From positions 257,362,001 through 257,426,000 of the forward strand of contig OZ024743.1 of assembly GCA_964016885.1 (NCBI GenBank): a DNA stretch of 64,000 nucleotides, written 5' to 3'. Source of the DNA: Eledone cirrhosa (lineage: Eukaryota). A program made the position numbers and the translations under genes. The notes beneath the pieces are model-generated. The model did not search any database. It saw only the letters and a program-made list of their open reading frames with translations, and was not told where the DNA came from. Shown piece after piece: positions 1 through 64,000 of this stretch (its first letter is position 1; each line of letters starts with the position of its first letter).

Positions 1-521
1 GCAGAGCTCAAGCCGGTTCGACGGTTATTTCTGGACTAGAGTAAGAGTTTTTTAGTCTGGTAAATAAATAGCCGAATTTTTCAAGGGGTACTTCCTTATA
101 TGGGAAGATTGTAGTTGTCAAGAGGATTGGTCAAAATGTGTAGCAGACAGAGAAAGATGCCGTGTAGATTTCACTTTCTACGCTTGACCGGCTCTACCCA
201 CTCCCCTATCGTTCTACAGGCAAGTTCAGCCATCCCCACTCCACAACCACTGCCATGATAGACTATTCTGTGTCTGCTACAAACTTTGACCAATCCACTT
301 GACAACTACAATCTTCCCACATAAGGAGGTTCCCCTTAAAAAGTTCGGCTATTTATTTACCAAACTAAATCAACTCTTACTTTAGTCCAGAAATAGCCGT
401 CGAAACGGCTTGAGCTCTGCCGTCGGGGTCATACTTTCTCATATTACCCACTCTACTACTCTAAGTATTGAGTACTCTGGTGCATTATGGTCCATCTGGT
501 TCCTTACCACAACTCCTTCGT
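1..521. mobile_element. Fold-back element (inverted arms ~1-152 and ~268-420), truncated by the window edge and ending at a (TA)n tract; probably PLE terminal-repeat derived
   Basis: GCAGAGCTCAAGCCG...GTAGCAGACA at the start is the imperfect reverse complement of TGTCTGCTAC...CGGCTTGAGCTCTGC ending at 420. Same layout as the other TA-flanked palindromes here. Confidence 0.6.
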
Positions 522-596
522 TATATATATATATATATATAATTCAAGAAAGAAGAGTGACATGGTTGGCTATACAATAAGGGCTTTATTCACATG

Positions 597-703
597 GCTG
601 ACAATTGTTTCTTTGATCTGGTAGGTCTAGAGTTCGCTAATCGCTTGATGTTGCGTCAATCGATCTCCAATACTTTGTTTATAACCAGTCGTTTCATCAG
701 AGC
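597..703 (-). ncRNA. Type I hammerhead ribozyme motif with long structured stem II
   Basis: Minus strand reads GCT-CTGATGA-[~80 nt]-GAAA-CAATTG-TC-AGC: intact core, stem I GCT/AGC, palindromic stem III typical of PLE HHRs, GUC cleavage triplet, AATAAA just downstream. Confidence 0.7.
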
Positions 704-805
704 GTGCGTAAGTGAGGAAAATACTCAAGGCATGGCTTTTATAGAGGAGTGGTGTTAGACCAGAACAATAATATCAATAATAAAATAACTAGATACTGAA
801 TATCG

Positions 806-838
<33 letters not shown>

Positions 839-1149
839 AAGTTTGTCCTTCATCAGTGGTCTTCCAACCGTCCTAGGCATTTCATCGCTTTAAAGACCAT
901 ATACCTCAGGTTGGTGCGAGCAACGGCTAACAAAAGTCGTTGGGACACGTAAATAAAGGGGACGGTAGGGTAAACAAACAAAATGGTTTAAGCAACAGAA
1001 AGTGATGAAGAAAGAGACAAGTCCCAGATTTCTATGAATATAAATTCGGTGAAATTGTGAACGAGAGAATAAAGACCATCAAACCTGGTTGAAATGTGAG
1101 CAAGGAAGGAATTTCGCACAGGTCTAACGGGAGGAAGAATATATATCTA

Positions 1150-1182
<33 letters not shown>

Positions 1183-1199
1183 GATATTCAGTATCTAGT

Positions 1200-1255
<56 letters not shown>

Positions 1256-1284
1256 GTGGTTACACAACAGTTAGTTCACCATAC

Positions 1285-1322
1285 GGAGAACAATTGTTTC
1301 ACTTTAGCCTATCCTCAGCTCC
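1285..1322 (-). ncRNA. Minimal hammerhead-like motif
   Basis: GGAG-CTGAGGA-TAGGCTAAAGT-GAAA-CAATTG-TT-CTCC; stem II pairs poorly. Confidence 0.6.
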
Positions 1323-1514
1323 TAATGGGCATAATTATACGGTACAGGAAGGACAACCGTATAAACGCGCATGCGCAGAAACGCGTCACTTCACACAGGC
1401 AATACTAAAATGCGTGCGAGAGGTGTAAGGGAGATAACTGCGAAAGTCCGAAAAGTTTTTAGTTGATAAGAAAAAATATTGATGTTGTTACAATAATTCA
1501 TTCAATCCGGAGGT

Positions 1515-1960
1515 TTGTAGTTATGCAATAGGTGTTTCGAGACGTGTGGACGACGTGTGAAAAATTCATTTCTCGTGTTTAGGCAATCACTATTGCATAA
1601 TCTCTTTAGAATATTTATTCGTTCGTCAATACACAGTCCACACGACGGATTTCCCCTTGCGTATGGCTTGGACTTAGTGATGGCTTTCCATTGAATGGAG
1701 TAGTCTATACTTGAGTCCTTGAGGGACCATACGTGACTCGCGAGTTTCGTGGATGAACGTCTGTCCGGGTACCTAAAGTTCGACTGATGGTTCAGGAAAC
1801 GTTCCTTAAATCAGCCCTCCGCCTAGCCCACGTGGGATTTGACCTCTTGTGGTTGGTTTGATCGGTTGGAAGTGACCACAGCTTCATAAATTACAGCTGG
1901 TGTGTTGCATTGCTGTTGAAGGGGGCAAGCTTCGGGCTTACGGCAAGAGCACCCTGGTGG
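1515..1960 (-). pseudogene. Degenerate PLE GIY-YIG endonuclease (CxCx5C linker, Naiad-like)
   Basis: Manual translation GCSCRKPEACPLQQQCNTPAVIYEAVV...SHVG*AEG*FKERFLNHQSNFR...TKLASHVWSLK...IQWK, with stops and frameshifts. Confidence 0.8.
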
Positions 1961-2014
1961 AGTGTTGCTCCTAGGGCTCCTGGTGATTCCTGTTCCGTAT
2001 GACCATGCCCATTA

Positions 2015-2052
2015 CGAGCTGAGTATCCGCTAAGATGAAACAATTGTTCTCG
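2015..2052 (+). ncRNA. Minimal hammerhead-like motif (variant core CTGAGTA)
   Basis: CGAG-CTGAGTA-TCCGCTAAGAT-GAAA-CAATTG-TT-CTCG; inverted partner of 1285-1322. Confidence 0.5.
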
Positions 2053-2146
2053 GTATAGTGAACTAACTGTTGTGTAACCACTTCTACCTAATTCGTCCCA
2101 TGGACTGAATGCTCTACCAGTACGGATATTACCTCCAGTGTTCTAC

Positions 2147-2210
<64 letters not shown>

Positions 2211-2233
2211 ATGTATATATATATATATATACG

Positions 2234-2274
<41 letters not shown>

Positions 2275-2460
2275 AAAAGGTAAACAGAAATAACAAAACA
2301 ATCGGTACAGTATATGGAAGGGATATATTAGGTTAACGCTTGATATAGCAGGAAGAGGGTCTTAACGTTTTGGAGTCTAGTCCTTCATAAGAAGAAAGAA
2401 TGAGATATAAGATAGATTGAGAGGACGGGCGGGATTGAAATGGAAAAAATGTCTTTAGGT
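2275..2460 (-). mobile_element. Short PLE-terminus-like unit with decayed HHR (2360-2394); second copy at ~29450-29600
   Basis: Minus strand CTT-CTTATGA-AGGACTAGACTCC-AAAA-CGTT-AAG, and ~140 nt of clear similarity to 29455-29597. Confidence 0.55.
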
Positions 2461-2552
2461 AAAAATAACAGGTCCATTCATGTTGACATCTCTTGCAAAT
2501 ATATATATATATATATTTGAAGAGATGTCAACATGAATGGACCTGTTATTTT
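2461..2552. repeat. Near-perfect palindrome centred on (TA)n
   Basis: AAAAATAACAGGTCCATTCATGTTGACATCTCTT ... (TA)n ... AAGAGATGTCAACATGAATGGACCTGTTATTTTT. Confidence 0.9.
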
Positions 2553-2587
<35 letters not shown>

Positions 2588-2797
2588 GATAACAAATTAT
2601 CGTTATAGGTAATCCAGTTAGAGGTTGTGAATACTCCGTATTGTGGATAGTTTTAACGTGCAGCGTTGTTTGACTCAACAAGAAGTTTCCTTGGGTAGCG
2701 AGTTTGTGAGTTCTCAAGAATTCTTATTCTTGGAGTAATAATAGTAAAAGGGTGAACAATAACATGATCAACACTACAAAAAGGGTTTTATTTACAG

Positions 2798-2903
2798 TAT
2801 TAACAATTGTTTCATTGATTAAGTTGTCTAAAAATTGCTAATCACTTGAAGTTGTGTCATTCAATTTTAAATACAATGTATGCTTAACCAAATCATCAGA
2901 AAA
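2798..2903 (-). ncRNA. Hammerhead motif with long structured stem II (homologue of 597-703)
   Basis: CTGATGA-T-TTGGTTAAG...CTTAATCAA-T-GAAA-CAATTG-TT-AAT; stem I weak; AATAAA downstream. Confidence 0.6.
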
Positions 2904-3509
2904 ACTAATTAAAATTATACACAGCGTTTGTAATATACTAGGAAAATTCAAATCACAACATCAGTAATAAAGAAAGAAAAAGAAAAAGAGAGAGAGAAAA
3001 AGAAAGAATAAAAAAGAAAAAAAGATAAAGAGAAAATAATAAATAAATAGGTAAATAAGTTTGGAAGCCTCGACAATACAAATGGGTAAATCTCCGGATA
3101 ACAAGATCCGGTGGTGGAGAGAGAGATGTAAGTGGGTGTACGTTGAGATGCGTGGCGTGTATAAGACGTGTACAGGAATGAAGGAAAGAGTATAAAGGAT
3201 AAAATAAAAATAACAACACGAGAGAGGGAGGGATTTAATTGTCCCTATATATTTCGGATTCACATCCATCAACTGGGTTTTTTTTTCCGGGGTGGGGGAA
3301 AGGTTGTCTGTCGGAAAGGTGCGAAACGCGTCCTCCGCTGTTTGTTGTTTTGAATAAATAAATAGTAATAAATAAGTTAGAATGAAGATGATAAAAAATA
3401 AATTAAAAAATGTATATGTGCAAAGTGAACATAATATGATTGTTGAAAATAGTTGTGGTGCTGGTGGTTAAAATATAGAGATGTGATGGTATAAACATGA
3501 AAATACTAA

Positions 3510-3566
<57 letters not shown>

Positions 3567-3730
3567 TTAAATTAATAAATTAATAAATTAGAAGTTATGT
3601 TAGAAGTGAAGAGAATACGATAGGATATAATGTAAGAGGTGAAATAGATTTAGGGAAAGACAGTGAGAGAAAAGTTAGGAGATTATGATGTTGATTCAGT
3701 GATTAGTTGATTTATTGACAGTTAATAATA

Positions 3731-3868
3731 ATTGTTTCTACTTTTGGCACAAGGCAAGCAAATACCCAGTACATTACTGGTACTTTATTTTTTATCGACC
3801 CCGTAAGGATGAAAGGCAAAGTTAACCTCGGCGGGATTTGAACTCAGACCATAAAGGGCCGTAACTCT
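3731..3868 (-). mobile_element. tRNA-derived SINE family A (Nin/Deu-like central domain, (ATT)n tail), 5'-truncated
   Basis: GAGTTCAAATCCC B-box plus GCCTTTCATCCTTACGGGGTCGATAAAA on the minus strand; many copies in the window. Confidence 0.85.
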
Positions 3869-4149
3869 TTGCTGTAAAGTGACAGTTACATAGTGCCGGT
3901 TCATCGATGCGGTTTTATATGCTGTTATGTATGGGCTGAGATTTGGGTTTGTTGATGTTTTGTTGTGATGCGTTTTGACATGTGTGTGGTTACGATGTTG
4001 TTATACGTTTGTGTTTTGTATTTGGTGTTATGGTGTTTGTTTATAGGTTATTTTTATTAGAGATTCTTATAGTTAATTTTATGTATGTGTGAATCTATGT
4101 TGGTTGCAGTCGAGTAAGAATTTTTCTTTTTCTCTTTTCTTTTTCTCTC

Positions 4150-4710
4150 TCTCCTTTTCTTTTTTTCTTTTGCAGATGGCAACCTGTTTGACAAATGTAA
4201 ATAGATCCACAAAGGGAATACTGAAAGGCATAGATGACATTGGTAGAGGTGTACAAGTGAAGGAGTGGTGATTGCAAAAATAATCTTTCATACCTGTGAG
4301 GCTGTGGCGGTTTGTTGTGTAAGAACAGGTATTACGATGGGGGCAGCAACAGGGACAGGAACCAGGTAGAGTCCTAGAGGAGAGGGAAGAGGAACTGTGC
4401 CCAAGAAGTTCATGGAGTTTCTATGGGTGCGCTTAAAGGCAGTAATGGGTGGGTTGGGAAAGAAGTGAGAAGTGATGGGGTTAGAAATGAGGGTTCGGGG
4501 GGTAATGAAGGATTTGGCATCATAGGGGGGGGGGTAGACGGGTGGTAGGTGAGTGGGAAAGGAACGCAAAAGAAGTGTGAATGGGTTGTTGGGTATGAGG
4601 ACTGTTCTGTAGTCAGTATCAGGGGTGCAGGTAAGGTAGTTTGAGTCATAGTGGGAGGATATCCATGCTTGAGGAAGTGAGAAGCCATGCGTTGAGATCA
4701 GATCATGCAC
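4150..4710 (-). pseudogene. Degenerate PLE fragment (RT-EN linker and GIY-YIG start)
   Basis: PPITAFKRTHRN then YTSTNVIYAFQYSLCGSIYICQTG, a decayed version of the PLE NVIY..C..C...YIGQTG motif; frameshifted. Confidence 0.65.
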
Positions 4711-4727
4711 ACACTCACATACATATA

Positions 4728-4760
<33 letters not shown>

Positions 4761-4902
4761 TTGTGTATGTGTATGTGTATATATATATATATGTGTGTGT
4801 GTGTATATGTGTGAATATATATGTGTGTGTGTGTGTGCATATATATAGTGCACATATAACTCCAATGTACAACTATGTATATAATTTTGTGCTGTTGTGC
4901 AG

Positions 4903-5058
4903 GAGTTTCATTGCTTACATCAGTGGGTAGCCCGAGTAGCTCAGGAATCACAGTGTATGGGGCTGAAACACCTTCAGTTATTTCACCATCTGAAGAGACA
5001 TTGAATTCTGTATTCAGAGTTGGAACACAACAGCACCCTCAGCATACAAATGTGTCCA
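4903..5058 (+). CDS. Candidate internal host-gene exon (Ser/Thr-rich, product unknown)
   Basis: Acceptor TTTTGTGCTGTTGTGCAG, donor A|GTAAGT, 156 nt (phase 1-1), open frame xVSLLTSVGSPSSSGITVYGAETPSVISPSEETLNSVFRVGTQQHPQHTNVS; non-repetitive and GC-richer than its flanks. Confidence 0.5.
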
Positions 5059-5482
5059 GTAAGTATCTGTGTTTATTGTATGCACATTTATATATAGGTA
5101 GAACTGCCTTGATCAACTGTCTAGGATTTTTGATAGTGAGAGAAATATATATATATTTGTACTGAAGTTTAGATTATTCCAGGTTGTAATTTAATAACTT
5201 GCATGGCATGTCTTATCCTAATTTGTTCTTCCAAATAAAACTGAAAGTATTGTTATGAAAGATGAAGTCAGTGATACAATAATACAATGTATTGAATTCA
5301 TCTTTAGATTCTATACAATTCATTCATGTTTTTTCGAATCTATTAAGTAGTTGTTTAAAGCTGGCTCTATTGTTTAGTAATAATATTGCTGTACCGTTTT
5401 CTCACAGACATTCCTCACACAAGATATCTTTAATTCAGGATAGAATATGCATTAATGAATAAAATAGTAAAGTAACAGGTTT

Positions 5483-5528
<46 letters not shown>

Positions 5529-7409
5529 GGTATACTTAATTCATTAAGATTATCCATGCAATTGAGAAACAAAAACTCCTAGTTATATTTAAGATATGTG
5601 TTGCATTCATGACAGAATATGAATCAATAAATGAAAGCCTAGTAATAAGCTTAGCAATATATAGTATAAACATCAGTATATATTAGATAATGATTTGAAT
5701 TATTTCATTGCAATTGGGAGAAAAAAAGCTCCCTCTATGTGTATTCAAGATATCTATTGAGTTAAGAAAATATAAATGGATGAACAAAAGTTTAGTGCAG
5801 CAGTATTCATCTTTATTCAGCATATATTATATATTTGCCCTGTGCTTGTGTAGCACACATACTGGTATATATAGGTATATATTTATTTGCCACACCACAT
5901 TAACTGTATGTTTTATATATATTCTTCTCTTCTCCTCTGGTTTTCTTTGGTTAACTCTTTTACTCTTTTACACAATTTTTAATATAAAAACAAACAAAAT
6001 TATGAAAACAAACATAACATCCAGCTGTGTACAGGCTAGAACAGAAGCAAACCAGGTGGCATGAGTCAATGATTTTGAAGATAGAATACACCTCACAAGT
6101 CCTAGTTCTTTAATGACATCATATACACTAAATACCTAAGTATATATCTTTAACCCATATATAACTGAATTTTATCTAGCATTAATTACTAAAATACCAA
6201 ATCTATGTGTGTATAAGCCAAGAAACATGTGGCACAAAATAAATCAACGATAAATAGGATTGACTTTTTTTAGATCAGTATTTTACTCATTTTCACCAAC
6301 TTCAACATCTTCATAAAAGAAGGCACCAAAATATTTGGCGTTTTTTGTTGTAAAGCAAAAATTACATTTCAGAAGCATTATAGAATACTTTTACTACTCA
6401 TAGTATTAATTATGGTTTAATTTCTCCCAGCATGTGAATGCCCAGTTCCCTAATTAATTTTCATTTATTAAATGTTCAAATTGATTTGTATTTATACAAA
6501 TGCTCTGTTAGCATTGGTTTGTTTCAGAAGCCATAAATACTTATATAATATTATATAATACTAATTATACAAACACCATGTGGCAAACAAAAGCTTGAGA
6601 GAATTGTAGAAACTTTCTAACATAGATGAAATGGTAAAAAAGAAAATCATTATGTAATGGAGTTGTGAAACAAAAACTATACTGTAAGTGACATTGCAAA
6701 ATAATTTAGATATCAAAATATTGAAATTTTACAAAAATATTCTCCACTTGTGGGAATTTACAAAACAACACCATCTAAATATATTCTGTTTATTAGCTGC
6801 CTCAGATTATATATGGGATTTTTGCCCATTTCTCCAACATAATATTGGCTTATATATCAGTAAATACAATAATGATATTTTAAAATGGAGCTGCCATGAG
6901 TCTATTACCAGCATTCTTTTTGTGGTGGAGATATATTTCTTTTATTGCTTGGGACTATTACCAGCTTTAGGGGAGGAGGTTAATTTTCCCATCTGCCCTG
7001 CATCTATTACCAGTTTTGTAAGGCCTATATTTCTTATATGGCCTGGGTTTATAACCAACTTTGCACAGCTCTGGCTGTGTTACGTCAGACTTTTAGAACG
7101 TATAGACCTTCAATCTATTCATAAACAATGTGTAATTTTCAAAGAGCAAATAAACGCAAGCCACATTTTGTGTGTGTGTGTATATATATATATATATACA
7201 CACACACTTTGGATGTATATATATATATAGAGAGAGAGAGAGAGATATAGATAAATATACACGGGTGTGTATGATTGTGTATAGAAGATTATATTAATAA
7301 AAGGAATTCCAACTTTGTCTGATTTACTCGTTTTATTTACAATCCTTTAAAATTTATAATGGTATTAGAATGAAATAGTATGGTAGAATATTAAATGTTA
7401 AGTGTTAAT

Positions 7410-7448
7410 TGAACAAGTACTTTCATGCTTTCACAATCTTCAGGTTCA
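7410..7448 (-). ncRNA. Minimal type I hammerhead ribozyme
   Basis: TGAAC-CTGAAGA-TTGTGAAAGCAT-GAAA-GTAC-TT-GTTCA. Confidence 0.7.
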
Positions 7449-7546
7449 TATTGTGTGGCAACAGTCAAGTTTGCAATTTTCAACTGACAGTTGAAAATTG
7501 CAAACTGACAGTTGAAAATTGCAAACTTGACTGTCACCACACAATA

Positions 7547-7585
7547 TGAACCTGAAGATTGCGAAAGCATGAAAGTACTTGTTCA
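7547..7585 (+). ncRNA. Minimal type I hammerhead ribozyme
   Basis: TGAAC-CTGAAGA-T-TGC-GAAA-GCA-T-GAAA-GTAC-TT-GTTCA: 5-bp stem I, GNRA-capped stem II, palindromic stem III. Confidence 0.8.
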
Positions 7586-7962
7586 ATTAACACTTAACAT
7601 TTAATATTCTACCATACTATTTCATTCTAATACCATTATAAATTTTAAAGGATTGTAAATAAAATGAGTAAATCAGACAAAGTTGGAATTCCTTTTATTA
7701 ATATATATATATATATATATTTGTCTTGCGAGGTTTTTGATATGAAATCGTGTGTCGAAACAAATATTGTTATACTTGGGGAGGGTCATATTGTTATAAT
7801 AATATTGCCAGAATTAATAACAGAACACACTCACTCTTTGGTTGGTTTTCGCTTCTGTATCTTTTATATCAGTTAATTTGTACGGTCCTCAATGTTTACC
7901 ATTGACTGACCAACAGTCAAAAGTGCAGATATAATATAGACACAAACACATATATATAGTCT

Positions 7963-8004
7963 AACAAAGTTCTTTCGTTGCACATCTGCAACATCGTCAG
8001 TGGT
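7963..8004 (-). ncRNA. Hammerhead motif in PLE 3' repeat (partly decayed)
   Basis: CA-CTGACGA-T-GTTGCA-GATG-TGCAAC-GAAA-GAAC-TT-TG, about 230 nt downstream of the ORF end. Confidence 0.6.
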
Positions 8005-8235
8005 GCTATTATGTTTCCTCCTGTTGTATTGTATGTCTACGCCATCTTTATTTAATCTGTTTATTTATTTATTTATTTTTGTCTTCTCTGTGCATGCGTT
8101 TGCGTGGGTGTATAGTGTTTGATGTCTGTTCGTGTTTGGGTGACTGTGTTTTGGTTATCTTATTCTAACTTAGTTTACTAGTGTGTGTTTATATGTGTTT
8201 GTTGTTATTGTGCTTGTGTATATATATTTATTTAT

Positions 8236-11200
8236 TTATATTTCTCTTAGGTCAGTATTGTTTGTTTGGGTGTTGTTATTCCATTCATTTTTTCTAAGTT
8301 CTATTTCGCTGGCCTCTCTGATTTGCCTATCTGTTGGGTCATTTCTATGTTTAGATATTATTTTAATTTCTATGTTGTCTATATTACCGCCATGTTGTTG
8401 TCTGGCATGTTCGATTAGTACTGAACCATTTTTTCTTCCTTTTAGTTCCCCCCAGTGTTGGTCTATCCTTTCACCTATGTTACGAGCTGTCTCGCCTATG
8501 TATGTTGTTGTCATGTTTCTGCAAGTACCCTCTGTACATCTTATGCTATAGACTACATTTCTAGTTTTACAGTTTATCCGGGGTTTTACTTTACATATAA
8601 TACATTTCCTATTAGTACAGTGGGTTTTCTTAAAAGGGTATGTTTTGCTGATCAGGGATTTTATGGTGGTTTCTGGCTTTTCTACCACCTTAATCTTTAA
8701 GTGGGTCTTTCTCAGGGTCTTTCTACACTGGTTAGCTAATTTCCCTCCAGGGGTAGCATCCACGAACATGACACTCTGGTATCTCTGGTTGTCGTACCAT
8801 GAGGTGGCTTTCCCTATCTTATGTTTAGTCCTATCTAAGTTATTCCATGATTTGCTCCTGTATAATGGGCAAATTCCTTTCATGTCCAGTTCTATGAGGG
8901 TCTTATACTTCTCCGTGGCTCCTTCGTATACTCTGATTCTGTCTCTTTGGTTGTAGCCAGAGAACTGCATGCGGTTGATGAAGTGTTGGATGTGTCTTTC
9001 CATTTCTGTTGGGTCGCACATGCGGGAGACGTTCTTCATCACTCGTACCAAATCTGCGATCAGAATATTAAACTTAGCACTACTGGACATTGCTGAGTTT
9101 TTGAGTATCAGGTATTTAGAGGCCATGGGTTTAGCGTAGTGTGAGTGGAGAATTTGGGCTCTCTCGTCTATAGTGTTAATCCAGAGTTCCGTGTCTAATA
9201 CAGGTAGTCTATTATTAGGGTGTTTGGAAGGGTAGTCGATAGTTACAGTTATACTCTGGTGTATGGAATTAGCTATCTGCTGGATGCTTTCCATTGTGCT
9301 ACATTCAAAGTCATACTTGTTAGTACTCTCTAGTGGGGATGTCCTTATTACTATATTAATGTTGTCTACATAACGAGAGTACATGAAGAGGTCTATGGAG
9401 CTCTCATCAAGGAGATATTTAAGTCTCCTTTCCCACCATACCATAAAAAGGTTGGCAACGGCACCAGCTATGCTGACGCCAATGGCTGCCCCCTCATTTT
9501 GGGTGTAGATCCTCTTGTTGAATTTGAATATGTGGCCCTTTAGGGTAGTTTTAATACTAGCCCCTATTGCATGTGCAACCATTTTTCTTACCTGATCATT
9601 GTTTTGGGGGTTCCGTATGGCTTTGGTCCACCCAATCCACCTTCCCATGGGAGTCTTTTTTGCCATTGAGTTTATGGCGGGGGTCTACCTCTTATGGGTC
9701 TACTGGAGCAGAAACGGCTAAGGTCATGGCTGTCTAGGTAGTCAGTGTCATAGGTAAGTCTAAGTAGGAGGCCCAGTTCGTCTATGTCGACGTGCAGAAC
9801 TCCACCTCACTCTCACTAATCATCTCCACACATTTTTCCACAGCAAAATCAATGTTAATGGATGGGTATAGTGATACCACATCCATACTGCCTATTATGC
9901 AGTTGGATAGGTTTTTATTTTTGTTGCACTCACTGATTCTGCTGAGGAGGTCTTCTGTACTGTCACATACATCTAGGGACATCTTGATTACGGGGCGTAT
10001 AACCATTGTGAGGAAGTAGGAGATCCTGTAGTTGCTAGCGATATTGGCTCCACATACAGGTCTTGTTGGTGGTCCTGTTGTCGGGTTGTCGAGTGTCTTA
10101 TGGTCTTTGCGGAGCCCATACAAGGGTGGTATGCCATTGTTAGACGCCTGGCAGTTGTTGGCAGTGCGTCTGCTTGGCTTTAGGATGTCAGTCCACATCA
10201 TCATGTGAGCGTTGAGGATCTTCTCTCTCCCCTCATGTATTTGCTGTGTAATTTCGCTCATGTTGGTGATGTGGGGTTGCATAGCCTTGATGTAGTTCAG
10301 CATGCTGTCTATTGACATCCTACCAGACTTATCCGTGGGTAGACATACTACCTCACCATCACTTGTGCGCTGCTTGAGGCTAACTAATCCTTCTACAGGT
10401 TTCCTTCCAAGTTGTTGGATCTCTGGTCAGCTTTGTCTCTTAGTATATCGGTCTACTATGTCTAATATTATTTCTAGCTATGGTGAACTGTGCCTCTGTC
10501 TTGTCATCTATTTGTTGTGGTATACAAACTCTTTTATTAAAGCGTAACCTCGTAGGATAGATATTACCCATCTGATATGTTTTATCAGCTGGATTGAAGA
10601 ATAGTTTCTCTAAGGGGTTGTCATTATGTCTATCGTCATAGTTGTGTGTGTTGCTATTATTGTTATTATGGTGGGTGTTGTTGTTCCTATCATTAACATT
10701 ATTATTATTGTTATGATTGCTAGATGTATTGTTGTTATGATTGTTAGATGCATTGCTGTTATTTTCTCTATTGTTATTGTTGTTGTTACTGTTATTTCTA
10801 CCATTGTGGTTGTTACTTTTATTATTATGTTTCTTGTTTTTGTTGTTGTTGTGTTTATCACAAATGTTCCTACACGTATTATTTCTATTATTACTACTGT
10901 GGTTGTTGTTGTGTCTGTCGTTAATGTTTCCATTATTATTATTATTGTGGTTGTTGTTGTTGTTCTGTCTATCGCTAATATTATTACCATTATTATTATT
11001 ACTATTTCTCACTCTCCTGTTATTGTTATGACTATTACTATTATAGCTGTTATTTCTATACTCAGAGTTATTGCTTATATTATTATTGTTGTTGTTATTT
11101 ATTTTCGCATTCCAACGTATTTTTGTGAAACACTTTTCCAGTTCCGTTTTACCCTCGATTGGATTAATCTTTTTGTAGATAGCAAATGTTGGTCTGAGCT

Positions 11201-11670
11201 GTAGAACCTGTTGTTCTTGTTCACTGATTAAAGTGTTCCCATAAATATTTATTGTGTGGTCTTTTGGTAAATTCTGCCGGTAATGCTATGTCCGTCCGTC
11301 ATACGGATATTGTTGATGTTATCTGGGTATTTTTGTGAATTTTCTATTTTCCTTTCTTCTAGTTTTTTCTTCTTCATCCATTCTAATTTCTTATTGAAAT
11401 GTCTAGTGCATTCGTTTTGAGCGTATTTCGTCTCACGTCGCTCATGAGTTCATCTATCTCGTTTGGTGTGGTGAGATTTCGAACGTCCTTAACGTTAATG
11501 CGTTTCTGTTTGTAAAGTTCGTTAACTTTCGTATATGTTATTCTTTTCATATTGACTGTTAATTTTCGTCGTTCAGCTTGTGTTTTGTTTAATAATAAAT
11601 TATTTACTTGTTTTGATATGTTTGTTGTGTATATTTTGAAGGAAACACAGTGTTTTAAGAAGGTAAACAT
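8236..11670 (-). pseudogene. PLE polyprotein (N-terminal region with Asn-rich tract, reverse transcriptase, Cx4CxxC linker, GIY-YIG endonuclease), frameshifted
   Basis: TDKSGRM, LYGLRKDHK, RPVCG, MDVVSLYPSI, GAAIG, RYVDNI (YVDD mutated), LPVLD, CTNRKCIIC, NVVYSIRC...YIGETAR...RIDQH across ORFs 8236-9666, 9782-10318, 10440-11012 and 11383-11670. Confidence 0.92.
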
Positions 11671-11740
11671 TGAAGACGGTATAAATTAACTGATATAAAA
11701 GATACAGAAGCGAAAACCAACCAAACAGTGAGTGTGTTCT

Positions 11741-11811
11741 AGGGTCGATAAAATAAAGTACCAGTAATGCACTGAGATAATTGCTGGCCTTGTGTCAAAA
11801 AGTAGAAACAG
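11741..11811 (+). mobile_element. SINE family A 3' fragment inserted in the PLE terminal repeat
   Basis: GGGTCGATAAAATAAAGTACCAGT...GTAGAAAC is absent from the matching repeat at ~7810-7825. Confidence 0.85.
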
Positions 11812-11859
11812 TTATTAATTCTGGCAATATTATTACAACAATATGACCCTCCCCAAGTA

Positions 11860-11904
<45 letters not shown>

Positions 11905-12672
11905 ATAGATATATATATTAGCATGTGCTTGCTAGCAAAGAAAACAAATGTTAAATGATTATATATACGCACACACACACAAACATGATCTGTAAACTAG
12001 GCCAACAATATGTTTGCAAAAATGTTCAGCCATTATCAAATGAGAAGTATATTTACAGCATAAGAAGTTTTACATATTTAATCAATTTGATATTCCAAAT
12101 GTGAAGTCAGTTAATGCAGCTGACGTTCATTTATGCATATTAATATGCATTTGGTATGGAAGAATAATGTTTGTATGAGATATTTGTTGATTTGATTTTA
12201 TATAATATCAAGTCACATGAATAATTGAATAATATAGTAAAACACATTAGTATCTCGATTTCCTTATCTCTAGCCAGTTCAGCTTTTCTAAGAAGAATCA
12301 AGATTTGAGTTGAGTTGCTGAGGTAAATCGTATTATAGAAAGAGAAGAGTGACTACAATTGTACCATGTTCATAAATCAATGTGATGCGATGCATACTAA
12401 ATATTTTTTCTTTCCAGAAACAGCTGGCAATCAGTATAATATTTATTTCCTTTGCTCTTCTCTTGATATGGCCTCCGATATACTAGATCATGAGATCATT
12501 CAGAGAGACTACAACTGAAACACTCAACTGAAAATTATTAATGTAAACCATGGACGCCATTTTGCAAAAAATGAAGTCCACATATTCAAATGATGAAATA
12601 TAATCACAATCTCTGTTATCATCATCATCATTGTTAAGCTATACTTTGAAGTGTTTAATAGAATTTGCAAAT

Positions 12673-12932
12673 GAAGGCACATGGCCTAGTGATTAAGGTG
12701 TTGGACTTAAAATCTCATGAGTTTCATTCTTCGACGAGTTGAGCAAATAACTTCATTTCATGTTGCTCCAGTACACATGGCTGTAAATGTGTACCAGCTA
12801 TAGCTGGGCGTTTAACCCTGCAATGGACTAGCATCATGTACTAGGAGGAATATTGTACTCTCAATCATTTAATACCAAGGAAACTGGGATAAGCACTGGC
12901 CTACTGAGCCTCTGGACTTCAAGTATACTTTA
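12673..12932 (+). mobile_element. tRNA-derived SINE family B (Meta-domain-like)
   Basis: TGGCCTAGTG A-box, then AACCCTGCAATGGACTAGCATC...GGAAACTGGGATAAGC resembling the MetaSINE domain; other copies at 18.3, 36.1 and 51.3 kb. Confidence 0.7.
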
Positions 12933-13169
12933 TATAAATAATACCATCTATTACTTGACTGGAAGATCACCACCCGAGTCATGTAGCCCAACAGACCTCA
13001 CAAGACTTCAATGAAAAGTTATACAAATGTGTGGAGAGATGGAAAGCTGTTATATGACTATTGTGCTTGCTTTAAAAAAATAAGAAGATAAGATCAGCAT
13101 CATTTGTATTTATATCTACACATATTGTGACTGATGGATAGACACCTATTTTTGTTTTATCAACTGAAT

Positions 13170-13430
13170 GACCTACTCATTGCATGCAATGTGGCTGAGT
13201 ATTCTACAGGTATCTGTATCCTTAACATAATCTTCATGTAGAACAAGCATGACAGTGTAACAAGGCAGATGCAGTCTAACTGACAACCTTCTACAGAGTG
13301 TCTGTCTAACCAATTTCACTTACAGTGCTCAGATCAACCCTAGTCTATAATAGAAGACACCTGTTCAAGATACCACGAAGTGAGATAAAACCTAGGACCT
13401 CATGATTGTGAAGCAAATTTCGTCACACAC
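13170..13430 (-). mobile_element. tRNA-derived SINE family C, degenerate
   Basis: CTATAATAGAAGACACCTGTTCAAGATACCACG...AACCTAGGACCTCATGATTG is similar to 50850-50980. Confidence 0.55.
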
Positions 13431-14187
13431 ATGTATATATTACTAAAATGATAAACATATCATGTCTGAGAAAATTACAAACACACGCCTTAGCACCTGT
13501 AAAGCAAGCTCAAAGAAAGATTCTAATGAATAATTCCAAGCTCTTATTATAAATTCAAAAATGAAAGACTTATATATAAACATATCAAACATTAATGGGA
13601 GATGATTTGCAAAGAATGTAAGAACATATAATTTCAAAAAGGCAATATATTTAAATTTAACAAAAATATTAAACACAAATACTTGACATTCAATAATTAT
13701 TTTTACTTTCTCGTACATATTTAATTTTAGTAATATAAATATGCTTCTAAATAGTATTGTAGTAGAGCTTTAAACTGTTGAAAAGTTTTGGCTGCTATTT
13801 CTAGCGATCAACATACCTAGTCACGTCACAGGTTTTTTTTTTCAAAACTACATGTGCATTTTTCGACAGTTCTTGATTTGTATTAGAGGTGTAAGTTCAT
13901 ATAGTTCAATTTCTCTCTCAGTGATGATCCAAATTGACTATTAAACTTCACCATTTAAAGGTGAAACATATTGCTGAAGCCCTAATGGATTATGTACAAG
14001 AGAGTAAAAATAATTATTGAATGTTTAATATTTTGGTTAAATTTAAATATACTGCCTTTTTGTAATTATATGTTCTTATGATATGTTTATATATATGTCA
14101 TTTGTTTTGGAATTTATACAAATGAATATATATATATTTAGACATGCATGTGTAAATATGTATATGTACATTTAAATATATACCCTC

Positions 14188-14640
14188 CTCGTCATCATCG
14201 TTTAAAATCTACCCTGCTAACAAGGGTTGGATGGGGCTACTGGCCTCCCAAACAGGTTGTGGGTTTACATCTCACTCCTATAAGGTTACAGATTATTCCA
14301 AATACATTTTATCATGGCACCAACACTAGCGAGGTTGTCATGTCCTTGACACAACTGAAGAGTACTCACCCTTTTTTTTGGCAAGCTTAATACAGCTGGA
14401 TACCCTTCCAAACACCAACCACGTTTCTTCACGTACAGGGTGCATTTGTCATGTACATCATTAATACTAGAGAGATTGTAATACTGCAACACAACTGAAG
14501 GGTCTTCACACCCTCTTTAGGCATGGTTTCAACAGCAGAGTGCCCCTCTTGTTACCAACCATCTTACAGGGTGTACCAGTTGCTTTTTTATGGCATCAAT
14601 GCTAGAGAGTTGTTGGTCCTTGTCCCAATGGAAGAACCCT
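14188..14640 (-). mobile_element. RTE-type 3' UTR relic with internal repeats
   Basis: CATCATCGTTTAA tail and ACAGCTGGATACCCTTCCAAACACCAACC motif shared with RTE ends at 24.2, 27.8 and 29.9 kb. Confidence 0.5.
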
Positions 14641-15134
14641 GTCTATTCTGTAGATGCTTGTGTAAGAGTAATAGAAGGGCAATAAGTATGAAGTTATAGC
14701 AAGTGTGATGTGATTTAACAGGGTGATGAGTGGGGAAGGGGAAGGTATAACTGTTGATAGCATAGGATGGAAGAGATACGGTGGTGAGAACACGGAAGCA
14801 GAGATAGTGGTGTTTGGGTTTGGATGATTTGGTTAATAGTGCAACGGTGGGGTTGGCAAGATGGAGAAAATAGCTAAGGAGTTATAATGGAGGGGGTATG
14901 TGTGAGTTGCATAGGGGTAAAAAGAGTAGCTAGGAGGGTGTGATAGCGAATAAATCTAAATGTTTTAGAGAGGGCAGCAACTAAGGAGTGAATACTGTAG
15001 AGGGCATGGATGGATTGTGGGTGGGTGTGTAGTAGTAGTGAGAATAGTGGCTAAGGAGTACTAGTGGAAAGGGGGACACAGGGATAAGTCAGGTCACATT
15101 GTATGCTGTTGGCCAGAAATTCACCAGTATAGCA

Positions 15135-15520
15135 TAATTTAGCTTATAAAATAGGATGAAGATCCTTAAAGATGGAAAAAAGTTGCCATGAGTTGCTATG
15201 AGGAATCAGACACTCTCCCAGACACTGGCTAGGTACTTTAAACCATTTATCCACGTGACTGTGAGAACTAACTTAAAATAGCTAGATGAATCATAGCTTT
15301 TAAATGTCAACAAACATCACATATATAGTCAATCTGAAACACTGAGGGAATAGATAAAGTTAATATAGAGATGGTGTACTCATTCATGGAGATGCCAAAA
15401 ATAGCTTATAAAATTGAGTGGAGACCCATAAAGATAGAAAAAGTTGTTGCCTTTGGTCACGATGAGGAGTCAAACTCCATATCTCCCAGATACTGGCTAG
15501 GTGCTTTAAACCATTCAATC
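15135..15520. repeat. Two diverged direct repeats (~110-120 bp, ~265 bp apart)
   Basis: TAGCTTATAAAAT...TAAAGAT...CTCCCAGAYACTGGCTAGGTRCTTTAAACCATT occurs twice. Confidence 0.7.
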
Positions 15521-15601
15521 AAGGGAGATATGGGGTTTGATTCCTTATATACAACCTCTTTTACAAGCTATTTTATAGCATCTCCACACATGAGCACATC
15601 A

Positions 15602-15750
<149 letters not shown>

Positions 15751-15951
15751 CATATGTGGTTGGTATTAAGAAGGGCATCCAGCTGTAAGGCAACCTAGTC
15801 AAAATATACAGCATAAAGTAATGTAGGGAATTCTTATTAGCAGTTTATAGGAGGTTAATTCAACATTCATTGTTTTTGAATATAAGTCTTGACTTCTTGA
15901 CTTCTAGAACCAGTTAAGGACATAGGGTGAGGTATACCTATATATATATAC

Positions 15952-16016
<65 letters not shown>

Positions 16017-16019
<3 letters not shown>

Positions 16020-16092
16020 GGTGTCCCAAAAATATATATACTCTTTTATTAGTATGCTGTTGAAGTGTGTATACATTTCTTGGGACACCCTG
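16017..16092. mobile_element. 76-bp Tc1/mariner-type MITE
   Basis: TIRs CAGGGTGTCCCAA / TTGGGACACCCTG flanked by TA on both sides. Confidence 0.85.
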
Positions 16093-18274
16093 TATATATA
16101 TATATATATGTATGTATGTATGTATATGTGTGTGTGCGTTAATCACTACCACACATTTACATAACCAATCATTACACTCTTTCTCTAACTTTCTATTTGT
16201 TTATAGAGGTAAATTGTTTGTGTATGTGTTTTATACGATGTTTGACTCTAACAAAAAAATACACGCTAAAACAACATAGACAAATAGCTAATAAAAATTG
16301 TAGAAATATATAGATATATATATATAACTGAATATAACATTGATGAAACTATTATCATCTCGAATGTTTCCAACATTACTTTGGTTATCGGTTCACCAAC
16401 TTTTTGTGCACTTGGTTAATACAGTGATAAGTAGGGGAACCAATCTGGGTAATTTTTTTTTCTTTCTGTTTTGATGGTTCATTTTGAGGTCTGCATACTG
16501 GGAACTTGTGTAAACTTTCAATGAAATCAGAGATAAAATGTATACAATACATATGTATATATATATCTCTTGAGATAAACAATAAATTAATTAGATTTGA
16601 TTAATAAAAAGAAATTCCATCACGTATGTTGAATTTCTCTCTTGTTTAACGGGTTTACTAAAGCGTGTGTATGCTAGTTGGAGAGAGAGTATGTGTGTGG
16701 GTGTATGTGTGTTGGTGCATGTGTGTACGTCTGTCTGTGTCAATGTGTATGTGTATGTATATCTATGTACACATGTATGTCTGTGTGAGTATGCTTGTTT
16801 AGTGTCTCTGTGTGTGTACAACCATCTGTATGTATGCATGTGTATATACCTATTTCTGTGACTATGCTATCTCTGTATGTGTGTATATGTTTCTGTGTGT
16901 ATGTATGTGTGCGTGTGTATGTATGTATGTGTGTGTATGTATGTATGTGCCTGTTTGTATATATGCATGTGTGTATGTAGCAATGTCTGTGTGTATGACA
17001 TTTGTTTTAAAGAAATTTTCAATAGTTTCTTAAATTGTCTGAATAGGTCATGGCTTCGTTATTTTATGTAAATGAACAAAAAAAAGAAAGAATGAAAGAG
17101 AGACGATTGAGAGAGAATCTGAGTGAAATTGCTTGAATAAGTTTGATTTTTCCAAATAGAATATTTTGATAGCGTTTATTGTGGAAATTCCTTTGTGTAT
17201 TTCTAGGTGGAATGTATGTAATGAAATGGCACAGCTTAGTTACTAAAGTGGTTCCATAAATAACTCTATCGAAGTTTCATGAGACTAATATTGTTTTGCT
17301 ATCTCTTCAAATTTAGAACTTTCAACAAGAAATTCAGTAGTATATTCTTTGTTTCATTTTGAATGAAATACAGTATTACCGATGATGTTCAAATAATTTT
17401 GAAAATAATCAAGAATTTAGCAGCATTTAGTAATATAACTAACTTTCTCATCAACTCTTTCATTACCATATTTCTAATAAAAGACATTACCTATGATTTT
17501 CAATGTGTAAATAACATTATGAATTGCTCGCAATTTGTTCAGAAAACATTATAAATATAATGTCGTTGATAAACACAAATAGCAATGCATAAAAGAGAGG
17601 AAAAAAAAGAGTGGGAGCAAAAACAAAAACGACCATCAAGTGCAACAATTGACTGCACATAACATCATAAAGGTTAACTAAACACTTTGAGGCAAGCCAA
17701 TATGCTCACAGCATTTCCATGAGTGATTGCAAGGATAAGGCGCTGAAAAAATCACGCACCCTCACAGGCATCACCTGACACCTCAGTAAGGTTAGCCGCC
17801 AGGGGCCCAACTCCACCAAACGTCAAGGAATTTGAAGGGATTTTGTAATGTAACTAAATTTCACCTTATCATCCCTTTTGTTACCATACTTCTCATGAAA
17901 GACACTGCCTATGAATTTAGTAATATAACTTTCTCATTATTACAATATGTATTGTTTATTTAATAGTTAAATATAAATTGAATATAAAATACCATATGTG
18001 AATTTCTTGATCCAGAACACCATTGTATCCATAGACAGACATATCAGACATTGTCCTCATGCTATGAAACCAGAGCTAAGTACTTCAAGGTTCATTGAGT
18101 TTTAGAAATATTTTCAGTTTTTATTCACAAGTATCTACCATAACAATAAAGGCAGCAGATTGGTAGGGTCATTAGGGCTCCAGATTAAAATCTTGCTGAT
18201 GTCAATTTTTTCTTTTATCCTTTTGAAGTGAATAAATGAAATATCTATCTAGTCTAAGTCTACAGTTTGTCTCA

Positions 18275-18525
18275 AGTATGGAGTTTCATTAAGCCAGTGC
18301 TTATTCCAGTTTTCTTGGTGTTAAGTGACTGAGAGTACAAAACTTCACCCCTGGACAGGACACCAGTCCATTGCAGGGTTAAAATTGCCCAGCATCTGCT
18401 GATACTTATTGTCAGCTGAGTATACTGAAGTAGCATTAAATGAAGGGTTTCGAGTATAACACACAACCCACTCCAGGAATCAAACCCATGACATTATGAT
18501 CATAACCACTAGGCCATACACCTTC
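18275..18525 (-). mobile_element. SINE family B (Meta-like)
   Basis: Reverse complement aligns with 12673-12932 (CCCTGGACAGGACACCAGTCCATTGCAGGGTT). Confidence 0.75.
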
Positions 18526-19609
18526 AGAATCTAGTACTTGGTCAACTTTTCCTGTCTCCTTCAGAAGAAATCAGCTGTGTTCCAACCTGGAAAGGGATGA
18601 GTTCTGCCCAGTTTAAAGTACACAAGATACACAATGTATCGTGACAGTACCACAAGGATTCCTTCAAGCATCAAGGATATTTTAGATGCCTATCACTGAA
18701 CAATTACTAATAGTTTATATTCAAAGCAAATGAAGTAGATAAATGACTACGAGCAAAATGGCACACTTTGTGTGCAAGACATAGAGAATCGATCTTAACC
18801 ATATATGTGAACCTATAACTCCTGATTGTGTCGTCAGAATGCAGACACATGTTTGATGGAGCAGAAATATGTTTGAGCAAACATCTATTTAAGCTGACAT
18901 TTTTGAGCTAATAAATGTTTGAGCAAACATATATGTTTTTGTTTTTAATATGCAAACATTGATAAGTTGTAAATTTCTTTTATTTTTGAATGAATAATTT
19001 TGATGAGGTCACATATTAGATGATAGCTTCTTCATCAACTTTGTTGGTAAGCATTCAATTATTTGATCAACTAAATTGACTATCCATTAAATTTCCCATA
19101 TTTGAAGATATTTGAGCCCACTTTGTCCATATTTGTCTCAATCATCAACATTATCATCATCATATATCTGAAATACACATGACAATAGTGTAATAGGATT
19201 GAACCCAAATATATTAGAGCAGTTACTGTCTTAAAATAAAAAAGAACAAATAGGATGGTTACATCATACTTGATAATGAGCAGTGTGCTAGAAATATGAA
19301 GAAAAAAATTAGCAAGTGTGCAAGTGAAAGAGCAAAGAGAATAATTAATCTGAATTTAATAACTCTCAATTCATTTGTATTGAAATTGAAATGTCTTGCT
19401 GCATTAATTGCAAATGCTAAAAAAAACCTGCTAGCAATTAAATTTAATATTATTGAAAAATGATTTCTACTGCATATTTTGGTATGTCTGTCTGTGTGTG
19501 TGTGTGTTGCCAGGAGGAAACGGTGGGGTTGATATATTTTCATTTTATTTCTTTTATTTTACTACTGTTATTATTGTTGTTATTTTTCTTCTTGTTGTTC
19601 TTGTCTTCG

Positions 19610-19711
19610 TAGTAGTAGGAGTAGTAGTAGTAGTGTGGTCTTTCTCCAACTACATTCATTAGTCTCATTCACTACTATTAGTAGCAGTAGTATTACTATT
19701 ACTACTATTAC

Positions 19712-19749
<38 letters not shown>

Positions 19750-19750
19750 T
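19610..19750. repeat. (TAG)n/(TAC)n microsatellite
   Basis: Direct inspection. Confidence 0.9.
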
Positions 19751-20256
19751 ACATAGCATTGCTTCATTATTTTCCAATTGTCTTTCGATGAAGATCCATT
19801 TACAAGAGAGAAGAAACCCATCACCAAACTATGAATACTTCATTACAAATGATTCGACCACAACATTAATAGAAATATTTTGACTTTTACACCTCATCTT
19901 CTTTGTCTTATTATTATTGTTATCTTTACCATCTTTACTCTCTTTTTGTTTTATTTTATATATTTATAATTTTCTCTCCTTTATTTTTATTAGAAAAGAA
20001 TATCCTTGTCTTTAAAGTATAATTTGATGAAATTTGAAATGATAATTAAGAAGCAATATTAGCAACACCCTGTAATGTTTTAATTATTTTTTCCAATAAG
20101 TTTATCTATTTTATTTTATTTTATTTTATAAAATATGCCCCACTCTGGTTGAGGGGACTTTAATTGTAAGACGTGACTATGAAAATTTCCATCTCAGCTC
20201 ATTATTGAATATTTCAAGATTATTATCATTATTATTAAAAAAAAAGAAAATAAGAG

Positions 20257-20627
20257 GGAGGTGGATTGACAGTATTGGAAGATTGTCGGACAACATGCTT
20301 TGTGGAATATAGTTAGGGCCCTTTAAGATCTGAGTTCAAATCTTGCTCAAAGGTAATAAAATAAAGTGCCAGTAGCACACTGGTGGTTCAAATTGCTTGT
20401 CTTGTGCCAAAAGTAGAAACTGTTATTATTGGTGGATTGGCAGTATCGGTAGAGAGTCGGACACCATGCTTTGAAGCATAGAGTTACGTCCCTTTATGAT
20501 CTGAGTTCAAATCCTACCAAGGTTAACTTTGCTTTTCATCCTTATTGGGTCGATAAAATAAAGTACCAGTAATGTACTGGGTAATTGCTGGCCTTGTGCC
20601 AATGTAGAAACAATTATTATTATTATT
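20257..20627 (+). mobile_element. Two tandem SINE family A copies
   Basis: GGTGGATTGGCAGTATCGG A-box, GAGTTCAAATCC B-box and (ATT)n tails. Confidence 0.85.
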
Positions 20628-21071
20628 GATGTCATAAGGATCTGACCCTCTATCTTTTGCTATACTTTGAACTATAATCTTACTATGATGTCATGAGTGT
20701 TTACCTCTGTATTCATGGATGCCTCTCTCTTTATTCAAGAGTACCTGGCCCTTTGTTATGAGCATCTGCCTTCCTTCAATTCCTGAGTTTTGTTCCTCTA
20801 TTCCAGTGGCTTCCACACTCTGCACCTTGGTATACTAGTGTGCCACTAGATGTAATTAGCTGTGCCACAAGATGTAATTAAGTGTCCTGTAAAAGAGTAA
20901 CATCATATTTCAAAATATGAAAAATATAGATTGAAATTCATAATAAAGTTCATATCATAACTGTTAAAGTGAGAAACAACTAAACTAAGAATGAAGACAT
21001 TACCACAAAACACTAAATGCTTTATTTATTAACTGAAGACGAAAATACAAATACTTCTTTTTTATCTTTAA

Positions 21072-21970
21072 CTAGCATTAAAGCCCGGCGTTGCTCGGGG
21101 TCATTAAGTTACCAAAGTTAGGTTGCACCACCCATTTTATGGCAGCACTTTTTTGTCTGCCAGGCACTGGATGAATGAATTGCAGATCTGGAAGCATGAG
21201 CTGTGCCAGCAGTGACAATTGTAGTTTCACCTATGGATATTATCTCTGTGCAAAAAAGTGTTGAAATTTATTGTTTCACAGTACTTGCGCAACACGCGCG
21301 TAGACGATGCCAGCCGAACAACAGAGCTGCGATGGAGTTGTTCTGCATGGTTTTCTGTGTGTTTTCTAAATTTAAGACAGTAGGGAGGGTTGTGATATGA
21401 GGGAGAGTTAGCTGTTGTTTCTAGCAGGTTTAGTGACCTCATAGAGGATATGTGTTTTCTAAATTTAAGACAGTAGGGAGTGGTGTGATATGGGGGAGAG
21501 TTAGCTGCTGTTTCTAGCAGGTTTAGTGACCTCATAGAAGATATGTTTTCTAAATTTAAGACAGTAGGGAGGGGTGTGATATGGGGGAGAGTTAGCTGCT
21601 GTTTCTAGCAGGTTTAGTAACCTCATAGAGGATATGTGTATTCTAAATTTAAGACAGTAGGGAGTGGTGTGAACGGACAGTATCACCATCAAGCTCCGAA
21701 AGAGAAAGTAGCAGAAAGTAGGAAGTTGTATAGATTTTGAATGGTAGTAGAAAGAGTTCAGCAGTTTAAATGAGATAGAAAAATCGTAAAATATTGAGTT
21801 TTATCTATTTTTTGCGTAATTGTGGGTGAAATTGAAAACATTATCTGCGTCAAGACGCAATCGAAACTGTTTCGAATACTGAATTGTAAATTTCAATTGA
21901 AGAAATTCTATATCGTAGATTTCTATAACGAAGGGGCATGACCACACACTGAGCTTTTTGATTATGATTA
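21072..21970 (-). mobile_element. Non-autonomous Helitron-like element
   Basis: Minus-strand end CCCGAGCAACGCCGGG hairpin, 8 nt, then CTAG followed by T; internal minisatellite. 5' boundary uncertain. Confidence 0.65.
21357..21671. repeat. ~92-bp minisatellite, ~3.4 copies, inside the Helitron-like element
   Basis: TTCTAAATTTAAGACAGTAGGGAG recurs four times. Confidence 0.95.
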
Positions 21971-23167
21971 TCTATATTTCTAATTTATGCTATGTTAATA
22001 TGTAAAACGAAGACATTTTTTTCATATCAGTGATTTCTTTCATGTTGACATGGGCTGGACAGTTGCTGTCATCACTTTTGAAATCAGCTTTCAACTAATT
22101 CTACCCATATTTTCCTTGGTCCGGTGCTTCCACAGCTTCTACCCACTTGGAACTTCTTTCCCTAGCACTTCTTGACATACCTACCATCATCTTACACACT
22201 ACAACTTATGCCCAGTCTTTCTCTCAACTCCTCTGTGCATTGTCATGCATGTGCATTAAAATATCCAATTTCACAGAACATACTTGCTTCATTTCTTTCC
22301 AACCTTTGCACATCATCTGCATGTCTCACTACCATGCAATCTTGCATTTTTTATCAGTGAAATAATCCCCAAATTTTACAAACAGTAAGACCTGAATAAT
22401 CTATTAATATCATCATGGGAATTCTGGGACTTGATCTCGTATAAACCCTATAACTCAAGACATATATTGATGTCAGAATCATAATATGCTCTCAGTTCCA
22501 GAATTTTGACCTTCTATCCTATCAACTATAAATTACGAAAACTTAGATTTATTTTCAGTATATATCTATAGTTTCTCAGAAAGTTGAACACTTTATCATA
22601 GTTTTGCCATCAATTCGTCAAGCAGAACCACATAGATAATCTAGATTTCCATACTCAACATCTCTATGGGTAACTAGTTGTGAATTTGAATACTACAATA
22701 TAATTCTCATGTGAAATATAATACATATATTATATTATACATTTCAAGAATCCTGTGTAAGGTAAGACAGCTTGTCAAATGTCAACATATAATAATACAA
22801 CAGCCAACCAAAGGTGAAATAAGCATTAACTTAAATTCTTTAAGCTACAACATAGTGAGAAATATTGCTATAGTTTCTCTTTAATGATATGAAGATCTCT
22901 TCTGATCTAAATGCTGACATAAAGTCCTCACACTAAATATAATTTATAAGCACAGAGAAACATATCTAATATTGAAAAACATCAGAAATATATGTTGGGA
23001 TTTGTAGACCTAACAGAGAAAGGTGTGTGTGAGAGAGAGAGAGAGAGAGGTTTGTCTTTTATTGTTATTTTTTCATGAAGTTCTCAACAGGTATAAACTA
23101 GAATAACATTAGCAAAATTTGCTGCTTGTACTAAATCAATAGGTGGATATATCTGTATAAACAGGCA

Positions 23168-23242
<75 letters not shown>

Positions 23243-23337
23243 TTGTGCAGAAGGTTCAATAAGTCCGAAGAAAACTGGATTGAGAAATAAATCTCCTATG
23301 TAATACCTCTGCTTTGTCATTGTTATATATATATATA

Positions 23338-23407
<70 letters not shown>

Positions 23408-24174
23408 TGTGTGTTTGTGTGTTTGCCTTGCTATAAAAAAAAATTATTTTTCTCTCTTTTGCTCTGTGTACATGTCACATATATCTCAGTAGCAGTTGAG
23501 AATGTCAGACAACTCTGTTTTAAGATTTGTTAACCTCTTAGCAGTACTGGATGAAGCTAGACGAGAGTTTATATAGATTTGGCATGAATATTTGATGGAG
23601 ATGCTCATTTGCATATGGCAAAAAGAAATTTGAGTTGGAAATGTTCATTCATATATAGTGTCAACTTGACTCTCTAAAATAACATGAAGTATAACAGGGG
23701 TGTATATGTTCTTATATGTATATTGTATATAAGTATATAGTATACGGTTTCATATACACCCCTATTATGCTTAACATTCTATTAGTACTACTGCCTATAT
23801 ATATATTTGTTATGTTAATGAAAATGACACTGAGTACTCAATTCCAAAATACAATTTATATAGTCTTTATTGTGGCTATATGATGATTCTTGTTACTTTG
23901 GATTTTCACCTGCATACTCACACACATACCTATATCTGTATTTGTATATTCCTCCTATTCAGCAATCCTGTTGTCATAAAGCTGCATTGTTGGATTGATG
24001 TTCAATCAAGGCAGCAAAACCAGTTTAAACTTACATGCTCCTCTTCACTTGTTCAAACAAATATATCCATATCAATTCTTGACATAACACACTTAGAGAA
24101 ACATTAAACATAGACACACACACACATAATCATGATCAAATACACATTAACCATTATATATATATATATATATA

Positions 24175-25135
24175 TCATCATCGTTTAACGTCCATCTTCC
24201 ACGCTTGCATTGGTTTGGACGGGAGTTTTCCCACTTGAGGCAAGAGTGGTTGTCTTGCTCATATAGGACTGTCTGGCGGGTTTTCTACGGCTGGATGCCC
24301 TTCCTAACACCAACCACGTTTACAGTGTGGACTGGGAGGTTTTTACCGTGTTACCTACACGGCCACATTACAGCGTGGACTGTGTGTTTTTTTGTCGTGA
24401 CACCTACACGACCTCATTTGTTTCGGACTGGATGTTGTGGTACCAACATAGCTTTACATTGAAAGGGGTAGTGTGGATGGGGTGGGGGTAGTGGGACGGG
24501 GTATATTTTTGTTAGAGGTGCCTACTGACTATTATTACTGACTGTATTACTGTGTAGCGCCAAAGATCTCGGTCTAGTGACATTGTCTTGGGGGGGTGTA
24601 AGTGTGTGAGGTTGGAGTTTATCAAGTCGTCCCAGGTTTTTCTGGGTCTGCCTACTCCGTGGCTACCGTCTATTTTTATTGCCCTGCACTTTTTTATACA
24701 GCTGTCGTCTTTCATGCGCATCACGTGACCATACCAACGTAGTCTTCTCTCGAGTAAACAACATCTGATCCCTCTTATTTCTAATTTTTCCCTTAGTTCA
24801 TTTATGCTTTGCCGTTCACGTATATTACTATTACACATCCAGCGGAGCATGCAAGCTTCGTTCCTCTCCAGTCTGCATATATCCTCTGCACACAATGCCC
24901 AGGTCTCACTGCCATGTAACATTGCTGTTCGTATGCAGGCATCATACAGCCTGCCTTTCATTTTTAGAGAGAACTCTTTAGTGGCTAATAGTGGTATAAG
25001 CTCTCTAAACTTTTTCCATCCAGTTCTGACTCTAGCTACTGTACTTTCAGAGCACCCTCCACCACTGCTGATTTTTGTCACCCAAGTAACAGAAGGTGTC
25101 CACTATTTCTATAGAACCATCTGTGCAATGGAATG
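24175..25135 (-). mobile_element. RTE-clade LINE, 3' part
   Basis: KGRLYDACIRTAMLHGSETW...MLRWMC...RRLRWYGHVMR...GRPRKTW, followed by 3' UTR and (GAT)n tail. Confidence 0.9.
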
Positions 25136-25498
25136 AGCTAGTATTCTGTGGGCACTTGCTGCTACTTATTGCATATATATATATATATTCATTAGCAATA
25201 GGCAGATCTCACACAATGCAGCCTCGACAGAAGAATACTGCTCCACTATGGCAGACAATTGATATACCCAGGACACCATAGTGAAATACCAACATATGGA
25301 ACATTACATTTATGTAACATTCTTTCCTTATTTTAATTTATATTTCTTTTGAAGTTCCGTGAGCTGCTCTATTTCTACCTATGTTAATTATTTTCAACTG
25401 AACCAGATCAATAATGATATATAAAAATTTGATCCAGAAATATTATATGGAGTAGCGAAACAATTGTAAACAGACATTATTATTATTAATATTATTAA

Positions 25499-25893
25499 GG
25501 CGGTGGATTGGCAGTATCGGTAGAGGGTCGGACGCCAGGCTTTCCAGTATAGTTACGTCCCTTTACGATCTGAGTTCAAATCCCGCCGAGGTTGATTTTG
25601 CCTTTCATCTTTACGGGGTCGATAAAATAAAGTACCAGTAAATACTGGTCGATGGCTGGCCTTGTGCCTAACGTAGAAACAATTATTATTAATATTATTA
25701 TAATGGCAGTATCGGTAGAGGGTCGGACGCGATGCTTTCCAGCATAGTTACGTCCCTTTATGATCTGAGTTCAAACCCCGCCGAGGTTGACTTTGCCTTT
25801 CATCCTTACGTGGTCAATAAAATAAAGTACCAGTAGTGCACTGGGTAATTGCTGGCCTTGTGCCTAAAGTAGAAACAATTATTATTATTATTA
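25499..25893 (+). mobile_element. Two tandem, well-preserved SINE family A copies
   Basis: Full head GGCGGTGGATTGGCAGTATCGG...GAGTTCAAATCCCGCC, Nin-like body, (ATT)n tail. Confidence 0.9.
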
Positions 25894-27154
25894 TTCTCTA
25901 CATTCCTTACATCAAACTAAAATATGTTGACAATCTTTTAATAATGTCTTCCTTGTGAAATATGTAGTCTTGTTTTGCTTAACTAATGAATATTTCCAGC
26001 TCTGTGCACCTAACCTCTGCATGAACCCAGCCACTTAGCTGCCTTCCACTGCATATTGCACATTGAGCACATGCCTTTACGCTTTGGCTTCTAACTAATT
26101 CACCAATCTCTCCTCTCCTATCTCCATCTCTCTCTTTAAGATTGGTTACTCTTGAACTGTGTATATATATATATATATATACATATATGTGTATATATAT
26201 ATGTATATATATATAATAATTAGTTACAACAGTGAAATATACAGATACTTAAGTTTTGTTGGGTTATACACCCCAACTCATTGAGCGTTTTATATGAAGA
26301 CAGCTACTGCCATATATATATATATATATACACTTTTGTCTAAGATGTATACCAACCAGGTTCTGTATACAATACTCCAATCTGTAAATGAAAATGCAAT
26401 TAGATTCAAGCACTCAACTACATGTGTATCCTTCCAATTAAGATTTGGTAGTCCATGATGCAGTATATATATGATAATGAAAATTGTGAAGGCCAGATGT
26501 AGAAATACATTTTATTCAGAATCCATTGTAATACATATTTCTGTGGTATTCATGATTATGAAATGCAGTCATAGAGGAACAGACAGCAGAAGAACAAACG
26601 GTATCAGTCTGACCCCTTGTCTATAGCTGACATTGAAATAGGAATGTTACATAACAGCCTTATTATTTAAGATACTGTCTGATGCAATTGGAGGTTGCAA
26701 GAGCTGATCTTAAATCATTTGGCCTCACTTTGGAAATGATGAAGGCTAATCTCTGCTTTTGTGGAAACAAATTGCCTTTAAACACATATTGAATTTTTAT
26801 GCCACGCATAAAATAGGAAGTCAGGACAAGCATCTGACTGTAAAACATTACCTCAAAAATACAAGTCCAATCGATTTCAATGTAAAAGTGATAATGATAT
26901 ATTTAATATATATGTATATAGAAATATACATATCGCATGAAAATGGTGATGATATATATGATATATATATATAGAAATATATGTGTTACATAAAAGTGGT
27001 GATATATATACAATAAATATATATATATATGAATGTATATATAGTGTATTTTGCAATACACTGTATGCTTAATTAAAAGCATTATGAAGACCTTACGCTA
27101 TTGTTTTAAAGTAGTGACTATGTCACTTACTTCTTTTTTCAGCAAACAAAGAGA

Positions 27155-27206
27155 GATAAGCTGACAGATCTCTGTTTCGTACTGTTGGTACTCCTCAGAG
27201 CTTACC
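27155..27206 (-). ncRNA. Canonical type I hammerhead ribozyme
   Basis: GGTAAGCT-CTGAGGA-GTAC-CAACA-GTAC-GAA-ACAG-AGAT-CTGT-C-AGCTTATC: three complete stems and a GUC triplet. Confidence 0.9.
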
Positions 27207-27514
27207 ACTCATTTTGCCTGCTGAAAATTATGAATCTTGAATTCTTATAGAATTCCAGTAATAAACAGGAACTGATTATACAGAGCAGTTGCTGGTCCAC
27301 CAAAAATTGAAAATTAGAATTGATGCTCTGAAATAGCTATATATATATATATGAATATATATATATATATGTATATATATATAGCTATTTCAGAGCACCA
27401 ATTCTAATTTTCCATTTTTGCTGGACCAGCAACCGCTCTGTATAATCAGTTCCTGATTATTACTGGAATTCTATAAGAATCCAACATTCATAATTTTCAG
27501 CAGGCAAAGGGAGT

Positions 27515-27566
27515 GGTAAACTCTGAGGAGTACCAACAGTACGAAACAGAGATCTGTCAGCTTATC
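27515..27566 (+). ncRNA. Canonical type I hammerhead ribozyme (one stem I mismatch)
   Basis: GGTAAACT-CTGAGGA-GTACCAACAGTAC-GAAACAGAGATCTGTC-AGCTTATC. Confidence 0.87.
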
Positions 27567-27725
27567 TCCCTTTGTTTGCTGAAAAAAGGAGTAAGTGACA
27601 TAGTCACTACTTTAAAACAATAGCGTAAGGTCTTCAAATTGCTTTTAATTAAGCATACAGTGTATTGCAAAATACACCATATATATACACTCATATATAT
27701 ATATATCGCTATTTCAGAGCAACAA

Positions 27726-27756
<31 letters not shown>

Positions 27757-29442
27757 CATCATCATCACCCTTATTTTCCGTCCATTCTTCCACACTAACA
27801 TAAGTTAGATGGGTTGTCCTGTAGTGGGCAATGCCAGATCGAATGAACATGTTTTGCTCATATGGAAACTGATTTTGGCTTGATTTCTACAGCTGGATGC
27901 CTTTCCTAACATCAAACTCATTTACAATGAGTACTGGGTGATTTTTTACCATGGCGCCTACACAACCGTTTTACAGTGTGGTCTGGGTGCTTTTTTGTCG
28001 TGACACCTCCACGACCACTTTGCAGTGGGAGGGGAGAGGGGCATATTGTCAATATGCTTCATCCTCAGCTTGAACCCTTGGGAAGTCGGGTCTTCTGTAT
28101 AACTGCATAACTTCAGAGGTCTCAGTCCTGTGTCATCGCCTTTAAGGGATGCAATAGCCCAAGGTCAGCTTTTATCACCTCATCCTAGGTTTTCTTGGGT
28201 CTCCCCACTCAAAGGCTGCCATCGACTTTTAGTGTTCTGCAGCTGTCATCCTTCGTACACATCACATATCCATACCAATGCAACCTCCTCTCCTGCACAC
28301 AGAATTTTATTCCTCTTATGCTCAGTCTCTTTCTCAATTCGTTTATGCTTTCCCGTTAACATATACACTATTACACATCCATCAGAGCATGCAAGCTTCG
28401 TTTCTTTCTAATCTATGCAAGTCTTCTACACACAACACCCAGGTCTCACTACCATGTAATATTGCTGTTCGTATGCACGCATCATACAGTCTGCCTTTCA
28501 TTTTGAGGGAAAAGCCTTTTGCAGCTAACAGTGGCAGTAGCTCGCTGAACTTCATCCATTCCGTTCTTACCCTGGATACTGTAGTTTCCGAACACCCACC
28601 TCTGCTGCTAATTCAGTCACCTAGTTAGTAGAAGCTGTCTACTGTTTCTACAGGGCCTTTCCAGAGTTTGGTGGTGCTTGTTTCCTGAGGCCATTTGCTG
28701 CTTGCTGTCCCGGTGCAGCTGCTACATGTAAAGCCTACATTCTTAGGTAAGCTTCCTGAGGTCCTGCTACATCTCTTGTGTACCCATTGTTTGCATTTGG
28801 GGCAGAGGATGGAGTTCCTACCTATACAATTTCCTACTTACTGAGCAAGGCCATTTCCCTGAGGGGATCTGGGCACTGTTTTCTCGTCTACTTACGAGGA
28901 CCTTAGTCTTTGTCAGGGTGACTTTGAGATCCTTTCTTTCTAGTCCCTACTTCCATGTTTGGAATTTCTTCTCTAGTTCCACCATAGATTCAGCTATAAG
29001 TGCGAGATCATCTGCATACAGGAGTTCCTATGGGCATCTGGTCCTAACTCCTCTGTTATTGCCTGCAATACTATAATGAACAGGAGAGGGCTAAGAACAG
29101 AGCCCTGGTGGACACTGACCTGTATGCTAAATTCCCTGCTATAGTCATTGTATACCCTAACATTGCTGACTGCTCCCCTATACATGGCTTGTACAGCTTT
29201 CACAAGCCATTCATCTACTCCTAGTTTTCTAAGAGCTCACAAGATTATAGTGTGAGGCACTCTGTCGAAGGCTTTTTCCAGATCGACAAATGCCAGGTAG
29301 AGCAGCTTACTTTTAGCTGGGTAATTTTCCTGTAACTGCCTCACAAGGAAGAGGGCATCAGTGGTGCCTTTTCCTGGCACAAACCCAAATTGCATCTCAC
29401 CTAGTTTTACCCAGTCTCTAATCAACTGGGCTGTAACTCTTA
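27757..29442 (-). mobile_element. RTE-clade LINE, degenerate RT and 3' end
   Basis: QFGFVPGKGTTDALFLVRQLQE, AFVDLEKAFDRVP, HQGSVLSPLLF, LYADDL; Cys-rich insert; (GAT)n tail. Confidence 0.9.
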
Positions 29443-29449
29443 TATATGT

Positions 29450-29600
29450 TTCTAATTCCAACCCGCCCATCACCTCAATCTATCTTAGTTTTCATTCTTT
29501 CTTCTCATGAAGGACTAGCGTCCAAAACGGTAAGACCCTCTTCCTGCTATACCAAGCATTAACCTAATATGTCCCTTCCATATACTGTACTGATAGAGTT
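29450..29600 (+). mobile_element. Short PLE-terminus-like unit with decayed HHR (29501-29534)
   Basis: CTT-CTCATGA-AGGACTAGCGTCC-AAAA-CGGT-AAG; homologous to 2300-2445. Confidence 0.55.
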
Positions 29601-29886
29601 GTTAAGAGAGAGAGAGAGCGAGTATGTGATTCAGTAAATCACTGGTGGTGGTAGCAATATGAGCACTTGATGCACAGACAGATTGTTTATAATAACAGTA
29701 ATGATATCCATTTATTATGGCTAAGCATTGTGCCTTGCTATTCTGGAGTTTCACCTATACACTTGCAGAATCATCAGACAAGACTTCACCATAATAAATG
29801 AATATGTATACACTACCACAGTACTGAGTACTTTTTCTCATGTCTGTCAATAACACATGTATATATATATTTATATATATATATAT

Positions 29887-30461
29887 CATCATCATCATCA
29901 TCATCAACGTTTAACGTCCGTGTTCCACGCTTGCATGGGTTTGGACGGGGGTAGTCCCACTTGAGGCAAGAGTGATTGTCTTGCTCGCATAGGACTGTCT
30001 GGCAGGTTTTCTACAGTTGGATGCCCTTCCTAACACCAACCACATTTACAGTGTGGGTCTGGGAGGTTTTTACCGTGTTGCCTACACAGCCACATTACAG
30101 CGTGGACTGTGTGTTTTTTTGTCGTGACACCTACACGATCTCATTTGTTTCGGCCTGGATGGTGCGGCACCAACATAACTTTACATAGAACGGGGTGGTG
30201 TGGATGGGGGGGGGGGGGGGGGGACGGGGTGTATTTTGTTAGAGATGCCTACTGGCTGGAGTAGGTTTTACTATATATTTAGGTAAGGCGGGTCTTCTCT
30301 GTTACTGAGTACCGCCAAAGGTCTCGGTCCAGTGACATTGTCTTGGAGAGGTGTAAGTGTGTGATGTCGGAGTTTATCAGCTCGTCCCAGGTTTTTCTAG
30401 GTCTGCCTATTCCGTGACTACCGTCTATCTTTATTGCCCTGCACTTTGTTATACAGCTATC

Positions 30462-30465
<4 letters not shown>
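29887..30465 (-). mobile_element. RTE LINE 3' end (same subfamily as 24175-25135)
   Basis: CRAIKIDGSHGIGRPRKTWDELIN...SLDRDLWRY and a very similar UTR. Confidence 0.9.
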
Positions 30466-30535
<70 letters not shown>

Positions 30536-30982
30536 GTGTTATATGTACCACATGATACTATACTTACATACAGATATATCAGAATTCTAACATTACTCTG
30601 TTCTTCCCAACTGCTCTTCCAAGTTTACCAACAGATAATACAGATAATATATTAAATGTTACTTATTATTATTAGTAAAGACTGACTGGTATTTGATTTA
30701 AATTCTTTGAATTCTAACATTAAAATCAGCAAAGCAGAATTTGCATTAATGATATGGACTGTTGTTGTTGTTAATATTTTTATTATTAGCATCCTCACCA
30801 TAACCATCTATTGTTGTTGTTATTGCTGTTGTTGTTCTCATCATTAGTATTCCATCATCTAAGAGCAACATTAGAATTTTGTAAATTTGCATATTTTAGT
30901 TTTTTTTTTTTGTAAGTGTAGAGTCAATTTAAAACCATTTAAAACACATGCATATAAACACACACATGCACGCACACTCAAA

Positions 30983-31064
<82 letters not shown>

Positions 31065-31162
31065 CTCACACATATATATATAAACACACACTCTTACATA
31101 CACCCCCATATATATATATATATATATATACAAACACATACACACACACTTATATATATACA

Positions 31163-31208
<46 letters not shown>

Positions 31209-32281
31209 TGAGGGTGTATGTATGAGTGTGTGATTATATATACATATATATATACACATACACACACACATATATATATATATGGACACTTACACAAATA
31301 CACCCGCCAAAATAATTATAATGTAAATGTAGTGTACAAACTAAAAGTGCACCATTTCAGTGTATTTCAGTTCCCAGTGTGTAGTCAAGTGAAATAACAG
31401 TTTCATAGCAAAATGTCTCTTCCCTGAAAGCTTTTCAATAAAGGAATTTTGAAAAAATCCAATAATTTGTAATAATTAATATTATTTTAAATGTCATTAG
31501 ACATTTTAAAGAATTTATTTCATCATATTAACATAGTAAAAGCATATATTAAAAATAATTTTCAAATCTTCCTGTAAAAATTTATTATTTAAAAAATAAT
31601 AGAAAAAATGGTAAAAAGGATCTCAATTTTTATCTAACATATTCCAGGAGGAAAGGAATTTCACATCTATATTTGTCTTGTTTTGCTTTTGTTTGTTTTT
31701 TTTTGTTGTATTTTAGTTATATTTTATAATTTGTGAGTGTGTATGGTATGGTGGGTGTTTTATATTTGTTAGGGAATTTGTGTGCTAAGCTTAGAATATA
31801 TTATAGTTCAGTAATTGGTGACTGGAGTATATTTTAGATTTCGTTGAACTAATACAGTTGTTGAAATAATTTTATGTAGTTCTCTTATAGTTTACTAATA
31901 GATGATGTTTCTGTGTGTGTATGCAATCTTTTGGTATGAGATGACCAGATCATGTATTGAGGAAGGATGAAAGTGACTGGGTAAGAGGACTAGAGCCAGT
32001 GACAAGTGTAACATAAATAGAATTAGATGGTTGGCTCATGTGCAGAGGAAATATGAAACCAATTGGTTGAGATGAATAGAGCCAGTGATAAATATTGTGA
32101 AAAGATGGAATATAGATAGGAGTGTCATGTGATGAGGAAGAATGGAAATGTCTGGGTGAAAGGCGTAATAAAAATGAATGTAGAAGGGAGAGACAGAAGC
32201 CCATGAAAAATATAATTAAAGATAAAAGAGGAAAAAGTGAATGCTGAGAAAATAGACTTGTTGTTGTGTTGTTGGGTATTT

Positions 32282-32509
32282 TTAACCCTTTTGATACCAA
32301 ATTGCTTGAAACTGTTTGTTGTAAAGTCTTTATATTAATCTAAAAACTTTCTACTGTAATTATATGTAAGAAGTTTTGCTCCAAATAATAACTTAATAAT
32401 GAAAAAATTGGTTAAGTTACTAAATGCTCTCATTTCTTGATTATTTTCAAAATTATTTGAAAATTGTAGACAGTGCATTTTATTAAAAATATGGTAACAA
32501 ATTGGTTAA
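32282..32509. mobile_element. TTAA-flanked MITE (piggyBac-like), degenerate
   Basis: TTAA-CCCTTTTGATACCA ... TGGTAACAAATTGG-TTAA; related to the 42.1-42.8 kb array. Confidence 0.55.
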
Positions 32510-32982
32510 TAAACATGCCTCCTAAATGCTTAAAAGTTTTAAAGTTGTTTTGAATTTTTTTTTTCAAATATTTTCTGACTGTGTATGCAGGCCTACTGTA
32601 TTGTTAACAACTTATGAACTTGCTAATAATTTAAGAACAAATTTATAAAAGTTCTTTAAATATAGTGAAACCATTTTAAGTGAAGTTACTGTGAGTGTAT
32701 TTTTTTAATAAATTTTCATTATGGTATAATTTCCTAAAATTCAATTTGTTTACTTAGCTAAATTTTGACACTTCTGCAAGTGTCTTGTAGATTTTCATTA
32801 TAATTCTTTTATTTTGTTTTTCCTGTTTCACGCCAATACTTAACACTTTTGGATTTAGTCATATAACATGTTTTAGTGTATGTGTGTGTGTGTGTGTGTG
32901 TAGGATACTCACACATACAGAGCAACACATAGTTAGTGTGTCTCTGTATGTATTGTAAATACATACACATATACATATATAT

Positions 32983-33521
32983 CATCATTATCATCATCAT
33001 TATTTAACGTCTATTTTCCATGCAAGCATGGGTTAGATGGGTTGTCCCAAGTTAGATGTCTTGCTCATACAGAACTGTTTCTGGCTTGGTTTGTATGGCT
33101 GAATGTCCTCCCTGACACCAGTCACATTTACAGTTTAGACAGGATGCTTTGTGTTATGATACCTACACGACCACTTTACAGTGTGGACTAGGTGCTTTTT
33201 ATCCTGGCAGCATAATAACCACTTTACAGTGTGGGCTGGGTGCTTTTTATCCTGGCAGCATAATAACCACTTTACAGTGTGGGCTGGGTGCTTTTTATCC
33301 TGGCATCATAATAACCACTTTACAGTGTGGGCTGGGTGCTTTTTATCCTGGCATCATAATAACCACTTTACAGTGTGAGCTGGGTGCTTTTTGTCCTGGC
33401 ATCATAATAACCACTTGACAGTGTGGGCTGGGTGCTTTTTATCCTGGCATCATAATAACCACTTTACAGTGTGGGCTGGGTGCTTTTGTTGTAATTCCAA
33501 CATAACCACTTTACAGTGTGG
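32983..33521 (-). mobile_element. RTE 3' UTR fragment with expanded 48-bp minisatellite (33170-33521, ~7 copies)
   Basis: Unit ACCACTTTACAGTGTGGGCTGGGTGCTTTTTATCCTGGCATCATAATA, preceded by the CATCAT..TTTAACGTC tail. Confidence 0.85.
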
Positions 33522-33544
33522 ATATATGTATGTGTATATATTTT

Positions 33545-33877
33545 GATTATGTCTTGGAAGCCACTAAAATGCAGGTGAGGTTGTAAATATTAAGGCAACG
33601 AAACTGGGTGAAGAAACAGAGAGGATAAGGTTGAGTGGAGAAGAAGAAGAAATAACAAGAATCTAAGATAATGTTACCATGGAAGTATTTATTATTCCCA
33701 ATATATTTTAGATTTACCATCTCAGTCGCAATATATTTCGGATGTAACATTATCTCTGATACTTGCTTTTTCTTTCTCTCTACCACTCAACCTAACCTCT
33801 CTTTTTTTTTGCATCCGATTTTATTGCCTTAATATTTACAACCCCACCTGAACTCTATCAGCTTACAATACATAACC
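33545..33877. repeat. Old fold-back element (~130-150-bp diverged inverted arms)
   Basis: CAGGTGAGGTTGTAAATATTAAGGCAA / TTGCCTTAATATTTACAACCCCACCTG; AGGTTGAGTGG / CCACTCAACCT; GATAATGTTAC / GTAACATTATC. Confidence 0.75.
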
Positions 33878-34889
33878 AATGTTTATAACAGACACTTATG
33901 TAGATAGGTAGAAAGACAGATATAGATGAATAAACAGACAGACAGATCGATAGATAGAGAGTTAGATAGATGTTGTTTTTATTGTCTGAAAATAGATGCA
34001 TAGATAGCTAGCTATGAATATCTGCTGCATGACTACTGACCATTTTGTCAACACTGTGTGAGTGAGAGAGGTAGTAAGATATAAAATTATCATTTCTCAA
34101 ACGTATCTATTTATCTACCTGTTTACCAATCTACTTATCTCTCAATCTACTTACCTACCTCCCTATCTATCTCGCTATATATCTACCTACCTCTCTAACT
34201 ATCTGTCTTTCATGCTGACTGTCAATCTAGGAAGACTCATCCAACGCTTGCTAGCAGGGAACGTGGGTATTAAAATGATGATGATATATCTATATTTGGA
34301 CAAGAACAAGAATAATAAAAAAGCAGATATCTGATTAGCAATCTGAAGAAAGCTAGTTAGATAGAATAAAGTCATCTCATAATTTAGTGCATATATGCTT
34401 GATAATGATTTAAAGAAAGTATGAAAGAAAATGATTGTAATTGATTTAAATGAATGCAAAATGAATTACAGCAATGGTTGGAGTGACAAGAAAGAGAAGG
34501 TCAAAGACAATCGAGGATTCCAGTATCTTTACATCCATTGTTCTAATCAAGGAATTATCAAATTAGATATTTGTTACAACCAATCCCATCATATGTATGT
34601 GTATGTAACCTAGTACACTATGTCAAGCATCGTTGCTGTTATGATAAAATGCACCTGATACATTCTGTAATGCTGGTCACATAATAAAATGCACTCAGAG
34701 TATGCTGTAAAATGATTGGCATTAAGAAGGGATTCAATTGTAGAAACAATGGCAAAATGGAATGTTTCAGCAAGAAACATTTGGTCATTTGAATATGAAA
34801 ACTGACACCAGAAAATAGACGTAAAATGGTACTGATGATTATATATATAGACACACACACACACATACATACATACATACATACATACA

Positions 34890-34923
<34 letters not shown>

Positions 34924-34927
34924 AAGA

Positions 34928-35170
34928 AAAAAAGATGAAATCGAAAATGCAACTGGAGTCTTATTTTAAAAAAAATATAGTATATTTATTTGGTTCCTCT
35001 ACGGGTTTCGCAGTTCTTCTGCTTTTCAAAAGTAGAGTTGAGATGGAGGGTCTGTGGTTTTTCTCCTATGAAAAGCAGAAGAACTGCGAAACCGGTAAAG
35101 GAACCAAATAAATATATATATATTTTTTTTAAATAAGACTCCAGTTGCATTTTCGATTTCATCTTTTCTT
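34928..35170. mobile_element. Palindrome (~100-bp arms, ~40-bp spacer) with divergent hammerhead-like variants
   Basis: AAAAGATGAAATCGAAAATGCAACTGGAGTCTTATTT is inverted at the right end; each arm has TGAAAA-GCAG-AAGAA-CTGC-GAAA-CCSG-TA. Confidence 0.75.
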
Positions 35171-35426
35171 TATACTTTCACTCGTGTAGGACACCTTGGT
35201 TATTTTTCATTTTGTAAAATAACCTCACTTTCTAATATATATATATATATATATATATTATGGTAAACAAAACGAGAGGTTATATCTGTAGTAAGTAGAG
35301 CACTCAGACCAAAGGATGAGTTCGATATAGAATTAGTTCCACAACAAATTTGCAAATCATACTCGAGAATGCATGTTTCACTGAACAGATTTTCCACTGG
35401 TGTATGGCTGCAGTGAGAACGTTCTC

Positions 35427-35880
35427 TTATTCAATCAGTGATTATGATCTAGAAATTTTTCTTATGAAAATATAATATTAGGTTATGCAATATGTATTAT
35501 GTAGAACGTTGTATGTACTGTTAAATGTATTACATGAAATGTTATGTTAGAAATGACAGAGACACATGAATACACATGTTCACCACATTATATATATATA
35601 GAGAAAGAGAGAGACAGAAAGTTAGTTTCACCATAACTTAGCACACCCATATTCAAAGATGCGCGTTTCACCGAATGGATTTTCAACCCACCCTTGCAAG
35701 CAGGGAAAAGCGGACGTAAAATGATGATGAATGATGATGATGAATGGCTGTGGTGAGAATGTTCTAACTGCAGTCATGCACAGATTTACAATTACAATCT
35801 GTTCGGTGAAATGCGTGTCTTTAATGATGTATATATATCATAGCATATATATATATATATATATACATATACACATCATC

Positions 35881-35911
<31 letters not shown>

Positions 35912-36231
35912 CATCATCATCATCATTTTACGTCCACTTTTCCCTGCTTGCATGCTTGCAAGGGTGGGACGGGAACTGATTCTGGCTTGATTTCTACAGC
36001 TGGATGCCCTTCCTAACACCAACCTCATTTACAGAGAGTGCTGGGCGCTTTTTTGCCATGGCACCTCCACGACCACTTTGCAGTGGAATGATATGGACCT
36101 CAGTCCCTATCATCTGATTTCTACAGCTGAGTAAACTGGAGCAATGTGAAATAAAGTCTCTTGCTCAAGGAAACAACACATCACCCAGTCCAAGAATTGA
36201 ACTCACAACCTTTCGATTGCAAGGCCAATGC

Positions 36232-36270
<39 letters not shown>

Positions 36271-36452
36271 CATCATCTTCATATATATATAATATGGTGA
36301 GTGTGTGTATTCATGTCTCTGTCATTTGTTACATAAAAGTTCATGTAATGCATTTAACAGTACATACAACGTTCTACATAATACATATTACACATTCTAA
36401 TATTACATTCTCATAAGAAAAGATTCTAGATCACAATCACTGATTCAATAAT
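35427..36452. repeat. Long diverged inverted repeats (~35427-35598 / ~36285-36452) enclosing nested fragments
   Basis: TATGTATTATGTAGAACGTTGTATGTACTGTTAAATG / CATTTAACAGTACATACAACGTTCTACATAATACATA; interior has RTE-tail and SINE B pieces. Confidence 0.75.
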
Positions 36453-36469
36453 AGTGAAAATAATAATAA

Positions 36470-36633
36470 TAATTGTTTCTATTTTAGGTACAAGGCCAGC
36501 AATTACCCAGTACATTACTGGTACTTATTTTATCGACCCCGTAAGGATGAAAGGCAAAGTTAACCTCGGCGGGATTTGAACTCAGATCATAAAGGGACGT
36601 AACTCTATGCTTCAAATCCTGCCAATCCACCGA
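36470..36633 (-). mobile_element. SINE family A
   Basis: Same consensus, flanked by (AAT)n on both sides. Confidence 0.85.
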
Positions 36634-38661
36634 AAATAATAATAATAATAATAATAAATTATTTGTAATGAATAAAAGTTATTGAAACTTTGAGGCGATT
36701 ATAAGGATCAAGACTGAAACAAAACAAAAACATAAAAAAGTATCTCATAACCATAACAAAAATATTAAGATATCAGCCAAAATACAAAAATCACTTATGA
36801 AAGAATGTTGAAGAGGATTCTAAGAGCTGTTGAGATTGTCTTAGTTCACTTCTAAGAGATGAATAGTTTTCATCTTTTGACAAAAGGGTTTAAGAATTGC
36901 CATTCAGCCAATCTATAAATATGGAGAGAGTGAGAGAGAAGTATAGAAATTTCCTGTTGAGGAGAAAAATGAAATTCTTTGCCATCGAATATAACTAATT
37001 GAATTAAAAGAATTTTTATTCTTCAGATGAACAATAACATTTGTATTCTTTTGCTATGAGACACTGAAAATGGTTTGTTTATTTCATTGGATGTGGAGGA
37101 ACCACAGTGAAGTGTGTGTACAGCAGCATTTGCTTAGATGGATTAAGCTCAACATTCTTGTACCCTAAAAACCATATGAAATAAAATGTACCTGGTTTCT
37201 GTTATTATGGAAAGAACAAAATAATCAGGAGAAGAAAAGCACCATCAAATAATGATTTGTTCATGGAAGCTGTGTGTTGGTTGAGATTCAATAATTGAAA
37301 TGGAACAGCAACAAGAATCAAGTTAGTTTGATTGCAAGTCAAACTAAAACAATAGAATCTGCTACAAAGCAAGTTAGATGAACGTTTATAATGTTCTTTA
37401 TCAATATTTTGCCATTATTTTTTTCTATGTTCTCTTCTCTTGAACAATGTAATACTTGTACAATGTTTTAACATTGATATTCACAGCAAATTCTATTGAT
37501 TTTTACCCGTATCGTCTTTTTGCATCAATATGTTATGACAGAAATATAAAAATATATAAATAAGAAAAAGCACGAAAGAAAAAAAGTTACAATTTATTTT
37601 GGAAATTTAACAATAGTCACCAATGAGATAGGAAGTGAAACAAAATTAAGAATATTCTCAGAAAGTTTGATATAATTATTTTACCGTATTTCTTTCTTGT
37701 CAAGTATCTCTACATAACTAGAAATATGTGTGATGTGTTCAAGTTAAGGTGTTATTACACTATATGTGACATTGGATGATGAGAAATCTCAACTATGCTT
37801 AGTCACAATCCCTTTGACAAGCCTTCTCTTAGGCTAGGCCAGATCCAGCCTATGTCTGTTGACCATAACCAGGTCTTGGGAGGTCTGCCATGCCTCCTAT
37901 ATCCCCACTGGCTTCCACTTATGAGAAGCTGTCACTTATCTCTTCTTGTTCATGTGTAGCACTTGGTCCTGAGTCTTTTGCAATCCTACAATGATATTAT
38001 CCCGTAGAATACTCAACCTTTCTCTTTCTATGACTTCTTAATTTCTGATTTGGTTAAACGAAAACAGTCTTAGTTTTATACTATGGAAATGTCTGTGGAT
38101 GACATCTGCAGTTCTGTAGAATCCACTAGTTGTTCCTTTTTCTGCTTCTCTCAAGCAAAGATATAATACTACTTCTCTAACCAACCAACTGCAAATGTTG
38201 AAAGTATAAGATAATTACTGGAGAATCTCAGCTGTGTTCTTCCTTATCATGCCTCCTCTTTATTTCATCTCTCTTACATTTTTGCCAACCCAGTTGTTTT
38301 ATATCTACTGTTGAATGAAGCCTCACTAACTTTTGGTCATTGGGCTTTAGCCAACCTAGCTGGTCAAATGTGACTTGTGCAAAGTGGAATTTGAATGTAA
38401 GGAACCAGAACAGATACTACAAATCATCTCATTTGATGTGCTACCAATTTTACCAAGCTACTACCCCTGGACTGGCACTCAGTCTACTAACCCAAATATG
38501 ATGAAAGCAAAGTTGAGATCACTGAGATTTCAACTTAGAATGCAGAGTGCTGGAAAAGATATTGTAATGCACTTAATTCAGTGCTTTAATAGTTCTGCTA
38601 ATGTGCAGCTTTGCTCCTATTCTCATATTTTATCATCATCTTTTCCATGGACATTTTCCAG

Positions 38662-38728
38662 ATAAATTAACTATCAAAGAGAGAACTGGTAACATCTGGC
38701 CTCTTCCACAAGTTCCTGCTCATTACAT
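38662..38728 (+). CDS. Candidate small host exon
   Basis: Acceptor TTTTCCAG, donor AT|GTAAGT, open phase-1 frame xKLTIKERTGNIWPLPQVPAHY; no homology support. Confidence 0.35.
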
Positions 38729-40334
38729 GTAAGTGACGTAGCATTCCAGTTGCCAATTATTGGAAATATTTGCTCCTTTGGGCCCTCTTTGGAATCTTGA
38801 GTTATGCAACTTTTGTGCACCCATCTCATGCTTCCCATGACAGATCACAGGCCTATCACCAGTCCTTTCAACATTAGATGGAGATTGTAATATTTTTTCC
38901 AATGGGCTTCTCAGGAATATGTGGGTAAAGAAGATGAACAAGACGAGTTCAGAGAGAGAATTATCTCCTTTACATCCATTCTTCCATGTTTATATCGGTT
39001 GCACAAAGGCTGGAGCTTATCCTTGTTTTATGATATGCTAAGCAACCCTATCACCATCACACCAAGACTGGATCCCAGCTGTTCGCAACACTCTAACTCA
39101 TTGGCCACAGGTATTCATTCATTAAGTAACACAGAAAGAATGCCAAAACCAACCAATTAGTCAAATATGTCTCTTCATATGTTCGTTTGAGTTTGAAATC
39201 TCATCACAAATAAAAGTTACAGTCAGATCAAAGACTTAACATTTGTGAATCAAGGAATTAACATATTCCCTTAATATATGGAATAATAACATTACTTTTA
39301 TGTAAATACTAATGACTTCTCTCAAATAATCTCCACAAAACACTTGTCCAAGATTAACATATGGATTATAAGCTTACTTTCTGCCTAAAAGTAAAATTAT
39401 GCATTCTGATCTGATCGTTTGCTAATTGTAGCTTCTAACAAACTGAATCATTCTCCTAAGTAAATCATCCCTGAATATGCATTTTTCAACACATTGATTT
39501 ACTAGAATGACTAATTTACTGATTTAATATCAATGACTAAATGAAGTTGTATTATAATAATTGTACTGTTTTATTTTATTTTTATTTTTTTGTTCATCTG
39601 TCACTCACAAATGTAAGAAGTTATCAAATTGTTCTAAAACTTTTATTTAGAGTTCACGAAAAGTGAGACAATGACATCAGCGTTCTCTGTCAACAGTGTT
39701 ATCTGTCTGTCAGTCTGTTAGTCTGTCTCACTAGCCATCTGTATATTAATTCCTCCTTCTCATGGTGGTATATGTAGGACAGGATATTTTAAAACAATGT
39801 TTTACAACCAAATCAAACAAAACGTTCTTATTTGAAATTATGATGGAAATATAAAGATTTCTACTATATAACCAGAGATGGTTTCAGGTTGTTTGGTATA
39901 GAAAGTGTTAAAGTTTTTTGAGAGTGTTGTAATCCCTGTTACTCATTTGTATAACAGTCTTAATGAAATATTCAATGCATATACTGGTGTAGAAAGTGAG
40001 AAACATGTGATTAAAAAAATTGATGATAAAATGGGGGATTGACTTATAATCAAGGTCAATATTTTGACCAGCTTCAACATCTATGTAAAAGAAGAAGAAA
40101 AATATCTCAAGTGCTTGCTTTACAATGAAATACTGGTTTACTACATTTCAGAAGCATTTTTACTGACGCACAAGCGCATACACATGCAAAAACACATACA
40201 CACATAAGCAGACACACTGGGTTGAATGCAAAATGAGGGGGAGAGAGAAATATGGTACTATTGTTGTCTGTTAAAAGAAAGTAAATAGAAATTTGAGGAA
40301 CATGTGCAACTTTATAAAATGGATGAAATGGTAA

Positions 40335-41640
40335 AAAATCATTATACAAAGGAGTGATAATCCCAATTTTCAAAAGGGGAGATGACAGATTGTTACAATT
40401 AGAGAGGAATCATCTTGTTAAGCTTCCCCAGTAAAGTCTTTGCTAAGTATCTGGAAAAGAGATGCAGGGGGGTTGTAGAGTTCAACATAGGTGATGAACA
40501 GTGTGGTTTTTGCCTTGGTCACAGCACAGACGACTAAATATTCACACAGTGGCAGGTCTTCAAGAAATCGTAGGAGTGTTGCCAAGAGGTATATTCTTGT
40601 TTTGTAGACCACAAAAAGGCGTATGACCATGTTCCTCAGGACCTGCTGTAGAAGGTTCTGCAGAAATATGGGATTGTTGTCATCTTCTTACTGCCCTGTT
40701 GTCTCAATATGAATGCCCAGTTATTTGTCTTCAGATAAATGTTGCTAATTTGAAACCATTCAATGTGGGTGTCAGTCTCTGCCAAGGGTACATACTGTCA
40801 ACTCTCCCTTTCATTATTTTCATGAACAGGATTGACATGCTCAGCTGGGTTGGAAGTGGTATGAAAACTGGTGGATGTAAAATTAGTCGACTGGAATTTG
40901 CAGACAATATGGGGTTACTTAATTTGATAGAAGGTGGTTCCTGACCTGCACTTGATAGGTTTGATGCTGAGTGCTGCAGGACTGAAATGAAAATCAGTGC
41001 TGTGAAAACTGAGACATTCATCTTCTCAAAAAAACCTGTACAGTGCACTCCACATGTGAATGGAGTTCTAGTGAAACAGCTTGAGAACTTCAAGTATCCA
41101 AGGGCTGCGTTCACAAGTGATGGAAGGTAGGAGGCCGAATTAAGAGCAAGAATTGCAGGAGCTGGTGCAGTAATAAACCAGTTTCAGCATATGGTAATCA
41201 GAAGAATGGAGGTAAGTGTAAAAGCCAAACTTGATATCTTCGATTCAGTATTTGTGCCAATCCTTACTATGGTCATGAATCTTGGGTAATAACTGACAGA
41301 ATATGATCACAAATACGAGTGGCCAAAATGGGGTTCCTCCAAAGGTTCTTTGGAGTAATATTACTTGATAGAGTGCATAGCTCGGAGATCAGAGCATCAA
41401 TCCAGGTAGAGATGCTACTTCTCTAAATTGAGAGATCACAGCTCCGTTATGAGGGGCATGTGGTTAGAATGCCCCAGGTAACTTAGTGTTAAACCCTGAG
41501 ATAACCTCCATTAGCTTGGCTGGTCTCACTTAGGTATCCAGCTGGATTAGTTGGAGATGGTTACTTCTGACAAATGGAATGTTTGAGGATGCTGCCCTCA
41601 TGACCCTCTCAGAAATATGTGGGCAAAGAAGTTGAAGTGA
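40335..41640 (+). mobile_element. Degenerate RTE LINE (second family), RT to 3' end
   Basis: VIIPIFKRGD, DEQCGF, FVDHKKAYDHVP, CQGYILSTLPF, LEFADN, FKYP; many stops. Confidence 0.85.
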
Positions 41641-42097
41641 AACAAAAATTTTACTCTAAACGGTACTTAAAAACATTTCAGATATCACAATATTAATAAT
41701 TCACAAAAATGTTCTCCACATATAGGAATTTCTAAAACTGTAGCATATAAACATATGTTGATTATCTGCCACAGTTTGTACATCTGATTGAGATTTTCAC
41801 CCATTTATCTGACATAAAATAGGTGGGGGGACTTATATTTGGATCCGCTTATTCATGAGTATATATGATAACGTTTTGCTAGTTTAATCATCACAAACTG
41901 ATCTTTGGGGGCCTTTAACAGAATCCACTCTGTTGCATGCATTCAGGCACATACCTTGTTTGAAGATACCTCTCTCCTCCTCTCCAGTCTCAGAGAGAGG
42001 GACTAAAACAAGCCATGGGTATTGCTCTTCCTTTTCTAACAAAACAATAAGGAAACTGCATATGTGTTAGCTTCTACTTCCCCTTTATTTGGATTTG

Positions 42098-42819
42098 TTA
42101 ACACTTTTGATACAAAAACTACTTGAAGACACACCCAGTTCTACATTTTAAAGGCTTTATATTTATCTAAAAACATTTCAAAATAGTTTTATGTAAAAAT
42201 CTTTATGTTCCAACACCAAATTAATAATTGGAAAGCTGGTTATATTATCTAAATCCCTCCTAATACTGGATTATTTAAAAAAATTATTTGAAAGTTGTAA
42301 GCAGTGTCTTTCATTAGAAATAAGACAATGAAAAGGTTAAAGTATTTATATTTTTCTGAAAAATTTCCCATAATTTTTCGTAAGAAATTTATGTTATGCT
42401 CCTATTACCAACTTAATGAGAGAGTTATATGTCTATATCACTTTAAATTTTGATTATTTCTAAATTATTTGAAGACCACGGGCATTGTATTTCATTAGAA
42501 TTATGGCAACGAAAAGTTTAAAGTATTTATATTTATCTAAAAACCTCCCATAATTTTATAGGTTCTAAACACCAGCTTTATTATGAGAACGTTAGTTATT
42601 TTTCTAATTCTCTCCAAATTTGCAATTATTTTCAAAATTGTTTAAATTCACAGGTAATGTATTTACATTGAAATATGGTAATGAAACAGGTAACAAGTTT
42701 ATATTTATCAAAAAATAAATCTCCTATATTACTAAATCCCTCCAAACTTAGAACTATTTTCAAAATTATTTGAAAATCATAGGCAGTAACTCAAAAATGT
42801 TTAGTAGCTAATGAGTTAA
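42098..42819. repeat. Tandem array of ~4 diverged 125-240-bp units related to the TTAA MITE
   Basis: Units end at ~42340, 42521, 42693 and 42819; shared TTTATATTTATCTAAAA, ATTATTTTCAAAATTATTTGAA and TTTCATTAGAA motifs. Confidence 0.65.
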
Positions 42820-43929
42820 AAGGATTTTTAGACACATTATAGCTTGATTTCCTAACCTATAGCCAGACAGGACAGAAGTTTAGGATTATCTCTCAGTAGT
42901 GAAACAAATCAAAATAACAAAAATTGTATTATCATTATTCATGTGTAAATTGCAAACTCTGCAATATTATTAGTGAATTCAAACGTTTCACTAGGCAAGG
43001 AAATTTGAGAATAAAATATGTAGAATGTAGTTTTCACTATTTGAATCTCAATTATTTGTTGAAGGCATTGCCATTTTAAACAAACACTCACACAGATTCA
43101 CAATCACAATATGCCTACACACACACACTTGTGTTAATATATATATATACATACATATATACATACATATATACATACACACATGAATATATGCACAAAC
43201 ATATATGTATATCTATATATAAACTCACATATATGCATACATATTTACAAATGTGTATATGTATTTATATATATATATTTATTTTTTAAATTACATTTAA
43301 ATTATTATGCAATATTTCATCCATTAATGGCAATTGCATAATTAATCAGTTGATCTGTGTATCGTTCAATATACCTATTCATCCTTATCTATATATCTGT
43401 GTGCGTACATGTATGTATGTACAGACGTATTTGTGTGTGTGTTTGTATGTTTGTGTATAGCTATTTGTGAGTATACATTTATGAGTCTATATATATATAT
43501 ATATATATATACATATACACATGCATACATTCATACATTTTATGTTACAAATTTGTGTGTATATACAATACAACTGTGTGAAATATTATAACTTTACATA
43601 ACTTAGTTTTGTTTTTGTTTCTATGGTTGAACTCTTCCATAAATATCCAATGCATAGCATTAATCTCCCCCTTTTCATGGGTAATTAAGTCGGTTTATGT
43701 TGTGAGAGGGTAAAATAAATACCAGGGTGTTTTGGTCTTAGCTTGATAGATTGTGTTGTGGGGGAGGAGCTATTTACATAACATCCATTTATTGGCTTGA
43801 CAATCCTGATGGAATGACAAATTATTAATGAGAACAAACACCAATAACTGTTACTTTGGCAACAGAATGAGAACAACAAGTAGCATTAGCGATAATCTTA
43901 AAATTAAAGTAAAATATATTAATAATATT

Positions 43930-44946
43930 AATAATTGTTTCTACTTTAGGCACAAGGCCAGCAATTTGAAGGGAAGGGGAAAGTCGATTAATTAAATTCC
44001 AGTGCATTACTGGTGCTTTATTTATTGACATTGTAATGATGAAAGGCAAAGCTAACCTTGGCAAGATTTGAACTCAGACTGTAAAGGGCCGTAACTATAT
44101 GCTTTGAAGCATGTTGTCCGACACTCTACCGACACTGCCAATCCCCCCGCCCTTATAATAATAATAATTGTTTCTACTTTTGGCACAAGGCTAGCAATAA
44201 TAATAATGATACTTGTTTCTAACATAAGCACAAGGCCAGCAATTTGGGAAAAGGAGAAAATCAATTGTACCAGTACTTAATTGGTACTTTATTTTATCAG
44301 CCTTGGAAAGACAAAAAAGCAAAGTTGATTTTGATGAAATTTGAACTCTGTAAAGACCAGGATCAAATACTATTAAGCATTTGTCTGACACTTTAATGAC
44401 TCTGACATTACCTCAATAATAATAATAATGGTTTTTAATTTAGGGCCAAGGCCAGCAAATTTTGTTACCATCCCAAGAGACCAAAAGATAATCTTGAATG
44501 AAATTGAAAAAATAATTAAATATACAGGTTCACAACTAACAACATCAAAATAATTCCAGTTATCATCAGAGCTTTAGGCATGAAACAATTGAGACTAAGA
44601 GAGTAATTTGAGTTAATAAACTTCAAAACACAAATTGCTCTCCTAGAAAGAAGACCGCTTGTTGGGCACAGCCAACATACCCAGAAAAATACTGTCTGTC
44701 TGAGGTCCAGTAATCATAATATTTACTGTGCAAGCCATCAATAATAATGATAATAATAATAATAATTGTTTCTAATTTTGGCACAAGGCCAGCAATTATC
44801 CCACTGGTGCTTAATTTTATCGACCCCATAAAGATGAAAGGCAAAGTTAACCTCGGCAGGATTTGAACTCAAGGGCTGTAACTCTATGTAGAAAAGCATA
44901 GCAACTGACCATCTACCCTCTACTGATACTGCCAATCTACTACCCT

Positions 44947-44987
<41 letters not shown>

Positions 44988-45552
44988 TTTATTTATTGGC
45001 CACAAGGGCTGACACCAAGAAAAACATTACAGACAGCACAGGACGGTACATGACGGTACGATGTGGGTTTTGTGCATGTAAAGATTTTTATTATTTATAT
45101 AAGAAAAGAAAAAAAGACATAGAAACATATATATATATAAACAATAAAAATGAAAATTGAAACAATGAAAAATTCCCCAATAGTAATAATAATAATTGTT
45201 TCTACTTTTGGCACAAGGCCAGCAATTACCCAGTGCATTTTATCGACCCCGTAAGGATGAAAGGCAAAGTCAACCTCAGCGGGATTTGAACTCAGATCGT
45301 TAAGGGACGTAACTATCCTGGAAAGCATGGCGTCCAACCCTCTATCGATACTGCCAATCCACCGCCTTAGTAATAGTTATAATAATAATAATTGTTTCTA
45401 CTTTTGTCACAAGGCCGGCAAATACCCAGTACATTACAGGTACTTTATTTTATCGACCCCGTAAGAATGAAAGGCAAAGTTAACCTTGAAGGGATTTGAA
45501 CTCAGACAGTAATGGGATGTAACTATGCTAGAAAGCATGGCGTCCAACCCTC

Positions 45553-45553
<1 letters not shown>
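43930..45553 (-). mobile_element. Cluster of about 5 SINE family A copies plus fragments joined through (AAT)n, with an L1/Tx1 3' tail fragment at ~44986-45183
   Basis: Repeated AATTGTTTCTACTTTWGGCACAAGGCCAGC...GGATTTGAACTC; 44986-45183 resembles 48640-48778. Confidence 0.85.
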
Positions 45554-45586
<33 letters not shown>

Positions 45587-48412
45587 TTTAACAAAATTTT
45601 AACAAACTACAAAGTAGGTGAACATGTTAAACAAACTAAACTTAGAAAATTGAAAAGAAAATACAGTATAAAATCAACAAGTGACATAGACATGCAGATA
45701 GAAATAATCTAGCAAAAAGTGCCGGCCAAAGCTGCTCGTATAAGACGCTTTGAAAAACGTTCTAGATTCTATAAGGACAATAATATGTTCAAAAACAACC
45801 AAAGAAACTTCTACAGAAAAATTGGCAAGTCAACAATAACTGCTAAATCAATACCAACCAAGGAGGAAGTGCAAGTATTCTGGGAAAAGATCTGGGCCGA
45901 AGAAAAAGTTCATAATATACATGCCCCATGGATAGACAGACAAATGAAAGATACAGCTCACCTTGAGGAACAAAGATGGGAAAATATAACAGTTGAACAG
46001 TTTCGTTTGGCTCTTAGAAAAACCAGCAAATGGAAATCCCCAGGAAAAGACAAAATACCAAATTTTTGGATAAATGCCTTCACAGAGTCTCATGAGCTGT
46101 TAGCCCAACTTTACAATGAAATAGTTAAGGAGCCAGAAAAGATACCATCATGGCTAGTTAACGGCATTACATTCCTACTTCCAAAGAATGATGAGACAAG
46201 CAATCCCAAAAATTACAGACTGATAACTTGCTTGACCACAATGTATAAAATTTTAACGTCAGTCCTAACTGAATATACATATGATCACCTGATAACAAAT
46301 TATCTATTTCCTAATGAGCAGAAAGGGTGTAAACAAGGCTCATATAGCTGTAAAGATCAGCTTTTGGTTAACAAAATGATACTGGAAGACTGTCATAAGA
46401 GACACAAAAATCTATCAATTGCTTGGATAGATTACAAAAAAGCAATCGATAGTTTGCCACACAGTTGGATTGAAAAATGTTTAGGTATTTTCAAAATATC
46501 TCCTGTTGTCGGGAGGTTCCTGTCATTCAGTATGAAGACATGGAAAACGACACTCCTTTTGAAAAGTGAAAAAAAATCACTGGAAGCTGGAGAAGTTAAT
46601 ATTAATTGTGGAATTTTTCAGGGTGACTCTTTATCACCGCTTTTATTCTGCATCGCACTTAAACCATTAAGTAAAATGTTCAATGAAACAAAACTAGGAT
46701 ATAAATTCTCTGACAAAACCATTAATCACTTGTTCTACATGGATGACCTGAAACTATTTGCAAATAATGATGAACAATTGCAAGGGCTATTATCCATTGA
46801 TGACATTAAAATGGAGTTTAGACTAGACAAATGCGCCAAAGCAACGTTCACCAGAGGAAAGTTGCTGAAAAGTTCAGACATTAATCTTGATCGGGGGAAT
46901 GTGGTAAGAGAACTTGATCAATAGGAAACTTACAAATATCTAGGTGTTTGTGAAGGAGACGGAATCAGGCACTCGACAATGAGAGAAAAGACAAGGAAGG
47001 AATGTTACCGCAGAATAAGAGCAATCTTAAGAACGGAATTGAATGCAAGGAATAGGATTGATGCCATAAACACGCTTGCCATACCAGTAGTAACTTACAG
47101 TTTCGATGTCATCAACTGGTCAAGCAAAGAGATCCGTAGGCTCGATACAAAAATTAGAAAATTCTTAACCATGCACAGAATGCATCACCCTAAGGCAGAT
47201 ACAGATAGAAAATATCTCCCTAGGAAAGAAGGAGGACGTGGGTTAATCCAGTTAGATATTGCGTTGAAAACTGTAACAATTGGATTATCTACATATCTAA
47301 GGGAATTACATGATTGGATGATCAAACTCGTTTTGAAACATGAAAGCATCAAAAGATCATACTCCATTACAAAAGATGCACAAAGATACAGTAATGGACT
47401 ACAAATTTCAGAAGTTCCATTTACTGCTGAAATGAAAAACACAGAAAAAGCAAGGCAGGTAAAAGTAACTGCAAAGAAAGAACTGCTACAGAAACTGGCA
47501 AAGAAATGGCAAGAAAAGCCTCTGTATGGAAAATACCCAGAAAGAGCTAACAATCCTGATGTTGACAACATTTAACCCATCAGTGGTTGGCATCCTCTGG
47601 ACTGAAATCGGAGACTGAAGGACTAATTATATCAGCACAAGATCAGTGTCTGCCAACAAAAAATTACCAAGCCAACATAATAAAAAAATGGATGCAACCC
47701 ATTATGCCGTGTATGTAAAAAACAACCAGAGACCATTGATCATATAATTTCAATGTGCAGTCCTATAGCTCCAACCGAATACCTAAACAGGCACGACAGA
47801 GCTGCACAATACATACATTGGATAATGTGTAAGCATTTTGACCTGCTCCATCAAAAGAATTGCTGGGAGCATCAACCACCTCCCATACTTGAAAAAGATC
47901 ACAACTCAATCTTGTGGAACTTTAGCATCCAAACAGACCGAAAAATAGATGCAAATAGACCTGATATAATACTGAAGGACTTTAAAAAGAGGGTATGCCT
48001 GCTAATTGATATGTCCTTTCCAATAGACAAGAATGTATCTATAAAAACATTTGAAAAATTGAGCAAGTATAAGGATCTGGAGATAGAAATTGGAAAAATG
48101 TGGAAATTGCGAACTAAAACAATACCAGTGGTTGTAGGTGCTCTAGGAATGATACCTAAGGGGGCTAATGATTACTTATCGCAAATCCCAGGAAACCCGC
48201 ATATAGGAGAAATACAAATGATAGTACTAATGGGAACTGCCCATATACTAAGGAAGATTCTGTCAATATAAGTACATCACAAGTCTAAACACCTAAAGAT
48301 GCATATGCGTGTGTGTTATTTCTTGAACATGGCGGACCTTGTTGTCTCTTGAGGTCACTGGTTGTGACTTGGTGATCACTTGTATGAACATAAAGCAAGA
48401 TAAATGCCACTG
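45587..48412 (+). mobile_element. R4/Dong-type non-LTR retrotransposon (RT, CCHC, restriction-like endonuclease), 5'-truncated and inactivated, within (TAA)n
   Basis: WKSPGKD, NYRLITCL, WIDYKKA, GIFQGDSLSPLLF, YMDD, GGRGL, CRVCKKQPETIDHIISMC, RHD, RPDI, LIDM, KLSKY; a few stops and a frameshift; (AAT)n on both sides. Confidence 0.92.
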
Positions 48413-48427
48413 TAATAATAATAATAA

Positions 48428-48617
48428 TAATTGTTTCTACTTTTTGGACAAGGCCAGCAATAACCCAGTGCATTACTGGTACTTTATTTTATCGACCCCG
48501 TAAAGATGAAAGGCAATTTAACCTCGGCAGGATTTGAACTCAGAATGGCAAGGGCCGTAACTCTATGTGTCAAAGCATGGCGACCAACCCTCTACCAATA
48601 CTGTCAATCCACCACCA
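48428..48617 (-). mobile_element. SINE family A
   Basis: Full consensus between two (AAT)n tracts. Confidence 0.88.
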
Positions 48618-48639
48618 ATAATAATAATAATAATAATAA

Positions 48640-50586
48640 TGCTTTCTTTATTAACCACAAGGGTTGAAACAAAGTTTAGCATTAAGGACAACACAGGACA
48701 ATACAAATGAGCATTTCTGCATGTAAAAAAACAAAAACAGAGTGTGACAAAAGAAAACAATGAAAAATTCCCAATAGGGAGGAGACCTCCGAGGGTTGCT
48801 CGTGGAAAAAGCCCACAAGAAAAGCCACGGTTACCCAGACTGCTAGGGCAAATGCCCTCTTCCAGTTTTCCTCCTACAATGCTACAGGCATATGCTCAGG
48901 GTAGACCCATTCACATGGGCCATTCTTACCTCTCTCACCCACCTTTCAACAAATTGGCTGGAGGTCAGCACTTCCCTCTCCACCATGATTTTCCTCTTCA
49001 GGTGAAACCTGAAAAAGTTAATGAGGGCATAACCGAAGGGGAAAGTACCGGTCCTCAACCGTTTCAGACTTGTCCACCATACAATCTCTTTTACCATGGC
49101 CACCAGACAGATAAAAACTGCCTGCCCTTCTCGGCTAAAGGAAGGCAGTGGGGAAATCTTCATGATGGACTCAGCTGATAGCCAGATCCATTCTACACGT
49201 GACAGCAGATGTTCGGCATAAACCCACAAATCAGTAATGCTCGGACACTGGACGAGTGCGTGCAGGACAGTTTCATCGCCCTGTGAGCATCTCAGACAGG
49301 CTTGGCTGACAGCACTTCCCTTGCCTGTAGAGTCTATCCCGAACTGGCATGGCTCCTGGGTAGCACTGCCAGGCCAGGGATTTCTGGAAGTTGTCCATGG
49401 GCCCCGGCCCGAAAGTTCTCCCGAAGAGATTGGCCAGTTGGTTTTCGTCAATGCCTAGAGTCTCCCCAAGGACGTTGTTGCTCTTTCCATCCACTAATCC
49501 TTTATAGAAAGCCAAGGTGGAGTTTCCAGCGATTTTGTATTGCTCGACTGGTCGAGGGCTGTAAGCACCTGAAGACATTCTAGTCTCCAAGCGCTTCCTC
49601 TCGGTCTTCGCTTGACCCAGGACTGCAGCTCCACCAAAGAGACGAGCTGGGGAAACATGTGTCTAGCAAAGGGCGACCACACCTGATCACCGTCGAGGAA
49701 GAGGTGGAGATGCCATAGCCTGAGCGCATGTCTGCGCATCATCAGCCACGGCAAGCCCAGCCCTCCGCATAGCGGGTGTTGACTGCAGATGGACCGCCTG
49801 ACCATCGGAGCATGTCCCTTCCACAAAAAGCGAAAGAGCAAATGCTCCAGTGCAGTCAGGCGAGGCTTAGGACAAGGCACGACAGTCAGGCGGTAGTAGA
49901 TAACGGACGCGATGTACGCATTCACCACCGCCGCTCGACCTTTCAGGGATAGCTTCCTCTCGGCCCATTTCTGGTGAGAGAAAACACCTTGCTCGTGACC
50001 TCCTTCTAGTTTTTGTCCGTCTGGAGGTCCGGACCGAACCAGACCCCTAGCAATTTAACCGGTCTGTCCGTCCAGTGCACGATGATGCTGTTGGGTGGCA
50101 TGGACCTGCCTCTCCAGGTGCGGAGTTGCAGGCCTACTGATTTTTCCTGGTTGATCATTGCTCCTGTCACTACCTAGTGTTCTTTTAGTGTGGTGCCAAT
50201 TGCCTCAATGTGTTTGGTGTTCGACACCACTACGGTGATGTCGTCTGCATAAGCTGACACTGTTCTTCCGCATCCTAGGTCACGTGGGATCCTCCTGAAC
50301 GTCTCCAGTTTGTGCAGTAATGGCTCAAGAGTCAATACGTACAAGGACGAGAGAGGACATACCTGGTGCATCGAGCGCATGATATTGAACTGTTCTGAAA
50401 GGTGACCCTCTCTATGATGTATCGCATCATGAGATGGAGGTTGTCGTGGATGGATCTCTCCGGAATGGTTCATGTCTGCGCCTCTCCCACCAGATCACCG
50501 ACAACAATCGCCAATCTCTTTGCTAACACCTTGGCCAAAATCTTGAACTCTGTGTTTAGCAGAGTTATGGGCCTGAAGTTGTCTAT
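48640..50586 (-). mobile_element. L1/Tx1-clade LINE, 5'-truncated and degenerate, with (ATT)n tail
   Basis: NFRPITLLNTEFKILAKVLAKRL, QVCPLS, SAYADD, FLWKG...GGLGLP, CLRC..DETVLHALVQC zinc motif. Confidence 0.88.
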
Positions 50587-50783
50587 GGTTTCTTATATAG
50601 GAACAAGGCCAGCAATTTTGGGGGAGGGAAAAGTTGATTACATTGACTCTATTTCGTGACGGGTACTAAATTTTATCAACCCTGGAAGAATGAAAGACAA
50701 ATTTGACATCAGATTTAATCTCATAAAGTAACTAAATGTAACATGTTGTCCAATATTCTAACAATTCTGCCAATCTATTGCCT
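50587..50783 (-). mobile_element. Older SINE family A copy abutting the L1/Tx1 5' break
   Basis: GGTTTCT...ACAAGGCCAGCAATTTTG...TTTTATCAACCCTGGAAGAATGAAAG...CTGCCAAT. Confidence 0.7.
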
Positions 50784-50849
50784 TTATAATAACAATAATA
50801 ATAATAATAATAATAATAATGACTTCTGATTTAGGCACATGGCCAGCAG

Positions 50850-50980
50850 ATTCCACTCACAAGATACTGGTCAGCCTGAGGCTATAGAAGAATACGCTTG
50901 CTCATGATGCCACACGGTAGGATTGAACCTGACTCCATTTGGTCGTGAGGCAAACTCCTTAACCACACAGAGATGCCCGT
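50850..50980 (-). mobile_element. SINE family C 5' part
   Basis: Minus strand TGTGTGGTTAAGG...AGGTTCAATCCT tRNA-like head. Confidence 0.6.
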
Positions 50981-51322
50981 ATCTTACTATTTCTTATTGA
51001 TTGCTTTAAACCCTGGCATCATGGAGAGAGGGAAGTTGCATGAATGGTGTGGTGAACAGCCAAAATGTTTCAATGATCAGTTGTTCTGATGATGTAGCTC
51101 CCATTGACATGATCATCATATGTCCATTGATATGGGTTAGACAGGTTGTCATGGTTTAAGAACCATGTGTTGCTCATATGTTTGATTTTAGCTAGATGCT
51201 CTTCTTAATACCAAAACTTTACAAAATTTCCTTAGTGTATTTTATCATGACACCATCACTACTACTTTATCAGTGTACCAGGTATATTTTATTATAATAC
51301 CAGCACTACCTCTTTAAAAAGT

Positions 51323-51585
51323 GGAGGGGCATGGCCTAGTAGTAAGTGTGTTGGGTTTACGATCATAATGTTATGGGTTCAATTCCTCGCGTGTTGTGTT
51401 CTTGAGCAAAACACTTCATTTCACATTGCTCCAGTATACTCAGCTTAAAATGAGTACCAGCAATACCTGGGGCTTTAATCTTGCAATGGACTGGTGTCCT
51501 GTGCAGGGAGAGTTACGTACTCTTAGTTGCTTCACACCATGAAACTTGCCTAATGAGCCTTTAATGGCTTAAGATAGACTTTAGA
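51323..51585 (+). mobile_element. SINE family B (Meta-like) inserted in a degenerate ~45-bp tandem array (51215-51950)
   Basis: TGGCCTAGTAGT A-box, GGGTTCAATTCC B-box, TGCAATGGACTGGTGTCCTGT; flanking TTTACAGAGTGTACTGGGT...GGCACCAGCACTAC units. Confidence 0.75.
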
Positions 51586-52764
51586 CCTCTTTACAGGGTG
51601 TACTGGGTATATTTCATCGTGGCACTAGCACTATCCCTTACAGAGTGTACTGGGTGTATTTTATAACACCGTTGCTGCCAGTTTACAGGATGTATTTTGT
51701 CTTAATGCCATCATCATCACTTTACAGAGTGTATTGAGTGTACTTTATCATGGCACAAGGCCTACGTCTTTACAGAGTGTACTAAGTGTAATTTATCATT
51801 GCATCAGCACTACCACTTTACAGAGGGTATGGGGTATATTTTATGGCACCAGCACTACCACTTTAGAGTGTGTACTGGATATATTTGATTGTGGCACCAG
51901 CAGTACTACTTCGCAGAAGTGTGCAGAGTATACTTTAGCATGGCACCAGTATACAAATACAGTGGGCTCGTGTGAAAGAATTAAAGGGACTATCTGATAT
52001 AAATAAGAATTTGTATAAATTCAGTGATTCTGAATTGCATTAGATACTAGTGACGAATAAGATTCAGCTGTCATATAAAGCATTTTATTTCTACATCCCG
52101 TAGATTGTCTTTTGTTTTTGTTTATTGTCTCCTGGCATTTGTGCTTTATGTATAATTACTTCTTATCACATAAAGAGAAGCCTAGCATGACTATTCTAGT
52201 TCAAACTAATGGATATTACCTTTCATCATCTGCTAGACAGTAAAAGCTTCTTCAGAGTCATTGCATCTATATAGCTATGGTCAGAGTATCATCAGACTGA
52301 CTTTCACATGTTCGTGGAATTCAGCTTTTGAAGTTAGCAGAGATAACTAATACTATTTACATTATGGAACTATGATTGCTACAACGGAACATTTCCATTT
52401 GGGCAATAGTTTTGGCTTTAATGTAGCATCTGTTTTATATAGGATCAGTGCTACCATTAAGTCCAACTAGGCAGCCGCCTCAGATGCAGACCTTTCAGAC
52501 AGGCATATTACTGAAACTTAAAACATCATAGTTTTATACAAATTTGTATAATTAATTTAAATATATAATAATTTCCTGTGATAAATAAATAAATCAGTAA
52601 AATAATTTTGCAATAAGTGGTGTTGTGAATATATCTTAAGATATTTGCATAGGAGAGTGTGAACTGTGTAGCAGAAATGAAGTATTAGTGATTTTCTGTG
52701 TTAAATCTAGGTTCAGTAGCTTGCAAAACTGTAAGATAAAATTAATTTCTTTCGCTCGATACGC

Positions 52765-53390
52765 CAAGTGCTGCATGGTGGAATGAAAATCAGTGCTGTG
52801 AAAACTGATATGCTCGTCCTCTCAAAAAGGCCTGTGCAGTGCACTCTACATGTAAATGGAGTTCTACTGAAGCAGGGAAAGAAGTTCAAGTACCTTGGGG
52901 CCGTGTTTGAGTGCAAGAACAGCAGGAGCTAGTGCAGTAATGTGCCAGCTTCAGCATTCAGTAATCAGAACTATTCATGCCAACCCTTACCTATGGTCAT
53001 AAACATTGGGTAATGACTGAAGAATACGATCGTGAATACAAACAGCTCAAATTTGGATTCTTCCGAAGGGTCCTTAGAGTAACATTACTCGATAGAGTGC
53101 ATAGCTTGGAGATCCGAGAGGCACACCAGGTAGAGCTACTACTTCTACAAATTGAGCGATCACAGCTCCAGCACTATGGGCATGTGTTTAGAATGTCTCA
53201 GGAAAGAATCATTGGACAGATTTTATGGGAAAAACCAACCAGCAGGAGACCCAGGGGTAAACCCCGAGCAAGATGGTTGGATAACATTCATGAGCTCGGC
53301 TAGTTTTGCTTAGGGATCCAGTTGGATCAGTTGGAGATAGTTGCTTCTGACAGGACTCGTGGACAAAGAAGAAGAAAGTGATGAAGAGAA
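52765..53390 (+). mobile_element. RTE LINE (second family) 3' fragment
   Basis: FKYLG, PTLTYGH..W, QHYGHVFRM, RPRGKPRARWLDNI; aligns with 40965-41560. Confidence 0.85.
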
Positions 53391-53806
53391 TGGAACCTAA
53401 AACTGGGGGAACGGTTTAATGTACCAAGATGCCAGCTCTGGTTATATAACATTTCAAGAAATATACAGATATTGCTGTCTGTTTGTATGTATTAATTAGG
53501 TTGCTCTAGGAGCTGGCTGTGATGATCTCAAATGTTCTAGTATGCCTTGACATGAATACATGGTTGGTTATAATGATGGAATAAAACATAGAAATATAGA
53601 AAGATTCCAGTTTAGTAGTACATAATTAACGCACACACATATTATTATCATATTTGTTATTATGGGGATTATTTGCCTGATGGCTAGATATAAATAGCCT
53701 AAACTCAGCCATGGGCAAATAAACTTTATAATAATATCTACACTCTACTTTCCTTAAATATAATGTACTACATTGAATAATGGTTTTACTGGTCCTAACT
53801 AGTAAC

Positions 53807-53869
<63 letters not shown>

Positions 53870-54049
53870 TCTATTTAGCCAATTTTAGCATAGAAAGAAG
53901 TTAAACATTTTTTCTATATGCATGTGTGTATATAATATGTTATAATTGGCTAATATTTTTTATGATTTACAAACACAAAATATGACAGAAAAAGTTGGAT
54001 GGAACTACATTCATGTTTAAATACACACACATTCATATATTATTATATA

Positions 54050-54122
54050 TAATTGTTTCTACCTTTGGCACAAGGCCAGCAATTACCCAGTACATTACTG
54101 GTACTTTATTTTATCGACCCCG
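54050..54122 (-). mobile_element. SINE family A 3' fragment
   Basis: AATTGTTTCTACCTTTGGCACAAGGCCAGC...TTTTATCGACCCCG. Confidence 0.8.
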
Positions 54123-54292
54123 CATATAATGTTATATATTATGTATTATATTATGTATTATAGTGTTTACAGGGAAATACATATATGCATATATGCATAT
54201 ATGTATATATGCGACATATACATAACTACATACTGAAATGCGTGAATTTATATACACATTTATGCAGTCATTGTTATTTCTACTCTGTCTGT

Positions 54293-54328
<36 letters not shown>

Positions 54329-55467
54329 CATTATGTATGTGTATGTAACAGGACCAAATATCCTAATCTCTATACATTTGAATCTAATAAAAACATTGTA
54401 TTTCTAACAAAGCTTGTACAAGATTTTCAACATTCCCAGCCTCATCCTCTTATTATTGTTCTTTTCTGACCAAATCTATATCTATTCGTTTCTATTTCCT
54501 GATAATTCTTGAACTGCAGTATTATTGTCTGCTGAAAACATCAACACTTACTTATCACTAAGTATGTTAATTTGTCTAGTTTAAACAAAACATAACAATT
54601 TTGAATAGAAACACAACAGGGAATATATTACTATCACGTTTGTATTTGAATTTCTTTCAAAGAACGAATTTACTATTTAATATTGTATACACAGTGAATT
54701 AGTGTAATTAATTAAAAGTAAATTTTCCGGCAGTTCAATCGGCCAGCAAATATATATAGGAAAAAGTTTATGTAACAACATTGTGTACAAATGTTTATTT
54801 CATAGATTATAGATAAAGACACACATAACTAGGTGAATATATATATATATATATATATATATTATCATCATCACCACCATCATTTTACATCGACTTTTCT
54901 CATGCTGGTATAGGTTGGGTAGGTCATTTTGAAGCAATATTTTACAGCCGTATGTCCTTCCTGCCACCAACCATTTTAGTTACTTCTTAAGAAGCACAGA
55001 GATAATGTGTATCTATTATAAACTGTATCTATTATACTAGCAAATTAGCCCATCGTTGTCAAGCAATTTTCACCATAGAATGCCTTTCTTTCAATTTTCT
55101 TTATTCTATGTCTGACCATGGCTCCCCAGTGCCCCATCTTCCATCACTTATTCCCTGTGGTCTTTCTATGTGAATCGCCAGTTGTCCCCAAGGTGGTTTC
55201 AATGGAAATTTAATCAGTGGAGTTATACGTTGAAGTGGTATCAGTGGCTTATTGCAGAATTTAGCATGAGCGTCTTCATCTAAACATCAGGTGACCACTG
55301 CGAAAACAACTCTCTGCCTCATAATGAAAATAATGCCCCCTGCTGACAGTGTGGATGGGCAGAATAATAATCTCACATTGAAGGAATGCATGAGATGAAC
55401 AATAAAAGCCAGACTTTTGAAGCCTTTCAGTGACATATACACATACATTCACAAATATATAGTATAT

Positions 55468-55778
55468 ATCATCATCATCATCATCACCGTTTTACGTCCG
55501 TTCTTCCACACTAGCAAGGGTTAGATGGGTTGTCCTGTTGTGGGCAGTGTCTGGTCGGCTGACCATGCCTTGCTCATACAGGAACTGATTTTGGCTTGAT
55601 TTCTACAGCTGGATGCCCTTCCTAACACCAACCTCATTTACAGTGAGTGCTGGGTGCTTTTTCCGTGGCGCCTACACGTCCAATTTACAGTGTGGACTGG
55701 GTGCTTTTTTGCTGTGGCACCTCCACAACCACCTTGCAGTGTGAGGGTATGGGGGCATATGCTTCAGCTTGTACCCAT
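55468..55778 (-). mobile_element. RTE 3' UTR fragment
   Basis: Aligns with 27757-28078; (CAT)n tail. Confidence 0.8.
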
Positions 55779-56249
55779 ATATATATATATATATATATTA
55801 ATTTATAATCCTATAAAGTGAATTATCTCTAATATGCAAACATCTCAATGAAAGGATAAAATATATTAATAAATCATCCACTCAGAGAAGATTTTAAATA
55901 TATTAAACTTAACCAAAATCTCTTTTTGAGGGGGTATAAGCCAAATCGGCTAAAGTTGGCTTTAATTTATACCCCAACCATTGTTTCTGAAACTCAAGAC
56001 ACAACATCAGGAATTCCAAGATATTGGAACAACCAATATTGGAAGAATTTCAATTTCTTCATTGGGAGGTGATTTCTTCTTAGAAATAAGGGGACAAGTT
56101 GAAAATATAACATACATAAAATTACATCGTTAGAGATCATGAACGAGGTGAATATATTCCACTCAAGGTGACATATTGAATTGTCATATTGTCCTAATAC
56201 ATTAAGTAGGAAATATTCATACATTAATTCTGCATTGCAACACATTGTT

Positions 56250-58040
56250 TTGCCATGTGGTCTACTAACAGCATGGTATGTATGATGCACACAGGTATCA
56301 TACAGCCATCCTTTTGTATGTAGGGAGAAACCTTTTGTGGTCAACAGTGGGAGTAGCTCTCTGAGACCTTTCTATCCTATCCTTATTCTAGCTATTATGC
56401 TCTCAGAGCACCCACCTCCACTGCTATTTACGTTGCCTAGATAGCAGAAGCTATCAACCATTTCTATGGCTCCTTCCTATGACTGGAATAGACTTACATT
56501 ATCTTTCCCCTCATATGGAGTTTATGCTTACACCGTTTCTACATATTGAGCAGGGCCAATTCCCTGAAGGAATCGGGGTCCCTATCTTCTCTCCCACTCA
56601 ATAACACTTTAGTTTTGGCTAAGTTTACTCTTAGGCCTTTTGATTCTAAATTTTATTTTCAAAGTCAGAACTTATTTTCTAGATCTTTAATGGATTTGGC
56701 TATAAGGACTAGATCATCTGCATAGAGAAATTTCCATGGGCAGCCAGTCTTAAACTCCTCTGTTATAGCTTGAAGGACTATAATGAATAGTAGTGGGCTA
56801 AGATCCGAATTTTGATGAACTGTTACTTGTACCTTGGATTCCTCATTAAACTCACTTCCTCCTCTCACTTTGCTGACAGCTCCTTTGAACATGGCTTGCA
56901 CTGCTCTCACCAAATATTCTTCTATGTCTAATTTCCTTATCAGGGTACTCTATCAAACTCTTTTTCTAAGTCAACAAAAGCTAGTTATAGTGGCTTATTT
57001 TTGGCTAAGAACTTCTCTTGTAGTTGCCTTACTAAAAAGAGTGTATCTGTAGTACTTTTCCCAGGCATGAAACCAAACTGGATTTCATCTAATTTGACTC
57101 TTTCTCTAATTAGCTGCACTATAACTCTTTCCGTCACTTTCATAACTTGGCATCAACTTTGCCCTTGTAGCAATTTACGATTGTACTGCTGTGCCAGTCA
57201 TTGGACATGACACCATCCTATAATACCTGATTGACTATGCTGGTCACTAGTTTGACTCCTTATTATCTCTGATAATTACTTATTTAATTACTTTAATTAC
57301 TTCTTTAACTCTGTAACTGTCAACTGTAATGGCTAGCCCTTCTATTGGGTAGGTTGGGCTAGTTTCTCCCCCTTCCATTCATTCTCTACATTCATCAGTC
57401 TCTCATAGTAACATTTCCAGGCCTCTTTGTTTTTGAGCATCAGTGGTGCTAAATACACCAGTGTTGTTTATAACACACATTTTCCCAACAGCATCATGAT
57501 TCACACTAATACACTGCCTTGCAATGTGGAACACTTTGTGTCTCTGTTGCTCACATCTCAAGATTTTGGCAAACTTTCTTTCTTCAGCCTCTCTCCGAGT
57601 GGTGTATACATGTCACCAAGCATCTTTCCTAGCCACCAGCTACTGGTTTCTGCTAACCTCATTTGTCCAGTCTTTCCAAGCCTGTCTCTTGGCTTTGATG
57701 GCTCCATCTACTGTGCTGACCTCCACCAGGTCACCTAGCTTGTCACTTCTCTCATCAAATGCATCATGTAGGGCCTTTCTAAACTTATATTTTATTGAGA
57801 TGTCCCTCAGCTCCCATACCCTCCATCTCCATATGTTCCTTTGTGTCTTGTTTTGTCTCATGTTTATTTTGATATCACTTGTGCTGAACAGTGCATTGCG
57901 CCCCAGCGAAGGCCTTAGTATTTATTACAGCCCGTTTGTCTTGTTGTCTAACAAGTAAATAGTCAATTTGACTTTTGTGTTTGTCTGATTGATATGAGAT
58001 TAAGTGGCTGGCTGGCTGGCTGGTTTCTTGAAATTTCTCT
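56250..58040 (-). mobile_element. Degenerate, internally deleted RTE LINE
   Basis: SQIDYLLV (APE end), QFGFMPGK, DLSPLLF, LYADDL, KGWLYDTCV. Confidence 0.85.
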
Positions 58041-58044
58041 ATAG

Positions 58045-58091
<47 letters not shown>

Positions 58092-58622
58092 TAGGGTTTA
58101 AGTGAGAATCTTATATGTGGTTCTTTATAATAAAATGTTATACTAAAATATAACATTAAACTGAATCACATGCGAGGCAATCTACCATTCTGTCTACAAG
58201 AACATTGATTAATGTGCACCTCTCTGCATATATGCATATATAGTTTTATTGTACACTTTGGCTCCTTGGCATACTTTTTAATATATATCTTAATTAACTA
58301 ACAACATGGTAGTTAATTATATGCAAATTTCTACGTCTATTTTAGAATATTATTAAGAACAAATATGTTCATAATCCTATCAAATACGTGTTTCCTTGAG
58401 GGTGTTTAGCTTATATACAAACCTTCTGATAAGAAACCAATTAGGTCTGAAAAGGTGTTTATAATTTTTTTCAATTAACAGGGAATTTTGCATTTCCCCG
58501 AATACTTACATGTCTTGAGGGCGGCTGACCGGGGTAAAAGCTGCTAAATGTTCAGTCGCCCTCATGTCTCTGACTTTCAGCCCCATGGATTTTGTCTATT
58601 ATATTCCTTTGTTATATTTCGA

Positions 58623-58680
58623 ATACCTGATGATGTCACTGGATTCATACTGAACCCGGTCATTGAAATGATCATAGTAT
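58623..58680 (+). ncRNA. Type I hammerhead ribozyme with extended stem II
   Basis: ATAC-CTGATGA-TGTC-ACTGGATTCA-TAC-TGAACCCGGT-CATT-GAAA-TGATCA-TA-GTAT, then AATAAA and (TA)n ~50 nt later. Confidence 0.8.
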
Positions 58681-59282
58681 AATAAACCTTTTAAGGAATT
58701 ACACCAGTCCAGCCTCCTGTTATCTTACAATATATATATATATATATATATATATGAAAAGTGTAATTTACTACACAAAACGAAGGTTATAGAGAAAATT
58801 GAGGTTGGTAATGGCACATGGAATATATAAGAGACAGAATACTTTTTTGTGAAAAAACATATAATTTTATAAGGTAAGGAAATAATAAAGGGTATAAAAA
58901 TGATGGGTCTGCAAAAGCCATCTTTTCAAATGTTGATTAATATTATATATATATATATATATATAGATAAATCTACCAAAAATATACGGTAGAGTCCAAT
59001 CCGTATGAAGAACTCAATGTAATCCAAATATCATGAAAAGAGAAGATGTATTCAAAATTGTTTCGATGAAAATCACAGGAAAACAGAGTCAAGATAAATT
59101 AATAAAAACAATGAAAAAAAACAAAGAAACAGTTCCTTATATTAAAAAATTCATCATTTTACGATCGTTTCTAGGATATATATGTGTGTGTTGGTATGTA
59201 TATCATATAGATTTATGTAAAAATTGTACAAACTATCAGAGGGAATATACATACCTACACATATATATGCTGTCTTCAGAAA

Positions 59283-59470
59283 TAATTGTTTCTATTTTAG
59301 GCACAAGGCCAGCAATTATTCAGTACATTACTGGTACTTTATTTTATCGACCCCGTAAGGATGAAAGGCAAAGTTAACCTCGGTGGGATTTGAACTCAGA
59401 TCATAAAGGGACGTAACTCTATGCTTCAAAGCATGGTGTCTGACTCTCTACCGATACTGCTAATCCACCA
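59283..59470 (-). mobile_element. SINE family A (an inverted partial copy lies at 59725-59827, +)
   Basis: Consensus match including A- and B-boxes. Confidence 0.88.
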
Positions 59471-60499
59471 AATAATGATATTTGTTTATTGAAAAAAAAC
59501 AACAAAGATTTAATATAATAGGTCTGTTTGGGAACAGGTTTTGAATTGACTAATAGAAAAGTAGTAAGTGGTCAAGTTGATAGAATAGTAGTAGTAGAAA
59601 TTTAATTTAGGGGTAGAGGAATGCAGACTTCAGTTTTGAATGGAAAAATACTTTGAATGAAAAGATTACTTTGGGGGTGAAAAGAGGTCAAGCCGGTGAA
59701 AGGTACACGAAAATTTGATGTTATCGAGGTTAACTTTGCTTTTCATCCTTACGGGGTCGATAAAATAAAGTACCAGTAATACACTGGAATAATTGCTGGC
59801 CTTGTGCCAAAAGTAGAAACAGTTATTAAAGAATAATGCTAATGTTAAAATCGAAAGAGAATAACATTTAACATAATGCCAATTTTTAAAATCGAAGGAG
59901 AATAACATTTTAGGGTAAATGTGTTAGTGAGAAATACCAATCTTATTTAAAACACAAGGAATTTAGATCTATAACAAGAAATTAAATTAATTTAATTGAT
60001 AGGTATACTTATAGGGATAAATTTATATTAATTCATATAGATGTGATAAATAAGAGTTAGATGTTATTAAAGAATGTTGTTAAAATCGAAGGAAAAAATT
60101 TGGGGGGGATAAATGTATTAGTGAGAAATAACAAACTACAAGGAATTTAGATTCATAGTAGGAAATTAAAATAGTTTATATGTATACTTATAGGTATTAA
60201 TTTTAGGAAAAGAGAGCTGTAAAAGGGAAATAAAATTATGAAGTTCTCAGTAGTAAAATACTAATTATAGGTTAACTAAATTAAAAATTTAAAAAACTAA
60301 TTATAATAATTAGTATATATAACAATTCTATCTTGACTGCTAGCCACATGATGATTTTCACCCTTTTTTAATTCGTTACTAACGGCGATCAATTTTCAAA
60401 TTCTGGTCCTAACCGAGGGCCTCATGGATAATGCAACAATTAGACGTTTTCACAAAGTATGAGCGAAACTGTTGACAGTCAGACAAGGAGAATTTTTGG

Positions 60500-60765
60500 T
60501 AATGTTTATCTATTTTTTCTTCAAACTTACATTTTAAACTTAGCCCTGTTTAAATGATTATTTGTCTAGTTAATTTCTATGGACTAAGAGGAAAGATTAG
60601 GTAAATTTTATCTGATTGTTCTTCATGAAGAAATATCGATAACATTTATCTGTTATTTCTTCAAAGTTACATTTAAATTTAGCTCCGTTTAAATGATTAT
60701 TTATCTAGTTAATTTCTACAGACTAAGAAGAAAAACTGGGTAAATTTTATCTAGCTGTTCTTCAC
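60500..60765. repeat. Two tandem ~140-bp direct repeats
   Basis: TTCTTCAAASTTACATTT...GTTTAAATGATTATTTRTCTAGTTAATTTCTA...GGTAAATTTTATCT occurs twice. Confidence 0.85.
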
Positions 60766-61009
60766 AGACTGAGTCAGTACTCAAATTAGGCAATTGACAT
60801 CTGATTGGTTCAGAAACTTAATCTCATTCAGATATGATATATATATATATATATTACACATGCTCCAAAAGCAGAACATTTAGAGTCTAGTAATCAGGAT
60901 GCAGAATTGGTATCAAATTCAAAGCCTCATGATTGCAAATAACTTTTTAATCACTCGACCATGCCTACTCTAGATACCTGTGATATGAATGTCAGTTGTG
61001 ATGACTATT

Positions 61010-62244
<1,235 letters not shown>

Positions 62245-62480
62245 GAATCATTTTAATTACTGGATCCCCACTTCCTTCGACCCACCACTTCTTATTAAGC
62301 CGTCTTGAATGAGGAATTCGAAAATAGATATGAAGAATGCTGGATGAAACCGAAGGAGAAGAAGGAGAAATATATCTAGTATGACATACTGTCTTCAATA
62401 TCTACAGGACATATACAGGACTTAAAGTGTTCATAATAGCAATTGTGAACAACTAATTAGCCTTTTACTCTTCATTATAG

Positions 62481-62518
62481 TTAAATTCTACCATGATGAA
62501 TTCTGCAGCCTGAAGAAA
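62481..62518 (+). CDS. Weak candidate micro-exon
   Basis: Pyrimidine-rich acceptor CCTTTTACTCTTCATTATAG, donor AA|GTAAAT, frame xKFYHDEFCSLKK. Confidence 0.25.
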
Positions 62519-62713
62519 GTAAATTATGATTTTCAAGAAATGTTTGCCAGTTTTCAAAATGCTCATTTGCAAACTGATAAAAAGGCTTTTAAAATTATAC
62601 TATATTATATAAGATTCAACATTTTGAAATTTTTATGTTTTAAATTTTCATGTTTTATGATATACTGCCCTTGCAAAATAATGAAGAATATGTTAATTAT
62701 AATATATAACAAG

Positions 62714-62768
62714 ATTTCTCTCTATACACTGAGAAATGAGGAGACAAAAATCTCTGAAATGCAGAAAG
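62714..62768 (+). CDS. Weak candidate exon
   Basis: Donor AG|GTAATT; frame ISLYTLRNEETKISEMQK is phase-compatible with 62481-62518; weak acceptor. Confidence 0.22.
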
Positions 62769-63097
62769 GTAATTCTTATGTCTTCTCTGTATAACAAAAA
62801 GATAACTGAAAGTGTTTACACTTCACTCCTTTGACAGTTTTGTGTATCTGTCTTTTTGTCACACACTAGATGTATACGTTAAATAATACTATATATTCTC
62901 AAGAGTTCTAATGTGTGACAGACAAGGCAATAACCAAGAAACAATATTATTGTCGATTGTTTCTCTCTGTCACCGCTAGGACAAAAGGAGGAGGATGGTC
63001 ATCTAGAACACATAGTGTAATGAGGCTGTTTGCTTGCAAATGAATCGAATATTATCATTATTTGATATAAAACTCACAAATGCATGTATTTAAATAC

Positions 63098-63147
<50 letters not shown>

Positions 63148-63673
63148 AGATGCACATACAGATACATAAGTACATAAGTATATATGTGTATACAGATACA
63201 GATACATAAGTACATAAGTATATATGTGCATGGTGGCCCATCTTGAACAGTTTTGCTCAATGACTGAAATAATTAAAATATTCATTTAATCAGAGCTATC
63301 TATCAAATTATAAATGTGAGGAAAAAATAGGTAAAAATATGCCTATTTTTTCTTCAAAGTCTCGGCAGCAGTTTTTCTGACTGGACAGCTGCAATCATGC
63401 ACTGAAAAAGTGCACCAGTGTTGTGAGACCTCTCAAATGAATTGGCTACTTCTTGAACTAACCGTTACAAGTGAATAATTTTTGGGAGGGAGAAATCATC
63501 ACGTAGTATTGCAGTCAAAGAAGGGAGGTAAAATCTGGACGTTTAACAAGTACCACATTTGCTAGAAAAAGTAGCCAGCACTTTTTCGGTGCACAATTGC
63601 TGCAGACTAGTCAGCAAAACTTTGAAGAAAAAATAGGTATATATTTGTCTATTCTTTCCTCACATTTATAATT

Positions 63674-63713
<40 letters not shown>

Positions 63714-64000
63714 ATATAATAAAACACACCCAGTCTACCGTGTAAAGAAGTAGTACTGGTACCACAAAAAAAAAGCACCCAGTCTCTTCTGTAAGGCAGT
63801 AGTGGTGGTGTCATTAGAAAAGGACCCAATACACCCTGTAAGATGAAGGAACTGTTTGTAATGCTTGTGTCCCTCTCCCAAAGCTCCTAGCTCATGCGGT
63901 AAAGTGCTTAACATTAGGAAGGGCATTCAACCATAGAAAACCAAGCCCAAATGGAGCAGATGAGCAAGAAGTAGTCAGCTGACCAGTCTAGACTCATAAT

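Follow-up and report, generated by a model that had tools for sequence, protein, structure and literature searches.

Predicted hammerhead ribozymes with a long, structured stem II in the terminal repeats of a Hydra-clade Penelope-like element of Eledone cirrhosa

We analyzed a 64,000-nt window of the Eledone cirrhosa genome (GenBank assembly GCA_964016885.1, contig OZ024743.1, positions 257,362,001 to 257,426,000 of the forward strand), in which a first-pass annotation had reported two diverged hammerhead motifs on the minus strand with about 80 nt between their core halves. Both copies are present (Table 1) and contain the type I core (CUGANGA, GAAA, NUH). CTGATGA is separated by 82 nt from GAAACAATTGTC (611-600) in copy 1 and by 79 nt from GAAACAATTGTT (2813-2802) in copy 2. 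Stem III is the same short palindrome, ACAAUUGU, in both copies, and stem I of copy 2 consists of just 2+1 pairs. The AATAAA that had been noted after the cleavage site begins 10 nt past each predicted cut (2792-2787 in copy 2), and 57 of the 71 copies tested from the family to which both belong (family A, below) have it at most 24 nt from the cut. Copy 1 sits in a short-ended fragment of about 260 nt that stops about 57-59 nt past the predicted cut, whilst the long-ended copy 2 stops about 216 nt past it, each in a (TA)n run. Four ORFs of the window gave zero matches to Pfam.

Table 1 Features of the window that bear on the two hammerhead copies.
Feature	Positions	Strand	Basis
5'-truncated family A (subfamily A1) element end with copy 1	541..802	-	95% identity over 265 nt to locus L123, which has an upstream Hydra ORF
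AATAAA past the predicted cut, copy 1	585..590	-	Sequence
Copy 1 of the hammerhead: stem I GCT/AGC, core at 700-694, GAAAC at 611-607, stem III a palindrome, cut predicted past GTC 602-600	597..703	-	Sequence; stem I covaries across copies
Copy 1 stem II extension, 82 nt	612..693	-	Fold z -3.5; covariation
Module 1 of copy 1: G673-C625, U672-A626, A671·G627, bulged 670, U669-A628 (pairing register inferred)	625..673	-	Intact in 88/93 copies, zero shared changes
Module 2 of copy 1: G661-C636, A660·G637, bulged 659, U658-A638	636..661	-	Intact in 82/93 copies, zero shared changes
Short-stem II hammerhead, 11-nt spacer, same stem III; different Hydra family, for comparison only	1289..1318	-	Endonuclease end of that family at 1502-1975
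Copy 2 tail: 5' UTR of the element read beyond the first 3' end	2581..2745	-	87% identity to the stretch ending 48 nt before the L118 ORF start; full repeat-ORF-repeat copies
Copy 2 of the hammerhead, from subfamily A2: U·U beside the core at 2899-2893, GAAAC at 2813-2809, cut predicted past GTT 2804-2802; stem I weak	2796..2903	-	Sequence
Copy 2 stem II extension, 79 nt; module 1 2874-2870/2829-2826, module 2 2862-2859/2839-2837	2814..2892	-	Fold z -2.9
Copy 2 element: 3' UTR, with a break at about 3053-3356	2900..3732	-	blastn to L118, L094 and L037
Broken family A Hydra ORF remnant (linker before the endonuclease), belonging with the copy 2 element	3867..4119	-	tblastn 63-80% to the L113 ORF, E 4e-21

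Both spacers fold better than their shuffled versions on the ribozyme strand, and the opposite strand gives z values of only -1.4 (copy 1) and -0.8 (copy 2). The stems named in the first-pass annotation exist, but the basal stem of copy 1 is split from the core by unpaired AAC/AAA. From the base outward, the rod of copy 1 consists of a basal helix, an A-rich 5' bulge, a first module, a helix of 8-9 bp, a second module and an apical hairpin. Among four sequencing runs, all with DNA-type data, a pile of read ends at 603-606 belongs to a RAD-seq library at AATT, and we read it as a restriction cut. One contig of depth 2.4 under a second organism label also spans the insert, which is too thin to count.

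Judged by protein motifs and architecture, the window motif is the terminal-repeat type I hammerhead of an abundant Penelope-like element (PLE) family in the Hydra clade, in agreement with the earlier placement in PLE terminal repeats. The ORFs upstream of the motif contain IRWK and ADKT, the RWK and DKT motifs (loci L093, L095, L103, L114 and others), a CxCX5C linker that reads CNCHLPDKC, plus, at the C terminus, a GIY-YIG domain with CGLC..E..LLN..CRH (L029, L113, L117 and others). The marks of the Hydra clade listed in section 11 of Craig et al. (PMC8557442) are RWK, DKT, CxCX5C, and CxxC plus CxH around the E and N. Likeness to the Hydra proteins of that study was judged by eye and the clade was assigned by motifs; the closest named protein matches are from Argonauta hians. 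Among 30 loci picked by protein alone, 27 have a family A hammerhead downstream on the same strand, 22 of them with the exact stem III (four partly deleted) and 5 found by profile. The hammerhead lies 616-1,185 nt downstream of the ORF end, typically about 700 nt, and of the 12 loci extended upstream, 3 carry another copy in sense orientation about 270 nt ahead of the ORF start. Since the motif occurs both downstream of the stop codon and upstream of the AUG, one transcript can hold two copies, 3.26 kb apart. The repeat-to-repeat distance of 3,260 nt, measured at one locus, exceeds the "generally under 3 kb" of Hydra elements, which is a tendency and not a strict criterion. A (TA)4 run is reached within 400 nt by 86 of 93 copies, clustered at two distances: the 3' ends lie at (TA)n, 50-69 nt past the predicted cut in 53 copies and 210-249 nt past it in 20. 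The stretch between the two 3'-end positions is the 5' UTR. The elements often form inverted junctions.

Homologs were collected genome-wide, as the annotation had suggested. The pattern CTGATGA-N70-100-GAAACAATTGTH has 3,919 exact matches in the 3.0-Gb genome and its reversed-pattern control has none, whilst the family A pattern TAGAC-N10-16-GAAACAATTGT has at least 8,346 matches against 12 in the control. The long-spacer motif is thus not a product of chance. Other spacer classes of the first pattern gave 729 matches at 5-35 nt (control 0), 257 at 36-66 nt (control 1) and 94 at 101-131 nt (control 2), spacers of 67-69 nt lying outside the count. For this stem III type the 70-100 nt class therefore outnumbers the 5-35 nt class five to one, and hammerhead searches that bound the length of stem II can miss most of the class. 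The first 87 distinct long copies sorted into families A (57), B (20, with a branched arm), C (6), D (2) and E (1), plus one false long copy; further long inserts define families H (about 58 nt) and I (about 100 nt). At least six of these inserts look unrelated (A, B, C, D, E and H). A candidate family F (L072, L159) was rejected as long-armed, being a hammerhead with a 20-nt stem and an upstream decoy core. In family A, stem II is a rod of 77-83 nt. In a tree of endonuclease ends, built from genome copies and unnamed homologs with two protein regions mixed and used solely for this sister grouping, the A and C endonucleases group together with a support of 0.997. The A and C proteins are about 44% identical, and for family H there is one distant protein candidate. 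A longer basic linker in the protein was rejected as a correlate of the long arm, as judged by eye, because it also occurs in the families of L008 and L039.

To characterize how the insert changes, we aligned 93 copies (124 profile hits, 99 of them full-length and distinct, with gappy and identical rows dropped). Over 19 proposed stem II pairs, changes shared on branches leading to at least three copies keep pairing in 27 of 36 cases and private changes in 29 of 98 (means over 30 parsimony runs; Fisher p=3e-6), with structure and tree drawn from the same columns and few subfamilies. Pairing also survives all six shared double changes that start from paired bases; slid registers give 0-0.5. An alignment of 53 copies has 86.9% of its cells paired, with 15 of 23 pairs changing on both sides and a covariation score of 0.354 (0.201 shuffled, at most 0.11 slid). 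G·U occupies 222 cells over 15 pairs and A·C 32; for one of the 15, re-registered from 52-69 to 52-70, the counts are 60 and 3. This seven-fold greater tolerance of G·U points to a single RNA strand. Individual decayed copies fold modestly (median z -1.4), and the sense strand is the more stable in 66 of the 93. The first-pass annotation had described the hairpin as covarying on the basis of two copies and had suggested R-scape. In an R-scape-like test (G-test with APC, 93 copies, tree-based null), every in-register pair had E of 1 or more; the off-register pair 41-79 alone passed, with E of 0.017 against 1.25 for the true pair 42-79. Few independent events lie behind the covariation. The shared and private changes, the excess of G·U and the covariation score nevertheless agree with the annotation that the insert is a selected structure, and on the pattern of these changes stem II pairing is conserved across subfamilies, with selection on the RNA strand.

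Twenty of the 82 columns of the insert lack any shared change, and 16 of these lie in or beside two modules of 6-7 nt (columns 36-40/80-84 and 46-51/71-73). In each module a normal pair is followed by an A·G mismatch, then by a bulged base that varies, and then by a U-A pair (5'-ANU-3'/5'-AG-3'), and the adenosines of the two are 11 nt apart, about one helical turn. A recognition site would be expected to hold its sequence fixed at non-canonical positions, as here. The module was noticed once the data had been inspected, and, since fixed pairs cannot covary, its register is inferred. A folding-based search found it in 24 of 30 sampled copies of family A, 6 of 6 of family C, where it lies within the lowest-energy fold, and 10 of 28 of family H, with antisense controls of 0/30, 0/6 and 1/28. 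The same search found none in families B (0/20), D (0/3), E (0/1) and I (0/3). Two elements that had been called conserved fared differently. The apical loop AAC(A/T)TCAA is variable, with 2.35 shared changes per column across the 93 distinct copies, and an 18-nt deletion has removed the apical hairpin in 7 of the 21 deletion copies listed. The flanking A(T/A)TGA and ATTAG are conserved in part: A49, U51 and A71-G72-C73 are fixed, but their other positions vary.

These modules were compared with known RNA motifs. A SECIS element requires an AUGA/GA quartet, a helix of 11-12 bp and an AA loop; it was rejected, as AUGA occurs in some copies only and is followed by 3-6 bp. A kink-turn has tandem sheared GA/GA pairs after a 3-nt bulge; this motif, first considered for family H, was rejected because the 3' strand reads AG and not GA (columns 71-72). 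The bulged-G motif of the sarcin-ricin loop and loop E has an AGUA/GAC core, and module 1 reads GUA/GAC, with GUA 36-38 and GAC 82-84 fixed. However, position 35 is U in 57, A in 21 and C in 15 of the 93 copies, G36-C84 and U37-A83 can pair normally, and GUA is absent from module 2. Module 1 may alternatively form a bulged-G motif.

In 35 copies from the protein-picked loci, extracted with the 3' core as a requirement, C3 is kept in 34, G5 in 35, A6 in 34 and G8 in 33, H17 is never G, and changes are found at N7 (11) and as U4C (9) and A9U (7). Across the cut, stem I pairs in 86 (8-110), 85 (7-111; CG, UA, UG) and 78 (6-112; AU, GC, UA) of the 93 copies. Because the searches selected for stem III, its conservation carries no independent weight. 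As expected, N7 is variable, and at position 17 C, U or A is found, with a single G in 93; together with the covariation of stem I, this suggests that the hammerhead fold is kept, and we regard the motif as a predicted ribozyme. The rod replaces the usual short, capped helix II of 4-8 bp. The base of stem II (10.1-11.1) is U·U in 35 copies, A·A in 32 (subfamily A1, including copy 1), G-C in 8 and G·U in 7, whilst U4C occurs in 14 of 93 and A9U in 8, the latter in one subfamily. U·U beside the core permits activity (PMC3088659), and U4C and A9U are both met in working natural ribozymes (PMC3088659, PMC10085705). Some successful lineages, namely A1 with its A·A and the A9U subfamily, may cut poorly, going by their core residues. 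The active fold of the monomer is predicted to be rare unaided, with pair probabilities of 0.03-0.06 for stems I and III. Among 100 of 123 listed junction-enriched matches, inspected by eye, there was no pile-up of 5' ends at the cut; the ends were scattered between -10 and +7, with each position having about 1-5 and -1/+1 about 5. Of 10 internal deletions, about 4 end at the cut, a weak hint.

Rfam gave no match at the gathering threshold across the window, and at E of 10 or less over positions 400-3100 only microsatellite-driven matches, none a hammerhead. No such long insert was found in Rfam or in the papers searched, although supplements or repeat databases could hold one. The long-armed family A is a real, abundant and apparently undescribed variant of the PLE hammerhead: stem II is unusually long, as the annotation had proposed for a new subtype, but the motif is a variant of a known hammerhead and not a new ribozyme class. 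Hydra-clade hammerheads (Craig et al. 2021, PMC8557442) share the type I core near the 3' end, the short stem I, the palindromic stem III, a frequent U·U beside the core (as in copy 2), (TA)n targeting and the same protein motifs. The Hydra rows in File S2 of that study, which include Hydra-1_oBim from an octopus, have a stem II of 3-7 bp and a loop 2 of 3-10 nt, whereas family A has 77-83 nt and two fixed modules; the longest stem II in the file, about 50 nt, belongs to two non-Hydra spike-moss elements that the file marks as deviating. The minimal PLE hammerheads described by Cervera and de la Peña (2014, PMC4209133) share the dimer-type architecture, covarying families, and a proposed excision and circularization of unit RNA. 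There a helix II of 7-8 bp was already called larger than usual, far short of family A, and a descriptor of that type would probably not span an 80-nt insert. The Poseidon element PAc (Frangieh et al. 2024, PMC11167929) likewise has a hammerhead just upstream of two tail-defining reverse transcription start sites and no ends at the cut. In contrast to family A, the short stem II of PAc opens the ORF, with the cut 26 nt after the AUG and a tail of 30-40 nt; in family A, stem II is a long noncoding rod, the AUG lies about 270 nt downstream of the cut and the tail is about 165 nt. Non-LTR retrozymes (PMC7229834; bioRxiv 10.64898/2026.07.22.740005) resemble family B, a noncoding tandem unit of 730-1,010 nt with a type I hammerhead. 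Their units are shorter (170-400 nt), the stem II of family B is branched (93-97 nt), and family A is protein-coding.

To look beyond this genome, we searched metagenome contigs for Hydra-like loci. Of 77 loci, 59 reach the protein end and were scanned, giving 27 hammerheads, all with spacers of 10-30 nt, with a finder that recovered 4 of 7 known long controls on contigs of which many end early. Inspection by eye of 26 of 32 remaining loci found no long-arm form and 10 more short cores. Pattern matches on viral contigs were dismissed as chance: in the 41 of 80 listed loci that were scored, the best score under the family model was 25.6 bits, whereas the window copies score 115-118.

The long arm bears on how PLEs recognize their own RNA and on what purpose their weak hammerheads serve. 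Our preferred reading, held tentatively and in line with the RT-binding site suggested in the first-pass annotation, is that the rod may be where the element's RT-endonuclease binds and may also help a weak ribozyme to fold as a dimer. The linkage of hammerhead and protein ORF, the architecture, the selection on pairing, the fixed modules, their recurrence in families C and H and the rarity of the unaided fold support it, and we favor it because of the Anolis Poseidon element, in which the hammerhead cleaves only with the element protein, a predicted dimer, the binding region falls within 172 nt from the stem II start, and reverse transcription starts at two nearby sites (PMC11167929). In this scheme the palindromic stems III of two copies would pair with each other, producing the active fold as a dimer. 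Lying one helical turn apart, both modules would point to the same side and would be recognized by the protein, perhaps itself dimeric. RNA bound in this way would be marked for reverse transcription, which would begin at the two sites nearby, and the binding would help the ribozyme to fold and cut out a unit-length RNA, which may circularize. Against protein binding at the rod count the long families that lack the module (B, D, E and I), the outcome of the R-scape-like test and the absence of a 5'-end pile-up. Nor is a rod required generally, since Hydra elements with stems II of 10-30 nt transpose without it. A more specific version, which we consider rather doubtful, is that the modules bind a dimer of the Hydra RT-endonuclease and that only the bound RNA forms the dimeric hammerhead, cutting and closing a 3.3-kb circle as a reverse transcription template of more than unit length. 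If true, Penelope-like elements would have their first defined cis-recognition element, one that this lineage has elaborated repeatedly. Family A offers a discrete, mutable candidate, two modules on a rod, beside the start sites, and its short-arm relatives within the same genome are natural controls.

Fixed A·G mismatches are common tertiary elements, and those of the rod would also fit a scaffold made of RNA only, in which the bulge and the modules would contact either stem I or the other ribozyme of the pair, replacing the contact between loops 1 and 2, so that the dimer would be active without protein. In favor of this, the A-rich 5' bulge is 7-9 bp away from the core. The modules, however, are 20-35 nt from the core, past the usual contact distance, no covariation between insert and flank stood out, and the sequence past stem I differs by subfamily whereas the modules do not. 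We therefore consider this scaffold unlikely, even though natural hammerheads depend on contacts between stems I and II (PMC4209133).

Somewhat less probable still is binding of the rod to a host factor that acts in translation, stability or export. Once cut, the unit RNA would lack both cap and tail and carry the rod at its 3' end, which stem I would keep near the 5' UTR, in the manner of a cap-independent translation enhancer. The cut lies about 270 nt before the AUG, and a fixed motif common to families with diverged proteins (A, C and H) would match a host partner that stays the same. Cap-independent translation is supported by type I hammerheads located in viral 5' UTRs (PMC13725137), but short-arm Hydra families are translated without a rod and Rfam gave no match to a known enhancer.

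The idea of a folding switch, raised in the first-pass annotation, found little support, and we regard it as improbable. Here the first strand of the basal helix would pair with the CUGAU core and delay cleavage until the far strand is made 70 nt later. Subfamilies A3 and A4 have a basal 5' strand, AUCAG, complementary to the core, and the hairpin appears in predicted folds (L029; pairs 9-13 with 20-24, mean probability 0.08-0.12). Subfamilies A1, A2 and A5, however, lack it in that form, insert bases are predicted to pair more inside the insert (0.35) than outside it (0.23), and the fixed distal modules are left unexplained. Least likely is that stem II merely tolerates hairpin growth, with a rod from inverted duplication whose pairing is kept for core closure or by template-switch symmetrization at the DNA level: the six or more unrelated-looking inserts, the frequent inverted junctions and the few covariation events would fit, but the preference for G·U over A·C points to one RNA strand, the most constant positions are mismatches and those beside bulges, and deletion variants are rare (24 matches), none seen to have spread except possibly the apical one.

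One locus bears on how the repeats arise. At C5:90568291 and 90571551, both terminal repeats carry the same 50-nt deletion, which removes the 3' strands of both modules. This variant was found at no other site and never spread. Going by the shared deletion, a template that lacked intact modules may have served for at least one insertion, and this is the chief observation against protein docking at the rod. The double deletion also suggests that both repeats can derive from one RNA stretch, through a circular template or gene conversion.

Family A, the Hydra-clade Penelope-like element with a long stem II hammerhead in its terminal repeats, has TA-like bases in the RNA at both of its 3′ ends. 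Because both ends match in this way, the sequences suggest that priming may occur by microhomology between the RNA and the (TA)n target. An AATAAA or a close variant lies 3′ of stem I in family A (window 2787-2792 and 585-590), in families C and H and in short-arm families. The window also contains a near-perfect palindrome centred on a (TA)n run, which probably represents two element ends in inverted orientation.

One family A element (G000:C5:90568291 and 90571551; loci L089 and L449) carries an identical 50-nt stem II deletion in both terminal repeats, and no other occurrence of this deletion was found. The shared deletion fits either one circular template copied twice or gene conversion. 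Core changes were also seen. In an A9U subfamily (CUGAUGU; loci L101, L106, L107, L110, L112 and L126), the basal pair of stem II is G-C, and U4C is shared by other subfamilies.

Family B is a tandem noncoding unit of ~730-1,010 nt within (TA)n, whose hammerhead has a branched stem II of 93-97 nt. It resembles a large non-LTR retrozyme. Its loci are L033 (5504-6627), L034, L038 (6044-6899) and L039 (5590-6432). Family H, found at loci L133-L157 and L425-L442, has a stem II of 56-62 nt, retains GAGUC/GAGC and comprises two subfamilies that differ in their basal helices.

The window contains further Penelope-like elements and hammerhead-like sites, listed below. The broken non-Hydra ORF encodes an RT, a Cys-rich linker and a GIY-YIG domain, plus an Asn-rich stretch at the N-terminus; a Pfam search of this ORF gave no match, and a relative is present in locus L034. 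The first two short cores listed form an inverted pair.

Additional Penelope-like and hammerhead-like features of the window
Feature	Window position	Strand
Second Hydra family, whole region	1251-2252	
Second Hydra family, short-stem hammerhead	1289-1318	-
Second Hydra family, endonuclease end	1502-1975	-
Second Hydra family, partial inverted copy	1987-2086	+
Near-perfect palindrome, 93 nt	2461-2553	
Broken non-Hydra Penelope-like ORF	8236-11285	-
Decayed family D copy, core broken	25351-25476	+
Short hammerhead-like core	27163-27198	-
Short hammerhead-like core	27523-27558	+
Short hammerhead-like core	29748-29777	-
Weak match to family A model, 27.6 bits	55968-56071	-
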